This document shows positions 1 through 64,000 of a DNA stretch of 64,000 nucleotides, one piece after another. The notes under the pieces are model-generated. The model did not search any database. It saw nothing but the letters and a program-made list of their open reading frames with translations, and had not been told where the DNA came from. This stretch comes from Candidatus Versatilivorator sp. (GTDB lineage Bacteria; Acidobacteriota; Terriglobia; Versatilivoradales; Versatilivoraceae): positions 3,808,001-3,872,000 of the forward strand of contig OZ242296.1 of assembly GCA_965207735.1 (NCBI GenBank), in the 5' to 3' direction. The translations under genes and the position numbers were made by a program. How positions within the stretch are numbered: the stretch's first letter is position 1; each line of letters opens with the position of its first letter.

Positions 1-1
1 C

Positions 2-1609
2 ATCGAGAAGGCGGATCTGAAGCTGGAAGGCCAGACCTACCGGTTGAGGCGTGAAGGGGAATGGCTGTGGGCGGAAATGCCCCATCCCTCCATGGGACGC
101 ATCAAGAGGCGTATCGTCCTGACCACGGGCTCGCACCATTTCCAGATGTACTGGTATTCCAGCGGCACCACGCGCAAGCTGGAGCTGTTTCCCTTTGTCT
201 ATGCCATCCAGGAAGGACGCTGGATTCCGGAAAAGTCCACTTTTCTCATGCCGCCTTCACCCCGGATTTCCACTCAACCGGGGCGCTGGAACCAGGCTTG
301 CCTGCAGTGCCACACGACTCTGGGACGACCCCGGGTAGCGACTCAGAACAACATGGATACGCAGGTGGCGGAGTTCGGCATCGCCTGCGAAGCCTGCCAC
401 GGTCCGGGGGAGCGGCATGTCCAGGTCATGAACCGGCCGGGCAGCCTGGAAGCCTATCGTAGCGGCAAGCTGAATCCGCATATCGTCAATCCCGCCAAGC
501 TGCCCCACGACCGTTCCTCCCAGGTCTGCGGACAGTGCCACAGCGTCTTTACCTTTGGTGACCGGCAGGAACTGGTCCAGTGGTTGAACCACGGCTTTTC
601 CTATAGGCCGGGGCAGGATCTGAACGACAGCCGCTTTCTGATTCGATACGACCAAAACCGGGACGCTCCCCAGATGGAAGCTTTTCTGAAGGCGCAGCCA
701 CGGTTCCTGGAGTCGGTCTTCTGGTCGGATGGAATGGTTCGGACGGCGGGAAGGGAGTACAGCGGGCTTCTGGAGTCCGGGTGTTACCAGATGGGTCAGA
801 TGTCCTGCCTGTCCTGCCACCGCCTGCACAAGGCTCCGGAGGATCCCCGCTCCCTGAAGTCCTGGGCCAACGATCAGTTGCAGCCTGGCATGGACACCAA
901 TCGGGCCTGTCTGCAGTGCCACCCCGCCTTCGAGTCCCGGCTGGAGGAACACACCCATCACCGGCCGGGTTCTCCGGGAAGCCAATGTTACAACTGCCAC
1001 ATGCCTCACACTTCCTACGCCCTGCTGAAGGCTATTCGAAGCCATCAGATCAACAGCCCCACGGTGGCCGCCAGCCTGGAAACGGGCCGGCCCAACGCCT
1101 GCAACCAGTGCCACCTGGACAAGACCCTGAGCTGGGCGGCTGAGAACCTGCAAAAGTGGTATGGAGTGCCCAAGCCCAAGCTGTCCAAGGAAGAAGAGTC
1201 CGTCGCGGCCTCGGTGCTCTGGACCTTGAAGGGGGATGCCGGCCAGCGGGCCCTCATGGCCTGGAGTCTGGGGTGGGAACCCGCCAGGGCCGCCTCCGGT
1301 TCGGGGTGGATGGCGCCCTATCTGGCCCAGTTGCTGGAGGACCCCTACGATGCCGTGAGGTTTATCGCCTACCGCTCGCTACGCCGACTGCCCGGCTTCG
1401 ATGACTTCCAATACGACTACGTGGACTCTCCCCAGCGGCGAGCCGAAGCCCGTCTCAAGGCCCTGGAGATCTGGCGTCGAGCCGGCCGGCAACACCGGCC
1501 CGAAAGCGGGTCCGCTGTCCTGTTCGATGGCCGCGGCAAGCTCCGCCGGAAGGCATTCGATCGCCTGCTGAGCCAACGGAACGACTACCCCTTGGGCCTG
1601 GCCGAGTAA
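2..1609 (+). CDS. Multiheme c-type cytochrome (c554-like) with C-terminal HEAT-like region; 5' end lies outside the window
   Basis: Frame open from nt 2; seven CxxCH motifs (CLQCH, CEACH, CGQCH, CLSCH, CLQCH, CYNCH, CNQCH); LEDPYDAVR HEAT-like motif; homologous to 27327..29459. Confidence 0.85.
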   Translation: MEKADLKLEGQTYRLRREGEWLWAEMPHPSMGRIKRRIVLTTGSHHFQMYWYSSGTTRKLELFPFVYAIQEGRWIPEKSTFLMPPSPRISTQPGRWNQACLQCHTTLGRPRVATQNNMDTQVAEFGIACEACHGPGERHVQVMNRPGSLEAYRSGKLNPHIVNPAKLPHDRSSQVCGQCHSVFTFGDRQELVQWLNHGFSYRPGQDLNDSRFLIRYDQNRDAPQMEAFLKAQPRFLESVFWSDGMVRTAGREYSGLLESGCYQMGQMSCLSCHRLHKAPEDPRSLKSWANDQLQPGMDTNRACLQCHPAFESRLEEHTHHRPGSPGSQCYNCHMPHTSYALLKAIRSHQINSPTVAASLETGRPNACNQCHLDKTLSWAAENLQKWYGVPKPKLSKEEESVAASVLWTLKGDAGQRALMAWSLGWEPARAASGSGWMAPYLAQLLEDPYDAVRFIAYRSLRRLPGFDDFQYDYVDSPQRRAEARLKALEIWRRAGRQHRPESGSAVLFDGRGKLRRKAFDRLLSQRNDYPLGLAE

Positions 1610-1682
1610 GAGCGACTGCCCTGCCCCCGAGCCATACAGTCCGCCGCGAGCCCCGGTCGAAGGGCCGGAATTGCGAGGCTTC

Positions 1683-2600
1683 ATGATCAAGCGGGTCCTG
1701 GCTCGATTGCATGTCGTGGCCCTGGTGGTGCTGTGGATCGCCCCCTCGGTCCTCGCCGAGTCGGACGACTATCGCAAGGCCCTGTCAAGCTATCGGGACA
1801 AGCGTTACCTGGAGGCGCTGGTCTGGATTCAGCAGGCAGTGGCCGTGGAGAATGACAAGGCGGCCTACTACCTGCTTCAAGGCGAGGTCTACAGCGCCTT
1901 GCGTCAGTTCAGCGATGCCGAGACCTCGTTGCGCCGAGCGGTTGAATTGCAGCCCGACCTGGCCAGGGCCCATTTCCAACTGGGCGTTCTTTTCCTGCGG
2001 GACGAGCAGCACCGCCAGGCCGCGACGGCACTGGAGCGGGTTGTGGCCGTCGAACCCGGCAATCTGAGAGCCCGTCTCTTGCTGGGCAACGTCTACTGCC
2101 TTCAGCTCAATCTCGACAGCCTGGCCCTGCAGCAATTTACGGCGGTGGCAAAGACCGACCCCCGCTACCCCGCGGTTCAATTCGGCCTGGGGAGACTCCT
2201 TTTCAGGCAGGGCAAGGACCGTGAGGCCGTCGAGCATTTTCGATCGGAGTTGAAGTCTCATCCGGAACATGCGGAGGCGCGTTTTCACTTGGCCAAGGCC
2301 CTGCTGAGAATGGGCCGCACCGAGGAGGTTCTCGGCCATTTGCAGGCGCTGCAGGGCAAAAAGGTGGACCAGGCGGAATTTCACTTCTTCCTGGCCAAGA
2401 CCTACCACCGCTTGAAGCAACCCGCCAAGGCCATTGAAGTGCTTCGGCAAGGGATCGACCTCAAACCCGACTTCCCGGACGCACTCTACCTGCTGGCCCG
2501 ACTCTACCTGGAAACGGGGCGCCCCGAGCAGGCTCGGGATCAGATGGATCGATTCGAGAAGATACGCGACCGGGAGGGACGGGGCCGGCTGAGGCCGTGA
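1683..2600 (+). CDS. Secreted tetratricopeptide repeat protein
   Basis: Signal peptide (ALVVLWIAPSVLA) followed by multiple TPR units; ATG at 1683. Confidence 0.85.
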   Translation: MIKRVLARLHVVALVVLWIAPSVLAESDDYRKALSSYRDKRYLEALVWIQQAVAVENDKAAYYLLQGEVYSALRQFSDAETSLRRAVELQPDLARAHFQLGVLFLRDEQHRQAATALERVVAVEPGNLRARLLLGNVYCLQLNLDSLALQQFTAVAKTDPRYPAVQFGLGRLLFRQGKDREAVEHFRSELKSHPEHAEARFHLAKALLRMGRTEEVLGHLQALQGKKVDQAEFHFFLAKTYHRLKQPAKAIEVLRQGIDLKPDFPDALYLLARLYLETGRPEQARDQMDRFEKIRDREGRGRLRP

Positions 2601-2636
2601 GGCTGCGGAACGAGTTATCCATAAAGGAGAACGACG

Positions 2637-2670
2637 AACCACCAATGAACACGAATGAACACCAATAAAC
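2637..2670. repeat. Short tandem repeat (aacacSaatg)n
   Basis: accaccaatgaacacgaatgaacaccaataaac; same style as the cacaggatg, cacaaaa and cacgaag repeats at 13.5, 29.5 and 34.3 kb. Confidence 0.5.
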
Positions 2671-2673
2671 GGG

Positions 2674-4512
2674 TTGGTCAGGAGAGGCGTTTACAAAAAG
2701 CTCGGCTATAAGACATTGAAGACAAGATGGATCCCATACTGTGCCTGGCGGACCGGCGAAATTGGCGGGCGGCGATCGGCCGTTTCCACCTACTCAGAGC
2801 CGGCCTTCGTTTTTTTCCTCTCCGGAGACGCCATTTCAATCTGGATTTGTTTGTTCTTGATGCTTGCGGCCGGCGGGTTCCTTCGGGCGGAATCAGTGCC
2901 CCGGTTCACCAATGTCACCGGTTCCAGCGGCATCGATTTTCTCCATATCAACGGCCCCGAGAAGACCAAGCCCTACCTGTTCGAGGCCAAGGGCGGCGGG
3001 GCCGGCTTCCTCGATTATGACAACGATGGCTGGCTGGATCTGATCATGGTTCAAGGGTCCACCCTGGAACGATTGCGCAGGGGCGACAACCCGCACGGCG
3101 CGCTCTATCGGAACCAGGGAGACGGGACCTTCCAGGAGGTGACCCGGAAGGCGGGTCTGACCCGGTCCGCCTGGGGGATGGGAGTCACCCTGGGAGACTA
3201 CGACAACGATGGCTTTGTGGACGTCTATTTGAACAACTTGCAGGCCAACATCCTCTACAGGAACCGGGGAGACGGCACCTTCCAGGACGTCACCGATCGG
3301 GCCGGTGTGGGAGACGCCGGGTTGAGCTCCTCTTCGGCCTTCGGCGACTACGACCTGGACGGGGACCTGGACCTCTACGTCTGCAACTATGTTCGCTACA
3401 ATTTCGACAGTCTGCCCCCACCCGGCTCCAAGCCCATCTGCAGCTACCGGGGAGCGCCGGCCTTTTGCGGCCCTCTGGGACTGGACGGGGCGGCCAATCG
3501 GTTCTACCGCAACAACGGAGACGGGACCTTCTCGGAGGTCACAGAGGCTGCGGGGTTGAACGTGAAAAACCGCTATTACTCCCTGGGAGTGGTTTGGGCC
3601 GATCTGGACAACGACGGGGATCCGGACCTCTACGTGGCCAACGACAGCACACCCAATCAGCTCTTTGTCAACCAGGGGGACGGAACCTTCAAGGAATTGG
3701 GTTTCCTGAGCGGCCTGGCAACCGACGCCGACGGGCGTTTCCAGGCAGGCATGGGAGTGGATGCGGCCGATTATGACAACGACGGGCGTGTGGACCTGTT
3801 CGTGACCAACTTCGCCGACGATTACAGCACGCTCTACCGCAATCGAGGGCAGCTCGTGTTCGAGGACGTGAGCCAGCAGGCCCGGCTGAGCCAGCCGGAA
3901 TGGATGCTGGTCGGCTGGGGGGCCGGATTCTACGATTTGAACCATGACGGCTGGAAGGACATCTTCCACTCCAACGGCCACGTCTATGCGCTGGTGCTGA
4001 CGGCCGGCTGGTCCGACCGCTATCACCAGCCTTCTTCCTTCTACCTGAATCGAAAAGACGGAACCTTCAGGGATGTGAGAAAGTTGGCTGGACCGGATCT
4101 GCAGAAAGAGTTGCTGGGCCGGGGCATGGCCTTCGGAGACCTGGACAACGACGGAGACATCGACTTCGTCATCGGCAATCTCAACGGGACTCCCCAGCTC
4201 TTCAGGCATGAAGGCGCCGGTCCCAACCATTGGGTGATGTTCCGCGCCAGGGGGACGCGGAGCAACCGTGACGGCATCGGCGCCCGCGTCACGGTGGTCG
4301 CCGGCGAGCTCCGCCAGGTCCGGGAGATCAAGCGAACCGTCGGCATCTTCTCGGCCAGCGATCCCAGGGCTCATTTCGGTCTGGGGGGCGCCGAGCGAAT
4401 CGAAAAGGTACAGGTGAAGTGGCCCAGCGGGGTGGTGCAGGAATATCGTGACCTGCCCGCCGACACCCACTACAGGATTGACGAGGAGAGCGGTCTGGAG
4501 AAGGAGTTCTGA
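2674..4512 (+). CDS. CRTAC1-family protein (FG-GAP/VCBS repeats plus C-terminal ASPIC/UnbV domain); true start uncertain, possibly ATG 2860
   Basis: Repeated DYDNDGxxDL and LYRNxGDGTF motifs; C-terminal SNRDGIGARV...HFGLG...WPSG signature. Confidence 0.9.
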   Translation: MVRRGVYKKLGYKTLKTRWIPYCAWRTGEIGGRRSAVSTYSEPAFVFFLSGDAISIWICLFLMLAAGGFLRAESVPRFTNVTGSSGIDFLHINGPEKTKPYLFEAKGGGAGFLDYDNDGWLDLIMVQGSTLERLRRGDNPHGALYRNQGDGTFQEVTRKAGLTRSAWGMGVTLGDYDNDGFVDVYLNNLQANILYRNRGDGTFQDVTDRAGVGDAGLSSSSAFGDYDLDGDLDLYVCNYVRYNFDSLPPPGSKPICSYRGAPAFCGPLGLDGAANRFYRNNGDGTFSEVTEAAGLNVKNRYYSLGVVWADLDNDGDPDLYVANDSTPNQLFVNQGDGTFKELGFLSGLATDADGRFQAGMGVDAADYDNDGRVDLFVTNFADDYSTLYRNRGQLVFEDVSQQARLSQPEWMLVGWGAGFYDLNHDGWKDIFHSNGHVYALVLTAGWSDRYHQPSSFYLNRKDGTFRDVRKLAGPDLQKELLGRGMAFGDLDNDGDIDFVIGNLNGTPQLFRHEGAGPNHWVMFRARGTRSNRDGIGARVTVVAGELRQVREIKRTVGIFSASDPRAHFGLGGAERIEKVQVKWPSGVVQEYRDLPADTHYRIDEESGLEKEF

Positions 4513-4520
4513 AGAACGGG

Positions 4521-5279
4521 CTACAGAGCTCCCGCCTTGCGGTAGATGCTCTTCCGGTAAGTTTCGTGGCGGCGCAGCGCTTCCTGGTTGACCTCGGTGC
4601 TGCGCCCGCGATAGTCGAGGACAAACCCGCGGCGATGGGAGTCGGTGTTGTTGGGGCCGCTGCGGTGGACGGTAAGGAAGTGATGGATGGAGGCGTCTCC
4701 CGGTTGGAGCAGGGCCGGGACTTCCGGGTAGAGCGCGGGGTCTGGAGGTTCGGAGAGGGCCTTGGTGAACAGGGGCAGGCCGGTCTGGACGTGGGGGATG
4801 TGTCCCAGCCGGTGGCTGCCTCGGACGAAATGGACGGCGCCGTTTTCGAGGGTGGTCTCATCCAGGGCGATCCAGATCACCAGGCCGTAGGGGGGGAGGT
4901 AATTGAAGTAGGCGTTTTCCTGGTGGTAGAGGGCCGGCGAGCCGACTCGGGCGGGTTTGTAAAAGACCTCAGTGGTAATGGGTTCGACCGGCTCTCCCAG
5001 GCAGGCGCCGAGCAGATCCAGGGTGGCAGGCCGCTGCAGCGCTTGCCGAAAGTATTCATCGTAGAGTTCCATTCTGGAGAACTGCTTCAGCGGCCCGCTC
5101 CAGCCCGATTCATAGACCACGTGAATCCGGGGGACGGAGGGCAGGACCTCGGCGATGTAGCGGTCGATCTCCTGTTCCGTCCGCTTCAATTCCTTGGCGT
5201 TCAGGAATCCCTTCACCACCACGAACCCGTCTTCCTGAAACCGTGCGGCCAGTTGATTGGTGTTCAGTGTCGCAGGCAT
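4521..5279 (-). CDS. Phytanoyl-CoA dioxygenase (PhyH) family Fe(II)/2OG oxygenase
   Basis: FQEDGFVVV start, YHQE, WIALDETTLENGAVHFVRGSH, PGDASIHH...HRSGPN...RR; ATG at 5279. Confidence 0.85.
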   Translation of the reverse strand: MPATLNTNQLAARFQEDGFVVVKGFLNAKELKRTEQEIDRYIAEVLPSVPRIHVVYESGWSGPLKQFSRMELYDEYFRQALQRPATLDLLGACLGEPVEPITTEVFYKPARVGSPALYHQENAYFNYLPPYGLVIWIALDETTLENGAVHFVRGSHRLGHIPHVQTGLPLFTKALSEPPDPALYPEVPALLQPGDASIHHFLTVHRSGPNNTDSHRRGFVLDYRGRSTEVNQEALRRHETYRKSIYRKAGAL

Positions 5280-5454
5280 TTCGTGCTCTCCGGTTGGAAG
5301 GTCCCAGCCGGTGGGGACCCGGCGCAGCTTGCGCAAGCATCGTCAGCAGATGACTTCGCCCCGGTCATGCTGCTTGTCCATTCGAGTCTGTGCCAGGAAT
5401 TGTCGGAACTGTAGCATCCCAGGGGCGCTTCTGCCTGCCGTTCTTCCCGGCCGT

Positions 5455-7191
5455 TCACTCCGATCGGTAGTTGACCTCCAGCCGCACGCCACGGAACTGC
5501 GCCCGGGCAGCCATCCCGGGCAGCCGCTCCGGCCGAACGGCCCCCGGCCTGGGGCGTGCGCCCTTGAGCGCCAATACCACGGTGTTCATTCCCTGACGCA
5601 GAGGGGGAGCATCCACGGGAAAGCTCATCCGATACTCGCCCTTGCCGGCGTCGATGACCGTGGATTGCCCATTGGCCAGGTCCTTGCCGTTCACCCGGCA
5701 GACCACCGCCTCCGGCCGAGCCGCGCCTCTCACATCCAGCACCAGCCGCATGGTGTCCAGCGTTCCCTTTTCCTTGGCCGACGCCAGGTCGTCCCCGACC
5801 ACCAGCGGAACCCTCCCCACCACTCCATACTTGATGACTCCGTCCCTGCTGACGGGCAGCGGTGGCGGGCTGGAGACATGAGCGTAGTAGTCGAACACTC
5901 CACCGGCATGGTTGTCCACGCAAAACAGCTTGTCCTTGGCTTCCAGAGTGCGGGGCTCGCCGATGTCGCTCAGGCAGGCATAGGACCGACGGCGGGTCTC
6001 GATCAGGTCAGGTCCGGTCTTGTACTCGAAGGGCGTTCCCAGATTCCACAGGTAGATGCCGTCGGCGCCGGTCCGGAACCAGTTGCTGGCCATGCCCCGC
6101 ACCCCCTCCAGAAAACTTCCCCGGGACACGCTGTTTGCGGCGCCCTGGTTGATGCAGGGATAAACCGCTACACCGTGGGGGTGGGCGGCGGTCGTGAACT
6201 CGGCCAAGGGCAGGCTGAAAGGCGCATAGCCGCCTCCGGCAATCAGAATGTCCACCAGGTCCTCTTCCAGCCAACCCTTCAGGTCCAGCCCGATGTTCAG
6301 GGCCCGTTGGAAGCTGTCCGGCACTCGAGCGGCCAGCAGCAGCGGACGTCCCCGCCGCTCGGCCTGGCTGTCGGTGAGCTTGCGGACGCGGCGCATGAAG
6401 GCCGTCATAACCTCGACCTGGTCGCTGCTCACCGGCTTTCCCTGCATGGTCGGGCTGAAAAACACCGGGTGGCGAATGTAGTCCAGCTCGAAGCCGTCAA
6501 CGTCGTAACGGCCGGCGACCTCCTCGATGATCTCGAACTTGCGCTGCCTGACCTCCGGGTGGGAGAAGTCCTGGGAGGTGACATAGAGCTCGAGAGAGTC
6601 AAGCATCCCCGAGGGATTCACCAGAAACTCCGGATGTTCCTTCTTCCAGGTGGTCAGGCCGCCTTCGATGAAGCTGTCGTGAACGTCGTTCATGCGAACC
6701 GATGCCAGGATCTCCATGCCGTGAGCGCGGGCAAAATCGATGACGATCTGCAGCGGGCCGCGGCCTGACTGGATCAACCGCTTCACGTTGGCGGTGACCT
6801 TGGACCAATAGGCGGGCGGACCTCCGTGGGCATCGCCGTAGATGGGCTGGATCTTGCTGTCATACACCGGGGCGTCGGCCCAACCCCCCAGGATGGACCA
6901 GGAAATGGTATCGACCTGGGTTCCGGCCAGGGGTTGCAGCCGGCGCTTCAGGAACCCCTCGGGGGTGCCGGCGTCGTCGCGGGACAGCTCATAGCTGTCG
7001 TCGTTGAAGATGATGCGGCGCTGTCTGGCAGCCGCTTCCACCCGGTCCTTCTTGGCCTCCGACCAGTTTGCCCGTGGGTCCGGAACCGGTCCGGAGCAGG
7101 ACAGGAATCCGATCAGGGCCAGACAAATGCCGGCTCCCAGGCTTAGACTGGTTGTCAGTCTCCGTCTGCCCTTTGGGCTTAGGTCAGTCAT
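5455..7191 (-). CDS. Putative lipoprotein, family-10-like glycosyl hydrolase (GHL10/DUF187-like TIM barrel)
   Basis: Lipobox-like LIGFLSC; RRIIFNDD, SVRMNDVH, DFSHPEVR, YDVDGFELDYIRHP, GADGIYLWN. Confidence 0.7.
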   Translation of the reverse strand: MTDLSPKGRRRLTTSLSLGAGICLALIGFLSCSGPVPDPRANWSEAKKDRVEAAARQRRIIFNDDSYELSRDDAGTPEGFLKRRLQPLAGTQVDTISWSILGGWADAPVYDSKIQPIYGDAHGGPPAYWSKVTANVKRLIQSGRGPLQIVIDFARAHGMEILASVRMNDVHDSFIEGGLTTWKKEHPEFLVNPSGMLDSLELYVTSQDFSHPEVRQRKFEIIEEVAGRYDVDGFELDYIRHPVFFSPTMQGKPVSSDQVEVMTAFMRRVRKLTDSQAERRGRPLLLAARVPDSFQRALNIGLDLKGWLEEDLVDILIAGGGYAPFSLPLAEFTTAAHPHGVAVYPCINQGAANSVSRGSFLEGVRGMASNWFRTGADGIYLWNLGTPFEYKTGPDLIETRRRSYACLSDIGEPRTLEAKDKLFCVDNHAGGVFDYYAHVSSPPPLPVSRDGVIKYGVVGRVPLVVGDDLASAKEKGTLDTMRLVLDVRGAARPEAVVCRVNGKDLANGQSTVIDAGKGEYRMSFPVDAPPLRQGMNTVVLALKGARPRPGAVRPERLPGMAARAQFRGVRLEVNYRSE

Positions 7192-7280
7192 TCTTGAACC
7201 TCCTCCGCCCGATCGATTGGGGCGAAAAGAAACAGAAACGTCATTGCGTCGGCTTGTGCGTCACTTGGGCTCACCGGCAT

Positions 7281-7372
7281 TTGCTGCCGCCGCCTACGCG
7301 GCTCGACACCCATACGCGACGTTTCCCATAAGCTGACGCCCACGGCTAAGTGCTGTCGCGGCTTCGCCGCTC
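7281..7372 (-). repeat. REP-like palindromic doublet (GAGCCGCGWAGGCGGCG family)
   Basis: Reverse complement of the units at 26659-26752 and 35999-36086. Confidence 0.7.
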
Positions 7373-7410
7373 TCAAGGAAGCCGGCTAAAGCAGCATATT
7401 CTCAGGTAAG

Positions 7411-7592
7411 TCCCGCCCCTGCCCAGGTGTGCGGATCATACGAGAGTGAAACAATCAGAAATCGACCATCCCGTCGCGACCTTGGTATCCCGTCGCGGTT
7501 AATCTCAATGCCTTAGTGGCCCTTCGTCGTTCTTCGTGTCCCTTCGTGGATTCCTCTTTTTCTTTTGTCTTTTTTCGTTTGTTTCAGACAGG
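7411..7592 (+). mobile_element. Non-autonomous (MITE-like) element sharing both ends with the IS110 element
   Basis: Left end tcccgcccc...gcggatcat...gagtgaaacaa and right end ttgtttcagacagg resemble the IS110 ends at 15403 and 17076; second copy at 13730-15402. Confidence 0.65.
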
Positions 7593-7594
7593 GA

Positions 7595-8638
7595 TCATCG
7601 AGAAAAGCGCTCGATCCGCTCCTTGAGCTGCCGGTAGCTCTTCAGCGCCTGCCGGGCCTGTTCGGACTCTCCGGCATCCCTGTAGAGTCTGGCCAGAAGG
7701 CGGTGAGCCACCGGGTTGTCGGGCAGAAGCCGGATGGACTGCCGGGCAGCCTCAATAGCCTTGTCCAGTTGTCCGAGTCTCCGATAGACCTTGGCCAGAC
7801 CGAAATGGAGATCGGGGAGCGAGACCGTGCGGCTCTCCTCGGAAACGGCAGTCAACTGGGCCAAAGCCAGCTTGGGCTTTCCGAGCTGAAGCAACAGGTC
7901 TCCCAGTTCCAGGCGGGCCTGGCCGTGGTCCGGGTGGTACTCCACCTCCCGTTGCAGGGCTTGGAGAGCCTCCCGAAACTTCCCGGCGTCCAGGTAAACG
8001 GCGGCCAGGTGGTAGTAAGCCCAGGCGTAGCGGGGCTTCCTGGCGACCACTGCCTCGAACTGCCGGAGAGCCTTGCTCCTCATGTTCTGCTGGTGGTAGG
8101 TCCGCCCCAGGTGCATCCTGGCCTTGAGGTGGCCGGGGTCCAGTTCCAGGGCTTTTTCCAGGAGCCGAATGCCCTCTTCCACCGGCTGGCTGGTGGTGTT
8201 TCTGGCGCCCATCCCCATGGGGTCGGTCGGATCCTCGGTCTCGCTTCGCTGCTGGAGTATGAGAGCCGCCACACCGTAGTGGAAGTCGGCTTTGGCGGGG
8301 TCGAGAGCCAGGGCTTTGCGCAGTTCGGGTTCGGCGTCGCTGTACTGATTGAGCTGCAGAAGCGTCATGCCGTACAGGTGTCGGTATTCGGCGTTCTCAC
8401 CGTCCTGCTGCACGGCTTTCTGAGCCGCCAGCATGGCCAGCAGATACTCCTTCTTCTCATAACGCTCTTTGGCCTCCAGGTATTCGGCCGATTGCGCCCG
8501 GAGCTGGCCCGCCCAAAGGAGGACAACGGCAATCGCCGGGATGGCCAATCGCCGAACCGCCCCAGTGCGAGGCAGACGGCTCGCCCGCACTGCCGGCGGG
8601 GTCCATGCTTTGTTCCTGGCTGTGAGTGGCCTATTCAT
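7595..8638 (-). CDS. Secreted TPR protein
   Basis: Signal peptide, QSAEYLEAKERYEKKEYLLAMLAAQKAV module, multiple TPRs. Confidence 0.85.
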   Translation of the reverse strand: MNRPLTARNKAWTPPAVRASRLPRTGAVRRLAIPAIAVVLLWAGQLRAQSAEYLEAKERYEKKEYLLAMLAAQKAVQQDGENAEYRHLYGMTLLQLNQYSDAEPELRKALALDPAKADFHYGVAALILQQRSETEDPTDPMGMGARNTTSQPVEEGIRLLEKALELDPGHLKARMHLGRTYHQQNMRSKALRQFEAVVARKPRYAWAYYHLAAVYLDAGKFREALQALQREVEYHPDHGQARLELGDLLLQLGKPKLALAQLTAVSEESRTVSLPDLHFGLAKVYRRLGQLDKAIEAARQSIRLLPDNPVAHRLLARLYRDAGESEQARQALKSYRQLKERIERFSR

Positions 8639-8676
8639 TTGGCATTAGTGATCCGCAATGCGCGGGCTCCGGACGT

Positions 8677-9834
8677 TCAGGGTTTCTTTTCAGCCACGAT
8701 GCGGATCCAGTGGTCGGCGAACTCGGAGTGGGTCATGAAGCCCCCTTCAAAGGGCATGTGACAGGAGCTGCATTCGCTGGTGGCCACCTTGCATCCGGAG
8801 GCCGTGGCATGGTTGCCCCCATGGCAGGACAGGCATTTGGAATCGTAGGATGCAGCCGTTTGCACCAGGCTCTCGTGCGGGTCGTGGCAAGTCGTGCACT
8901 TCAATTGATCCCGGCTCTCGCTGTAGCACCGGCTCAGCACCAGGCGCTGGGCCGGAAAACGGGACACCTCCTTGTCGACCGTGTACCTGGCAAGCGCCTG
9001 CAGGTCGTTGCCCCCCGGCGGCGCTCCGTGGCAGGCGCCGCAGAAATAAAGCTGCTCGACGGCCGCCATCCTGCCGGGGTTTTGGATTGTTGAGGCGGGA
9101 TCGGTCCCTCCTCGGTTCATCGCCTGGATATGTTCTTGCCCCGGTCCGTGACAGCGTTCGCAGTGGACGCCGGCGGAGCCAGGGTCCATTTTCTCAGGTG
9201 GCAGGTCGGCATGCCGGGTGGTGTGGCAGGCAAAGCAGTGCTCTCGTTGAGGCGGGCTCATCCAGTCCGCCAGAGCGTCATAGGGGTTGTCCACCCGGTC
9301 CTCCAACCCGGTGGTAATGTCCAACCCCCCGGTGGACTGGTACCAGCTCACCCGGCTCTGGCCGTAGGCGCCGGCATCGGTCATCCCGATGAAGGTGATC
9401 CCTTTCCTCCCGGCCCCCATTCCCCACAGCAGATGCATGCGGTCGGCTTCTCCGGCCCTGGCGGCCACCAGGTCGAGGGTGAACTCGGGGTCGGGGGACC
9501 GCTCGATCCGATAGGCCACCTGATTGCGCGGGTCGGAAAACTCCAGGGGCACCGATTCCAGCAACCGGGAAAGGGAGTGCACTCGCCTCAAGGTCAGCGG
9601 ATGGCCGCTCTCCAGCTGGACCTCGACAATCTCCCGGTGGCACTGCACGCATTGGCTGGACCCCACGTAGCCCGATTCGTCGGTGGCTTGTGCGCGGGAG
9701 GGACTCATCCAGAGGCAAGCTGCCAGAGCAACCGTCGCGAAGCACAGGGAGCCCGATTTTCCATTCAGAGCCCTCGCTCCGGGCTGTCTCCCGCGGGTAG
9801 ACTTGCCAATCAACATCCCTATCGAATTTCTCAT
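8677..9834 (-). CDS. Multiheme c-type cytochrome (7 CxxCH); start uncertain
   Basis: CVQCH, CFACH, CERCH, CGACH, CTTCH, CLSCH, CSSCH; C-terminal FADHWIR; signal peptide; paralog of 18083..19264. Confidence 0.9.
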   Translation of the reverse strand: MRNSIGMLIGKSTRGRQPGARALNGKSGSLCFATVALAACLWMSPSRAQATDESGYVGSSQCVQCHREIVEVQLESGHPLTLRRVHSLSRLLESVPLEFSDPRNQVAYRIERSPDPEFTLDLVAARAGEADRMHLLWGMGAGRKGITFIGMTDAGAYGQSRVSWYQSTGGLDITTGLEDRVDNPYDALADWMSPPQREHCFACHTTRHADLPPEKMDPGSAGVHCERCHGPGQEHIQAMNRGGTDPASTIQNPGRMAAVEQLYFCGACHGAPPGGNDLQALARYTVDKEVSRFPAQRLVLSRCYSESRDQLKCTTCHDPHESLVQTAASYDSKCLSCHGGNHATASGCKVATSECSSCHMPFEGGFMTHSEFADHWIRIVAEKKP

Positions 9835-10033
9835 GGGATCAAGGTCGATAATCCGACTCTTTTCCTCCCCGCAATCGTCCTTTAAGGTACACTTATTGTT
9901 GATTCACGATGGAGCCTACAACCTTCGCGCTGGCAAATCCGGTTCACTCCCGGCTTCCTCGAGGGGGCGGACTCCCCGCCGTTCCCGCCGGCGCAGCGTA
10001 GGGGAGCCAGCGCGGTAGAGATGGCGACGTACA

Positions 10034-11518
10034 TCAGTTGTTCCACCTCCCTATCCCCATTTGCGCACGATTCGCGGAATTGTTCTGCACCTCGCGATCG
10101 TGTTCTTCTTGTCCCACTGACTGTTGCCTTCGACCGTTGCGTTTTTGCCCGAGGTCCCTGGACTTGATCCACAAGGCGTTCCTGTAGCGAAATCCGTAGG
10201 GGGATTTGGGCTTGGAATCAAACGGTACGAAGGTAAACCATTGGCCCTGGCTGCCGAGCACCCATCCTCCACGGTTCTGGTAGCCGAAGCTGGGGTAGGC
10301 CGACCGGCGCACTCTGGCCGAGAGGAGTGAATTGGACTTGGCCAACTGTTGGGCCCGTTCTTTGCTCCATTGGTTGAGGTCGTCCTTCTTCCTAAGCTTT
10401 CCCGAGTGAAGCTTGGAGGTTGCCGCTTCGACCTGGTAGCTTCTGCCGGATTCAAGCCGTCGCCTCTTCCGGTGATTCCCCATCCATTCCAAAGCCCCCT
10501 TGTAGACCGAGACGCGCAACCTGGACTCGAGGCTGAGGCGATACAGCCCTCTGGCGGCCACTTGAAAATCGCCTGCTGGAGTCGATATGGACAAAGAGTG
10601 GATGGCGGGATTGAAGGCGGCGGATTCCAGGATGATTTCACCCTTTAGAATCTCGAACTTCATCTTCCGATAGCCGGTCCTGATGAATCGGACCAGGCTG
10701 CTCTCGGCGAGCCGCAAGTAGCTGCCTGGATTCAAGAGCAGTTCCGCGCGACCATTCTCCAGGGTTCTTAGCCGCCCTCCGGCGTTCAACTTGTGACCGG
10801 CCGTCAACAGCCAGCGGTTGCTGCCCGCGAACCGATATTGAGGCGGTCTTCCCCAGAAGCTGTTCAACAAGAAAGCCGAACGCACCTGGCCCCAGGGGTC
10901 CAAGTGATCCCGACTGTGCTTGCCCAGCTCGGCCACCGCCGGAGGGTTTTCTGCAGCACTACTGAGAACGTACCGCTTGCCAGGGGTCAGGTTCAACGAT
11001 CGACCGTCTCGCTTCAGCCAGTTCAACTTGCCGGAGTGAACGGCAACCTCCAATGAAGAGGGTTCCTTGACTTGAATTCGATAAAATCCGTCTTTGAGAA
11101 ATTCCAGATCTCCGGCCGGTGTCGATAGCTTCAAGGCGTGACGCCGGCTCTTGAAGCGTCTGGAATCGACGACGAAGGTTCCTTCCGAAACGCGGAAGTG
11201 CATTTTTCGGTATGCCGTGTCGAGGACTTCCAGTCGGGCCTGGTCAGCCAGTCGAAGGTAACCGCCGGGATGCAACATGATTTCGAGACGGTCCCCGCGG
11301 CCTGTCCGGACAATGTCCCCGGGCTCCAATCGGTGGCCGATTGCGATTTCAGCCGGCACCCCTTGCCCGCCGGCAAGCAGAAGCTGTTTTCCCTTGACGT
11401 ACCGGACGGTGCCGGCTTGAAGGTGAGAGACGTGAGCCGCGGGATCCTTCGCCAGAGCCCGGGCGGCTCCAGCCAGAAGCAGGACCCCGGCCGCCGAAGT
11501 CAGGATGATTCCTTTCAT
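10034..11518 (-). CDS. Secreted protein with two tandem FecR-like domains
   Basis: Signal peptide MKGIILTSAAGVLLLAGAARALA; duplicated motif RT..GR.E.LL.PG.YLRLA...STPAGD....G.YR. Confidence 0.75.
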   Translation of the reverse strand: MKGIILTSAAGVLLLAGAARALAKDPAAHVSHLQAGTVRYVKGKQLLLAGGQGVPAEIAIGHRLEPGDIVRTGRGDRLEIMLHPGGYLRLADQARLEVLDTAYRKMHFRVSEGTFVVDSRRFKSRRHALKLSTPAGDLEFLKDGFYRIQVKEPSSLEVAVHSGKLNWLKRDGRSLNLTPGKRYVLSSAAENPPAVAELGKHSRDHLDPWGQVRSAFLLNSFWGRPPQYRFAGSNRWLLTAGHKLNAGGRLRTLENGRAELLLNPGSYLRLAESSLVRFIRTGYRKMKFEILKGEIILESAAFNPAIHSLSISTPAGDFQVAARGLYRLSLESRLRVSVYKGALEWMGNHRKRRRLESGRSYQVEAATSKLHSGKLRKKDDLNQWSKERAQQLAKSNSLLSARVRRSAYPSFGYQNRGGWVLGSQGQWFTFVPFDSKPKSPYGFRYRNALWIKSRDLGQKRNGRRQQSVGQEEHDREVQNNSANRAQMGIGRWNN

Positions 11519-11777
11519 GGCTTTGCCTCTCCGCCGGCGGAAAAATGAGCCCAACATCGGAAATGCAACGGGAGGACGGCACGACCCATCGATCACTGGC
11601 CCTATCTTAGTGATCCTGATTCTTCAATTCCAGTCTCATCTACGAACAAGAGTCTGTCGCCCCGGGATCAGTCGCGATCCGTGCTAAAATCAACGCAGAG
11701 TAGGCGATGATGCAGTCGCTTTCCGCGTAGTGACCTCTTCCGGAGCCTTCTTCAGGCAGTTTGCTGCAATCCAAGTG

Positions 11778-13475
11778 ATGAACAAGCCGACAGCACTGAG
11801 TCTGATTGCTTGCCTGGCCGCTTTGTCGGGGATATCCGCCAATGATTTGTCCCGCTCGGACAAGTCATTGCCTGCCTCGCCCTCGCTGGTCTTCGAGGAT
11901 GTGGCCGCCGAAGCGGGACTGGATTTTCAGCATTTCAGCGGCAGCCCCGAGAAGCAGTACATTCTGGAGAGCATGAGCGGGGGCGTGGCCTGGATCGACT
12001 TCGACCGGGACGGCTGGATGGACCTCTACCTGGTCAACGGGGGCCGCTGGGAGGATCTGGTTCAAGGCAAGCGCACGGTTTCCAATGCGCTCTATCGCAA
12101 CGACGGCGACGGCACCTTTACCAACGTGACCGAAAAGGCCGGAGTGGGAAATCGGCACTGGGGAATGGGAGTGGCCGCCGGCGACTACGACAATGACGGC
12201 TGGGTGGACCTGTTCGTCTGCAACTACGGTCCCAACACCCTCTACCGGAACAATGGGGACGGCACCTTCAAGGACATGACCGGCACGGCCGGAGTGGGAG
12301 ACGGTCGTTGGGGGGTCAGCGCATCCTGGGGTGACTACGACGCCGACGGCTGGCTGGATCTCTACGTCACCAACACGGTCCAGTTCGACTACAAGAACCC
12401 CGATCCCATGGAGTGCCACTACCGGGGGATAACGGTGCAGTGCGGTCCCCTGGGAATGGTCGGCGATTCCGATATCCTCTACCGCAACAACCGGGACGGG
12501 ACCTTTAGCGACCTGAGCGAGAAGGCCGGCGTCTCGGACGTGCCCCCCTCCTACGGCCTGGGCGCCATCTGGACCGACTACGACAACGACGGAGACCTGG
12601 ACCTCTATGTGGCCAACGACCAAATGGCCAATTTTCTCTTTCGCAACCTGGGAGACGGCACCTTTGAGGAAACCGGGCTCATTGCGGGCGCTGCATTCAG
12701 CGATGACGGGACGGCTCAGGGCAGCATGGGAGTGGATTTCGGCGACTATGACCGCGACGGCCTGCTGGATATCTACATCACCCATTTTTCAGACGACTAC
12801 AATACGCTTTTCCGCAATCTGGGCCAGGGCAGGTTTCGCGACATGACCCGGGGAGCCGGCTTGACCTTCAGCAGTTGGCCCATGGTGGGTTGGGGCACGG
12901 GGTTCGCGGACCTGGACCATGACGGTTGGGAGGACATCTTTGCCGCCAACGGCCACGTGTTTCCCCAGGTGGACGGATACAAGATCGGCACCAGCTTCCA
13001 TCAACGCAGCCAAGTCTTCCGCAACCTGGGCGACGGCAAGTTCCAGGAGGTGTCGGCCGGACTCGACAAGCTCAAGTCCTGGTCCAGCCGGGGGGTGGCC
13101 TTTGCCGACTTCGACAACGACGGCGATATCGACGTCGCCGTCAACAACCTGGACGGAGTCCCCTGGCTCTTGAGGAATCGAAAGGGGAGTCAGGCCGGCA
13201 ATTGGCTCCTGCTTTCTCTGGAGGGGACCCGAACCAATCGCAGCGCCATCGGGACCAGGATTACCCTCGAGACCGGAGAGGGGAAGCAGATCCGGGAGGT
13301 GCGGGGTGGGTCCAGCTACGAATCCACCCACGACTTCCGGGTCCACTTCGGCCTGGGCGGGCTCGAGACCGTCAAGAAATTGATCGTCCGCTGGACCGAT
13401 GGAACTACCCAGGACTTCGAGAACCTGTCGGTCAACCGCGTCTACCGGCTCAAGGAGGGGGGCGAGCTCGAGTAG
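11778..13475 (+). CDS. CRTAC1-family protein (FG-GAP plus ASPIC/UnbV)
   Basis: ESMSGGVAWIDFDRDGWMDLY, repeated DYDNDG, NRSAIGTRI...HFGLG; signal peptide from ATG 11778. Confidence 0.9.
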   Translation: MNKPTALSLIACLAALSGISANDLSRSDKSLPASPSLVFEDVAAEAGLDFQHFSGSPEKQYILESMSGGVAWIDFDRDGWMDLYLVNGGRWEDLVQGKRTVSNALYRNDGDGTFTNVTEKAGVGNRHWGMGVAAGDYDNDGWVDLFVCNYGPNTLYRNNGDGTFKDMTGTAGVGDGRWGVSASWGDYDADGWLDLYVTNTVQFDYKNPDPMECHYRGITVQCGPLGMVGDSDILYRNNRDGTFSDLSEKAGVSDVPPSYGLGAIWTDYDNDGDLDLYVANDQMANFLFRNLGDGTFEETGLIAGAAFSDDGTAQGSMGVDFGDYDRDGLLDIYITHFSDDYNTLFRNLGQGRFRDMTRGAGLTFSSWPMVGWGTGFADLDHDGWEDIFAANGHVFPQVDGYKIGTSFHQRSQVFRNLGDGKFQEVSAGLDKLKSWSSRGVAFADFDNDGDIDVAVNNLDGVPWLLRNRKGSQAGNWLLLSLEGTRTNRSAIGTRITLETGEGKQIREVRGGSSYESTHDFRVHFGLGGLETVKKLIVRWTDGTTQDFENLSVNRVYRLKEGGELE

Positions 13476-13478
13476 CCC

Positions 13479-13729
13479 CGGGGAAGATCAATCGAGAAGG
13501 ACTATAAATTGAACATGGATGCACAGGATGCACAGGATAATCAGGACCAGAGGCTGCTGCACGAAACGCAGACTCCGGCGATGATCGGGTGCGGATTTGA
13601 GGATGTCCAGGATTGCAAGCCAGCCGTCTCCGGAAAAAATCCTGTGCATCCATGTGAATCAAGAATCTACCCGTGCTTGACGTTGAACCGGTTTCCAGCC
13701 ACCCGGCGCAGGGGGTTGTTTCAGGCAAG
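13479..13729 (+). mobile_element. Non-coding repeat element (MITE-A) ending in an IS110-type right end
   Basis: Start cggggaagatcaatcgagaaggactataaattgaacat recurs at 33920; internal inverted gatgcacaggat/atcctgtgcatc; ends ggggttgtttcaggcaag, identical to 17059-17076. Confidence 0.6.
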
Positions 13730-13886
13730 CCGGGCCCCCGCCCTGGTGTGCGGATCATACATAGAGTGAAACAATCAGAAATCGATCAACCCTTCGCGAA
13801 CGTGGTACCCCGTCGCGGCCAACCTCAGCGCCTTAGTGGCCCTTCGTGGTCCTTCGTGCCCCTTCGTGGAAATGTCTTTTTCTTTT

Positions 13887-15373
13887 GAGCCTTTTGCAAA
13901 ATTCGCAGATAGCGGGAATTTTCACGTGGGGAAAGATCAAGGAGGGCAGGTGGAAGGAGGGGCAAGACCACTGTCTGTTGTATCATGAAGGTGTCTGAAC
14001 CACATGATGAACGGAGGTGGAACTTGCCCCTTAGGGAAACCCTATCACGACACTGGTTCCGGTTTCAACGAGAGCTGTTTCCCCTGCTGGAGGAAGTTTT
14101 GGGGCCTCTGGGAGAGCGTTACCAGCGGCTGGTGCAGGTATTGGAGTTGGTGCGGGTGGAGGAGTTGCTGCCTTACAGTCGGGGCTGGCGTGGCCGGCCG
14201 CTGGAGGATCGGGCAGTGCTGGCGCGAGCCTATCTGGCGAAGTCGATGCTGGAGGTGGCGACCACGCGGGGATTGGTGGAGCGGCTGAGGAGTGAGGGGA
14301 GGCTGCGGCGGCTGTGCGGCTGGGAGAGGGCGTGGGAGGTACCGAGCGAGTCGACCTTCTCGCGGGCCTTTGCGGAATTCGCTGAGAGCGACCTGCCGGG
14401 GCGTTTGCACGAGGCATTGCTGGAGGAGACGCTGAAGGGCCACTTGGCGGGGCATGTGTCGAGGGACTCGACGGCGATTGCGGGACGGGAAAAGCCAGCG
14501 GCCAAGGCTGCGCCGGAGGCCAAGCGGAAACGCCGGCGGGGCCGGCCGCCGAAGGGCGAGCGACGGCCCAAGCGGTTGAGCCGGCTGGAGCGGCAGGGGT
14601 CGATGACGCTGGAGGAAATGTTGAAGGAGTTGCCCAAGGCCTGCGACATCGGCGTCAAGCGCAACGCCAAGGGGCATCAGGAGAGCTGGACCGGCTACAA
14701 GCTACACCTCGACGCCATTGACGGCGGGATTCCGGTCAGTTGTCTGCTGACCTCGGCCTCGGTGCATGACTCTCAGGCAGCCATTCCGCTGGCGACGCTG
14801 ACGGCAAGGCGGGTCGAGAGTCTCTACGACTTGATGGACAGCGCCTACGATGCGCCGGAGATCCGGGCCTTCAGTGAGAAGCTGGGGCATGTGCCGATTA
14901 TTGACGTCAACCCCCGCCGAAGAGCTACCTTGAAAGCCGAGCGGAAGCGGGAGGCACTGGCCCGGCGCTGTATCGGCCAAGTGACTCCCGAGGCGCGGCG
15001 CTACCGGGAACGCTCGACGGTGGAGCGGGTCAACGGACGGCTCAAGGAGGAGTTTGGCGGGAGGCAGGTGAGGGTTCGCGGCCCCGACAAGGTGAGGTGC
15101 CACCTGATGTTCGGCATTCTGGCCCTGACGGTGGATCAGTTGATGCGCCTGACGCTCTGAAGACCGGGTTGCCACCCCCAACCGCACAGCAGGTTCGCCC
15201 GCCTCAAGGCCGGGAGAGGGTAAGCTGTGCCTGCGTCCGGCGACCGCTGGCCATCCGGCCATCAGATTCGGGCTTTTTCCTTCAAAAGGGTCTTTGCAGC
15301 TGGGTAGTCACCGCCGGAACATCACTGTTGCCAGCCCAATGTCATGCCCGATTCCGAATTTTGCAAAAGGCTC
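13887..15373 (+). mobile_element. 1487-bp DDE insertion sequence (IS5/IS1182-like), copy 1
   Basis: Terminal IRs GAGCCTTTTGCAAAATTCG; 4-bp target duplication TTTT. Confidence 0.95.
13985..15160 (+). CDS. DDE transposase (391 aa)
   Basis: RRLCGW...PSESTFSRAF N-terminal domain; DST, GYKLH, DSAYD, VERVNGRLK catalytic motifs. Confidence 0.95.
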   Translation: MKVSEPHDERRWNLPLRETLSRHWFRFQRELFPLLEEVLGPLGERYQRLVQVLELVRVEELLPYSRGWRGRPLEDRAVLARAYLAKSMLEVATTRGLVERLRSEGRLRRLCGWERAWEVPSESTFSRAFAEFAESDLPGRLHEALLEETLKGHLAGHVSRDSTAIAGREKPAAKAAPEAKRKRRRGRPPKGERRPKRLSRLERQGSMTLEEMLKELPKACDIGVKRNAKGHQESWTGYKLHLDAIDGGIPVSCLLTSASVHDSQAAIPLATLTARRVESLYDLMDSAYDAPEIRAFSEKLGHVPIIDVNPRRRATLKAERKREALARRCIGQVTPEARRYRERSTVERVNGRLKEEFGGRQVRVRGPDKVRCHLMFGILALTVDQLMRLTL

Positions 15374-15402
15374 TTTTGTCTTTTTAGGTTGTTTCAGACA
15401 AG

Positions 15403-17076
15403 TCCCGCCCCCGCCCCCCACGACGGGGCGGATCATTCGAGGGTGAAACAACGGATCATTGTGAAAGAATAAGCACCTGGCGAGACTCCGGCAGCTACGC
15501 CCCGTTTCAGCATTGGTGCCCCGTGCCCCAAGGCAAGTCTGGGTCCGAGCAGGTCATCATTCATTAGTGAGGCTTCCCGGGAAGTTCTCCTCAAGGCAAG
15601 AATCCGAACGACCACGCCAACTCGGGCCGGAGCCCTCGCTCTCGAGGAGGCCAATCTCATGCAAAAGAGCAGGAAAGTCAACACGAAGGCGAAGAAGAAG
15701 CGCAGCCGTTCGACGGCCTTGTCGCGGATCCACCCCGAGGTGGCAGGGATCGACCTGGGGAGTCGGGAGCACTGGGTGTGCGCTCCGGAGGTAACCCCAG
15801 GGAAGCCGAACGTGCGCACCTTCGGCACCACCATGCCGCAGTTGCAGCATCTGGCCGACTGGTTGCTGGAACAAGGGGTGGAGTCGGTGGCGATGGAGAG
15901 CACCAACGTGTATTGGATTCCCCTCTACGAACTGCTGGAGTCCTGCGGCATCGAGGTGCTGCTGGTCAACGCCCGGCAGTTGCGCTACGTTCCGGGCCGC
16001 AAGACCGACATGCGGGACTGCCAGTGGATCCAGTTGCTGCACAGCTGCGGCTTGCTGCGGGGATCCTTCCGTCCGCACGAGGCGATCGTCCGGGTTCGGA
16101 CCCTGCACCGGCAACTGAGCACTCTGGGGGCCGAGAGTACCCGCTTTGTGCAGTGGATGCAGAAGGCGCTGGATCAGATGAACGTCCAGATCCATCGTGC
16201 GGTCACCGATCTGACCGGTCAGACGGGGATGGCGATCGTGCGGGCGATTGTCGACGGCGAACGGGACCCGGTCCGTCTGGCGGGTCTGCGGGACCGACGG
16301 TGCAAGAAGTCCAGCCGGGAGTTTGCCGAGCACCTCACGGGCAACTGGCGCGACGAGCATCTGTTCAACCTCAAGTCGGCGCTGAAGCTCTACGACATGA
16401 CTCAACGCGAGATTGCGGCCTATGAGGCCCGCATTCTGGAGGAAATCCAAGCGCTGCAACCGGTGGAGCGCCGCGACCAGCCCGTGCCGAAGCATCCCAA
16501 TGCGATCAAGGAAAAGGCGATTAGCCGCCGAGGCGGGCACCACCTGCGCACCGAACTGTGGCGCTTTGCCGGGGTCGATCTGACGCGCATCGACGGCATC
16601 GGCACCGAAGCGGCCCTGACCCTGCTGACTGAGGCCGGCCTCGACCTGACGGCCTTCCCCTCGGAGAAGCACTTTGTATCCTGGCTGCGCCTGGCTCCAA
16701 AAACGGCCGTCTCCGCAGGCAAGCCGCTCCACTACAAGAAGGCCAACAGCACCGGGTCTACTCGCGCCGCCGCCGTCCTGCGCATGGCAGCCGTCTCTCT
16801 GAAGCACTCCAAGACCGCTCTGGGGGCCGCCTTCCGTCGCAAGGCCCGCCACAAGGGATGGACCGTCGCCGTCTTCTCCATGGCCCGCCGGCTGGCCGTT
16901 CTCGTCTACCGCATGCTGCGCTACGGCCAGGACTACATCGACATCGGGGAAGCGTGCTACGAAGACCGGTTCCGGAGACGCCGCCTCGCGGGCCTCAAAG
17001 ATGCTGCTAAGTCTCTTGGTTTCAACCTAGTTCCACAAATCGCAGCCGCTTGAACTGCGGGGTTGTTTCAGGCAAG
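15403..17076 (+). mobile_element. IS110-family element with a ~256-bp left non-coding end
   Basis: Contains a DEDD transposase; ends inferred from shared junction motif gttgtttcagRcaag; no target duplication. Confidence 0.75.
15659..17053 (+). CDS. IS110-family DEDD transposase/recombinase
   Basis: GIDLG, AMEST, GRKTDMRD catalytic residues; IDGIG and SAGK in the C-terminal Tnp domain. Confidence 0.95.
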   Translation: MQKSRKVNTKAKKKRSRSTALSRIHPEVAGIDLGSREHWVCAPEVTPGKPNVRTFGTTMPQLQHLADWLLEQGVESVAMESTNVYWIPLYELLESCGIEVLLVNARQLRYVPGRKTDMRDCQWIQLLHSCGLLRGSFRPHEAIVRVRTLHRQLSTLGAESTRFVQWMQKALDQMNVQIHRAVTDLTGQTGMAIVRAIVDGERDPVRLAGLRDRRCKKSSREFAEHLTGNWRDEHLFNLKSALKLYDMTQREIAAYEARILEEIQALQPVERRDQPVPKHPNAIKEKAISRRGGHHLRTELWRFAGVDLTRIDGIGTEAALTLLTEAGLDLTAFPSEKHFVSWLRLAPKTAVSAGKPLHYKKANSTGSTRAAAVLRMAAVSLKHSKTALGAAFRRKARHKGWTVAVFSMARRLAVLVYRMLRYGQDYIDIGEACYEDRFRRRRLAGLKDAAKSLGFNLVPQIAAA

Positions 17077-17086
17077 GCAAGCGCGC

Positions 17087-18061
17087 ATGCACCGGATTTC
17101 TTTCCTCCTCTTGACAGCCTGCCTCTTCGTTTCCGGCGCTGCCGGCGCTGCCGAATCACCCCATTACCTGGAGGCCAGGCAGAGGTACGAAAACAAGGAG
17201 TACCTTTTGGCCATGCTGGCCGCGGAAAGGGCCGTGCAGGAGGACGGAGAGAACGCAGCACACCGTTACCTCTACGGCGCCGTCCTGGCTGAGCTGAAGC
17301 AGTTTTCGGATGCGGAATCCCACTTGCGAAAGGCCGTAACCCTGGACGGTCAAAACGCGGAGACCCTCTACCAGTTGGGGCGGGTCCTGCTGGAACAGTC
17401 GCGGCAAGCCGTCATCCGGCGAGGCATGAGCGCCGGGGTCAGGATGTCGCGTAGCGACACCGTGGACGCGGAGGGCTTGGCGCTGCTGGAGCGCGCCGTC
17501 AAGCTGGACGGCGGCCACCTGGCGGCTCGGGTCCGCCTGGGGCGCGCCTACACCGACCAGAATCGACACCTCGAGACGCTGGAGCAATTCCAGGCGGTGG
17601 CCGACGCCGATCCCCGCTATCCCGAGATCCACTCCTATCTGGCGGTGCTCTACCTGAAAATGGGACGGGTGATCCAGGCGATCCGGGCACTGCAGACGGA
17701 AGTCGAGTTCTACCCCGACAACGCCATGGCCCGCCTGGACCTGGGCGACCTTCTGTTGCAGTTGGCTCAGCCCAGGGTGGCTCTCCGGCACCTGCTTGCG
17801 GCCGAGCAGGAGAGCCCGGAAACCGCCGACCTTCACTACTCCCTGGCCAAAGCCTACCGAGCCCTGGACCAGCCCGGGAAAGCCCTGGCCTCGGCCCGCA
17901 AGTGCGTCGACCTGGCGCCCGAGGCGGCCGCTCCTCGCTACCTGTTGGCCCAGCTCCATCGCCGCAACGGCCAGCCCGATCTGGCTCGGCGGGAGCTGGC
18001 GACCGCGGAACGGTTGAGAAGCCGGCAGGCTGCCACCTATCGTCCTCCCAAAGCTGATTGA
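17087..18061 (+). CDS. Secreted TPR protein
   Basis: Signal peptide from ATG 17087; ESPHYLEARQRYENKEYLLAMLAA module; TPRs. Confidence 0.85.
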   Translation: MHRISFLLLTACLFVSGAAGAAESPHYLEARQRYENKEYLLAMLAAERAVQEDGENAAHRYLYGAVLAELKQFSDAESHLRKAVTLDGQNAETLYQLGRVLLEQSRQAVIRRGMSAGVRMSRSDTVDAEGLALLERAVKLDGGHLAARVRLGRAYTDQNRHLETLEQFQAVADADPRYPEIHSYLAVLYLKMGRVIQAIRALQTEVEFYPDNAMARLDLGDLLLQLAQPRVALRHLLAAEQESPETADLHYSLAKAYRALDQPGKALASARKCVDLAPEAAAPRYLLAQLHRRNGQPDLARRELATAERLRSRQAATYRPPKAD

Positions 18062-18082
18062 TCCGCCTCAATGGGTCTTTGA

Positions 18083-19264
18083 TCAGTCGGAGGGCGGCAC
18101 GACCCGAATCCAGTGATCCGCAAAGGCCGAATGGGTCATGAAACCGGTCTCTTGGGGCATGTGACAGCTCACGCAGTCGTTGTTCGATTGGGGGCAGGGG
18201 ACGGCGAATCCGACCTGGCTGCCGTGGCAGCTCAGGCAGTTGCGATCGAAGGAGCCGGCCAGATTCTCGTGGGGGTCGTGGCAGGTGGTGCACTTGAGGC
18301 GGCCGCCGCTCTCGTTGTAGCAGCGACTGAGCACCAGCCGCTCGGCCGGGAAGCGGACGCTGTGATCCATGGCCATGGCATGGCCCAGAGCTCTCAGGTC
18401 GGCTCCTCCCGGGGGGATCCCGTGGCAGGCGCCGCAGAAGTAGACTTGCTCCAGGGCGCCCAGGCGGCCTGGATTGCCGATGCCGCGGGAGGGGTTGCCG
18501 CTGTCCTCGGCCATGGCCCGGATATGTTGCTCACCCGAGCCGTGGCAGCGCTCGCAGTGAACACCGGCATCCGCCGCCGGGATCGAGTCGGGAGGAGTGT
18601 TCTGGTTGCGGGTCATGTGGCAGCTCAGGCAATGGGCGCTCTCGTGCGGGTTCAACCAGCCCGCCAGGGCGTCGTAGGCATCGGCGGGGCGCTTTTCCAG
18701 CCCGGTGGTGACATCCAACTTCCCGATCTTCTGGTACCAGCTCACCCGGCTCTGCCCGAATGCACCCTGGTCGCTCCGGCCGATAAAGGTAATTCCCTTT
18801 CTGCCGGCTCCCACCCCCCAGAGCAGGCGCAGTCTCTCCTCCCGCGTTCCCATCCGGGCCACCAGGTCCACCCCCGTCCGTTGTGCCGAGGAGCGTTCGA
18901 TCCGATATCTGACCCCGCTGGCCCGGTCCAGGTGCTCGACGGGCAGCGCCTGCATCAGTTCCGGGAAGTCTTCCACTTTCATCATGGTATGGGCGTGATC
19001 GCTGGCCAGTTGCCTGGAGGCGATCTCGAGGTGACAGGCGGCGCATTGCCCGGCGCCGTTTTCGGCTGCATCGGAATCGGACGGGGAGGAGGTCGACAGC
19101 AGCGCGGCCGAAAGCGTCCCTGCCACCACCAGGACAGACAGCAGCAACGCCAGTGGTTTCCCGGACAGAGTCAATCGTTGCGGTCCAGTATGCGTTTCCC
19201 TGATAGGGTTGATTTTAAAAGGGTTGTCGAACATTTCCATTGCGTTTCGGCCAGACGCCGGCAT
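18083..19264 (-). CDS. Multiheme c-type cytochrome (7 CxxCH); start uncertain
   Basis: CAACH, CLSCH, CERCH, CGACH, CTTCH, CLSCH, CVSCH; shares LLWG.GAGRKGITFIG and FADHWIR with 8677..9834. Confidence 0.9.
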   Translation of the reverse strand: MPASGRNAMEMFDNPFKINPIRETHTGPQRLTLSGKPLALLLSVLVVAGTLSAALLSTSSPSDSDAAENGAGQCAACHLEIASRQLASDHAHTMMKVEDFPELMQALPVEHLDRASGVRYRIERSSAQRTGVDLVARMGTREERLRLLWGVGAGRKGITFIGRSDQGAFGQSRVSWYQKIGKLDVTTGLEKRPADAYDALAGWLNPHESAHCLSCHMTRNQNTPPDSIPAADAGVHCERCHGSGEQHIRAMAEDSGNPSRGIGNPGRLGALEQVYFCGACHGIPPGGADLRALGHAMAMDHSVRFPAERLVLSRCYNESGGRLKCTTCHDPHENLAGSFDRNCLSCHGSQVGFAVPCPQSNNDCVSCHMPQETGFMTHSAFADHWIRVVPPSD

Positions 19265-19420
19265 CTTTCCGACCAGTCGCCATCATGGACAGGGGCGGAC
19301 CTTTTGTCAACCAAATCCAGGTTGCGCCGGACTAGCTCACCCGCTAAAGTAACCTGAGTGGAAACCGGCTCGGGCAGGGTCGTTCCAAGGGGGCCGCCCA
19401 TCGAAACGGAATCGAGGACG

Positions 19421-20473
19421 ATGATCGAGGACCGGAATCCTGCAGGCAATCCGACCGCCAATCGGCGTTGGGCGAATCCGCGGCGGGCGGGTGCTTTTCT
19501 TTGGGCTTTTGCCGGGCTCTTGGGCTTGGTGACGGTGGGCTGGACCCAGTCGGCCCACTACCGGGAAGCCCGGGAGCGGTTCGACAAGGGAGAGTTCCTG
19601 TTGGCCATGTTGGCGGCTCAGAAGGCCGTGGAAGAGGACGGCGACAAAGCGGAGCATCTCCACCTGTACGGCGCCGTCCTGCTGGAACTGAAGCAATACT
19701 CGGAAGCTGAACAGTATTTGCGGCAAGCCGTGGCTTCCGAGCCCGATCGGGCCGAGTTTCAATTTTCCCTGGGCGAACTCCTGCTGGCCCGGACCATGGA
19801 GGCGGCCATATTCAAGGAGACCCGCTCCGGCGTGGGCCAGCCCAGGATGCGGAACGTGGATCCCGAGGGGCTCAAGGCCCTGGAGCGCGCGGTTGCACTG
19901 GATCGCGGCCTGCTGAAAGCCCGCCTGCGGCTGGGCCGGGCCTACTATGACCTCAACCGGCACGACCTGGCCCTGGAGCAATTCGAGGCTATCGCTCGCA
20001 AGAATCCCCGCTATCCCTGGATCCATTCCTCCCGGGCGGTGGTGTACATGAACGCCGGCGCCATCGACTCGGCCGTGCAGGCGCTGCAAACGGAACTGCG
20101 GAATTATCCCGATCACCATTCCGCAAGGCTGGAGCTGGGAGAGGCACTGCTCAAGTCCGGCGACACGGCCCAGGCGGTCGAGCATCTGCTCCAACTCGAG
20201 GAGCAAGATATATCCCCGGCCGACCGCGTGTCCCTGAATCATTCACTCTCCAAGGCTTACCGGGATCTGGGCCAACTGGAGAAAGCCCTGGCTGCCTCCC
20301 GCCGGGCCTTGGAGTTGGATCCCGACTTTCCCGACGGTCACTACCTGCTGGCTCAGATTTACGAGCAAACGGGGCAAGCGGAGCTGGCCCGCCGGCAGAT
20401 GGATACCTTTCGCAGGGTCCAACGGGAAAAGCGACAGAGAACGCTGGGGCCCCTGCAAAGGGGAGGCCGCTGA
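19421..20473 (+). CDS. Secreted TPR protein
   Basis: RBS gagga before ATG 19421; QSAHYREARERFDKGEFLLAMLAAQKAV module; TPRs. Confidence 0.85.
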   Translation: MIEDRNPAGNPTANRRWANPRRAGAFLWAFAGLLGLVTVGWTQSAHYREARERFDKGEFLLAMLAAQKAVEEDGDKAEHLHLYGAVLLELKQYSEAEQYLRQAVASEPDRAEFQFSLGELLLARTMEAAIFKETRSGVGQPRMRNVDPEGLKALERAVALDRGLLKARLRLGRAYYDLNRHDLALEQFEAIARKNPRYPWIHSSRAVVYMNAGAIDSAVQALQTELRNYPDHHSARLELGEALLKSGDTAQAVEHLLQLEEQDISPADRVSLNHSLSKAYRDLGQLEKALAASRRALELDPDFPDGHYLLAQIYEQTGQAELARRQMDTFRRVQREKRQRTLGPLQRGGR

Positions 20474-20572
20474 AATTCATTTCACAAACGACGATTCGGG
20501 ACTATAATTCTGAAGATCAATCAAACGTCAAGTTGGTAGTCTTGTCCCGAATGCCGTCCTGGCAGGTGCCTT

Positions 20573-22186
20573 ATGCAAAACAGATTTCTCGATCGCATCC
20601 CCACTCTTCTCCTTGTTTCGGTTTTGATCCTTGGCTGCTCCCTGACATTGCTGGCCAGGAAGAAGGGGGACAAACGGCGCGAAAAGTCTCTTCGAACCGA
20701 GACCTCCGACCGATACCTCAAGAAGTGGCTGGAGCAGGATGTCTTGTACATCATCACTCCCCAGGAGAAGACCGCCTTCGACCGGTTGCAAACGGACGAT
20801 GAGCGCTACCAGTTTGTGGAGCAGTTCTGGCTGCGAAGGGATCCCACTCCCGACACCATGGTCAACGAGACCCGCGATGAGCACTACCGGCGCATCGCCT
20901 ACGCCAACGAGCGGTTTCCCTCGGGCAAGCCCGGATGGAAGACCGATCGCGGCCGGATCTATATCACCTGGGGGCCTCCCGATTCCATCGAGACCTTTCA
21001 CGGTGGCGACATGACCCTTCGGGATTTCAATGAAGGGGGCGGGTGGTCGGTCAAATACCCACACATCAAGTGGCGCTACCGCCACATTCAAGGTCCCAGC
21101 CTCGGCGCCGAGGTCATCATCGAGTTTGTGGACCGTGGCTTGAGCGGGGAATACCGCATCGCCAGAGATCCTTTCGAAAAGGACGCCCTGGCCAATGCGC
21201 CCGGCTACGACATCGACCAGAAGCTGATCCTGGGCGGGGTGGAGCCGATCAGCCGCAACCGTTTGCCTGGAGGGCTGGATGTCAATCAATTCCACGCGCT
21301 CCAGAGCGAGAAGTTGATGGAGACGGTCGCCCTGGGGCAGGCTCCCAAGATCCGGTTCAAGGATCTGGAGACGGTGGTGGACACCAAGCTGTCCTACAAT
21401 CTCTTTCCCTTCGAGTTCAAGACGGACTACCTCAAGATCACCGACGATACCGTGCTGACGGCCATCACCGTGGCCATGAAGAACAGCGACATGACCTTCA
21501 AGCAGCAGGCGGGGGTCCACCAGGCCTCGGTCAACGTCTTCGGGCGCATCACCACCATCACTGGGCGCAGGGTGCACCTTTTCGAGGAACCCATCCGTCA
21601 GATGACCCCGGATTCCACCTACAAGGAAGCCCTGGAACGGACGTCTCTCTATCAGACCACCGTACCCCTGACCTCCGGCGTCTACAAGGTCGAATTGGTA
21701 TTGAAGGACATCAACAGCGGCGACGTCGGAACCGTCTACCGCAGCATTCGGGTTCCCAAGTTTCCCGAAGACCAGTTGGCCACCAGCAGCATCATCCTGG
21801 CGGACAGAATCGAGCCCCTGCCGGCTTATCAGGCCGCCGCCGGGCCCTTTGTACTGGGAGGCTCCAAGGTCTTCCCCAACGTGGCCGAGACCTTTCATCG
21901 AGCCGTGCCCATGCGCATTTACTTCCAGGTGTACAACCTGTCCGTGGACGAAGAGACTCAGAAGCCCTCGGCAACCATTGAATACATCCTGAAAAAGGGC
22001 GACCGGGAAATCCGCCGCTTCCGGGAGGGCAAGAGCGCAACGGAAGGCGCCCTGCGGCAGGTGACCCTGGCCAAGCTGTTTCCTCTGAACAACCTTCAAC
22101 CCGGCGACTACAGCCTGGTTCTGAACATCACCGATAACCTCGCCAACCGAACCGTATCGCCGGTGGCCAAGTTCAAGGTTCAGTAG
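20573..22186 (+). CDS. GWxTD domain-containing protein
   Basis: KWLEQDVLYIIT, FWLRRDPTPDT, GWKTDRGRIYITWGPPD. Confidence 0.92.
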   Translation: MQNRFLDRIPTLLLVSVLILGCSLTLLARKKGDKRREKSLRTETSDRYLKKWLEQDVLYIITPQEKTAFDRLQTDDERYQFVEQFWLRRDPTPDTMVNETRDEHYRRIAYANERFPSGKPGWKTDRGRIYITWGPPDSIETFHGGDMTLRDFNEGGGWSVKYPHIKWRYRHIQGPSLGAEVIIEFVDRGLSGEYRIARDPFEKDALANAPGYDIDQKLILGGVEPISRNRLPGGLDVNQFHALQSEKLMETVALGQAPKIRFKDLETVVDTKLSYNLFPFEFKTDYLKITDDTVLTAITVAMKNSDMTFKQQAGVHQASVNVFGRITTITGRRVHLFEEPIRQMTPDSTYKEALERTSLYQTTVPLTSGVYKVELVLKDINSGDVGTVYRSIRVPKFPEDQLATSSIILADRIEPLPAYQAAAGPFVLGGSKVFPNVAETFHRAVPMRIYFQVYNLSVDEETQKPSATIEYILKKGDREIRRFREGKSATEGALRQVTLAKLFPLNNLQPGDYSLVLNITDNLANRTVSPVAKFKVQ

Positions 22187-22335
22187 CTGTCCGAGCTTTG
22201 CCGCCAAGCTGCTGGAGAGTTCTTGTATCGGATGCGAGGTCGTGGCCGAATTTGGCCGCCCCACCTGCGCTTTGTCGGGGGTTTTCGGGTTCGGAATCGA
22301 AGCGCCGGACCTGATTTCGACTTGTGGGTGCTGAC

Positions 22336-25300
22336 ATGATCGCTACCGCCCATTCCCATTCATTAAGACAGAGCCTGAGTCTGGCAGGCCTGATCCTGCT
22401 GGCCTTGAGCCTGGGAGGTCCGGCCCGGTCCCAGCAAGCGGAGCCGGCTCAGGCCGATCCGGAAGGGGAATTCACCTTTCGCGTGCCGGTGGACGTGGTG
22501 GTGGTCAGGGCCATAGTCACCGATCGCGGCAAGCCGGTCACCGACCTCACCGCAGACGACTTTTCCGTCTTCGAGGACGGAAAGCCTCTTCCCATTCAAA
22601 GTTTCACCCGGGAGTCCTACGAGATTGTCCGATCGCATGAGCCTGAGAACGGCCGGCGGGAAGCGCTGGCCGCTGGAGCCGGTGCGGAGGCAACGCCGGC
22701 TCCGTCTGCCGGTCCCGCCTCGAGTCGGCCTCACTTCATCAGCCTGATGATCGACGACGTCACCTCGCCCTCCCACGGGGCCTTGAAGCGCACCGTGGAC
22801 GCCATCGAGAAGTTTGTGGAAGAACGCCTGCAGCCCGGCGACAGGGTGGCCCTGGTTACGGCCTCCGGCAAGTTTCATCAGCCCTTCACCGCCGACCGCG
22901 AGAGACTTCTCCAGGCGGTACGGCTCTTGCCCGGGAAGCTGAACCGCAGGCAACTGGTGAGATCCGACTGTCCGGCCATCAGCGATCTGCAGGCCCAGAG
23001 GATCTACAACGAAACCGATCCCCTGGCGCTGGAGACGGCCATTTCGGAGAAACTCTACTGCAATCAAATGGCTGCAGGGGGAGTCTTTGGCTCCAGCCAG
23101 GGGGGCGCCGACCAGAATCCCCGGGCATTCAGAGACACCAACCTGCTGAACTTCAACCTGACCCAGGGCAACTCGGAACAGCGGCAGCACGCCGAGGTGA
23201 TGGTCCGCGCCCAAGCCTCCCGCATCCACCGGGAGAACGACTACTGGAGCCGCAGCCTGCTGCACACGCTTCAACAGCATCTTGGCGCGCTCCAGCACTT
23301 CGAGGGCAGAAAGAGCCTGGTGCTGGTCTCCGACGGTTTTCTTGCCCAGCAACTCCGTTACGAAATGCAGGGCGTGGTTCATTCCGCGCTTCGCTCGGGG
23401 ACCATCTTGAGCACGGTCGACATGCGGGGGCTCTATACCACTTCCTACCGCGCTTCGGAAGTGGCTGCCCTGGCTACCGAGGCCACCCTGTCCCAGATGT
23501 CCATGCGGGTGGAGAATATGCGTGTGCAGTCCCAGCCCCTGGCCCAATTGGCCCTGGAAACGGGCGGGGTCCATTTCCGCAACAACAACGATCTCTTCGG
23601 CGGGCTGAAGCAGATTGCCGACAGCCAGTCCTTCTATTACGTGCTGACCTATGCCTCTCCGGCCACCGAATCGGACGGACGCTACCACCGGATCGAGGTC
23701 AAGGTCTCGCGTCCCGGTCTCAAGGTGACCCACCGCAAGGGCTACTATGCGCCCAGAGAGGACCCGACCTATATCGCACTCAAGAAAAGGGAAATTCTGG
23801 ATGCCATGCGGGCTCCCGGAAATCTGAACGAGGTTCCCATCCGCCTCTCCTACAACGCCTTCCCCGTCGGCGAGGACCGCTACCGGGTCGACGTCCTTAC
23901 CCGCATCGACTTCGGCCGGCTGCCCTTCCTGGAAGAGAAGGACCGCCAGACCAACCTGCTCCATCTGGTCACGGCGGCCTACGGGGAGAAGGGCGGTTAC
24001 CTTGGGGGGCAGGAGAAGCAGTTGGACTTGAGATTGACCCGGTCGGGCCGGCAGGAACTGGCGTCCCTGGGGGCGACTTCCAAATTCACCCTGGAAGCGC
24101 CGCCCGGGGAGCATGAGCTCAAGGCGGTGGTGCGCGAGAGTGTGGAGGCCATCATCGGCTCCGTCCAGGAAAGGATCGTACTGGCGAAACGCCTCCCTGC
24201 CGGGAAGCCCTCCGGCCCCAAGTACCGCCTGCTGGCTGCGCTGGCGGCTCCGCCTACTTCCTCCGCAATCCCGCTGAGCTTCACCACCTACACCTTCTAC
24301 CCGGAGCCCGACCAGGCTCTGGTTCGCTTTTCGGCCGAGGCGCGGCTGCCCGAGAACGGGGCCCCCGGCGCTTCGATGACGGAGCCGCTGCAAATTCTGG
24401 GAATGGCCCTGAGGGAGGATGGAGAAATCGCTTCCCTGTTTGGCAGCTCGGCCGGGGCTGACGATTCAGGCGGGAAAGTGAGGTTCGGCGGCCGGATGAA
24501 ATTGCCCCCGGGGCGTTACCGCATGAAGCTGGCCGTGGCCGATATTAGCGGAAGAGTGGGCGCCGCCGAGGACGAGCTGATCATACCGGCGCTGCCGGAG
24601 GATCGGCTGGCCACCAGCAGCCTGGTCACTACCCTGGAAATGCAGCCCTTTCCGCCCTCCGTGTTTGCGGTGCAGGCCAAGTTGAGCGACGAATTGGACC
24701 CTTTCATCCACCAGGGCCTCCAAATCCGGGCCCCGGCCTTGCGCCGTTTCAACCGTGGCCAACCGCTGATTGTCTTCTACAGGATTTACAACCTTGCGGC
24801 GGAAGACGGTCAAAGCCCCTTGATGGCCAGGGTCTCCCTGGATGGGGCAAGCGGAGGCTCCAAGGAGTTTCCACCGGTCCTGCTCAACAAGGGAGTGGAA
24901 GCCGCTACCCGGGGAGAAGCCGGTGTGGCTTTCCAACTTCCCACCGGAGACCTGGAGCCGGGCAAGTATTCTCTCGCGGTGGAAACGCGGAACGCTTCGG
25001 GCTCCCGAAGCGTCCTGACCCGTTTGGAGACTATCGAGGTTCTGCCGGGGAGAGTCGAGGCGGTTGCTTCCGTCCCGGAAGGGAACGGATCGACGGCTGG
25101 GAGCGCCGGCCTGAATCTGCCCAAACCGGGTGACAAGGACACACAGGAGGAGGTCGATTTGATGGCCATCGCCGGCGCCGAGGACCCGGCCCGGCAGGTG
25201 GGCTTGATCGAAGCCTTCCTGGCGCGGCATCGCGAGTCCGAACGGGGTCGAGAGCTGCGCCGCCAGGCCACTTGGCTCTACTGGCAGCTCAACCATTTTC

Positions 25301-25884
25301 AAAAGGCCATTGAGCATGGTGAGACCAGCTTGTCGGAATCTCCCTCCGATCCCCAGATCCTGACCATCCTGGCAACCGCCTATCACGCGCTGGATGAGCC
25401 TGCCAAGGCCATCCGCCGGGCCTCCAGGGCCGTTCGAAACCTGCGAGGCCTGGAACGCCCCGGCCATATGGACCAGGAGCGCTGGCAGTCCCGGATCGAC
25501 GGTCTCATGTCCCAGAACTACGCCTACATGGGGAGCTCCTACCTGTCGCAGTACGAGGCGGACCGGCGCGACGCCTCCAACCGGAATGCCGGGCTCAACC
25601 TTCAAAAAGCCCACCTCTACTCCTCCCGGGCGGTCGAGTTGGCTCCCCGCTCCGACTTCGCCCAGTTCCAGCTTGGCATCGTCTTCTGCGCCAGAAATCA
25701 GGTCGTGGAGGCCGTCGAGCCCCTGGCCAAGGCCGTGGTTCTCAACGGCCGCTTCGGCGAGATCGCTCGCGAGAACCTGGAATTGGTTTACCGGGCGATT
25801 CACCAAGGGTCTCTGGATGGCTTGGAGGATCTGCTGGCCCAGGCCAGGCTCGATCTGGCCAACGGCAAGCCCTCCTCCCTCTGA
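22336..25884 (+). CDS. Acidobacterial-type VWA domain protein with beta-sandwich and C-terminal TPR regions
   Basis: FRVPVDVVVV..VTD.GKPVTDL...DF.VFEDG, GRKSLVLVSDGF, LALETGG, YYVLTY, RKGYYAP. Confidence 0.85.
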   Translation: MIATAHSHSLRQSLSLAGLILLALSLGGPARSQQAEPAQADPEGEFTFRVPVDVVVVRAIVTDRGKPVTDLTADDFSVFEDGKPLPIQSFTRESYEIVRSHEPENGRREALAAGAGAEATPAPSAGPASSRPHFISLMIDDVTSPSHGALKRTVDAIEKFVEERLQPGDRVALVTASGKFHQPFTADRERLLQAVRLLPGKLNRRQLVRSDCPAISDLQAQRIYNETDPLALETAISEKLYCNQMAAGGVFGSSQGGADQNPRAFRDTNLLNFNLTQGNSEQRQHAEVMVRAQASRIHRENDYWSRSLLHTLQQHLGALQHFEGRKSLVLVSDGFLAQQLRYEMQGVVHSALRSGTILSTVDMRGLYTTSYRASEVAALATEATLSQMSMRVENMRVQSQPLAQLALETGGVHFRNNNDLFGGLKQIADSQSFYYVLTYASPATESDGRYHRIEVKVSRPGLKVTHRKGYYAPREDPTYIALKKREILDAMRAPGNLNEVPIRLSYNAFPVGEDRYRVDVLTRIDFGRLPFLEEKDRQTNLLHLVTAAYGEKGGYLGGQEKQLDLRLTRSGRQELASLGATSKFTLEAPPGEHELKAVVRESVEAIIGSVQERIVLAKRLPAGKPSGPKYRLLAALAAPPTSSAIPLSFTTYTFYPEPDQALVRFSAEARLPENGAPGASMTEPLQILGMALREDGEIASLFGSSAGADDSGGKVRFGGRMKLPPGRYRMKLAVADISGRVGAAEDELIIPALPEDRLATSSLVTTLEMQPFPPSVFAVQAKLSDELDPFIHQGLQIRAPALRRFNRGQPLIVFYRIYNLAAEDGQSPLMARVSLDGASGGSKEFPPVLLNKGVEAATRGEAGVAFQLPTGDLEPGKYSLAVETRNASGSRSVLTRLETIEVLPGRVEAVASVPEGNGSTAGSAGLNLPKPGDKDTQEEVDLMAIAGAEDPARQVGLIEAFLARHRESERGRELRRQATWLYWQLNHFQKAIEHGETSLSESPSDPQILTILATAYHALDEPAKAIRRASRAVRNLRGLERPGHMDQERWQSRIDGLMSQNYAYMGSSYLSQYEADRRDASNRNAGLNLQKAHLYSSRAVELAPRSDFAQFQLGIVFCARNQVVEAVEPLAKAVVLNGRFGEIARENLELVYRAIHQGSLDGLEDLLAQARLDLANGKPSSL

Positions 25885-25919
25885 CGGAATCTGCACCTGG
25901 CTGGCCAAGGATTTCCTCC

Positions 25920-26587
25920 CGCGACGCCGCGTTTGCCCCCCTCCGGATCGACTGCGGGCTGCGCCCTTGTCTCTCCGACTCCCCCTCAAGGGGGGAGTGA
26001 TACTTGAGGCCTGCACGGGGCTTCTTGCCCAATTCCGGGGCAGGATGTAAACCATGATTGCGGTTTAATGTGTGGACGATGCCCCCCCGGGAGCGCGGGC
26101 GTCCCGCCCGCATCCTTATTCCTGCAATCAGCCCGCGGTCCATGGCACTTCCCTACAGGGAGAGCACCACCGGGGACGCTGTTGAACACAAGCAATTCGG
26201 GAGCGCCCGATCAAAGTTATTCCAGTAATTCAACAACGTCCCCTACTCTCACCCTCGCGACGCCGCGTTTGCCCCCCTCCGGATCGACTGCGGGCTTCGC
26301 CCTTGTCTCTCCGACTTCCCCTCAAGGGGGGAGTGATACTTGAGCGCTGAACCAGGCTCATTGCCCGATTCCCGGGCAGGATGTAAACCATGTTTGCGGT
26401 TTAATGTGTGGACGATGCCCCCCGGGAGCGCGGGCGTCCCGCCCGCATCCTTATTCCTGCAATCAGCCCGCGGTCCATGGCACTTCCCTACAGGGAGAGC
26501 ACCACCGGGGACGCTGTTGAACACAAGCAATTCGGGAGCGCCCGATCAAAGTTATTCCAGTAATTCAACAACGTCCCCTACTCTCAC
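25920..26587. repeat. Tandem duplication of a ~335-bp non-coding unit built from REP-like modules
   Basis: Units start at 25920 and 26256; contain cccctcaagggggga and cccgggagcgcgggcgtcccgcccgcat. Confidence 0.9.
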
Positions 26588-26658
26588 TCCGACACTGCCG
26601 GGAGAGAGGTGCTTTTTTGTATTGAGATAGTGCCCCGGGTGGCAGTCCGGGATTTCCA

Positions 26659-26752
26659 GTCGAGCCGCGAAGCGGCGGCAGCAGGTAGCCGTGGGCGTAA
26701 GCCCATGGGAAAGATGGGCATAGTTGTCGAGCCGCGAAGGCGGCGGCAGCAA
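26659..26752 (+). repeat. REP-like palindromic doublet
   Basis: gagccgcgaagcggcggcagc...agccgtgggcgtaagcccatgg...gagccgcgaaggcggcggcagc. Confidence 0.75.
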
Positions 26753-27060
26753 TCCTCCGTGACATTCGATCCATAGCACGCCCGGGCACGCCATCGCCGC
26801 CTGAACGCTGAAGGCTCCCCCAATGAGCGCTGAAATGTTTCCTCCTCGGCGACCGCTTTAATCCTTCTGGGAACACGTCGAAACCGGACATTCGTGATCG
26901 TCTCACTATATTGACGTACAGTCGGCGGGTCCACCGGTCTTGATTTTGAGACAGATAGGGCTCCATAATCGAGACAGTTGGGGAACTGCTGCCGGTTCAC
27001 ACCGACGGAGCATCTATTCGAGAAAGGCCCTTCCCAGCCGCAGTGTCGTGGTTTAGGGAA

Positions 27061-27210
27061 GAGCGGCGTAGCCGCGGTTTAGGGGCGTCAATTGAGGGCG
27101 CGTCTCCTTCAGGCCTTCCTTATAGAGCAGCGTAGCTGCGGCTCAGGGTAGACCCGGGCGCCAGCCCGGGGTCGTGTGACCCGGCGCTACCGCAGCCGCG
27201 AAGGCGGCGG
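27061..27210 (+). repeat. REP-like palindrome cluster
   Basis: gagcggcgtagccgcgg, gagcagcgtagctgcgg, cccgggcgccagcccggg, agccgcgaaggcggcgg. Confidence 0.6.
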
Positions 27211-27326
27211 ATTAGTGGCGCCGTCCCGGAATGCGCTCCCCTTTCCGACTAATGGCCATGAAACCTCAGAAGGACAAATTGATGCCCGGCACTTCCCACG
27301 CTCGTTCCCGTGCGGCAGGTTTCGTC

Positions 27327-29459
27327 ATGAGGTCTCCAATTCCGGCCGCGATACTTCTCGGACTTGTGTGCCTACTCTTTTCCGGCGGCCCACTGCAAGC
27401 CCAATCCCCCGACTACCTGGAAGCCCGACAGAAGTACGAGAGGAAGGAATATCTGGCTGCCATGCTGCCGGCCCAGAAGGCGGTTGAAGAGAATGGGGGC
27501 AATGCCGCGTACCGGCATCTGTACGGAGCCATCCTGCTGAAGCTCAAACAGTATTCCGAGGCTGAAGAGCACCTTCGCCAAGCAGTGGCGCTGGACCCTC
27601 AAAACGGCCTATACCGGTCCACCCTGGAGGAACTGCTGGGCAAGCGAAAGGCTGCGGCGAGACCCATCCGTTCCCTGGTCGGCGACACGGACGAACGGGA
27701 GCAGGTCACCCTGTGGTGGGAAGACCTGCCGGAGAACGTTCGCACCGATTTCCGGGCCACCGGCAGCCGGAGCAACATCCATCCGGAGGACTATGTCGGG
27801 CCGGATGCCTGCAAGAGCTGTCACCAGGAGCAGTACCAGTCCTGGTCCCGGCACGCCCATCGCTGGATGAACGCGCTGGCCGACGATTCCACCGTCAAAG
27901 GAGATTTCTCCGGCCAGGCCGAGATTTCCTATCTCGGTGGGAATGCAGTCTTTTATAAGGAAGGCGGCCACTACAAGATGCGGCTGCAGCGGGGCGAAGT
28001 CCGCCGCGTCTACCAGGTGAATCAGACCATCGGGTCGCGCTTCTTCCAGTATTACATCGGCAAGCAGACCGAGGGCCCCGAGCCGCGCGACCATCTCTTC
28101 TATCGTCAGGATCACGTGCTGTTCTTCGGCTACTGGCTGGAGCAGCGGCAGTGGGTGCCCATTGTCCACGTGGGTCCCGAGGTGCCCGACGGGGAAAGAC
28201 CCGACCCCTTCGATCCGCCCACCTCCCAGCCCTTTCTGGCCCGCTACTCCAGCCGCTGCAACTTTTGTCACACCACTTTCCCGCTGGGAGACATGCTGGC
28301 CCGCAATCCCTCCCGCATGGCACGCCACGTTCCGGTTCCTCTGCACTTCGCCCTGGGCCACTATCTGGATCAGAACCAGTCGGGCATCGTGGAATTCCTC
28401 CAAAGTCCCGCCGAAGCCAGCGACGAAGACATTCTGCATATTCGGCAGGAGCTGGTTAAGCTGGAGGCGCCGCTGCATGCGGCCACCTTGGGGGTAAGTT
28501 GTGAAGCCTGCCATCTGGGTGGCAGGGAACACGTGGCCTCCGGGGGCAAGGAACCTCCCGGTTTTTTCCCTTCCAGCCCCTACCTGTTCGTGGATACTCG
28601 CGAGAGGGACATCTCCTTCGATCGGACCCACGACAACCTCAACTGGGCCTGCGGCCGCTGCCACGTGGGGACCAGGCCAACCTACGCCAACGGGGTCTCC
28701 ACCTGGAATTCAACCGAGTACAGCGACGCTGTTCAAGGCGGCTGCTTCTCTCAGCTTCGCTGCATCGATTGCCACAATCCCCACGAAACCATTGGTCCTC
28801 GCTGGTCCAGGCCGCCCGACGAGGATGACCGGCTGTGTCTCAGGTGTCACCAGCAATTCGAGCCGGCGCAGGCCAGGCGGAACCATACCCACCATCCTGC
28901 CGGCAGCAGCGGAGCCCGCTGCATGAACTGCCACCGACCCCGAATCAACGAAGGCATCCAGGACCTGGTGCGGACCCACACCATCTTCTCTCCCACCGAC
29001 AAGGCCATGATTGAAGCCAACCACCCCAACGCCTGCAACATGTGCCACACCGACCGGGCCATCGACTGGACGGTGGGCTATCTGAAGGAATGGTACGGCG
29101 CCGAGTACTCCGAAGAGAAGCTGGCGGAGTATTACCCCGACCGGGTGCGGCCGGCGGCGCTGGGCTGGCTGCAGAGCCAGTCGCCGGCAGTCCGCCTGGT
29201 GGGGGCCGACGTCCTTAGCCGCACCGGCGCCGGGTGGGCGCTGCCGGAATTGATCGGAGTGCTGGATGATCCTTATCTGATCAACCGCCAGTTTACCCGG
29301 AGGTGGCTCGACAAGATGCTGGAAGTGCGCCTGAAGGATTTCGGATACCGGTTCTACATGACCCCGGAGGAGCGCCGGGGACCCATAGCCAAGATTCGGG
29401 CCGAACTGTGGCATCGAAAGCGGGCCCTGGCCCAGGGCGGCTCCAGCCCCACGCCCTGA
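27327..29459 (+). CDS. TPR + octaheme c-type cytochrome + HEAT-like fusion protein
   Basis: Signal peptide, N-terminal TPR module, eight CxxCH (CKSCH, CNFCH, CEACH, CGRCH, CIDCH, CLRCH, CMNCH, CNMCH), LDDPYLINR. Confidence 0.9.
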   Translation: MRSPIPAAILLGLVCLLFSGGPLQAQSPDYLEARQKYERKEYLAAMLPAQKAVEENGGNAAYRHLYGAILLKLKQYSEAEEHLRQAVALDPQNGLYRSTLEELLGKRKAAARPIRSLVGDTDEREQVTLWWEDLPENVRTDFRATGSRSNIHPEDYVGPDACKSCHQEQYQSWSRHAHRWMNALADDSTVKGDFSGQAEISYLGGNAVFYKEGGHYKMRLQRGEVRRVYQVNQTIGSRFFQYYIGKQTEGPEPRDHLFYRQDHVLFFGYWLEQRQWVPIVHVGPEVPDGERPDPFDPPTSQPFLARYSSRCNFCHTTFPLGDMLARNPSRMARHVPVPLHFALGHYLDQNQSGIVEFLQSPAEASDEDILHIRQELVKLEAPLHAATLGVSCEACHLGGREHVASGGKEPPGFFPSSPYLFVDTRERDISFDRTHDNLNWACGRCHVGTRPTYANGVSTWNSTEYSDAVQGGCFSQLRCIDCHNPHETIGPRWSRPPDEDDRLCLRCHQQFEPAQARRNHTHHPAGSSGARCMNCHRPRINEGIQDLVRTHTIFSPTDKAMIEANHPNACNMCHTDRAIDWTVGYLKEWYGAEYSEEKLAEYYPDRVRPAALGWLQSQSPAVRLVGADVLSRTGAGWALPELIGVLDDPYLINRQFTRRWLDKMLEVRLKDFGYRFYMTPEERRGPIAKIRAELWHRKRALAQGGSSPTP

Positions 29460-29547
29460 ACACTCGACGGACTTTCCACGACCAGCCAAAAGAGTAATCC
29501 ACCAAGGGTACGAAGGACCACCAAGTGCCACCAAGCGGGACGGCTTC

Positions 29548-29763
29548 GCCCACCCGGGAGCGCGGGCGTCCCGCCCGCATCCTCTTCCTTTGCCTGCCGC
29601 TCGGTTTCCCTGCCATGCGGCAGCCGTCCTTCCTGCCAGCCTGAACCGCATGGGCCAGGCCGAAGCAGAGTCCTGTCGCCGCTGCCGGTCGAGCCGGGTG
29701 GAGGAGATGGGCGAAGCTGTGCCGGGATTTGTGCGGGCGGGACGCCCGCGCTCCCGGGTGGGC
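29548..29763. repeat. 216-bp element bounded by a perfect 32-bp inverted repeat (REP doublet/REPIN-like)
   Basis: gcccacccgggagcgcgggcgtcccgcccgca (29548-29579) and its exact reverse complement (29732-29763). Confidence 0.85.
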
Positions 29764-30191
29764 TTCATCCCATGATGCCGTTGCACCGAGGGAACGACAT
29801 TCTCGAAGCATTGGGGCGCCACTCGCCATTGAAGGAATTCCATCGGTCTTCGAGGGACGGTCCCTACCCGCTCAGATTGCGGAGAATGGGTTTGAAGATG
29901 CGGGGAAAACAGGCGTAATCTACGCATGAAGTGCGTAGAATGGCTCGGTATCTCTACCAACTCACAGAATGGCCCAAATTTACATGGGACTAATGATACC
30001 TTGGCTGTCCCTTTGGCGGACCCGGGCATTCCTGTCTCGACATCTGAAGGCTTCCGATATTTCGTATCACAATCCGAAATATCAATCGGGGGAGCCTTTC
30101 GGCGAGCATTTCAGGAATCCGAAGCCCCTGGGATGCTTCTGCAACTTACTTACAATAAATGCCTTAAAAAATATTGCCAAGGACGGGAAGT

Positions 30192-30208
30192 TTGGCAGCC
30201 TAGTTGCA
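30192..30208 (+). promoter_or_regulatory. Sigma-54 (-24/-12) promoter
   Basis: TTGGCAGCCTAGTTGCA = GG-N10-GC, close to consensus TGGCACG-N4-TTGCW; ~120 bp upstream of the TonB receptor in an AT-rich region. Confidence 0.65.
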
Positions 30209-30326
30209 ACTTACGCGCACGTGAAGTTAATTTGTCTGGTCGGCTTCCAGGTTTGATTCGCAACCGGTTCTTGCAAGTCGGTTGGTTTTCAACTTGGAGC
30301 CTCATTAAAACAAGGAGATTTCGCTA

Positions 30327-33300
30327 ATGACGAAACAAGCACTAAGAAAATCGGTCTGGAGTTTCGGGCTGATTGCGCTCTTGGGCCTGTTGGTCATTCC
30401 CACCTTGACGGTAGCGCAGGACGTCACCGGTTTTCGCGGCAGGGTCGTTGACACGACCGGGGCCGTGATGGTCGGCGTCAGCATTACGGCTATCAACGAG
30501 TCCAAGGGTCTGACCTACACTACGGTGACCAACGAGGTTGGGGAGTACGAGCTGCGCGGCATTCTGCCCGACACCTACACCCTGACCGCCGAGGCCACCG
30601 GGTTCAAGCGCTATGAGAACACGGGCGTGATCGTTTACTCGCAGTCACCGCGGCGGGTGGACATCTCCATGGAGATCGGCGAGTTGGCCGATGCCATCAC
30701 CGTGACCGAGGAAGGGGCTCGCATCGAGACCGATACGCCCTCGGTGACCTACAAGACTCCCAACAAGGAAGTCTACTATACCAACGTGGCGGCCAGCCTG
30801 ATCTACACGGTGGGGGCGGCCCCCGGAGTTCAGAACCGGAACGAGATTCACGGAGCCTACGCCAACAACGTCTCGGCTTCCCAGGACGGGATTCTGACTC
30901 TCGCCTACGGCACCTTCCGTTTTCCGCAGGAAGTGCTGCAGGAAGTTCATTTGAAAACGCTGAACGCGCCGGCCGAGTTCCAGCACGCCAACAACATCAT
31001 CGGCGTGGGGCGCAGCGGAACCAATCAGTTCCACGGCGAGATCTGGAATGATTTCAGGCATGCTCGTCTGGCGGCCAAGAACCGTTCTCTGGCAAGCAGG
31101 CCCAAACCGGAGACGCCCTCCTTGAAGTGGTCCTACGAAGCCGCCGGACCCATCTGGATTCCCAAGATCTATGACGGCCGCAACAAGAGCTTCTTCCACT
31201 TCCTGTATCAGCCGAACAGCAACTTCACCCTGGAGATCAACCCCAACCTCACTTATCCCACTCCTCTGATGAGGTCGGGGAATTTGAGCGAAGTCGCGGA
31301 ATTCTCCGGGATCAGGGATGCCAATGGCAAGGGTGTGATCATGAATCCCTACACCATGACGCCCTTCCCCAACAACACCATTCCCAGCGACATGTTCCAT
31401 CCCCTGGGGGTTCGCTTCACCGAGTTGCTTCCCCTGCCGGAACGACCCGGTCTGGCGACCAACCGAACCGGGATCAACGAGAACAGTGGCAGCGAGGAGT
31501 ACTGGCACTTCCGCTTCGACCACCAGATCTACGAAGCCAACACCATTTCGTTCAACCACTTCCGCTACACCCGCGACAGCAACGAGACGAAGTGGGACCA
31601 CGGGCCGCTGGATTGCGGGCGTACCGGTCACGACCCCACCCGGGCCTGGAGCATTCTGGACAGCCACGTCTTCTCGCCTTCGGTGATCAACGAATTCTCG
31701 GTCGGCTACAACGAGCAGCTCTACCTGATCGAGAGTGGTTGCGCCGGAAGCGATCTGCTGAGGCTGATCGACCCCCAGGGGCTCATCGACTTCGGCGGAC
31801 GTGAAGGCAAGATTCCGCAGGGCTTCGCGGGAGCGCCTCAGATCACGGCTCGTTCGATCGGCAACCTCTCCAACATCAGCGGGGCTTTCGACGCCCGTCT
31901 GACCAATGCGCTGGGTGGCGGCGCCGCCGGATACGGCAGCCGGACCGACGCCAATGCCGTTCACCTGAAGAACAACATCTCCATCACCAAGGGCACCCAC
32001 CTGTTCAAGATGGGGTTCTCCAACATCTGGGGTCTGGATGATCGCTACCGGCCCACCAACAATGCTTACGGCCGCTGGGATTTCTCCGGGAACTACACCG
32101 GCTGGGATTACGGCGACATCCTGTTGGGCCTGCCCCGCAGCACCGCGATCGCCCAGGCGCGAGGGGAGCTGAGCCCGCGGTCGCAACAGTTCGGGATCTT
32201 CTTCCAGGATGACTGGAAGGTGACGCCCAGGTTGACCATCACCCCGGGTCTCCGCTTCCAGCATTACACCGCTGGTCGAGATGCCCAAGGGCAGTGGTAC
32301 AACTTCGACCTCCAGCACCTGCTGGATGGCGGCACCGGCCGGTTCGTGGTGCCCCAGCAGTCGCTGCATCGGGTTGTGGCCGGCTTTGCCCCGAGCATTC
32401 CGGTGGTCGGAAACGGAGACGCGGGCTTCCCCGCCGATCTGTTCGAGTACAAGCTGGTCCACGTCCAGCCCCGTGTCGGCGTGGCCTACCGGCTGACCGA
32501 CAAGATGGTGATTCGCGCCGGTTTTGGGGTCTACACCGTGCCTCTGACCCCTCCGGACAACATGCAGCAGGCCATCGCCGGGTTCACCAGCGGTCCCTTT
32601 GAGCTCAACGAGAGCTTCGGGCCCACCGAGATCGTCAACGGTGTTCCCACGCTGACCTTCAGCAACGCCTTCCCGGCTCCCGGGACGGGCGCAACGTCGC
32701 TGCAAAACCCGAGAGCCATTCTGCTCAACACCCGCACCGAGAACTGGCCCACGGACAAGCAGTGGAACCTCACCCTGGAGAGGGAACTGGGCAGTGGTAT
32801 GACCGGTCGTCTTTCCTACGTGGCTTCCAAGGGGACCCATTGGCCCTACAACGTCAACGTGCAAATCCCCCAGGCCAGCACCATTCCCTTCACGGCCTCC
32901 CGCAAGGTGTTCGGGGCGGAACCCTACGGTTCCATCACCGACTACCGTCTGGGTGGAAACTCCAACTATCATGGGTGGGAAGCCGAGTTGCTGCGGCAGT
33001 TCTCCAGCGGACTCTACCTTCGGGCCTGGGCCGAGTACCGGTCCATCCTCAATGACGTGGAAGGTGGCCGGTTCGGCTGGGTGGGTCCTGGTGGGTTCGC
33101 CACCGAGGATCCCTACAACCGCTCCCGTGACAAGGGCTGGACGGATGGCAACCTCCCGTTCAGATCTCGTTTGGTGGCTGTTTATTCCTTGCCCCTGGGC
33201 AAGGGACAGCGGTACCTCTCGGGGGCCTCGGGCGTGATCAACCAGTTGGTCAGCCAGTGGACGCTTACGCCGATCATCACCCTGAACATGGGCGGTCGCA

Positions 33301-33716
33301 GCACCCCCAACTTCGGCGGTTTCGATTCACCCAACGTCGGCCGTTCGGGCGGCCGTCCGGACATTCAGCCGGGCTGCAACCCCAACGGATTCGGGGACAA
33401 TACCGTTCCATACACCTCCTATTGGAATTCGTCCTGCTTCAGCATTCCTGCAAGTGGAACCTATGGAACGGCAACCAGGGGCGTCCTGCAGCAGCCGCGG
33501 GATCCTCAATTCAACTTGAACATCTTCAAGGTCTTCCCGTTGACGCCTTACGAGAATGGCCCCTACTTCAAGTTGGAGGCCTATATCAACAACCCGCTCA
33601 ACCACACCAACCCCAGCGGGCCCAATTCTCTGACCTTCAATGATCCGAGATTCGGGCAGTATGCGGCGAGTTGGCACACTCGGAACATGTTCTTCCGCTT
33701 GCGCCTCGGTTTCTAG
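30327..33716 (+). CDS. TonB-dependent receptor with N-terminal carboxypeptidase-regulatory-like domain (Oar-like)
   Basis: GRVVDTTGAV, FFQDDWKVTPRLTITPGLR, PRVGVAYR, C-terminal RLGF; RBS aggag. Confidence 0.9.
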   Translation: MTKQALRKSVWSFGLIALLGLLVIPTLTVAQDVTGFRGRVVDTTGAVMVGVSITAINESKGLTYTTVTNEVGEYELRGILPDTYTLTAEATGFKRYENTGVIVYSQSPRRVDISMEIGELADAITVTEEGARIETDTPSVTYKTPNKEVYYTNVAASLIYTVGAAPGVQNRNEIHGAYANNVSASQDGILTLAYGTFRFPQEVLQEVHLKTLNAPAEFQHANNIIGVGRSGTNQFHGEIWNDFRHARLAAKNRSLASRPKPETPSLKWSYEAAGPIWIPKIYDGRNKSFFHFLYQPNSNFTLEINPNLTYPTPLMRSGNLSEVAEFSGIRDANGKGVIMNPYTMTPFPNNTIPSDMFHPLGVRFTELLPLPERPGLATNRTGINENSGSEEYWHFRFDHQIYEANTISFNHFRYTRDSNETKWDHGPLDCGRTGHDPTRAWSILDSHVFSPSVINEFSVGYNEQLYLIESGCAGSDLLRLIDPQGLIDFGGREGKIPQGFAGAPQITARSIGNLSNISGAFDARLTNALGGGAAGYGSRTDANAVHLKNNISITKGTHLFKMGFSNIWGLDDRYRPTNNAYGRWDFSGNYTGWDYGDILLGLPRSTAIAQARGELSPRSQQFGIFFQDDWKVTPRLTITPGLRFQHYTAGRDAQGQWYNFDLQHLLDGGTGRFVVPQQSLHRVVAGFAPSIPVVGNGDAGFPADLFEYKLVHVQPRVGVAYRLTDKMVIRAGFGVYTVPLTPPDNMQQAIAGFTSGPFELNESFGPTEIVNGVPTLTFSNAFPAPGTGATSLQNPRAILLNTRTENWPTDKQWNLTLERELGSGMTGRLSYVASKGTHWPYNVNVQIPQASTIPFTASRKVFGAEPYGSITDYRLGGNSNYHGWEAELLRQFSSGLYLRAWAEYRSILNDVEGGRFGWVGPGGFATEDPYNRSRDKGWTDGNLPFRSRLVAVYSLPLGKGQRYLSGASGVINQLVSQWTLTPIITLNMGGRSTPNFGGFDSPNVGRSGGRPDIQPGCNPNGFGDNTVPYTSYWNSSCFSIPASGTYGTATRGVLQQPRDPQFNLNIFKVFPLTPYENGPYFKLEAYINNPLNHTNPSGPNSLTFNDPRFGQYAASWHTRNMFFRLRLGF

Positions 33717-33738
33717 CAAGCCGCGGGAGTTGTTTTTC

Positions 33739-33776
33739 GCCAGGCAGTCGATCTTCGGCTGCCTGGCTTTTTTTTT
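33739..33776 (+). terminator. Rho-independent terminator
   Basis: gccaggcagtcga-tct-tcggctgcctggc followed by T9, just after the receptor stop. Confidence 0.85.
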
Positions 33777-33919
33777 GCTTCAGGATCGACATTCAGTTCG
33801 CCTCCCGCCACTGGGGTGCGCGTCGGGTTGTCGAGACGTCAGCCGCCTGACACCCCCTTCCATGCAGCTGCACGGCATCTTCTGGAAGCGCGGGGGTTGG
33901 GCACAGCCAAGGCTCGTCA

Positions 33920-34231
33920 CGGGGAAGATCAATCGAGAAGGACTATAAATTGAACATCGATGCACAGGATAGACAGGATAAACAGCCAGCCGTTTTCGTC
34001 TTGGAAATGAAGAGGAAGCAGAGCCTTTTGCAAAATTCCGCAGCCAACCGTTTTATGGAGGCTCGGAACAGGTTTTGATTCACATGGATGCACAGGATTT
34101 TTTCAGGAAACGGCTAGCTGGTAATCCTGAGCATCCGCAAATCCGCACACGATCATTGCCGGAGCCGGCTTCTCGTGCAGCAGCGTCCCGTACTGGTTAT
34201 CCTGTGCATCCTGTGCATCGATGTTTATTTT
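33920..34231. repeat. Fragments of MITE-A in both orientations plus a solo IS terminal repeat at 34021
   Basis: 33920-33980 matches 13479-13540; 34080-34228 is the reverse complement of 13512-13660; gagccttttgcaaaattc at 34021. Confidence 0.65.
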
Positions 34232-34353
34232 GAGCCTTTTGCAAATTTCGCAATCGGGAATGACATTGATGCGGCAAGGATGATGTGCTGCAGGCTCCAG
34301 CATTCACCACGATAAGCACAAGAGACAACAGAAACCACAAAAAGCACAAAAGG

Positions 34354-35840
34354 GAGCCTTTTGCAAAATTCGGAATCGGGCATGACATTGGGCTGGCAAC
34401 AGTGATGTTCCGGCGGTGACTACCCAGCTGCAAAGACCCTTTTGAAGGAAAAAGCCCGAATCTGATGGCCGGATGGCCAGCGGTCGCCGGACGCAGGCAC
34501 AGCTTACCCTCTCCCGGCCTTGAGGCGGGCGAACCTGCTGTGCGGTTGGGGGTGGCAACCCGGTCTTCAGAGCGTCAGGCGCATCAACTGATCCACCGTC
34601 AGGGCCAGAATGCCGAACATCAGGTGGCACCTCACCTTGTCGGGGCCGCGAACCCTCACCTGCCTCCCGCCAAACTCCTCCTTGAGCCGTCCGTTGACCC
34701 GCTCCACCGTCGAGCGTTCCCGGTAGCGCCGCGCCTCGGGAGTCACTTGGCCGATACAGCGCCGGGCCAGTGCCTCCCGCTTCCGCTCGGCTTTCAAGGT
34801 AGCTCTTCGGCGGGGGTTGACGTCAATAATCGGCACATGCCCCAGCTTCTCACTGAAGGCCCGGATCTCCGGCGCATCGTAGGCGCTGTCCATCAAGTCG
34901 TAGAGACTCTCGACCCGCCTTGCCGTCAGCGTCGCCAGCGGAATGGCTGCCTGAGAGTCATGCACCGAGGCCGAGGTCAGCAGACAACTGACCGGAATCC
35001 CGCCGTCAATGGCGTCGAGGTGTAGCTTGTAGCCGGTCCAGCTCTCCTGATGCCCCTTGGCGTTGCGCTTGACGCCGATGTCGCAGGCCTTGGGCAACTC
35101 CTTCAACATTTCCTCCAGCGTCATCGACCCCTGCCGCTCCAGCCGGCTCAACCGCTTGGGCCGTCGCTCGCCCTTCGGCGGCCGGCCCCGCCGGCGTTTC
35201 CGCTTGGCCTCCGGCGCAGCCTTGGCCGCTGGCTTTTCCCGTCCCGCAATCGCCGTCGAGTCCCTCGACACATGCCCCGCCAAGTGGCCCTTCAGCGTCT
35301 CCTCCAGCAATGCCTCGTGCAAACGCCCCGGCAGGTCGCTCTCAGCGAATTCCGCAAAGGCCCGCGAGAAGGTCGACTCGCTCGGTACCTCCCACGCCCT
35401 CTCCCAGCCGCACAGCCGCCGCAGCCTCCCCTCACTCCTCAGCCGCTCCACCAATCCCCGCGTGGTCGCCACCTCCAGCATCGACTTCGCCAGATAGGCT
35501 CGCGCCAGCACTGCCCGATCCTCCAGCGGCCGGCCACGCCAGCCCCGACTGTAAGGCAGCAACTCCTCCACCCGCACCAACTCCAATACCTGCACCAGCC
35601 GCTGGTAACGCTCTCCCAGAGGCCCCAAAACTTCCTCCAGCAGGGGAAACAGCTCTCGTTGAAACCGGAACCAGTGTCGTGATAGGGTTTCCCTAAGGGG
35701 CAAGTTCCACCTCCGTTCATCATGTGGTTCAGACACCTTCATGATACAACAGACAGTGGTCTTGCCCCTCCTTCCACCTGCCCTCCTTGATCTTTCCCCA
35801 CGTGAAAATTCCCGCTATCTGCGAATTTTGCAAAAGGCTC
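34354..35840 (-). mobile_element. 1487-bp DDE IS, copy 2
   Basis: Same IRs; TSD AAGG. Confidence 0.95.
34567..35742 (-). CDS. DDE transposase (identical to 13985..15160)
   Basis: Identical translation. Confidence 0.95.
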   Translation of the reverse strand: MKVSEPHDERRWNLPLRETLSRHWFRFQRELFPLLEEVLGPLGERYQRLVQVLELVRVEELLPYSRGWRGRPLEDRAVLARAYLAKSMLEVATTRGLVERLRSEGRLRRLCGWERAWEVPSESTFSRAFAEFAESDLPGRLHEALLEETLKGHLAGHVSRDSTAIAGREKPAAKAAPEAKRKRRRGRPPKGERRPKRLSRLERQGSMTLEEMLKELPKACDIGVKRNAKGHQESWTGYKLHLDAIDGGIPVSCLLTSASVHDSQAAIPLATLTARRVESLYDLMDSAYDAPEIRAFSEKLGHVPIIDVNPRRRATLKAERKREALARRCIGQVTPEARRYRERSTVERVNGRLKEEFGGRQVRVRGPDKVRCHLMFGILALTVDQLMRLTL

Positions 35841-35998
35841 AAGGCACAAAACGAGTTTCTTGATTTCGAGACTTGCCCATCCGATGGTTCTTTTTGTGTT
35901 TTTGTGCCTTTTGTGGCCATTCCCGGCAAAGGTCCCGCTGCCGAATCTTGCAAAAGGCTCAAATGGTTTTCTCCCGGGCGTCAGCCCGGGGTTCCAGG

Positions 35999-36086
35999 CA
36001 GCCGCCAAGGCGGCGGCAGCAGGTAGCCGTGGGCGTCAGCCCATGGACCACGTGCTCTCTGAGAGTTGAGCCGCGTAGGCGGCGAC
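35999..36086 (+). repeat. REP-like palindromic doublet
   Basis: cagccgccaaggcggcggcagcaggtagccgtgggcgtcagcccatgg...gagccgcgtaggcggcg. Confidence 0.7.
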
Positions 36087-36222
36087 TACAACATAATACT
36101 TGTAACTGATCAATATAATAGACTTACTATGGTTATCCCTGTTGTTATCCCCTCATTATATCCCTCTATTTGAACGGGAATCCACTGGACTATTCAGGAC
36201 GTTGGTGGACGTAACTGTTCGG

Positions 36223-36636
36223 TCAGGCCGTGATGGGTTGGATCCGGACGAGGTTGGAGGTGTCTGGAATCACAGGCGATCCGTCGGTTCTGCTCGCTAC
36301 GCCTCCCCCGGACGGCGGATGGATTGCACGGCTTGACCGAACGGTTACTTGGCGGACAGGTTGGCCGAGCGAACAACGCTGGAGTTCGAGGGCTGCGAGT
36401 GGGGTGCAACCGACCCGTACTGCGAATCGGAGATCGCTGGTTGTGCCCAGCGTTCGTGGCGTGTCGGGCTGGTCGTAGCAGTCCTCAGAATCCGTGCAGG
36501 GATCATCCCCGGATTGGGGGGGCGGTGGGGGGGCCGACAGTAGAACTGCGGGTTTACAATAATTCACAGCTTGCAAGGCCACCAATGCCAATGCAAAAGC
36601 TGCCAATACAATCGCAAGAGTCCTCAGCATGGTCAT
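36223..36636 (-). CDS. Hypothetical secreted/membrane-anchored protein
   Basis: Hydrophobic N-terminus, Pro-rich linker; ATG overlaps the stop of the ankyrin gene. Confidence 0.45.
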   Translation of the reverse strand: MTMLRTLAIVLAAFALALVALQAVNYCKPAVLLSAPPPPPQSGDDPCTDSEDCYDQPDTPRTLGTTSDLRFAVRVGCTPLAALELQRCSLGQPVRQVTVRSSRAIHPPSGGGVASRTDGSPVIPDTSNLVRIQPITA

Positions 36637-37409
36637 TCTCCCTCGCAAGAATCGCAGTCACCCAAAAACCCCGTTCCCTCGGATTGGACGCGGTCCAATA
36701 CCTCTTGATAGAGACTCTCTGCTTGTGCCTCATCATCTTTAAAAAGAGCGGCTGCTGCTGCACGTATGGCCGACTTGCGCTCATCTACGGTGGTCGCCCT
36801 CGCTAAACCCGCCCGCAGAGTTCGGGAAAATGTCCCCACCTCCTTTAGTTCCTCGATATCTGGGGGGCGGTACGTGACGGACCTTTCAACGGCCGCAACC
36901 ACTCCCAGGTTTCCCTGTGTCAACGCAATTTCATATGGGGTCGACCTCCCGTCGCTATCGATAAGCGGGTCCCCACCGGCTTGGATTAACGCTGTCATAA
37001 CCGCTTCATTGTCGAGATAGGCCGCTGCGTGCATCGCCGTCCATCCGGAATTGTTCGCCTGGTTTGGATTTGCGCCATGGGAGAGAAGCATTACAACTGT
37101 GCCGTACAGAGTGGGGTTTTCTTTCGCTCGTGACATAGTTAACGCATGCCCCAGCAGGGTGTCGCCGTGAGCGTTTCTGACGTTGATATCAAAGCCGCTG
37201 GTTCTCAAGAGAGTGTCCACGTCCTCCGCTGTGCCTAGGCCCGCCGTAAGAAACAAGCGCCGCAGATTCGGGTCGGTGGTGGTGTTGGAGGGGTTTTGCG
37301 ACAGCACCTTTCCCGGTCCAGAAAAAAAGGCTGCCCACAAAATCACCAAGCACGCCGCCACGCTTAGCGCCAACCAAAAACCATTGTTTTTGCTGCCCCA
37401 CAAATTCAT
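36633..37409 (-). CDS. Ankyrin repeat protein with N-terminal signal/anchor
   Basis: GDTLLGHA, LLSHGANPN, GWTAMHAAA, TPYEIA; RBS gagg. Confidence 0.85.
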   Translation of the reverse strand: MNLWGSKNNGFWLALSVAACLVILWAAFFSGPGKVLSQNPSNTTTDPNLRRLFLTAGLGTAEDVDTLLRTSGFDINVRNAHGDTLLGHALTMSRAKENPTLYGTVVMLLSHGANPNQANNSGWTAMHAAAYLDNEAVMTALIQAGGDPLIDSDGRSTPYEIALTQGNLGVVAAVERSVTYRPPDIEELKEVGTFSRTLRAGLARATTVDERKSAIRAAAAALFKDDEAQAESLYQEVLDRVQSEGTGFLGDCDSCEGE

Positions 37410-37830
37410 TTCACTTCCTCACTTTCTTTCTTTGTGGGTTGTGAGCCGTCAAGTGTGAGTCTATCCTCGACGTCGACCTCCCTATCTGCGACACCGAACA
37501 GATCGTATCCCAACTTATGTGCTAAAGGTACAAGTCCCTTACTGTATCACTCCTAAGAGAAGAACCGCATGCTGGAACACCTGGGAATTTCCATACAACG
37601 ATATATGTAACCACTTCATTTAGTAGCCCGACCCACTCCGGACAGAAAACCGACCGAGGCAGGGCTGTCTTGACCGTCGAGACGGAGGAAGAGTTCCTGA
37701 GGGCCTTTGCCCACATGGACCAGGACGACTCCATCGAGATCGTGTTCCCCCGGAGCTGCTCGAAAAGCATGGCGCCTTCGACTCGGCCGAAGAGCACAGC
37801 CTCCTGGCCGAGACCGACTGAAGAGGCATT

Positions 37831-38147
37831 TCAGCCTTCCCGCAGGGACCACTGTGGTGAGAGCGACCTCCCCGCAAGGGGGCAAAGGGTGTCCGGAGGC
37901 CTGTCCCCCTTTGCCCTCCCCCGTGGCGCACCAGCGGCCAAAAAGGGGGGGTCGCTCTCACCACCAGCACCCCTCTCGTACGGCGCGCCGTTGCGCCGTG
38001 CGAGGGGGGGACACGCGAGGCGCAGCCTTGCTTCGCTTTTTCGCAGCGGACGCGGGAAATCCGTCTTATCCCGCGTCTGATGCGGCGTTTCGTGAAAGTC
38101 CCACACCACACCGGCGAGGGCTCCGCCCTCTGAGAAAGAGGCGTTGT
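37831..38147 (+). other. Structured non-coding element, copy 1 (ssDNA origin-like or ncRNA)
   Basis: Nested hairpins; homologous to 42040-42206 and to the reverse complement of 60665-60990. Confidence 0.6.
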
Positions 38148-38286
38148 GCGGATCAAGATCATGTCCCCCTTAGATGTCCTCCCCCCCGTCTGAAAGGGGG
38201 ACACCCATCTGACGGCATCTGCTTGACCCCCAGAGGCGGAAATCGTCGATCATTCCAGGGTCATTGGGTGAGCCTGTTTCTTGCTC

Positions 38287-38315
38287 CCATTCATCCCCGC
38301 GTGTGCGGGGAACAG
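38287..38315 (+). CRISPR. Solitary type I-E-like CRISPR repeat (no array)
   Basis: ccattcatccccgcgtgtgcggggaacag versus the I-E type CGGTTCATCCCCGCGnnnGCGGGGAACAC. Confidence 0.6.
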
Positions 38316-38684
38316 GGCCGTGACCAGCATTCCCGAATGGCTGAAGACGGACCATCCTTGGGAGGTGATCGAGGCGGCTCTTGGGTTTGCGGTGGACCGC
38401 GTGGGCGGAGATCGATCAGGACGTTGGTGTATGGACCTTGCCGGTCAGGCAGAAGAAGGCCAACCGCCAGCACCGAGTCCCGCTGTATGGGCGTGCGACT
38501 GCCCCTGCCGGATGATATTCATTCAGGGGGGTGTTTGGACGCCACCGGCTCAACTGCGGGCTGCGCCAGAGGTCGGCTCCATTTCAAGGAGGGAGCCATT
38601 TTCGGAAGGAGCGACGGACACAGCCCGCAACAATGGTTTGGCGAAAAGTTGTAAGAAATTGCTTCGATGGATGACTATCTTTGT

Positions 38685-39230
38685 ATGGAGCAAGATGGGT
38701 CCAGCCCCGGTGCAAAACTTACCCAGGATGAGCTGTACCTACAGGCTGCCGAGGCCTTCGGGGCTGCGCTGGAACGACTGGCCCGGGCCTACGAGGTTGA
38801 CTCAGAGAATCGACGCGACCTCCTTCAAGAAATCCATATCGCTCTTTGGCGCAGCTTCGACAGTTACGCTTCCCTATGCTCGCTCCGAACTTGGGTCTAC
38901 CGCGTGGCTCATAACACAGCCACCTCTTATGTCCTTCGGCAGCGTCGCCGCCGGAAAGAGATCTTCGTCAATCTGGATGAGGTGGAGATGCTCTCCGACG
39001 GTTGCGAACCCGAAACGGTCGCAGACCAGCGCAAGACACTGGAGCGCCTGCTGGGCTTGATTCAGCGCCTCAAGCCGCTTGACCGCCAAGTGATGCTGTC
39101 CTACCTGGAAGGTGAGGATGCTGGATCGATTGCTGAGATTACTGGCCTTTCATCGGCCAACGTGGCAACAAAAATCCATCGATTGAAGAACGTGCTGGCT
39201 AACCGCTTTAACCGGAGGGCGATTCCATGA
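38685..39230 (+). CDS. ECF-type RNA polymerase sigma-70 factor
   Basis: DLLQEIHIALWRS, TWVYRVAHNTA (region 2); IAEITGLSSANVATKIHR (region 4). Confidence 0.92.
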   Translation: MEQDGSSPGAKLTQDELYLQAAEAFGAALERLARAYEVDSENRRDLLQEIHIALWRSFDSYASLCSLRTWVYRVAHNTATSYVLRQRRRRKEIFVNLDEVEMLSDGCEPETVADQRKTLERLLGLIQRLKPLDRQVMLSYLEGEDAGSIAEITGLSSANVATKIHRLKNVLANRFNRRAIP

Positions 39231-39793
39231 CCCGTGAGCCTTCCCAGCAGGACATGAGAACCCTGTGGAGAAACCAAGAGTTGGAATCTTACCCGGTTTC
39301 GTTGGAGGAAATTCGTAGCCAAGCTCGCCGATTCCAATCCCAAATCCGCTGGAGGAATCTACGAGAATACTTGGCATCGGTGGTGGTGGTGGTGGCCTTC
39401 GGATACTTTTTTTTCATCATGGACGATGCATTGTTGCGATTAGCGACGGCCCTGACTATTGCCGGTTCTCTGTATGTCTGTTACCAGCTTCAGAAGCGGG
39501 GATCGGCCAGAAAACTGCCGGCCGAGCCGGGTCTGAAAACCTGTCTTGAGTTCCATCGAACAGAGCTGGTGCAGCAGCGAGACCTGTTGCGAGACGTTTG
39601 GCGCTGGTATCTGCTGCCATTCGTGCCAGGATTCAGCCTGTTTTTTGCCTCACAGGTCATGCAGGAGCCCTGGACTCGGTGGGTTATCTTTCTGGTGTGG
39701 TTCGTAATTCTCTTCGTAGGAATCGGCATGTTGAATCAATGGGCAGCTCGCCGGCTTCAACGCGAGATCGCGGCTCTGGAAAAGGAATTCTGA
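39227..39793 (+). CDS. Membrane protein, probable cognate anti-sigma factor
   Basis: ATGA overlap with the sigma gene; four hydrophobic segments. Confidence 0.7.
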   Translation: MTREPSQQDMRTLWRNQELESYPVSLEEIRSQARRFQSQIRWRNLREYLASVVVVVAFGYFFFIMDDALLRLATALTIAGSLYVCYQLQKRGSARKLPAEPGLKTCLEFHRTELVQQRDLLRDVWRWYLLPFVPGFSLFFASQVMQEPWTRWVIFLVWFVILFVGIGMLNQWAARRLQREIAALEKEF

Positions 39794-39996
39794 ATCCGCC
39801 ATTGGAGGGTCTAATGTCTCTCCGGTTACTCCCGCCTTGAGGGCGATCCGCAGAAGCCGAGCAGCTAGGCGAATGATGCGGTAGGGGCAATGCACACCTG
39901 ATTCACTGCTTCCAGCACACCCATAAGTTCTGGAATCACGTGATTTTCCCGAAACGCCGTTCCATGCATTGCTTCTGCCGTAAATAGCAATCGTAC

Positions 39997-41483
39997 GAGC
40001 CTTTTGCAAAATTCGCAGATAGCGGGAATTTTCACGTGGGGAAAGATCAAGGAGGGCAGGTGGAAGGAGGGGCAAGACCACTGTCTGTTGTATCATGAAG
40101 GTGTCTGAACCACATGATGAACGGAGGTGGAACTTGCCCCTTAGGGAAACCCTATCACGACACTGGTTCCGGTTTCAACGAGAGCTGTTTCCCCTGCTGG
40201 AGGAAGTTTTGGGGCCTCTGGGAGAGCGTTACCAGCGGCTGGTGCAGGTATTGGAGTTGGTGCGGGTGGAGGAGTTGCTGCCTTACAGTCGGGGCTGGCG
40301 TGGCCGGCCGCTGGAGGATCGGGCAGTGCTGGCGCGAGCCTATCTGGCGAAGTCGATGCTGGAGGTGGCGACCACGCGGGGATTGGTGGAGCGGCTGAGG
40401 AGTGAGGGGAGGCTGCGGCGGCTGTGCGGCTGGGAGAGGGCGTGGGAGGTACCGAGCGAGTCGACCTTCTCGCGGGCCTTTGCGGAATTCGCTGAGAGCG
40501 ACCTGCCGGGGCGTTTGCACGAGGCATTGCTGGAGGAGACGCTGAAGGGCCACTTGGCGGGGCATGTGTCGAGGGACTCGACGGCGATTGCGGGACGGGA
40601 AAAGCCAGCGGCCAAGGCTGCGCCGGAGGCCAAGCGGAAACGCCGGCGGGGCCGGCCGCCGAAGGGCGAGCGACGGCCCAAGCGGTTGAGCCGGCTGGAG
40701 CGGCAGGGGTCGATGACGCTGGAGGAAATGTTGAAGGAGTTGCCCAAGGCCTGCGACATCGGCGTCAAGCGCAACGCCAAGGGGCATCAGGAGAGCTGGA
40801 CCGGCTACAAGCTACACCTCGACGCCATTGACGGCGGGATTCCGGTCAGTTGTCTGCTGACCTCGGCCTCGGTGCATGACTCTCAGGCAGCCATTCCGCT
40901 GGCGACGCTGACGGCAAGGCGGGTCGAGAGTCTCTACGACTTGATGGACAGCGCCTACGATGCGCCGGAGATCCGGGCCTTCAGTGAGAAGCTGGGGCAT
41001 GTGCCGATTATTGACGTCAACCCCCGCCGAAGAGCTACCTTGAAAGCCGAGCGGAAGCGGGAGGCACTGGCCCGGCGCTGTATCGGCCAAGTGACTCCCG
41101 AGGCGCGGCGCTACCGGGAACGCTCGACGGTGGAGCGGGTCAACGGACGGCTCAAGGAGGAGTTTGGCGGGAGGCAGGTGAGGGTTCGCGGCCCCGACAA
41201 GGTGAGGTGCCACCTGATGTTCGGCATTCTGGCCCTGACGGTGGATCAGTTGATGCGCCTGACGCTCTGAAGACCGGGTTGCCACCCCCAACCGCACAGC
41301 AGGTTCGCCCGCCTCAAGGCCGGGAGAGGGTAAGCTGTGCCTGCGTCCGGCGACCGCTGGCCATCCGGCCATCAGATTCGGGCTTTTTCCTTCAAAAGGG
41401 TCTTTGCAGCTGGGTAGTCACCGCCGGAACATCACTGTTGCCAGCCCAATGTCATGCCCGATTCCGAATTTTGCAAAAGGCTC
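39997..41483 (+). mobile_element. 1487-bp DDE IS, copy 3
   Basis: Same IRs; TSD GTAC. Confidence 0.95.
40095..41270 (+). CDS. DDE transposase (identical copy)
   Basis: Identical translation. Confidence 0.95.
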   Translation: MKVSEPHDERRWNLPLRETLSRHWFRFQRELFPLLEEVLGPLGERYQRLVQVLELVRVEELLPYSRGWRGRPLEDRAVLARAYLAKSMLEVATTRGLVERLRSEGRLRRLCGWERAWEVPSESTFSRAFAEFAESDLPGRLHEALLEETLKGHLAGHVSRDSTAIAGREKPAAKAAPEAKRKRRRGRPPKGERRPKRLSRLERQGSMTLEEMLKELPKACDIGVKRNAKGHQESWTGYKLHLDAIDGGIPVSCLLTSASVHDSQAAIPLATLTARRVESLYDLMDSAYDAPEIRAFSEKLGHVPIIDVNPRRRATLKAERKREALARRCIGQVTPEARRYRERSTVERVNGRLKEEFGGRQVRVRGPDKVRCHLMFGILALTVDQLMRLTL

Positions 41484-41504
41484 GTACTTTTTGAGTTAGG
41501 TGTG

Positions 41505-41902
41505 CCCTGGAGATTCTCGATGCGGCGCAGGCACTCGGTGAGGGAGCCAGTCCTATGGTGTTCACCCGCCGTGGCGGGAAGCCGCTCAATGACAAGGAAC
41601 TGCGGTCGCTGGTCCGCGAGCTTGGGAAGGCGCCCGTGCCGCACGGGTTCAGATCCAGCTTTCGGGACTGGGCGGCCGAAGAAACGCACTATCCCCGGGA
41701 GGTGATCGAGGCGGCCCTGGCGCATGTGGTCCGCAACCGGGTCGAGGCGGCCTATGCCCGCTCCGACCTGTTCGAGCGCCGGCGTATCCTGATGGACGAC
41801 TGGGCGGGTTACCTGGCCCAGGGGATCGGTTGCCCGGGGCAAGCCAGGGTGAGGGCCGGGCTCGAAGTTCCCGGGAGAGGGAGAAGGGAGCGGCGGGGAT
41901 GA
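41505..41902 (+). pseudogene. C-terminal fragment of a P4-type tyrosine integrase
   Basis: HGFRSSFRDWAAE...ALAHVVRNRVEAAYARSDLFERRR (HxxR, H, Y); N-terminus and first catalytic Arg missing. Confidence 0.85.
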
Positions 41903-42039
41903 TGGGGGGCAGGGGGGAGTTCCCCCGGTCGGGGGTTCGAAGGGGCCGGAGCCCCTCGCCAGCCCCAATGTATTACATTGGGTAGGCTGGCTCCCCGACA
42001 CTACGCGGTGCGCCGCCGGCCCCGCTGTCCCCGCTCCGC

Positions 42040-42206
42040 ACGGCGCGCCACCTCGCCGGGCGAGGGGGAACGCGCGAGGCGCAGCCTCGCTTCGCTTTGT
42101 CGCATCAGACCCGTGCAATCGGTGTTGTCCCGTTTCTGATGCGGCGTTTCGTGAAAGTTTCCAACCACAACGGGGAGAACTCCGCCCTCTGAGAGAAGCG
42201 TTGTGG
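42040..42206 (+). other. Structured non-coding element, partial copy 2
   Basis: Aligns to 37980-38147. Confidence 0.6.
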
Positions 42207-42343
42207 TTGTCAATAGTGTGCACCATCCAGGTGAGTAACCCGCTCTCTGTAGAGTATTCACCTATACGGCGGCATCTGCTTGACCCCCAGAGGCGGAAAT
42301 CGTCGATCATTCCACCGTCATTGGGTGAGCCTGTTTCTTACTC

Positions 42344-42372
42344 TGATTCATCTCGGCGTCTGCGGGGAACAG
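42344..42372 (+). CRISPR. Degenerate solitary type I-E-like CRISPR repeat
   Basis: tgattcatctcggcgtctgcggggaacag in the same duplicated context as 38287. Confidence 0.45.
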
Positions 42373-42394
42373 GACCGTGACCAGTATTCCCGAA

Positions 42395-42496
42395 TGGCTG
42401 AAGACGGACCATCCCCGGGAGGTGATCGAGGCGGCCCTGGCGCATGTGGTCCGCAACCGGGTCGAGGCGGCCTATGCCCGCTCGGACCTGTTCGAC
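42395..42496 (+). pseudogene. Short integrase tail fragment
   Basis: TDHPREVIEAALAHVVRNRVEAAYARSDLF, nearly identical to 41690-41775. Confidence 0.8.
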
Positions 42497-42814
42497 CAGA
42501 CTGGCCACGTCTTATCCAACAGACGCCTACACTTTCATTACGTCATTGAAAAGGAATGAGTCACTGTCCGGAAAGTTTACTGAGCGGATTTCACTATAGG
42601 CAGGTCGGGATCTACCCCTTCCAAGCTCTGCAACGGGCCCCTTACCACGGGCCACATGTCAACTGGACACTCCCGGGTCCAACCCCTGTTAACTGCACGC
42701 TCCTCGTTTTCGATTGCTATCCAAACCGCTTCTTCCAATACCAATTCATCCCGCAGATACTTGTAATATCTCGGACGGCGATTCTTCCAATGGTGAAGAA
42801 TGAACTCTCCGTAG

Positions 42815-42833
42815 CGAATTTTGCAAAAGGCTC
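42815..42833. repeat. Solo terminal repeat of the 1487-bp IS family
   Basis: cgaattttgcaaaaggctc. Confidence 0.7.
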
Positions 42834-43555
42834 CAATTACATTCTTTTTGGTGAAGTTCTTTCCCCAAGAAAAAAGCGTCGAGAAATTTCTCAGCGGTGA
42901 GATCTACATGAACCGATTGTCATATTTCAAGGGATTAGAAGACCGCCATGGCTCTAATCGAGCCGACCCACATGAAGGTGCAAGCGGCTGGTTTCAGCCT
43001 GGGAGAATCCAAGCCAACATCAATGGGATGGATATTAGTAACGATCTGGGCGGCCCCGTCGAAATACAAATGAACTGGCTTAACGATCTAAACATCTTCT
43101 GCATGTACGCAGCACATACCGGTGACTTGGATCTACGTACGATATCGTCCAAGAACATCAACATCCTGAGGAAACAACTAAAGATTCCTATGAAGTCCTG
43201 TCAACGGCTGGGTGAGCATGCGGTAATTGTCAAAGCTCGCGCCACGTTTCTTGACCGCATCAAAAAGGCTGCGAAATCGCAAGGATTTGCGGTCGCTTCT
43301 GGTTTGGTCAAATACTATGACCCCAGGATTTACCATGGACAATTCGCGGGGCTAGAAGCAGCATTCTGGAAGCGCGATGAATTCAATCTACAACAGGAAT
43401 ATCGAATCGCCGTCAACACTTACACGGCAGGTGAAGATGCTATTTGCCTGGACATTGGGAATATCAATGATATCTCGATGCGTCTCAGTACCGTGGACAT
43501 AAACAAGAAATTCTTAGGTGGAAGTATTGAGCTATCCCACTTACCTGCGCAGTGA
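42821..43555 (+). CDS. Hypothetical low-GC protein, N-terminus supplied by or truncated at an IS end
   Basis: 244-aa ORF; motifs GEIYMNRLSYF, DPHEG, IFCMY, KRDEFNLQQEYR. Confidence 0.65.
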   Translation: MQKAPITFFLVKFFPQEKSVEKFLSGEIYMNRLSYFKGLEDRHGSNRADPHEGASGWFQPGRIQANINGMDISNDLGGPVEIQMNWLNDLNIFCMYAAHTGDLDLRTISSKNINILRKQLKIPMKSCQRLGEHAVIVKARATFLDRIKKAAKSQGFAVASGLVKYYDPRIYHGQFAGLEAAFWKRDEFNLQQEYRIAVNTYTAGEDAICLDIGNINDISMRLSTVDINKKFLGGSIELSHLPAQ

Positions 43556-43757
43556 CGCTATTTACCCTACAGTCCTGCTGCAAGCGGGCCAGTGAATATC
43601 ACAGGTCGTTAAACACCCACTAATTATCCCGTGACAATCGAAGCCATCTCTCAAAAGCGACGGTCCTGGCCATAGGCGATAGACGGCATTGTGGCGTTGC
43701 AGAAAAAACACGAGATGACCTCGCCCCATGACCTCTACCTGAACGGAGAATCTTAAC

Positions 43758-44081
43758 ATGAGCTGCTCTCTCACACCGGTTTCCCTGGGGGTTCAATACA
43801 AAGCCAAAGTGGGTTCTCAAGTTACCGTCGAATTACGGGCGGCCAAGAATGCCGGAGTCCGGATTGTGAAGATTGGATACGATGGTCAGATCGACGGCGA
43901 GCCGCCATTTCAGTTTGACGTCAAACATGGACCGCGGCTCTTGACCGTCTTGGTCACCGCCCTCGAACTGAACGCGATGATCCGCATCGTCGAGACCTGC
44001 GGTAATTCCGAGGTGGAGATCTTGAAGTACAAATACAAACGTACCCAAGATCCCCGTAGCGTCATTGTTGACGGAATTTGA
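43758..44081 (+). CDS. Hypothetical protein
   Basis: RBS ggag, ATG; ends 1 bp before the next ATG. Confidence 0.55.
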   Translation: MSCSLTPVSLGVQYKAKVGSQVTVELRAAKNAGVRIVKIGYDGQIDGEPPFQFDVKHGPRLLTVLVTALELNAMIRIVETCGNSEVEILKYKYKRTQDPRSVIVDGI

Positions 44082-44082
44082 G

Positions 44083-45183
44083 ATGATCAGAGCAGTCACG
44101 CTCATATTGGCGTTGGTCTCACCCGCCATCGGTCAGAGCACTGCGGTCCGTCAGTATGTGGGAGACGTAGACCTCGCGAGGGCAGACAAGTCCGAAATCG
44201 AATGGCTGATGCCGCTTCAAAACCAGGCTGCTTTTGCGCGATACATCGTCAGCCGCAGCAGCGGAAATGCCTCTGCGGCGGCTGACTGGGGTGCCTTTTT
44301 GCGCACGATTGAGGGTCTGCGCCTTAACAAGCTTATCGGTGCCGTCTCAGGTGAAACTGGCACCACGTCTCTAGTATCTTCCGTTGCAGCCCCCGCCGTC
44401 GTGGGTCTGGCAATTGAACGTGGAGGTATTCGCCAAGTAGCCGACGGAACGGTTATGACATTGCGCGGTAACGCGCTGGGACTGGCCAAACTGGCGCTAG
44501 GAGCGGAGCAATTCCCCTACTATGCTGAGATAGATGATCGGACGCCCGCATACCGTCACTTCAGACGCCTTTCGGGATTCGTTTCCTTTGAACATATAAA
44601 CAAAGAAAACGTGCAGCCCCTAACAACCGCCGAAATCTTCGGAAGCGATTCACAAATGGCGGCGTGGGGCGTGCGTTTCGATCTGACGGGCTCAACTAAC
44701 CTGGATGATCCTGAATACATGAGAAACTGGGATTCTCAAGTAGAAACACTCCGAGAGAGCTCGAAAGTGAACGATCTCCTGAACGCCATCAACAACTTGA
44801 TGGGAAACGGAGCGTTCCTGAGCAAATACACATGCTGGGTGAGTGACACAACTCAGAATCTGCTGATATTGACGACTGGCGAAGCACGCCTGTCCGCGTT
44901 GGAGGTTCGGCTTGACGAATTGGCAGATGCGATGGAGGTGCTGAATCCAGACCTCCAAGCAGATGCGGAAGCACTCATCCATGCCAACAATGCGTACCTA
45001 GAAGCGCGGGACGCCGCGATTCGTAACGCCCAGACACACAAGTTGAGCGTCGAATACGCTAACCGTCATCCGCGCAAAGAGCCAAACCGTTCTACCGTAC
45101 GCGTGATCTACTCTCATCAGCCAGGCGACTCCAACCAACTGGTTACGCTCGGTCGGATGCTTTTCTTTGCCACATCATCTTAG
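44083..45183 (+). CDS. Hypothetical secreted protein, possibly C-terminally truncated
   Basis: Signal peptide MIRAVTLILALVSPAIG; long ORF in a low-GC block. Confidence 0.65.
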   Translation: MIRAVTLILALVSPAIGQSTAVRQYVGDVDLARADKSEIEWLMPLQNQAAFARYIVSRSSGNASAAADWGAFLRTIEGLRLNKLIGAVSGETGTTSLVSSVAAPAVVGLAIERGGIRQVADGTVMTLRGNALGLAKLALGAEQFPYYAEIDDRTPAYRHFRRLSGFVSFEHINKENVQPLTTAEIFGSDSQMAAWGVRFDLTGSTNLDDPEYMRNWDSQVETLRESSKVNDLLNAINNLMGNGAFLSKYTCWVSDTTQNLLILTTGEARLSALEVRLDELADAMEVLNPDLQADAEALIHANNAYLEARDAAIRNAQTHKLSVEYANRHPRKEPNRSTVRVIYSHQPGDSNQLVTLGRMLFFATSS

Positions 45184-45264
45184 CAGAAACGGCATTCCAA
45201 TAAGCCCCCGCTTCGCTGTATAATCGGTTTCAGCGGCCGCTGGAAACCTCGGCTTTTATACTCC

Positions 45265-46533
45265 ATGGCCCGAACGGTGAAGGGCGAAGCCCCGGACGAG
45301 CTGGAGCGGTGCCTTGAGTGCTATCGTGGCGACCGCCGTGTGGTATGGGGTGAGGGGCGGTTCCTCTCCCCTACACGAAAGGAAACAACGCTTCAGATTG
45401 TCGATTTTCTGACGTCAGAATACTGGCTTCCACACACGACAAGGAGTCCCTCCATCAAGGGGACGCAGGGCAGCACGCTCGAAGGATTTACGAGGATGAA
45501 GGTGCCGGGGGAAAGGGCGAGAACTTGAAACGCAAAATTGGCAACGTACTGGTGCAGATCTGGACCGACATTGAGGGGACACCCGAAACCGCTTCCCAGC
45601 CTGTAGACCCAGACCTGGCACTTTGGAGCCTCGCGGTCCACGTCGAGGGCGGGAGGTTTTGCGCCGACCTGTTTTCACGGTAGGAAGGGAAGGCTCCCGT
45701 GAAGTTCGTCACCTTGAGCGTGAGCCGGAATGCGAAAGAGGGTCGGCCCGCCCTGGAAGTGCTGGTTGATCGCGCCGACCGGTTGGCCGTGGCCAGGGGT
45801 CCGGCGGTCCAAGCCCAGGTGCTGGTCCTGAAGCGCGGCATGGCAGCGGTCCGAGTCGAGGGACCGGTTTCCCTTGACGCGGACCGGATCAAGCCCGAAG
45901 GGGAGGCGAGCCGGATTCCGAGACGATTCCAGTCATTGGCCAACGACGTAAAGTGACAGGGGCTAAATGATCTCTCATAGGGAATTGACGGAAATGGAAC
46001 AAGCCCACGTAGCGATGCAGAAGGTGGATAGGCGGCAGCACCGGCGGCGGTCTCGACAGGTGTTGCTGGTCCTGGCCGTTATTCTGATCGTCACGGCGGT
46101 GGTCTTAGCGGTCTTTGCCGTGTGAGCAGCGGGGCCGGCGGCAAGGTTTCCATGACCGAGATTTTTATTCAGCAAACGCTTGACATCGGCCACAGAGGAC
46201 CTGTCCCCAGGCTCGGAAGCGGGGGGCGACGGGCCGGCCCTGCTGCGCCCGCTGGTCCGTGAGGCTCTCAAGCACGTCCGGCCCCTCCACGTGGGAGCCG
46301 CCTTCTGGCTGCAGGCCGCAGACGACGCCGGCCAGCTTGAAGCGAAAATCTGGCATGGCCCGGAGCCGGTTGGCCCGCCCCTGGTCGAAGTCTTTGTTTC
46401 GCGGCCGCCCCCGGGGACGGACAGGCGGCCCCTCCTGCAGGTGTCGATTCCCACCCTATCCGAGGTCGACTCAGACGTGACCGCCGCCCTTGGGGATATC
46501 GAACGCTGCTTGGTGTGGGTCTGGCTATCGTGA
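45265..46533 (+). other. Cluster of small co-oriented hypothetical ORFs (45265-45528, 45525-45683, 45699-45956, 46180-46533)
   Basis: Tightly packed ORFs, some with RBS; TATAAT at 45219-45224 upstream. Confidence 0.4.
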
Positions 46534-46772
46534 AGACACGTTCAGCGGGGCGGGACATCATTCTCCGAGAGAATCAATCCCAAGATAAAAGAAACTCCAG
46601 TGAGGGCTGCTGACCAGGGCAGCTCCGGCCGCTTGATGGCGTGGCCGGCAAACGCAATCCTGTGCGTCCTGGCGGGCCATGCTCCTGCTCAGTGGAGCAT
46701 GGCGGCGGATTGGGAGGTTCTCACTGTTCCTACTGTTCGAACTGAACCCCGAGAAGTTACCACGGAGACCAC

Positions 46773-49700
46773 ATGCAGAAGAACATGCTTGAATCGAAAT
46801 CATTTGACCACACAAAACCAAAACACAATCGATCGAACCCTTGTGTTTACAGCAACGGCTCGATCGGTAAACAGCTTCTTTATCTCTGCATTGTAATGAG
46901 CCTTTCGGCAACGTTCCTCTTCAGTCAACAGCTCCAACAAAAACACGATGACTGGGAAGAGATCAACTTCGCGACTGACCGTTCGGTTCTCACCGACGGA
47001 TTTCCCAGTCTACTGCGCCTAGCGGAACTGTTGGAGCAGCACCCCGACTACCACGTCAAGCTGGAGGGCCACGCCGACAGCAGCGGTCCGGACAGCTACA
47101 ACATGAATCTGGGGCACAGACGTGCGGAGGCGGTGCGCGACTTTCTGGTCAAGTACGGTGCCCGGGCAGACCAGATCGAGATAGGAGCCCACGGCGAGCA
47201 GCGACCGAGGGCCGACAACTCACTTGGGGCGGGCCGCTGGATGAACCGCCGCGTTGAGATCACGGTCACTGACGGGGAAGGTCGCGTTATCAGCGATCAG
47301 GGAGTCCAGGAAGCGATCGGATCGATTGGGAAACAGGTGGAGGCGCAGGAGGGATGTTGCGATCAAATCCTTCGGGAAATGAAGAAGCTCGATCAGATCC
47401 TGGCAGCGTTGGAGGAACTCAAGGGCCAATACCAGAGCCTCAAAGACAAACACCAATCCCTTAAGTCCGATTTCGACAAACTCCAGCAAGCACAGAAGGG
47501 GCTGGAAACCGAGGTGGCCGCCGTGCCTGAGCCGGTCACCGAGAGCCATGTGCGCCAGATGATTGTCGAGGACACCCCAAAACCCTCCGAAAAATACGCG
47601 CGCTACAACCTGATGGCAGGTCCCACCTCGCCAGACGGCAACCTGACCGTGGGAGCTCAAGGCCAGGTGTTTCTGCCGTTCGGCGGGCACCACGCGCTGC
47701 AGGCGCAGGGTGACTTCATGCGCAACTTCCGCCGCAACGAGGGACAATTCGATTTAGGGATCGTCAACCGCTTCGGACCGATGCAAGCGGGGGTCTTTTC
47801 GAGCTTCAAATACGTGAAGTTCGACGAATTCAGCCACGGCGGATCCCTCGGCCATGCCGCCGGCACGCTCGACTACCTCTTCTCCCAAGGCCGGGTGGGA
47901 CTATTCGGAACCAAGGGGTTCCTCGACGGCGCCGTCCTGAACAGCCGTTTCCTGGGCCAGAATCGAGTCGAAGAGACTTACCTGAGCATTGTGGATCAAT
48001 TCGGCTTTGCGACGGCCATCGGCGTATGGGGAGATTCCTGGTTCGAGGGCGATTTCGCGACCCAGTTCCGCCGGTTCGACAGCAATACCGTCGGCGGCAG
48101 CGTTCGCTATGTACATCCGATCACGGACCATATTGCCATCACTCTCGCCGCCGGCCTTAACGAGACTCTTATATCGAGCAGCAACAAGGGAAGCTTCACG
48201 ATTGGCCTTGAGTTCGGCAAATGGCTGAACCCGAAAAACTACGCCAGGACCGAGGGTCCGGTGCCAGTAAGCGTCCCCAAAATCCGCTATGAGGTGCATA
48301 CGCGCACCGTCCGGACCGGCAATGATTTGCCGGTGGCCGACGCGGGGCCGGACCAAGTGGGCGTCGAGTCCGGCACCATCATGCTCGATGGTTCGGCTTC
48401 CTACGACCCGGACGACGATCCCATTACCTTTGCCTGGGAGCAGGTCAGCGGCCCCGTCGTGGCTCTCTCCTCGGCGACATCCTCTCAGACCAGCTTCACG
48501 GCCGAAGAGGGGCAAACCTATCACTTCCGCCTGACTGTAAGAGACGATCACGAGGGAGCAGGTACGGACAGCGTGATGGTCAGTACGACTGATTCCCATA
48601 TCACCATTCAGAGCTTCACGGCAGATCCACTTCACATCCCAATTGGAGAGAAAGCTACTCTGGAGTGGGACGTCCTGAACGCAACCGAGGTCGAGATCTC
48701 CGGAATCGGCGCCGTCGACCCCAGGGGCGGCAGCGTGACCGTCAGTCCGACCGAAACAACCACCTACACGCTGACTGCCCGTAATCTCAAGCGGGAGGTG
48801 AAACAGACCGTGGAAGTGACGGTTGATTCGGAAATCACCATTCAGAGCTTCACGGCAGATCCACTTCACATCCCAATTGGAGAGAAAGCTACTCTGGAGT
48901 GGGACGTCCTGAACGCAACCGAGGTCGAGATCTCCGGAATCGGCGCCGTCGACCCCAGGGGCGGCAGCGTGACCGTCAGTCCGACCGAAACAACCACCTA
49001 CACGCTGACTGCCCGTAATCTCAAGCGGGAGGTGAAACAGACCGTGGAAGTGACGGTTGATTCGGAAATCACCATTCAGAGCTTCACGGCAGATCCACTT
49101 CACATCCCAATTGGAGAGAAAGCTACTCTGGAGTGGGACGTCCTGAACGCAACCGAGGTCGAGATCTCCGGAATCGGCGCCGTCGACCCCAGGGGCGGCA
49201 GCGTGACCGTCAGTCCGACCGAAACAACCACCTACACGCTGACTGCCCGTAATCTCAAGCGGGAGGTGAAACAGACCGTGGAAGTGACGGTTGATTCGGA
49301 AATCACCATTCAGAGCTTCACGGCAGATCCACTTCACATCCCAATTGGAGAGAAAGCTACTCTGGAGTGGGACGTCCTGAACGCAACCGAGGTCGAGATC
49401 TCCGGAATCGGCGCCGTCGACCCCAGGGGCGGCAGCGTGACCGTCAGTCCGACCGAAACAACCACCTACACGCTGACTGCCCGTAATCCCGAGCGGGAGG
49501 TGAAACAGACCGTGAAAGTGACGGTTGATTCCGAAATCACGATCCTTCGCTTTACGGCCAAACCAAGTCAATTTCTCAGTGTCTTGGGCACGGAAGTCAC
49601 TCTGGACTGGGATGTCCTCAACGCAACTGAGGTGGAGATCTCCGGAATCGGCCCCGTCGATCCCAGAGGCGGCAGCGTGACCGTCGATGTCACCGAAACA

Positions 49701-50270
49701 ACCATCTACACGCTGACTGCCCGTAATCCCAAACGGGAGGTGAAACAGACCGTGGAAGTGACGGTTGATTCGGAAATCACCATTCAGAGCTTCACGGCAG
49801 ATCCACTTCACATCCCAATTGGAGAGAAAGCTACTCTGGAGTGGGACGTCCTGAACGCAACCGAGGTCGAGATCTCCGGAATCGGCGCCGTCGACCCCAG
49901 GGGCGGCAGCGTGACCGTCAGTCCGACCGAAACAACCACCTACACGCTGACTGCCCGTAATCCCGAGCGGGAGGTGAAACAGACCGTGAAAGTGACGGTT
50001 GATTCCGAAATCACGATCCTTCGCTTTACGGCCAAACCAAGTCAATTTCTCAGTGTCTTGGGCACGGAAGTCACTCTGGACTGGGATGTCCTCAACGCAA
50101 CTGAGGTGGAGATCTCCGGAATCGGCCCCGTCGATCCCAGAGGCGGCAGCGTGACCGTCGATGTCACCGAAACAACCATCTACACGCTGACTGCCCGTAA
50201 TCCCAAACGGGAGGTGAAACAGACCGTGGAAGTGACTTTTCTTGAAGGTTTTCCGCCACGACCCCGGTGA
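46773..50270 (+). CDS. OmpA-family protein with coiled coil, beta-rich region, PKD/REJ-like domain and seven tandem Ig-like repeats; start uncertain
   Basis: INFATD...LEGHAD...YNMNLGHRRAEAV...NRRVEI (OmpA_C); PVADAGPDQ...LDGSASYDPD (PKD-like). Confidence 0.88.
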   Translation: MQKNMLESKSFDHTKPKHNRSNPCVYSNGSIGKQLLYLCIVMSLSATFLFSQQLQQKHDDWEEINFATDRSVLTDGFPSLLRLAELLEQHPDYHVKLEGHADSSGPDSYNMNLGHRRAEAVRDFLVKYGARADQIEIGAHGEQRPRADNSLGAGRWMNRRVEITVTDGEGRVISDQGVQEAIGSIGKQVEAQEGCCDQILREMKKLDQILAALEELKGQYQSLKDKHQSLKSDFDKLQQAQKGLETEVAAVPEPVTESHVRQMIVEDTPKPSEKYARYNLMAGPTSPDGNLTVGAQGQVFLPFGGHHALQAQGDFMRNFRRNEGQFDLGIVNRFGPMQAGVFSSFKYVKFDEFSHGGSLGHAAGTLDYLFSQGRVGLFGTKGFLDGAVLNSRFLGQNRVEETYLSIVDQFGFATAIGVWGDSWFEGDFATQFRRFDSNTVGGSVRYVHPITDHIAITLAAGLNETLISSSNKGSFTIGLEFGKWLNPKNYARTEGPVPVSVPKIRYEVHTRTVRTGNDLPVADAGPDQVGVESGTIMLDGSASYDPDDDPITFAWEQVSGPVVALSSATSSQTSFTAEEGQTYHFRLTVRDDHEGAGTDSVMVSTTDSHITIQSFTADPLHIPIGEKATLEWDVLNATEVEISGIGAVDPRGGSVTVSPTETTTYTLTARNLKREVKQTVEVTVDSEITIQSFTADPLHIPIGEKATLEWDVLNATEVEISGIGAVDPRGGSVTVSPTETTTYTLTARNLKREVKQTVEVTVDSEITIQSFTADPLHIPIGEKATLEWDVLNATEVEISGIGAVDPRGGSVTVSPTETTTYTLTARNLKREVKQTVEVTVDSEITIQSFTADPLHIPIGEKATLEWDVLNATEVEISGIGAVDPRGGSVTVSPTETTTYTLTARNPEREVKQTVKVTVDSEITILRFTAKPSQFLSVLGTEVTLDWDVLNATEVEISGIGPVDPRGGSVTVDVTETTIYTLTARNPKREVKQTVEVTVDSEITIQSFTADPLHIPIGEKATLEWDVLNATEVEISGIGAVDPRGGSVTVSPTETTTYTLTARNPEREVKQTVKVTVDSEITILRFTAKPSQFLSVLGTEVTLDWDVLNATEVEISGIGPVDPRGGSVTVDVTETTIYTLTARNPKREVKQTVEVTFLEGFPPRPR
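48600..50240 (+). repeat. Intragenic tandem repeats, 234-bp (A) and 240-bp (B) units in the order A A A A' B A' B
   Basis: Units start at 48600, 48834, 49068, 49302, 49536, 49776, 50010; near-identical at DNA level. Confidence 0.95.
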
Positions 50271-50455
50271 TTTTGCAGGGACGCGAAAAGTCCGAAATGC
50301 CACCGATGTAACGATCACCGCCCGCAACGACGTAGAGAAAACCATGGCGGTCGCCACCGTGATGTCCGGTCCGAATTAAACTCGTCCCTTGCATCTACGG
50401 ACGCCGTGGTGCAGCGGCAATTTATCCGAGATCACATCCAGAAAGAGAACAGCCA

Positions 50456-50764
50456 ATGGCCCTGACAGTTCATTCCGAAGAGTATAGACAACTCTCACGC
50501 CGAATCGACAGGACCTCCAAGGCGCAGGAGCAGATCTTCCGCCTGCATGTCGAATACATCCGCGTGATTCAGCAATGTCTCCCGGAGACGGCTAAGGTGA
50601 TTACGCGGAGATCTAATAAACCCTGGACTGAGGAGGAAAAGGATCGAGTCAATGCGGCTTGCCGAGCCGGGGTGTCCATCAAGGAAATCGCCGTTCGGCA
50701 AGAGCGTAGCGAAGACAGCATCCGAAAGTGCCTCAGCACGTTGGAGGAGTTGGGTAAGCGATAA
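50456..50764 (+). CDS. Small putative helix-turn-helix protein
   Basis: KPWTEEEKDRV...GVSIKEIAVRQERSEDSIRK. Confidence 0.55.
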   Translation: MALTVHSEEYRQLSRRIDRTSKAQEQIFRLHVEYIRVIQQCLPETAKVITRRSNKPWTEEEKDRVNAACRAGVSIKEIAVRQERSEDSIRKCLSTLEELGKR

Positions 50765-50959
50765 TCGACAACGCCGATCATGGAGAGGGCAATGGACCAG
50801 ATAGGATTTGTCCTCGAAGCCGTGTTCACAGTGGCAGGCTCGGCCCTCCCGGTGGCGACGCCGCTGGTATTGTGGTGGATCTACAAAGCCATCCTCGTCG
50901 TCAGGAATGATCTGCGTAAACACGAACCGATCTTTCCGCTTGGCGGGAATCAAGCAATC

Positions 50960-52446
50960 GAGCCTTTTGCAAAATTCGGAATCGGGCATGACATTGGGCT
51001 GGCAACAGTGATGTTCCGGCGGTGACTACCCAGCTGCAAAGACCCTTTTGAAGGAAAAAGCCCGAATCTGATGGCCGGATGGCCAGCGGTCGCCGGACGC
51101 AGGCACAGCTTACCCTCTCCCGGCCTTGAGGCGGGCGAACCTGCTGTGCGGTTGGGGGTGGCAACCCGGTCTTCAGAGCGTCAGGCGCATCAACTGATCC
51201 ACCGTCAGGGCCAGAATGCCGAACATCAGGTGGCACCTCACCTTGTCGGGGCCGCGAACCCTCACCTGCCTCCCGCCAAACTCCTCCTTGAGCCGTCCGT
51301 TGACCCGCTCCACCGTCGAGCGTTCCCGGTAGCGCCGCGCCTCGGGAGTCACTTGGCCGATACAGCGCCGGGCCAGTGCCTCCCGCTTCCGCTCGGCTTT
51401 CAAGGTAGCTCTTCGGCGGGGGTTGACGTCAATAATCGGCACATGCCCCAGCTTCTCACTGAAGGCCCGGATCTCCGGCGCATCGTAGGCGCTGTCCATC
51501 AAGTCGTAGAGACTCTCGACCCGCCTTGCCGTCAGCGTCGCCAGCGGAATGGCTGCCTGAGAGTCATGCACCGAGGCCGAGGTCAGCAGACAACTGACCG
51601 GAATCCCGCCGTCAATGGCGTCGAGGTGTAGCTTGTAGCCGGTCCAGCTCTCCTGATGCCCCTTGGCGTTGCGCTTGACGCCGATGTCGCAGGCCTTGGG
51701 CAACTCCTTCAACATTTCCTCCAGCGTCATCGACCCCTGCCGCTCCAGCCGGCTCAACCGCTTGGGCCGTCGCTCGCCCTTCGGCGGCCGGCCCCGCCGG
51801 CGTTTCCGCTTGGCCTCCGGCGCAGCCTTGGCCGCTGGCTTTTCCCGTCCCGCAATCGCCGTCGAGTCCCTCGACACATGCCCCGCCAAGTGGCCCTTCA
51901 GCGTCTCCTCCAGCAATGCCTCGTGCAAACGCCCCGGCAGGTCGCTCTCAGCGAATTCCGCAAAGGCCCGCGAGAAGGTCGACTCGCTCGGTACCTCCCA
52001 CGCCCTCTCCCAGCCGCACAGCCGCCGCAGCCTCCCCTCACTCCTCAGCCGCTCCACCAATCCCCGCGTGGTCGCCACCTCCAGCATCGACTTCGCCAGA
52101 TAGGCTCGCGCCAGCACTGCCCGATCCTCCAGCGGCCGGCCACGCCAGCCCCGACTGTAAGGCAGCAACTCCTCCACCCGCACCAACTCCAATACCTGCA
52201 CCAGCCGCTGGTAACGCTCTCCCAGAGGCCCCAAAACTTCCTCCAGCAGGGGAAACAGCTCTCGTTGAAACCGGAACCAGTGTCGTGATAGGGTTTCCCT
52301 AAGGGGCAAGTTCCACCTCCGTTCATCATGTGGTTCAGACACCTTCATGATACAACAGACAGTGGTCTTGCCCCTCCTTCCACCTGCCCTCCTTGATCTT
52401 TCCCCACGTGAAAATTCCCGCTATCTGCGAATTTTGCAAAAGGCTC
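50960..52446 (-). mobile_element. 1487-bp DDE IS, copy 4
   Basis: Same IRs; TSD AATC; inserted in the last codons of a small ORF starting at 50780. Confidence 0.95.
51173..52348 (-). CDS. DDE transposase (identical copy)
   Basis: Identical translation. Confidence 0.95.
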   Translation of the reverse strand: MKVSEPHDERRWNLPLRETLSRHWFRFQRELFPLLEEVLGPLGERYQRLVQVLELVRVEELLPYSRGWRGRPLEDRAVLARAYLAKSMLEVATTRGLVERLRSEGRLRRLCGWERAWEVPSESTFSRAFAEFAESDLPGRLHEALLEETLKGHLAGHVSRDSTAIAGREKPAAKAAPEAKRKRRRGRPPKGERRPKRLSRLERQGSMTLEEMLKELPKACDIGVKRNAKGHQESWTGYKLHLDAIDGGIPVSCLLTSASVHDSQAAIPLATLTARRVESLYDLMDSAYDAPEIRAFSEKLGHVPIIDVNPRRRATLKAERKREALARRCIGQVTPEARRYRERSTVERVNGRLKEEFGGRQVRVRGPDKVRCHLMFGILALTVDQLMRLTL

Positions 52447-52776
52447 AATCAAGTAAGCGGGAGCGGTGAGGGAGTGGCCTTCGTCATCCTCCTGTCCCTG
52501 GTGGGCCTCATCACGGCTCTCGATGCCTGGACGACCGCCGGCCTGGTGATTGTGGCTGCCAGCCTCGCGGCCTTCGTCATTTTGGCGGCTTGGGGCTTGA
52601 TTGGAGTGGTTCGGTTTGCCGCAGAACTGATTGAAAGCAGAGAGGAGTGAATTGAAGAGAGAAGGAGATGCCTCAATGGAGCCCTGGGACGACGAGAAAG
52701 ACGCCCAATTTACTCGGATCTTGGAGAGAATGTGCGCCCTGGAGGTGGTCCTTCACCCACGAGATTATCGATCACG

Positions 52777-52805
52777 CGGTTCATCCCCGCGCCCGCGGGG
52801 AACAG
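52777..52805 (+). CRISPR. Solitary type I-E-like CRISPR repeat
   Basis: cggttcatccccgcgcccgcggggaacag. Confidence 0.7.
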
Positions 52806-52946
52806 ATGGTTTAGTGGTTTGCGAGCGATTAAATTGGGGAGTGAAGCGATGGGTTGACGGCCCCGGGAAACCGGCGCCGAGCTGGCGCTGGGAAGGGGGC
52901 CTTTGTGTCCGACAATTCGAGCCACGTTTCGAAGTCCACAGGTGAG

Positions 52947-54152
52947 GTGGGAATCTTGGGGGAATTGGTTGTCATTTTTTTGCTCTGTCTTGCTTGGTTT
53001 GCTTACTGCATTTATTCTGAGTTTCGAGGATCTCCTTTTGAAAGGAGACGTGCCCGAAAACATGCCCAAAAAGAGGCAGAGAAACGTGCCAAAGACTACC
53101 CATTACATTGGGCCATTGAGCATGGCCGCCTAAGAGAAGTTGAGTCCCTAATGATGTCCGGGGCCAGCCTAAACACACGAGACGAGCGGGGTCAGACCCC
53201 ATTACATACGGCGGTGGATCATAACCGTCCGGAAGAGGTCAAATTTCTATTGAAGGCTGGAGTAGATCCTAACGCGAGGGAGTCCCCAGGATCTCTTATC
53301 AAGCAGGAGTACAACACGGAACCGGCGAAACTGAACGAATGGGGTCCGGCCGCTCTGCATAGTGCCGTGTGGCATACCCGTAACCTCGACATCACCACCG
53401 CGCTGCTGGATGCTGGGGCAGACCCCAACATGCGAGCCCATTTTGACAGGACTCCACTTCATAGTGCGGTCCCGCCCTACGAAACACATGAGACACGTGA
53501 AACACAAAAAGCTATTGTTCGAGCCTTGGTCAAGGCGGGAGCCAACCTGGAGGCACGCAACGAAACACATATGTGGACGCCGCTACACGAGGCAGCGCAG
53601 CAATCGGCCACAGCAACCAAGGCGCTGTTGGAGGCTGGAGCCAACGTTGAGGCGCGGTGCTACGACGGTTCGACCCCTCTACATTTGGCGGTATCGCCTC
53701 AGCTAATGTATTCGACCCCAAATCTAGCAGCCGCCAAGGTCCTGCTGGAGGGAGGAGCCAACGCCAACGCACGAGACAAGCGGAATCGAACCCCGCTGCA
53801 TCAGGCAGCAACCGACCGCATTATCCTTCATCGGTTGCTTGAGCCTCTACTGGAGGCTGGAGCCAACCTGGAGGCACGGGACAATCAAGGTCACACTCCA
53901 CTTCATCTAGCGGCAGCTGATTGGGACATCTCTACGGTCGAGGCCCTGATCAAGGCTGGAGCCGAAGTCGAGGCACGGGACAAGGAAGGACGTACCCCGA
54001 TTCATCATGCGGCGGCTAGATGCTTTACCTCCGCATTCGTGGCGCTGGTCAAGGCTGGAGCCGATCCTGACGCGCGGGACTTCTACGGTAAGACCCCAGG
54101 CCGCTTGGCGCATGACGGGTTGTTTGCGGGAGGGGGCGAAATCCTACGCTAA
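52947..54152 (+). CDS. Ankyrin repeat protein with N-terminal transmembrane helix
   Basis: GTG start after aggtgag; about nine repeats of TPLH.A...LL.AGA..EARD. Confidence 0.92.
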   Translation: MGILGELVVIFLLCLAWFAYCIYSEFRGSPFERRRARKHAQKEAEKRAKDYPLHWAIEHGRLREVESLMMSGASLNTRDERGQTPLHTAVDHNRPEEVKFLLKAGVDPNARESPGSLIKQEYNTEPAKLNEWGPAALHSAVWHTRNLDITTALLDAGADPNMRAHFDRTPLHSAVPPYETHETRETQKAIVRALVKAGANLEARNETHMWTPLHEAAQQSATATKALLEAGANVEARCYDGSTPLHLAVSPQLMYSTPNLAAAKVLLEGGANANARDKRNRTPLHQAATDRIILHRLLEPLLEAGANLEARDNQGHTPLHLAAADWDISTVEALIKAGAEVEARDKEGRTPIHHAAARCFTSAFVALVKAGADPDARDFYGKTPGRLAHDGLFAGGGEILR

Positions 54153-54221
54153 GCCGGCGCTGGCTAGGCGTCGCGGTCCAGGCACTCCGGTGTTTTGTTT
54201 TGTCTGCCACTATTTGCCTCA

Positions 54222-54250
54222 CGGTTCATCCCCGCGCCTGCGGGGAACAG
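54222..54250 (+). CRISPR. Solitary type I-E-like CRISPR repeat
   Basis: cggttcatccccgcgcctgcggggaacag (one mismatch to 52777). Confidence 0.7.
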
Positions 54251-54382
54251 AAAGCAACATCGGATTTTGGACGAAATCCTGAAAAAAACAGACCCTCCGT
54301 TGCCTTCTAAGCTATTTCCAAAGCACCCGACGGTCCGGGCACGGCCGCGGCGGCCCAGTCGTGGGGTTGTCCTGCCGGCGGT

Positions 54383-55323
54383 TCAATCCGGGATCAAGGC
54401 TTGGGCCGAGTATTGCACGTTGCGGCTGCTGGTGGTGGCCGCAATGGCTATCATCGAAAGCTGAAAGTTAAATCCGGTGTTGCCGGGCGCCCGGAGGCAG
54501 ACTCGGAGCAGGCGCGGCTCGGTAAAGGTCCAAGGGTTCAGCGCGTGATGCTTGCCGGATATCTTCAGGGCCGGAAGGCTGCCCAATTCGTTTCCCTGCC
54601 AGTCGTACGCTTGAACGCTTAGCCGGGTTTCTGGCGGCGCGGGCATGCCGGGCTCTGCGGTCACAAAGGCCAAGCCGACGTTGCTGTTGGGTCCGAAGTC
54701 GGCCGGTGTCTGCGTCGGAATCGAAAACGCTTCCAAGATCTCGCCATCCTTGCGGGTTATCAGGTAGCGGCCTTCGACGTGCAACGCTTCGGGCTCACAG
54801 TCCGGGGCACTCTCGATGTAGACCGCTCCAACGGCGAGGTCCTGGCCGGCGTCTCCGGTCAGCGTGATCTTTTGGGAACCGTGCGCATACGACGCGGCGT
54901 CGGGCGGAAAGCTGATTCCCAGGGTGTTGTTGTCCAGGTGGCGGCCGTTGAAACGTACCCGGGGAGCCTCTGTCGTTCCTTGGTGAAACCGGAGAGTAGC
55001 GTTGCACGGGTATGCGGTGCGGTTGGTAATTGTGATTTCGGTTCGTGCAGTGGAGTTTGCCAGCGGCCCGGCAAAGACGTGGGTGAGGATGTGCGAGACG
55101 CTGGGGGCGGCGGGTTTGCCGGGGTCGGCGGCGGTGTGGCTTTCGATCCAGTGTTGGACCAGGGCGGCCCGGGTATAAAAGGCCGGTGCTGAGTAGAACA
55201 CGGGTTGAAAGATTGCCGCGATGCCGACCAGGGCTGTCGCGCCGTCGATTTGGATTACCAGGGGGCCGCCGCTGTCGCCTTTGCGCATGCCGCCGACGTT
55301 CTTGACGTAACCGACACATAGAA
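54383..55323 (-). pseudogene. 5'-truncated trypsin-like (S1) serine protease with a C-terminal extension
   Basis: GDSGGPLV catalytic Ser motif, LVGI, YTR...WI; the His/Asp-containing N-terminus is replaced by the IS. Confidence 0.8.
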
Positions 55324-56810
55324 GAGCCTTTTGCAAAATTCGCAGATAGCGGGAATTTTCACGTGGGGAAAGATCAAGGAGGGCAGGTGGAAGGAGGGGC
55401 AAGACCACTGTCTGTTGTATCATGAAGGTGTCTGAACCACATGATGAACGGAGGTGGAACTTGCCCCTTAGGGAAACCCTATCACGACACTGGTTCCGGT
55501 TTCAACGAGAGCTGTTTCCCCTGCTGGAGGAAGTTTTGGGGCCTCTGGGAGAGCGTTACCAGCGGCTGGTGCAGGTATTGGAGTTGGTGCGGGTGGAGGA
55601 GTTGCTGCCTTACAGTCGGGGCTGGCGTGGCCGGCCGCTGGAGGATCGGGCAGTGCTGGCGCGAGCCTATCTGGCGAAGTCGATGCTGGAGGTGGCGACC
55701 ACGCGGGGATTGGTGGAGCGGCTGAGGAGTGAGGGGAGGCTGCGGCGGCTGTGCGGCTGGGAGAGGGCGTGGGAGGTACCGAGCGAGTCGACCTTCTCGC
55801 GGGCCTTTGCGGAATTCGCTGAGAGCGACCTGCCGGGGCGTTTGCACGAGGCATTGCTGGAGGAGACGCTGAAGGGCCACTTGGCGGGGCATGTGTCGAG
55901 GGACTCGACGGCGATTGCGGGACGGGAAAAGCCAGCGGCCAAGGCTGCGCCGGAGGCCAAGCGGAAACGCCGGCGGGGCCGGCCGCCGAAGGGCGAGCGA
56001 CGGCCCAAGCGGTTGAGCCGGCTGGAGCGGCAGGGGTCGATGACGCTGGAGGAAATGTTGAAGGAGTTGCCCAAGGCCTGCGACATCGGCGTCAAGCGCA
56101 ACGCCAAGGGGCATCAGGAGAGCTGGACCGGCTACAAGCTACACCTCGACGCCATTGACGGCGGGATTCCGGTCAGTTGTCTGCTGACCTCGGCCTCGGT
56201 GCATGACTCTCAGGCAGCCATTCCGCTGGCGACGCTGACGGCAAGGCGGGTCGAGAGTCTCTACGACTTGATGGACAGCGCCTACGATGCGCCGGAGATC
56301 CGGGCCTTCAGTGAGAAGCTGGGGCATGTGCCGATTATTGACGTCAACCCCCGCCGAAGAGCTACCTTGAAAGCCGAGCGGAAGCGGGAGGCACTGGCCC
56401 GGCGCTGTATCGGCCAAGTGACTCCCGAGGCGCGGCGCTACCGGGAACGCTCGACGGTGGAGCGGGTCAACGGACGGCTCAAGGAGGAGTTTGGCGGGAG
56501 GCAGGTGAGGGTTCGCGGCCCCGACAAGGTGAGGTGCCACCTGATGTTCGGCATTCTGGCCCTGACGGTGGATCAGTTGATGCGCCTGACGCTCTGAAGA
56601 CCGGGTTGCCACCCCCAACCGCACAGCAGGTTCGCCCGCCTCAAGGCCGGGAGAGGGTAAGCTGTGCCTGCGTCCGGCGACCGCTGGCCATCCGGCCATC
56701 AGATTCGGGCTTTTTCCTTCAAAAGGGTCTTTGCAGCTGGGTAGTCACCGCCGGAACATCACTGTTGCCAGCCCAATGTCATGCCCGATTCCGAATTTTG
56801 CAAAAGGCTC
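55324..56810 (+). mobile_element. 1487-bp DDE IS, copy 5 (no matching TSD)
   Basis: Same IRs; flanks AGAA and GACT differ. Confidence 0.95.
55422..56597 (+). CDS. DDE transposase (identical copy)
   Basis: Identical translation. Confidence 0.95.
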   Translation: MKVSEPHDERRWNLPLRETLSRHWFRFQRELFPLLEEVLGPLGERYQRLVQVLELVRVEELLPYSRGWRGRPLEDRAVLARAYLAKSMLEVATTRGLVERLRSEGRLRRLCGWERAWEVPSESTFSRAFAEFAESDLPGRLHEALLEETLKGHLAGHVSRDSTAIAGREKPAAKAAPEAKRKRRRGRPPKGERRPKRLSRLERQGSMTLEEMLKELPKACDIGVKRNAKGHQESWTGYKLHLDAIDGGIPVSCLLTSASVHDSQAAIPLATLTARRVESLYDLMDSAYDAPEIRAFSEKLGHVPIIDVNPRRRATLKAERKREALARRCIGQVTPEARRYRERSTVERVNGRLKEEFGGRQVRVRGPDKVRCHLMFGILALTVDQLMRLTL

Positions 56811-56835
56811 GACTTAATGAAGGATTATCGGAAGT
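56811..56835 (-). other. dif-like recombination site A (XerD-like arm cut by the IS)
   Basis: Minus strand ACTTCCGATAA-tccttca-TTAAGTC|IS. Confidence 0.6.
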
Positions 56836-56950
56836 TGAGCCTTCTTGACTTCGTGAAACGCAGTTCAGTAACCTCGTCACACTGATTCCAAAGAATTCAA
56901 CCCGTGTACCAGCGCAGAGGGCGGAGTTCCACCTCTTGCTGATCGGAAGC

Positions 56951-57268
56951 ATGATAGTCACCCTGTTCTTCTGGCCGGCCATCGCGCTCAGTGTTCTAGT
57001 TGCCATTGCCGGAGTGATCCTGCGAAGAATCACCCCGTTACTTGTGGCAGCGGCGCTTGTTCTGCCGGCCTCAGCATACCTCGCAGCAACTCCGAGATTC
57101 GAGGTCTGGGGATTGTTCCCGGTTGGTGTCTATCTGCTGGCGGCGCTGGCTATTCACTGGCTTGAAGGGTTACCTGGCAGGACAACCAGCATCTCGCTTA
57201 TTGCCGGGAATGCCTGGTTCTTTTGGGACCTCTTTGCAGAAATATTCAGATTCCCCCTAAATCCGTGA
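56951..57268 (+). CDS. Small multi-pass membrane protein (cassette A-B)
   Basis: Four hydrophobic segments. Confidence 0.65.
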   Translation: MIVTLFFWPAIALSVLVAIAGVILRRITPLLVAAALVLPASAYLAATPRFEVWGLFPVGVYLLAALAIHWLEGLPGRTTSISLIAGNAWFFWDLFAEIFRFPLNP

Positions 57269-57338
57269 GCTTTTCGAGGCAACCTGCGATTTCCCAACCT
57301 CTAGCATACCCCTACGACCTGGAGGTGGATTCTCCCCT

Positions 57339-57367
57339 GGTTGACATAGGTGGACTTTATCGGAAGT
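57339..57367 (-). other. dif-like recombination site B
   Basis: ACTTCCGATAA-agtccac-CTATGTCAACC. Confidence 0.75.
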
Positions 57368-57390
57368 TGGGGAGAAAACAGCAGGGGAGA

Positions 57391-58107
57391 TCAATCAATA
57401 CCTGATCTGTGCGCATGCACGGGTCGGCTCAACAAATCAAGCAGAAGCCTTTCCCGAAGCAGAGGTCTTCGCGTTTGGGACTGGAGTTGCTCCGGTCCGA
57501 AGGGCTTATCATCGAGCAAGAGCAAGCGGCTCTCTGAGGTGTTTGAGCCTTGCTTAGTCGCTGTTGGTGGGGGCGCGGGCGCAGGATCATCCCGGAGCTT
57601 GCGCGGCACGTTGTAGACACCGCCCCATCTCGGGGAAACCAGGAAAGCAATACCTGTGGGAACTCCCACGAACAAACCACTAAACAAGGCCCATCCTCGG
57701 CCATTCAGATCCCACCCGGGTGCCAACCCGAGAAAAATCCCCGTGGAGGCCCCAGCAGTGATCCATCCAAGGTACCGTTTCGAAAGAGGACGATATACGA
57801 GAACCTTTTCAACGGCTTGCTTCCGGAGAGTGAGCGTTTGCCCGGTCGGCGACAGGAGCATGACGGCCTCGGCCGAGGCCGACTGAAATTGTCCTTCAAC
57901 CCTCTGAATGCCTCCAGGAGCCCGGTCCTTGTAGAGCCGTACCCTGGTGCGCGCTCCAGGTGCAATTCTCTCCACCTTGGACCAGTCCCGCCTGATCCAC
58001 GTTCCTGCTTCTGCCACAGGCGATACTCCAATTACAGTCAGCAGGAGCACAAGTCCTGTAGCCGTGCCCTGTCTGAACAGCTTCCAAAAACCTGTGTTTG
58101 CCTTCAT
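57391..58107 (-). CDS. Hypothetical secreted/membrane protein (cassette B-C)
   Basis: Signal peptide, small beta-rich domain, two Gly-rich hydrophobic segments; paralog of 58122..58853. Confidence 0.7.
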   Translation of the reverse strand: MKANTGFWKLFRQGTATGLVLLLTVIGVSPVAEAGTWIRRDWSKVERIAPGARTRVRLYKDRAPGGIQRVEGQFQSASAEAVMLLSPTGQTLTLRKQAVEKVLVYRPLSKRYLGWITAGASTGIFLGLAPGWDLNGRGWALFSGLFVGVPTGIAFLVSPRWGGVYNVPRKLRDDPAPAPPPTATKQGSNTSESRLLLLDDKPFGPEQLQSQTRRPLLRERLLLDLLSRPVHAHRSGID

Positions 58108-58121
58108 TGGCACCCCGAGTT

Positions 58122-58853
58122 TTACCTGATTGACATATTGGGACCTTTTCGGAAGTGCAAGGGCACACTTGACAAATCAAGTGGGAGATTTTGCCGCATC
58201 ACGGCTCGCCGGGATTGCCGGCGAAGCCGATCCGCTTTTGATTCCTCAACGAGTGAGAGGGCCAACGCTTCTTCCGAGGCCGTCGTGTTTGAACTCTGAT
58301 CCTTGTTTGTGGGTTTCGGCTCTCCTTCGCCGGGCGAATCGGGGATGATTTCGATAAGGGTGACATTCCTTGAACCCCGGGGAAGATTTATCAACACGGC
58401 AAGGGCCGAGCCAATTCCAATACCTGCCCATAGTGAAGGAGCACCCGATCCTTGGCCGGATCCCCATACGTAGTTCAACGCAACGGTTCCCACCAAAGCA
58501 CCCACGACAGCCCCAACGGTCAGCGCGGCCTTTTTCGCCCTCCTCGCGACCAAGTTTGCGTTGACATCTAGGGCCTCGATTCGAGAGACGGCTTCTCTCG
58601 CAACCTCAATCTGTCCCTTCGGGTCATCGGAGCTCCTCTTGACCCATAAGACGACCGACGACTCCTTCACCCTCTTGACTCGCCCCTTCACCCGTGCGCC
58701 CTCGGCGACGTGGAGTGTGACTTTCTTCCCACGGATCACTTTCTTTAGTTCACTCCAACGGACTTGCAGACGTTTTTCCGGGTCGGAGCCAAGCAGGATT
58801 CCGTTCATTGCCAGAAACGCTGTCAACACGCCAAGGATTCGCCACCGCTTCAT
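58122..58853 (-). CDS. Hypothetical secreted/membrane protein (cassette C-D)
   Basis: Signal peptide MKRWRILGVLTAFLA; same architecture as 57391..58107. Confidence 0.7.
   Translation of the reverse strand: MKRWRILGVLTAFLAMNGILLGSDPEKRLQVRWSELKKVIRGKKVTLHVAEGARVKGRVKRVKESSVVLWVKRSSDDPKGQIEVAREAVSRIEALDVNANLVARRAKKAALTVGAVVGALVGTVALNYVWGSGQGSGAPSLWAGIGIGSALAVLINLPRGSRNVTLIEIIPDSPGEGEPKPTNKDQSSNTTASEEALALSLVEESKADRLRRQSRRAVMRQNLPLDLSSVPLHFRKGPNMSIR
58128..58156 (-). other. dif-like recombination site C
   Basis: ACTTCCGAAAA-ggtccca-ATATGTCAATC. Confidence 0.65.
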
Positions 58854-59020
58854 GTCATGACCTCGTGGTTCCATTTTCGTCGTCAACAAGCTGGCTCACT
58901 CTGTCCGAACCATTCAGACGGAAATCCTACCCCCACATTCCGAGTCACCCGCCGGCACCGCCGGCCATAGCCGTTGCGTGGCCGGCCAAGTACTGCTCGT
59001 CCTCGTCACCGGCGTCGTAA

Positions 59021-59049
59021 AGTTTACATATCCCGATATTATCAGAAGT
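59021..59049 (-). other. dif-like recombination site D
   Basis: ACTTCTGATAA-tatcggg-ATATGTAAACT. Confidence 0.75.
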
Positions 59050-59151
59050 CGGCGGCTAGCGCCTGGGGCCTCGGGTGAGTCTGTCGGCGAGCCAGCCAAT
59101 CAAGAGCAGGACCAGCAAGGCACCGAGAATCCAGTCAACGAGTGTCACGCC

Positions 59152-59180
59152 AGTTTACATAAGGAGACCTTATCGGAAGT
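59152..59180 (-). other. dif-like recombination site E
   Basis: ACTTCCGATAA-ggtctcc-TTATGTAAACT. Confidence 0.8.
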
Positions 59181-59272
59181 GAACCAAGCTGTTGCTATTG
59201 TGACTCCTAGGGCGTTAGACTCTTCTCACTGATTTCCAAAAATTCAACCATGTACCATCACGGAGGGGAGAA

Positions 59273-59893
59273 ATGAAACCCATACTATGGGCAACCCTAT
59301 TTCTCGTTGCCTCATTTCTCACACTGCCGATTTCTTCTGCCGCCCAGTGGATGCCGGTTGTGGCAAAGCAAAGGAGTCTCGTTTATGAGGTCAATCCCGA
59401 TGGCTCGGAAGTGCTGGTCTCGGAGCGTAGAGGCACTTTCTTCCGTACATCATCCGGCTCGGTCATTCGCACGCTATTTACTGTGAAAGATGGACAGACA
59501 CAGGGGAAGGGATCGTCGATTCTGATTGACGCGCAAACAGGGAAGACTTATTCCCTCAATCATAAAAGGCGGACTGCCCGGGTGTCATCATACGTAAGAC
59601 AACCTCCGCTGCTACCAACGCCGAGAGACGATCTTACCGACGATCGAGTGATCGGCAGCGGCACGATCAATGGGGTAGAGTGTATCGCTTTGAAGTGTTA
59701 TGAGGGTGGGTTTGACGACGACAACGTTGTGCCGGGAAAGTCTTGGGTTAACCTTGCCTACGATCTAGCTGTGAAGAGTGATTGTCTCTGGTTCTCCACC
59801 AGACGTTCAGTTACTGAGCTGTACGATATAGAGTTCAAGGAACCAGATAACTCCGTCACTTTCGGCATTCCGGAAGGGTACACAACACGATGA
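59273..59893 (+). CDS. Hypothetical secreted protein (cassette E-F)
   Basis: RBS ggag, signal peptide ending SAA-Q; beta-rich, C-terminal EPD...FGIPEGY. Confidence 0.75.
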   Translation: MKPILWATLFLVASFLTLPISSAAQWMPVVAKQRSLVYEVNPDGSEVLVSERRGTFFRTSSGSVIRTLFTVKDGQTQGKGSSILIDAQTGKTYSLNHKRRTARVSSYVRQPPLLPTPRDDLTDDRVIGSGTINGVECIALKCYEGGFDDDNVVPGKSWVNLAYDLAVKSDCLWFSTRRSVTELYDIEFKEPDNSVTFGIPEGYTTR

Positions 59894-59956
59894 TTGTTTC
59901 TGGACCCTCAGCTCTATAGCCCGACGGACCCAGCAGTTGATTGACCAGAGTGCAGC

Positions 59957-59985
59957 AGTTGACATATTCAACGATTATCGGAAGT
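59957..59985 (-). other. dif-like recombination site F
   Basis: ACTTCCGATAA-tcgttga-ATATGTCAACT. Confidence 0.8.
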
Positions 59986-60664
59986 AGCCTCGACTCATTC
60001 CAAAGGACTTAGAAATATTCTCAGTCTGGATCTCCCCAAAACCACAAGATGTAGGCCGCCGGCAGCCTAGTCGGGAGGCCTCTTGTGGTGTTCCAGGGAC
60101 CGCATTTGAACTCCAGCCCGTCACCAGATCCCCCCTAAATCCTTGAGCTTTGCCGGTCAGGCTGCGTTTTCCGGGACTCCGGGGTGCCCCCCAATACCCT
60201 CGAACAATTCCGGGGCGATTCTGTATCTCACAGAGGGCACCCCGTCGCTCGTTGTGGGCCATCCGGGGTTTTCGCCCGGATCCGCGTGAAAACAACGCAC
60301 ACAGTTGCGCTGTGCTGGATTTTCTTTGGGTTTGATGACCCGTAGTACCAAGGATTTCAGAGGTCTCCGGAATCTAATCAGAAGTATTAGCAACGGTTAC
60401 GGATTCTAGGAAATGATCCCAGAAGGGAGTTCGACAAAACGATTCGCCCCCACTTGAAAACCACCGTCGAACACCATGGCGGCCTCGATGTCGTCATGGA
60501 GAATATCGTCCAATAGGAGCAGGAAAGCCCGGCTTCCAACGGCCGCGAAATGATTGACGTTTTCCGCCTCGGGGGGGCAAGGACGTGGCGTCGTATGGGT
60601 GGCCACCTTTCCGATGGGGGGTGGCTCACACAGGTGGCTCACCAAGTGGCTCACGCTTTTGACC

Positions 60665-60990
60665 ACTCCAACGCTCCTCTCTCAGAGGGCGAAGTCCTCG
60701 CCGTCGTGGTCCAGGTTGTGCCCGGAAACCCGCATTGGAAGCGGGTTGGCACGGATTCCCCGAGTCCTCTGCGGTAAAGCGTAGTGCGGTGCCGGCGCCG
60801 CGCTTCCCCGCCTCGCATGGTACGTCGTGGCGTCGCACAGGAGGGGGAGGAAGTGGAGGGAGCGACCCCCTGGTTTTTGGCGCTGGTGCGCCACCGGGCA
60901 GGGGGAGGTGGCGCGCATGAAAATTCGCACCATCTCCCCTCCCGGGCGGGGGTCGCTCCCTCCACAGTGATCCCTGCGGGAAGGCCTAAA
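60665..60990 (-). other. Structured non-coding element, copy 3
   Basis: Reverse complement aligns to 37831-38147; perfect 18-bp IR at 60853-60870 / 60948-60965. Confidence 0.6.
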
Positions 60991-61894
60991 CACTGAAGAC
61001 TTGGACTCAGGTTGCCCTGCTTTACCTGGCTTTGACTGCTGCCGGGCTTCGCGCCTCTGGTTCAGGCAAGATGAGGCCTTGCGCTGAAACCAGCCGCTTG
61101 AGTATTGTGTGTCTTATCGGTTCAAGAAGTCAGGGGCGGGACACTTGAATGGATGTCACAATCATGTGTCGTGGGTAGGTCTTATTTCTGCGATATGCCA
61201 TCGTTTTGAGTAAAGAAGAAAACCGGCATAATTGAGTTACTGCGCGCAGAAAAGGCCTGAAGGCTCGAGCGCTTCGGCGGGCGAACACCCTTAGCACCCA
61301 TCAGAGGCGCAGGAAGCAACTTTAGGGTTTGAGGCACGTCAGGGGCAGGGAAGACACAGCCTGTCCAGCAAAGCTCGAGGAATTTCGGGGCTTCACGATG
61401 AAACTAGAGAGCGTTGAGATTGTCCTTTTGCTCGGACCGGATCCAGTCATTGCCACTGGCAACGTCATTGGTGTTGAGGAAATTCCTGATGGAGCACGTT
61501 TCACTTTGCGAACCAGTGCAAGAGTTTCCCGTTAATCGAAGCTGCATGGCAGGCGAGGAAAATTCGAGATCTCCAAGGTAGAGCAGAACGGGGATCGGTG
61601 GATAGTTGAGGGTAAGCGACTTGGCAGCGAACACTGAGCCGCATCCGGACGGTGCCTGATCTAGTGAAATTCCGGGATACTCGGGTATGCCAGATCTTGA
61701 GAAAACGCAGCAAGGGTCAACGGTGGGCCTCTCTTTGGAGCGGGGCACGCCAACAAATTCCGGTTGTCCCACAGGCGGCGCGACTGCGGTCTCTGAGACG
61801 AAAATCGGGGTGGCGGCAGTTTCTGGCGTACTTCGGTAGACCAGAGAGGGGAAGTGCGGTCTACCCGGCAAAGCTCCAAGGACTAAGGCGGGGG

Positions 61895-62419
61895 ATGGAA
61901 CCCATGATCCACCAAAATGCTCGTCCCGAGAACCAAGACATCGAGAAGCTCCGCTTGGCTGCTGAACTTGGAAATGCCGAGGCGCAATACAAGCTGGGTA
62001 ATGTGTACTACCTTGGTGAGGGAACGCCCCAGGATTATGCCGAAGCCGCGAAGTGGTATCGGCTGGCGGCTGAGCAGGGAAACGCTGCGGCACAAAACAA
62101 CCTGGGGGTCATGTACGACGAGGGGGAGGGAGTTCGGCAGGACGACAGGGAGGCGGTGAAGTGGTATCGCAAGGCGGCCGCGCAGGGAAACGCTTCGGCT
62201 CAATACAATCTGGGAGTCATGTACGACCTGGGTGAGGGCGTGCCGAAGGATCGTGTGAAAGCCTATGCCTGGCTGAATCTTTCCGCCGCCAATGGCAAGG
62301 AGAACGCTGCCAGAGGTAAGGACTTGCTCAGATCGAGGATGACCGCCGAGCAAGTGTCCGAAGGGCAAAAGCTCGCTGCCGAGCTGTTCGACCGCATCGA
62401 ATCCTCACGATCTCAGTAA
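61895..62419 (+). CDS. Sel1-like repeat protein
   Basis: Repeated AAEQGNAAAQNNLGVMY..GEGV..D..EAVKWY; AYAWLNLSAANG. Confidence 0.92.
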   Translation: MEPMIHQNARPENQDIEKLRLAAELGNAEAQYKLGNVYYLGEGTPQDYAEAAKWYRLAAEQGNAAAQNNLGVMYDEGEGVRQDDREAVKWYRKAAAQGNASAQYNLGVMYDLGEGVPKDRVKAYAWLNLSAANGKENAARGKDLLRSRMTAEQVSEGQKLAAELFDRIESSRSQ

Positions 62420-62427
62420 CTCCTCCA

Positions 62428-62456
62428 ACTTCCGATAAGACCTACCTATGTCAACA
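62428..62456 (+). other. dif-like recombination site G (inverted relative to A-F)
   Basis: ACTTCCGATAA-gacctac-CTATGTCAACA, 8 bp after the Sel1 stop. Confidence 0.8.
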
Positions 62457-62695
62457 AAGGGGCAATCGCAGTAATAACTTCAGGCACTAGGGATTGCCAG
62501 ACCTGGAGAGGTTGCAGCACAGGCCAACTGAAGGCCTCTTTTCTTGCTTTTCGGGCCGAAATTCGCGCTGTAAGCGTTCTTGGGATGCTGGGTACGACGG
62601 AGTCGTAGAAATCGCAGGTTACCTGTCAAAGCTCATGGATACAAGAGAGATCCCGGGGAGTGCAGAGCTTCCAGATGCAAAGAGTCCGATCGTAA

Positions 62696-62962
62696 ATGCC
62701 TGAGTTTGTCCTGCGTCGAGCGCCCCCCTTCAAAAGGGAGAGAGTCCCAATGGAATTCGAATCGACCTCCGGTGGATTTATCTTGAAAGTGAATGCTGGT
62801 TTGGGCCCGACCATCGAGTGGAATGCAAACGAGGAAGAAGTGTCCATACTGCTGCCCACCCTCGACAGGCACGGCAAGCTGGACCCGAATAGCAGGCGCT
62901 TCATGGTGCACGTCAGGCGCCATGCAAACATGAGTCCAAGCGTCAATATCTTTCAACTGTAG
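62696..62962 (+). CDS. Small hypothetical protein
   Basis: 88-aa ORF; no recognisable motif. Confidence 0.35.
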   Translation: MPEFVLRRAPPFKRERVPMEFESTSGGFILKVNAGLGPTIEWNANEEEVSILLPTLDRHGKLDPNSRRFMVHVRRHANMSPSVNIFQL

Positions 62963-63117
62963 TACGGATGCGGATCCCTGAGGCTTTGGGACACAGGTGG
63001 CGAGGCCTCCGCCGCCTGTTTAATTATCGAGGTGCTATGGGTCGCTGATTTTCCCCCGAGGCGGCTATGAGGCTGTTGATTCAGCGGACAATCGAGACCG
63101 GCCAGGAACGCCCTTCC

Positions 63118-63660
63118 TCATTGTCGGAAGTGGAGCCGGACATGTTGGCGCAGTTGCGGCCTCTGGTGCCGGAGGGGATCAAGTCTGGCCAGGTAACGCG
63201 CCCAGTCGTCCATCAGGACACGCCGGCGTTCGAACAGGTCCGAGCGGGCATAGGCCGCCTCTACCCTATTCTGGACGACATGCGCCAGGGCTGCCTCGAT
63301 CACCTCCCGGGGGTGATCGGTCTCCTCGGCCGCCCAGTCCCGGAAGCTGGACCTGAACCCGTGCGGCACGGCTGCAATCCCCTGCTCGCGGACCAGCCAC
63401 CGTAGCTCCTTGTCACTGAGCGGCTTCCCTTGTCCACGGGTGAATACCAGAGGACCGGCTCCCTCATCCAGTGCCTGCACTGCCTCGAGAATCTCCATGG
63501 CACGGCCGCACAGCGGCACCCGGTGCTTCCGGTTCGCCTTCATCCGCCTGGCCGGGACGGTCCATACGCCAGCGTCCCGATTGATCTCCTCCCACTCGAC
63601 CCAGCGCACCTCACTCCACCTAGCCGCTGTCAGCACCAGGAACTGGTATGGATTCATAGA
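63118..63660 (-). pseudogene. Catalytic-domain fragment of a P4-type tyrosine integrase
   Basis: FLVLTAARWSEVR, RMKANRKHRVPL, HGFRSSFRDW, AH...AAY; arm- and core-binding domains absent. Confidence 0.85.
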
Positions 63661-63761
63661 ATCCATAGACTTCCATAGTCGTCCAATAAGGATTATAACT
63701 ATCTCTATAAACATATACTTACATGCATTATCCAACACTCCGTGTTTGCCCAGGATGTCCC

Positions 63762-63790
63762 TTGAAAGCTAGAGTCATTCCCGATATAAT
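63762..63790 (+). promoter_or_regulatory. Sigma-70 promoter for the integrase
   Basis: TTGAAA-N17-TATAAT, ending 6 bp before ATG 63797. Confidence 0.65.
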
Positions 63791-63796
63791 TGGGGA

Positions 63797-64000
63797 ATGA
63801 CTTATGGAATCAATCCGCCCCGCACGTCCCCCAAAACCAAGCCCAAGGGCCGCCATCCCCAAAAGGCCCTCTCGGCCGCCTTCGTGCGCTCGGCTCCGCC
63901 GGGAAGGCACTGTGACGGCAACGGATTGTACCTCTTCGTCCAGCCCAGCGGCACCCGGAGCTGGATTCAGCGGCTTGTCATCCGGGGCCGCAAGCGCGAG
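63797..64000 (+). CDS. P4-type tyrosine integrase, N-terminal arm-binding (DUF4102-like) domain; runs off the window
   Basis: Own translation: MTYGINPP...KALSAAFVRSAPPGRHCDGNGLYLFVQPSGTRSWIQRLVIRGRKRE. Confidence 0.85.
   Translation, partial: MTYGINPPRTSPKTKPKGRHPQKALSAAFVRSAPPGRHCDGNGLYLFVQPSGTRSWIQRLVIRGRKRE

Follow-up and report, generated by a model that had tools for sequence, protein, structure and literature searches.

The window, by which we mean the whole 64,000-nucleotide stretch that was analysed, belongs to a genome assembled as a single 5.26-Mb contig. It contains a row of seven short repeats that resemble a chromosomal dif site, with small genes between them, an insertion sequence (IS) cutting the first repeat, and P4-type integrase genes beyond the last (Table 1).

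Table 1. Features of the repeat array and its surroundings, in window positions.
Feature	Position	Strand	Description
IS	55324..56810	+	1487 bp; 19-bp perfect terminal inverted repeats; cuts site 1 at 56810/56811
Site 1	56807..56835	-	Spacer TCCTTCA; 3 mismatches; XerD-type arm truncated by the IS
c1	56936..57268	+	Cassette gene; 105-110 aa, hydrophobic, no Pfam match; opposite orientation to sites
Site 2	57339..57367	-	Spacer AGTCCAC; 0 mismatches
c2	57391..58107	-	Cassette gene; 238 aa; signal peptide, Gly-rich membrane segment
c3	58122..58853	-	Cassette gene; 243 aa; c2 paralogue; signal peptide, Gly-rich membrane segment
Site 3	58128..58156	-	Spacer GGTCCCA; 0 mismatches
Site 4	59021..59049	-	Spacer TATCGGG; 0 mismatches; XerD-side flank class D3/L1
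c4 unit	59056..59148	-	103-bp unit; 30-codon hydrophobic frame
Site 5	59152..59180	-	Spacer GGTCTCC; 0 mismatches
c5	59273..59893	+	Cassette gene; 206 aa; signal peptide, no Pfam match; opposite orientation to sites
Site 6	59957..59985	-	Spacer TCGTTGA; 0 mismatches; platform-type site adjoining R1
R1	59986..60386		Conserved flank on the XerC-arm side of site 6; class C2
Dispersed repeat	60462..60986		525 bp; dozens of copies, 68-91% identity
Sel1-repeat gene	61895..62419	+	Stop 8 nt ahead of the XerC-type arm of site 7
Site 7	62428..62456	+	Spacer GACCTAC; inverted relative to the other sites
Site 7 to integrase 3' end	62457..63117		88-aa ORF 62696-62962; c1-like 3' relic 62608-62640
P4-type tyrosine integrase	63118..63738	-	C-terminal fragment
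P4-type integrase of next island	63797..64000	+	Start of gene; full length 412 aa

The repeats were located using the motif ACTTCYGAWAA-N8-TATGTMAAYH with up to three mismatches, which gave seven matches in the window and none in 100 dinucleotide-preserving shuffles. A reversed-pattern control also gave none. The sites are 28/29 bp long, six of them in direct orientation and one inverted, and every spacer is different. Their consensus is ACTTCYGAWAA-N7-nTATGTMAAY, where the inner base of the XerD-type arm is variable (A 17, T 12, C 6 and G 1 in 36 sites). The initial annotation had reported these seven sites with their orientations and spacers, and the scan recovered them all; the contents given for the intervals (c1, c2, c3, the 103-bp unit and c5) were likewise borne out. 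The dif-like array as first described is confirmed, and is real.

A mismatch scan of the whole genome, also with up to three mismatches, gave 23 matches, with the arms 7 bp apart in 16, 6 bp apart in five and 5 bp apart in two, and none with a longer spacing. An intact site with the spacer of site 1 is present at genome position 4011479, the spacer of site 3 recurs at 1078512 ahead of a c2 paralogue, and a copy identical to site 7 lies at 1536289. Several sites are in decay: array A (180.7-183.5 kb) has one with a 5-bp spacer and one with an internal deletion.

The IS encodes a transposase with DDE_Tnp_1 and DUF772 domains (ORF 55422-56597). Most of its 43 full copies in the genome have a 4-bp target duplication, while the window copy has none (AGAA on one side, GACT on the other), so the DNA to the left of the IS is not the original neighbour of the array. 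Targeting of the sites by the IS was considered and set aside: of the 43 copies, only two are 40 bp or less from a site, and neither has a target duplication.

Sel1-repeat proteins make up the cargo, together with orphan proteins that are secreted or lie in the membrane. The c2 gene begins 21 nt past the XerD-type arm of site 3 and ends 24 nt short of site 2; it has 92 homologues, of which the two with names are hypothetical proteins of Acidobacteria MAGs. The final 11 codons of c3 come from the sequence of site 3. A conserved leader of about 100 nt, adjoining the XerC-type arm, precedes c1, which has a paralogue at genome 183413-183099 (85% amino acid identity), and c5 has a leader of the same type. 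No further copy of the 103-bp c4 unit was found, and paired sites are also present in stretches from Ectobacillus and Planococcus; this unit may be a linker between paired sites and not a gene. R1 carries a fixed motif, separated by 8 nt from the site 6 arm, and a relic of a c1-like 3' end (60125-60172), and looks like a decayed c1-type cassette. Copies of the 525-bp repeat adjoin integrase 3' ends in the cases examined, and genome 1535103-1536339 holds a copy, 94-96% identical, of the stretch that follows site 7. No Pfam family was assigned to c1, c2, c3, c4, c5, the 88-aa ORF or two frames within the 525-bp repeat, and an Rfam search of 54000-64000 returned only a sul1 match at noise level (E 0.62), under its gathering score. 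The window is free of tRNA genes, and therefore has no tRNA-type att site near the array.

Genes begin either 15-35 nt from the XerD-type arm or about 100 nt from the XerC-type one, as might be expected if the motif served a gene family as an operator bound by protein or as a promoter element, with no part in recombination. A promoter-like match, TTGGAA-18-GATAAT, runs across both the R1 motif and the adjoining XerC-type arm (site 6). It was rejected as a promoter, being a consensus match only: such matches number 3 against 2.7 in shuffles, which is no excess. The distribution of the motif makes the operator reading highly improbable, since the genome holds only 23 sites, all but dif itself beside accessory DNA, the number per genome ranges from 0 to 15 within one genus, most members of the gene family lack the motif, and homology between loci breaks at the sites.

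The chromosomal dif of the genus is ACTTCCGATAA-N6-TTATGTMAACT. This site, with its 6-bp spacer, is present in roughly one copy per genome in 13 of the 14 genomes of the genus, and its locus in 12 relatives is syntenic with 697-702 kb of G000. The XerC-type arm ACTTCCGATAA is found in 9 of 13, and the XerD-type arm TTATGTMAACT in all 13. In G000, dif is at 700804, on a plateau of the cumulative GC skew (690-770 kb). The arms of the array sites match the XerC and XerD half-sites of this dif, which bears out their original description as Xer-type sites, whereas the 7-bp centre does not match the 6 bp of dif. The initial annotation had set the array sites against the 6-bp spacers of dif and Acinetobacter pdif; among Xer substrates a 7-bp centre does have a precedent, the attP of VGJ phage being a 29-bp dif-like site (PMC4246890).

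XerD and XerC are encoded elsewhere in the genome (TIGR02225, 354.1 bits against a cut-off of 329.6, and TIGR02224, 336.5 bits against 335.15). The integron integrase model TIGR02249 has no match above its 265-bit cut-off anywhere in the genome, its top scores being XerD and XerC. The earlier observation that the window lacks xerC, xerD and an integron integrase is therefore correct, and for the integron integrase extends to the genome. Arm identity points to the host XerC and XerD as the likely enzymes acting at the sites. The tyrosine recombinase genes within the window are the two P4-type integrase genes, one a fragment and one only begun.

Evidence for exchange comes from the DNA on either side of the sites. 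In 67 site records from the genus, the left and right flank classes combine independently: class C1, which is the 3' end of a Sel1-repeat gene (12 of 67 records; Sel1-repeat is the commonest cargo type in the genus), is paired with D1, D2, D3 or unique flanks, and D1 with C1, C3, C6 or unique flanks. The R1 class, C2, likewise accounts for 12 of the 67. Both genome site 1078692 and genome site 2871376 have the left flank of window site 4 on one side and the right flank of site 6 on the other, so that the window has two extra cassettes and two extra sites at this point, and in array A R1 is joined directly to c2-c1. In contigs from other samples, homology breaks at the site edges 58156, 56837 and 57348. 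Flank assortment, paralogous loci and array A together uphold the proposal that the sites bound exchangeable gene units. The proposal that the array is a capture platform survives in that respect, but many paralogues of c1, c2, c3, c5 and the Sel1 genes, in this genome and its relatives, have no site at up to five mismatches, and capture can therefore be only part of the story.

It had also been suggested that the recombinase tolerates spacer mismatch. The data fit the opposite rule, because identical spacers (0 mismatches) recur with one flank changed, in five pairs that share only the C flank and three that share only the D flank. Exchange between sites of the same or nearly the same spacer fits these data, as known for pdif recombination, where spacers are described as identical or nearly so (PMC13141974). 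As to whether the spacer travels with the XerC-side or the XerD-side flank, a pattern that would have pointed to a XerC-only exchange, spacer mismatches are 3.23 in same-D-only pairs and 4.02 in same-C-only pairs, which, the pairs being non-independent, does not single out either flank. In contig X13, c3 is 99% identical (7 differences in 663 nt) and c1 89%. The c3 homology in X13 and X14 ends at the outer edge of the XerC-type arm and not within the spacer, which a simple crossover does not predict. No circles, deletion junctions or within-sample variants were seen in X9-X14, the samples listed as holding the stretch; all of these are assembled contigs, which drop rare forms, so that the absence speaks neither for nor against exchange.

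Comparison of G005, G009 and G002 with G000 places the arrays inside insertions in an otherwise collinear chromosome. The arrays lie inside islands with P4-type integrases, not at the island ends: site scans found none at the island junctions of these three loci, and the one pair of ends read base by base, that of the G002 island set against the empty G000 locus, is AT-rich with no copy of the motif. The P4-type enzymes thus appear to use other att sites. Clusters of sites in direct orientation are also present in G005, in G009 and at 1077-1079 kb of the genome. Among the 23 genome matches, the other sites are 0.25-3.3 Mb from dif, with none within 250 kb of it.

P4-type integrase genes are often only 0.05-1 kb from a site; in G002 an integrase 3' end is separated from a site by 55 nt, and the corresponding distances in the window, in G009 and at genome 1536289 are 660-940 nt. 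Core sites of the lambda/P4 type typically have a 7-bp centre, and relatives of the P4-type integrases use 7-bp overlap regions. The sites could on these grounds be served by another tyrosine recombinase, either one of the many P4-type island integrases or a dedicated enzyme that this genome has lost or encodes far away, leaving the arrays orphaned like integrase-less clusters of integron cassettes. Two other recombinase genes do flank the G005 array, and the 29-bp sites of Planococcus differ from the host dif by one arm base (CCGATAA against CCTATAA), which also means that such sites need not be copies of the resident dif. We nevertheless regard another recombinase as unlikely. The arms have the same sequence as those of the chromosomal dif conserved in the genus, the G002 island ends do not carry the motif, and among the PF00589 matches listed none is close to the sites near genome 180778, 446545 and 4011479. 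The G005 genes were rejected as a dedicated recombinase, since one is a 172-aa fragment and the other adjoins an IS91-type transposase frame; their G000 counterpart (5008.7-5009.6 kb) is broken, with no site nearby. In four Ectobacillus and Planococcus stretches, three of them many-site arrays, no recombinase was recognised in the first 60 residues of each frame.

The fixed position of one platform-type site with R1 in the islands of several genomes bears on a different function for the same enzymes. On plasmids, Xer sites have centres of 6-8 bp, with accessory DNA next to the XerC arm, and the site could primarily serve XerC/XerD in multimer resolution, as cer and psi do, for an excised island or plasmid ancestor. 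R1 would then be accessory DNA, and the arrays by-products of tandem accretion or duplication. The 7-bp centre and the conserved XerC-side DNA agree with this, and an 11-7-11 site with a conserved flank occurs on 244 Bacillus plasmid records, one small plasmid of which was viewed in detail. Resolution accounts for one site per element, but not for six in a row with different single genes between them; it leaves unexplained the free assortment of flanks and the more than 130 sites that bound single genes in Ectobacillus, and R1 resembles a decayed cassette. We therefore consider resolution as the primary function quite improbable.

On balance we favour, with some reservation, the reading that the repeats mimic dif, with a XerC-type arm, a 7-bp centre and a XerD-type arm, and that small genes have been gained, lost and re-paired at them, the host XerC and XerD being the likely enzymes. 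Two sites with matching centres would come together in a synapse, and the first pair of strands would be exchanged by XerC with no need of FtsK, on the model of the 29-bp attP in VGJ-type IMEX phages, leaving a junction for replication or XerD to resolve. When the sites are on two DNA molecules or islands, the result would be integration of a circle or the swapping of a module. Inside a single array, the unlike centres would prevent neighbouring sites from deleting the genes between them, and the extra base would keep array sites apart from the 6-bp chromosomal dif. Arrays would grow from the platform site beside R1, inside P4-type integrase islands, which would carry them between chromosomal places.

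The closest known systems are the dif modules of Acinetobacter and the 29-bp attP of VGJ-type IMEX phages. Acinetobacter modules are similar in that short gene modules lie between sites of the host dif type, with variable spacers and in differing contexts, and the enzymes come from the host in trans, as we infer here. Exchange between like spacers fits both (PMC13141974). There the spacer is 6 bp and not 7, the sites alternate in orientation, whereas here they are mostly direct (six of seven in the window) so that single genes form units, the setting is Rep_3 plasmids in place of chromosomal P4-type integrase islands of an acidobacterium, and the cargo is resistance or toxin-antitoxin genes in place of Sel1-repeat and orphan secreted proteins. 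The present case is known from sequence alone.

VGJ-type IMEX share the 29-bp site (11-7-11) and the lack of a recombinase of their own. They integrate at the chromosomal dif, in contrast to arrays that lie far from it inside islands, and the units here, 0.1-0.9 kb long, are single genes that encode no replication or phage functions. By analogy with these phages, exchange at the arrays would be by XerC only, independent of FtsK and reversible: in VGJ, XerC alone recombines the 29-bp dif-like attP and replication resolves the product (PMC4246890).

Integron arrays are alike in having one-gene units in a one-directional row with a conserved platform at one end, a recombination site that nearly fills the intergenic space, and cargo that varies between relatives. 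Their attC sites are 57-141 bp long and folded, whereas the sites here are 28/29-bp double-strand Xer-type sites with the dif layout; there is no IntI (no matches above cut-off), and some cassettes here are inverted, with their own leader. The centres of the Xer substrates cer and psi exceed that of dif in length, and the DNA beside their XerC arm is conserved, as here, and the 7-bp spacing falls within the 6-8 bp of plasmid and phage Xer substrates. They serve in resolution and occur once per replicon, unlike rows of sites with different genes between them.

Sites of the 11-7-11 type also bound cassettes in Ectobacillus and Planococcus. In the literature searched, we found no description of such modules in Acidobacteriota or Bacillales, nor of a row of genes between dif-like sites outside Acinetobacter plasmids. 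It is possible, and we put it forward tentatively, that these arrays belong to a widespread undescribed class of Xer-driven, integron-like cassettes that have no integrase of their own and use 29-bp (11-7-11) dif look-alikes, shuffling Sel1 (eukaryote-like) and surface proteins between islands in sponge-associated Acidobacteriota and forming more than 100 single-gene cassettes per genome in Bacillales such as Ectobacillus. The shares of the window stretch in sponge or viral metagenomes are small (0.05-0.13), and so are no evidence of habitat.

Sel1-repeat and secreted proteins are thought to mediate contact with a host, and here they are the cargo in a lineage with sequences, in small shares only, in sponge metagenomes. 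The exploitation of housekeeping Xer by mobile DNA is barely documented beyond Acinetobacter plasmids and a few phages. The recurrence of a centre one base longer suggests a simple rule that separates mobile Xer sites from the chromosomal dif, and the Ectobacillus and Planococcus strains with the same layout, being culturable, would open this rule to bench work. If the host XerC and XerD do move the units, this would be integron-like gene gain without a dedicated recombinase, and would be invisible to integrase-based searches for mobile elements.

A motif scan allowing up to three mismatches returned seven matches in the window and none in 100 shuffles. This agrees with the initial annotation, which had described six direct dif-like sites and one inverted, all with different spacers and the first of them truncated. 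The window spans 3808001-3872000 of the genome, a single 5.26-Mb contig. A scan of the whole genome under the same mismatch limit found 23 sites; the spacing is 7 bp at 16 of them, 6 bp at 5 and 5 bp at 2.

Coordinates of features in the window, and of empty places elsewhere in the genome (genome coordinates)
Feature	Position	Strand	Basis or remark
Site 1	56807-56835	-	motif scan
Site 2	57339	-	motif scan
Site 3	58128	-	motif scan
Site 4	59021	-	motif scan
Site 5	59152	-	motif scan
Site 6	59957	-	motif scan
Site 7	62428	+	motif scan; inverted relative to the others
R1, conserved flank of site 6	59986-60386		XerC-arm side
Repeat family, c1-type gene 3′ end and DNA behind	57247-57294, 60125-60172	+	relics, to the left and right of the central repeats
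Same family	61333-61390, 62608-62640	-	relics
Dispersed 525-bp repeat	60462-60986		sharp ends
Perfect 18-bp inverted repeat	60853-60870 / 60948-60965		within the 525-bp repeat
TTGGAA-18-GATAAT	59974-60003	-	promoter-like consensus match
AT-rich junction	63650-63796		between integrase genes
Empty place for G005 insertion	1064326/1064329		collinearity comparison
Empty place for G009 insertion	3218312/3218346		collinearity comparison
Empty place for G002 insertion	2578070/2577929		collinearity comparison

Read on the minus strand, from XerC-type to XerD-type arm, the array runs R1, site 6, gene c5 (inverted), site 5, a 103-bp unit, site 4, c3, site 3, c2, site 2, c1 (inverted), site 1, and finally an insertion sequence (IS). 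The co-oriented genes start 15-35 nt past the XerD-type arm and stop shortly before the following site or within it; site 3 encodes the final 11 codons of c3. The inverted genes c1 and c5 share a leader of about 100 nt, which adjoins the XerC-type arm. R1 is kept beside such sites in many genomes (flank class C2, 12 of 67 site records) and holds a relic of the c1-type 3′ end. To its right are the 525-bp repeat and a Sel1-repeat gene whose stop lies 8 nt ahead of site 7, which is inverted. A fragment of a P4-type integrase gene follows 660 bp beyond site 7. The 525-bp repeat occurs in dozens of copies (68-91% identical), adjoins P4-type integrase genes at their 3′ ends in the cases inspected, and has no match in Pfam or Rfam. 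The promoter-like match points into the array and is made up of a conserved R1 motif, the XerC-type arm and the first spacer base; the spacers of R1-type sites begin with TA in nearly all cases.

The arms of the array sites are those of the chromosomal dif of the genus. The site at 700804, which has a 6-bp spacer, is the chromosomal dif: it falls on the plateau of cumulative GC skew (690-770 kb), an equivalent site is present roughly once in each of 13 of the 14 genomes of the genus, and collinearity of its flanks with 697-702 kb of this genome was seen in 12 relatives. Among 13 dif loci, 9 have ACTTCCGATAA as the XerC-type arm and all 13 have TTATGTMAACT as the XerD-type arm. Compared with dif, the array sites have a centre one base longer, and the inner base of their XerD-type arm is variable.

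The genome encodes XerD (380 aa) and XerC (302 aa; 1476825-1477730), both above the NCBIfam cut-offs, and has no integron integrase match above cut-off. The remaining PF00589 matches score much lower, and those inspected are P4-type integrases. Judging from these sequences, the host XerC and XerD, acting in trans, are the somewhat favoured candidates for recombining the array sites, although integrase genes are frequently found near sites, which counts against this reading. For A. baumannii, complementation of an E. coli xerC xerD mutant has been reported (PMC7399989). In the xerD gene of the present genome (674484-675623; L015 943-2085), a unit of about 39 aa in the N-terminal domain is repeated three times in tandem and in frame, and an IS-type transposase gene lies immediately downstream.

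Several comparisons point to exchange at the sites. Within the genome, the sites at 1078692 and 2871376 each have on the left the flank of window site 4 and on the right that of site 6, so that at this point the window carries two extra cassettes and two extra sites. In a paralogous array at 180.7-183.5 kb, R1 is joined directly to c2 and c1 paralogues via a now decayed site, while in the array at 1077-1079 kb a 150-nt linker separates them. Across 67 site records from 14 genomes, flank classes combine freely: C1 (the Sel1 3′ end, on the XerC-arm side) is found with D1, D2, D3 or unique flanks, and D1 (on the XerD-arm side) with C1, C3, C6 or unique flanks. The same spacer recurs with one flank exchanged, as pdif sites are reported to do (PMC13141974). 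In contigs from other samples, homology to the window begins at site edges (58156, 56837 and 57348); in one of them, X13, c3 is 99% identical and c1 89%. The relative G005 has a c2-like gene, a site, a c3-like gene and a further site, in that order; the window has the reverse order.

Other observations were counted against the proposed mechanism. The break in c3 homology in X13 and in a second contig, X14, coincides with the outer edge of the arm, and decayed sites occur. The assembled contigs showed no variant within a sample. The question of whether homologues of the cassette genes are bounded by the same sites elsewhere has a divided answer: some are, in the paralogous arrays, but many paralogues have no site. 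As a side observation, repeated c3-like matches about 600 bp apart at G001:C1:4095294-4097095, in another genome, suggest tandem copies.

Site 1 is not a decayed copy: it is interrupted by a 1487-bp IS ending at 56810, with perfect terminal inverted repeats of 19 bp. The genome has 43 full copies of this IS, most with a 4-bp target duplication. No target duplication was found at the copy cutting site 1, and a truncated trypsin-like gene lies on the opposite side of the IS; the far end of the array was thus lost through IS-mediated rearrangement. A second copy, at 4928490, likewise has no target duplication, and the distance to a degenerate dif-like site (4928425-4928452) is 38 bp. For two of 43 copies to be so near to one of about 23 sites is more than we would expect by chance.

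The arrays of G005, G009 and G002 are inside insertions of 9.7-13 kb in an otherwise collinear chromosome. Besides a P4-type integrase, whose 3′ end is 55 nt from a site, the G002 island has genes of the ankyrin, LRR, CarboxypepD_reg and Sel1 types. The sites were considered as att sites of the island, but the G002 island ends are AT-rich and lack the motif; the sites are therefore taken to be internal cargo machinery. The AT-rich junction in the window has a truncated integrase gene (-) on one side and a complete one (+) on the other; it looks like one island inserted in the integrase gene of another, and similar DNA is present at a G002 island end (L096 ~1390-1440).

Related Acidobacteriota were scanned with the same motif, as the initial annotation had proposed. 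Of the 13 other genomes of the genus, 12 have 1-15 sites; there is none in 11 other genera of the family, and 1 of 16 genomes from the class's other families has a site. Searching species representatives for the exact pattern returned 99 stretches; the 80 that were retrieved bear record titles of Candidatus Versatilivorator (the genus of the window), other Acidobacteriota, Tectimicrobiota and many Bacillales. Ectobacillus panaciterrae DSM 19096 has 59 sites with 7-bp and 75 with 6-bp spacing (up to one mismatch). The contigs read (L241, L242, L243, L161) have direct sites bounding single genes for lipoproteins, transporters and regulators, often with a 6-bp CACTGA site followed about 60 nt on by a 7-bp TGAnATG site. 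Its 6-bp site with an all-A/T centre is probably its dif, the centre being like that of dif in two Planococcus genomes (G042, G043; L244). Each of these combines a single 6-bp dif with 5-7 sites of the 29-bp type, some in direct pairs 1.1-2.2 kb apart; dif has the arm CCTATAA and the 29-bp sites CCGATAA, and this one-base difference was counted as a point against the proposed mechanism. No recombinase was recognised by eye in the first 60 residues of each frame on four Ectobacillus/Planococcus contig stretches. An 11-7-11 dif-like site with its flank is present on 244 Bacillus plasmid records, and a site of this type on 19 viral contigs. On the Bacillus mycoides plasmid NZ_CP036107.1 (L240 1500-1550) it is unannotated and adjoins a conserved palindrome-like flank; site and flank are common to many Bacillus cereus-group plasmids, where the site may be a Xer resolution site.

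A literature search, with subscription journals largely outside it, found no account of arrays like these from either Acidobacteriota or Bacillales. In layout they resemble integrons, but lack IntI and attC-sized repeats. In their proposed working they are similar to Acinetobacter dif modules and VGJ-type IMEX elements, but differ from these in orientation, spacer, replicon and place of integration. The attP of phage VGJ is 29 bp long; according to PMC4246890, strand exchange there is by XerC alone, the junction is resolved by replication, and specificity is set by matching bases beside the XerC arm. We suggest that array sites could be exchanged in the same way, by XerC strand exchange and resolution by replication. 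Neighbouring sites, having unlike centres, would then react neither with each other nor with dif. A site with a like centre elsewhere, on another island or on a circle, could take part in integration or in a two-step exchange of modules, a scheme proposed for pdif sites (PMC13141974).
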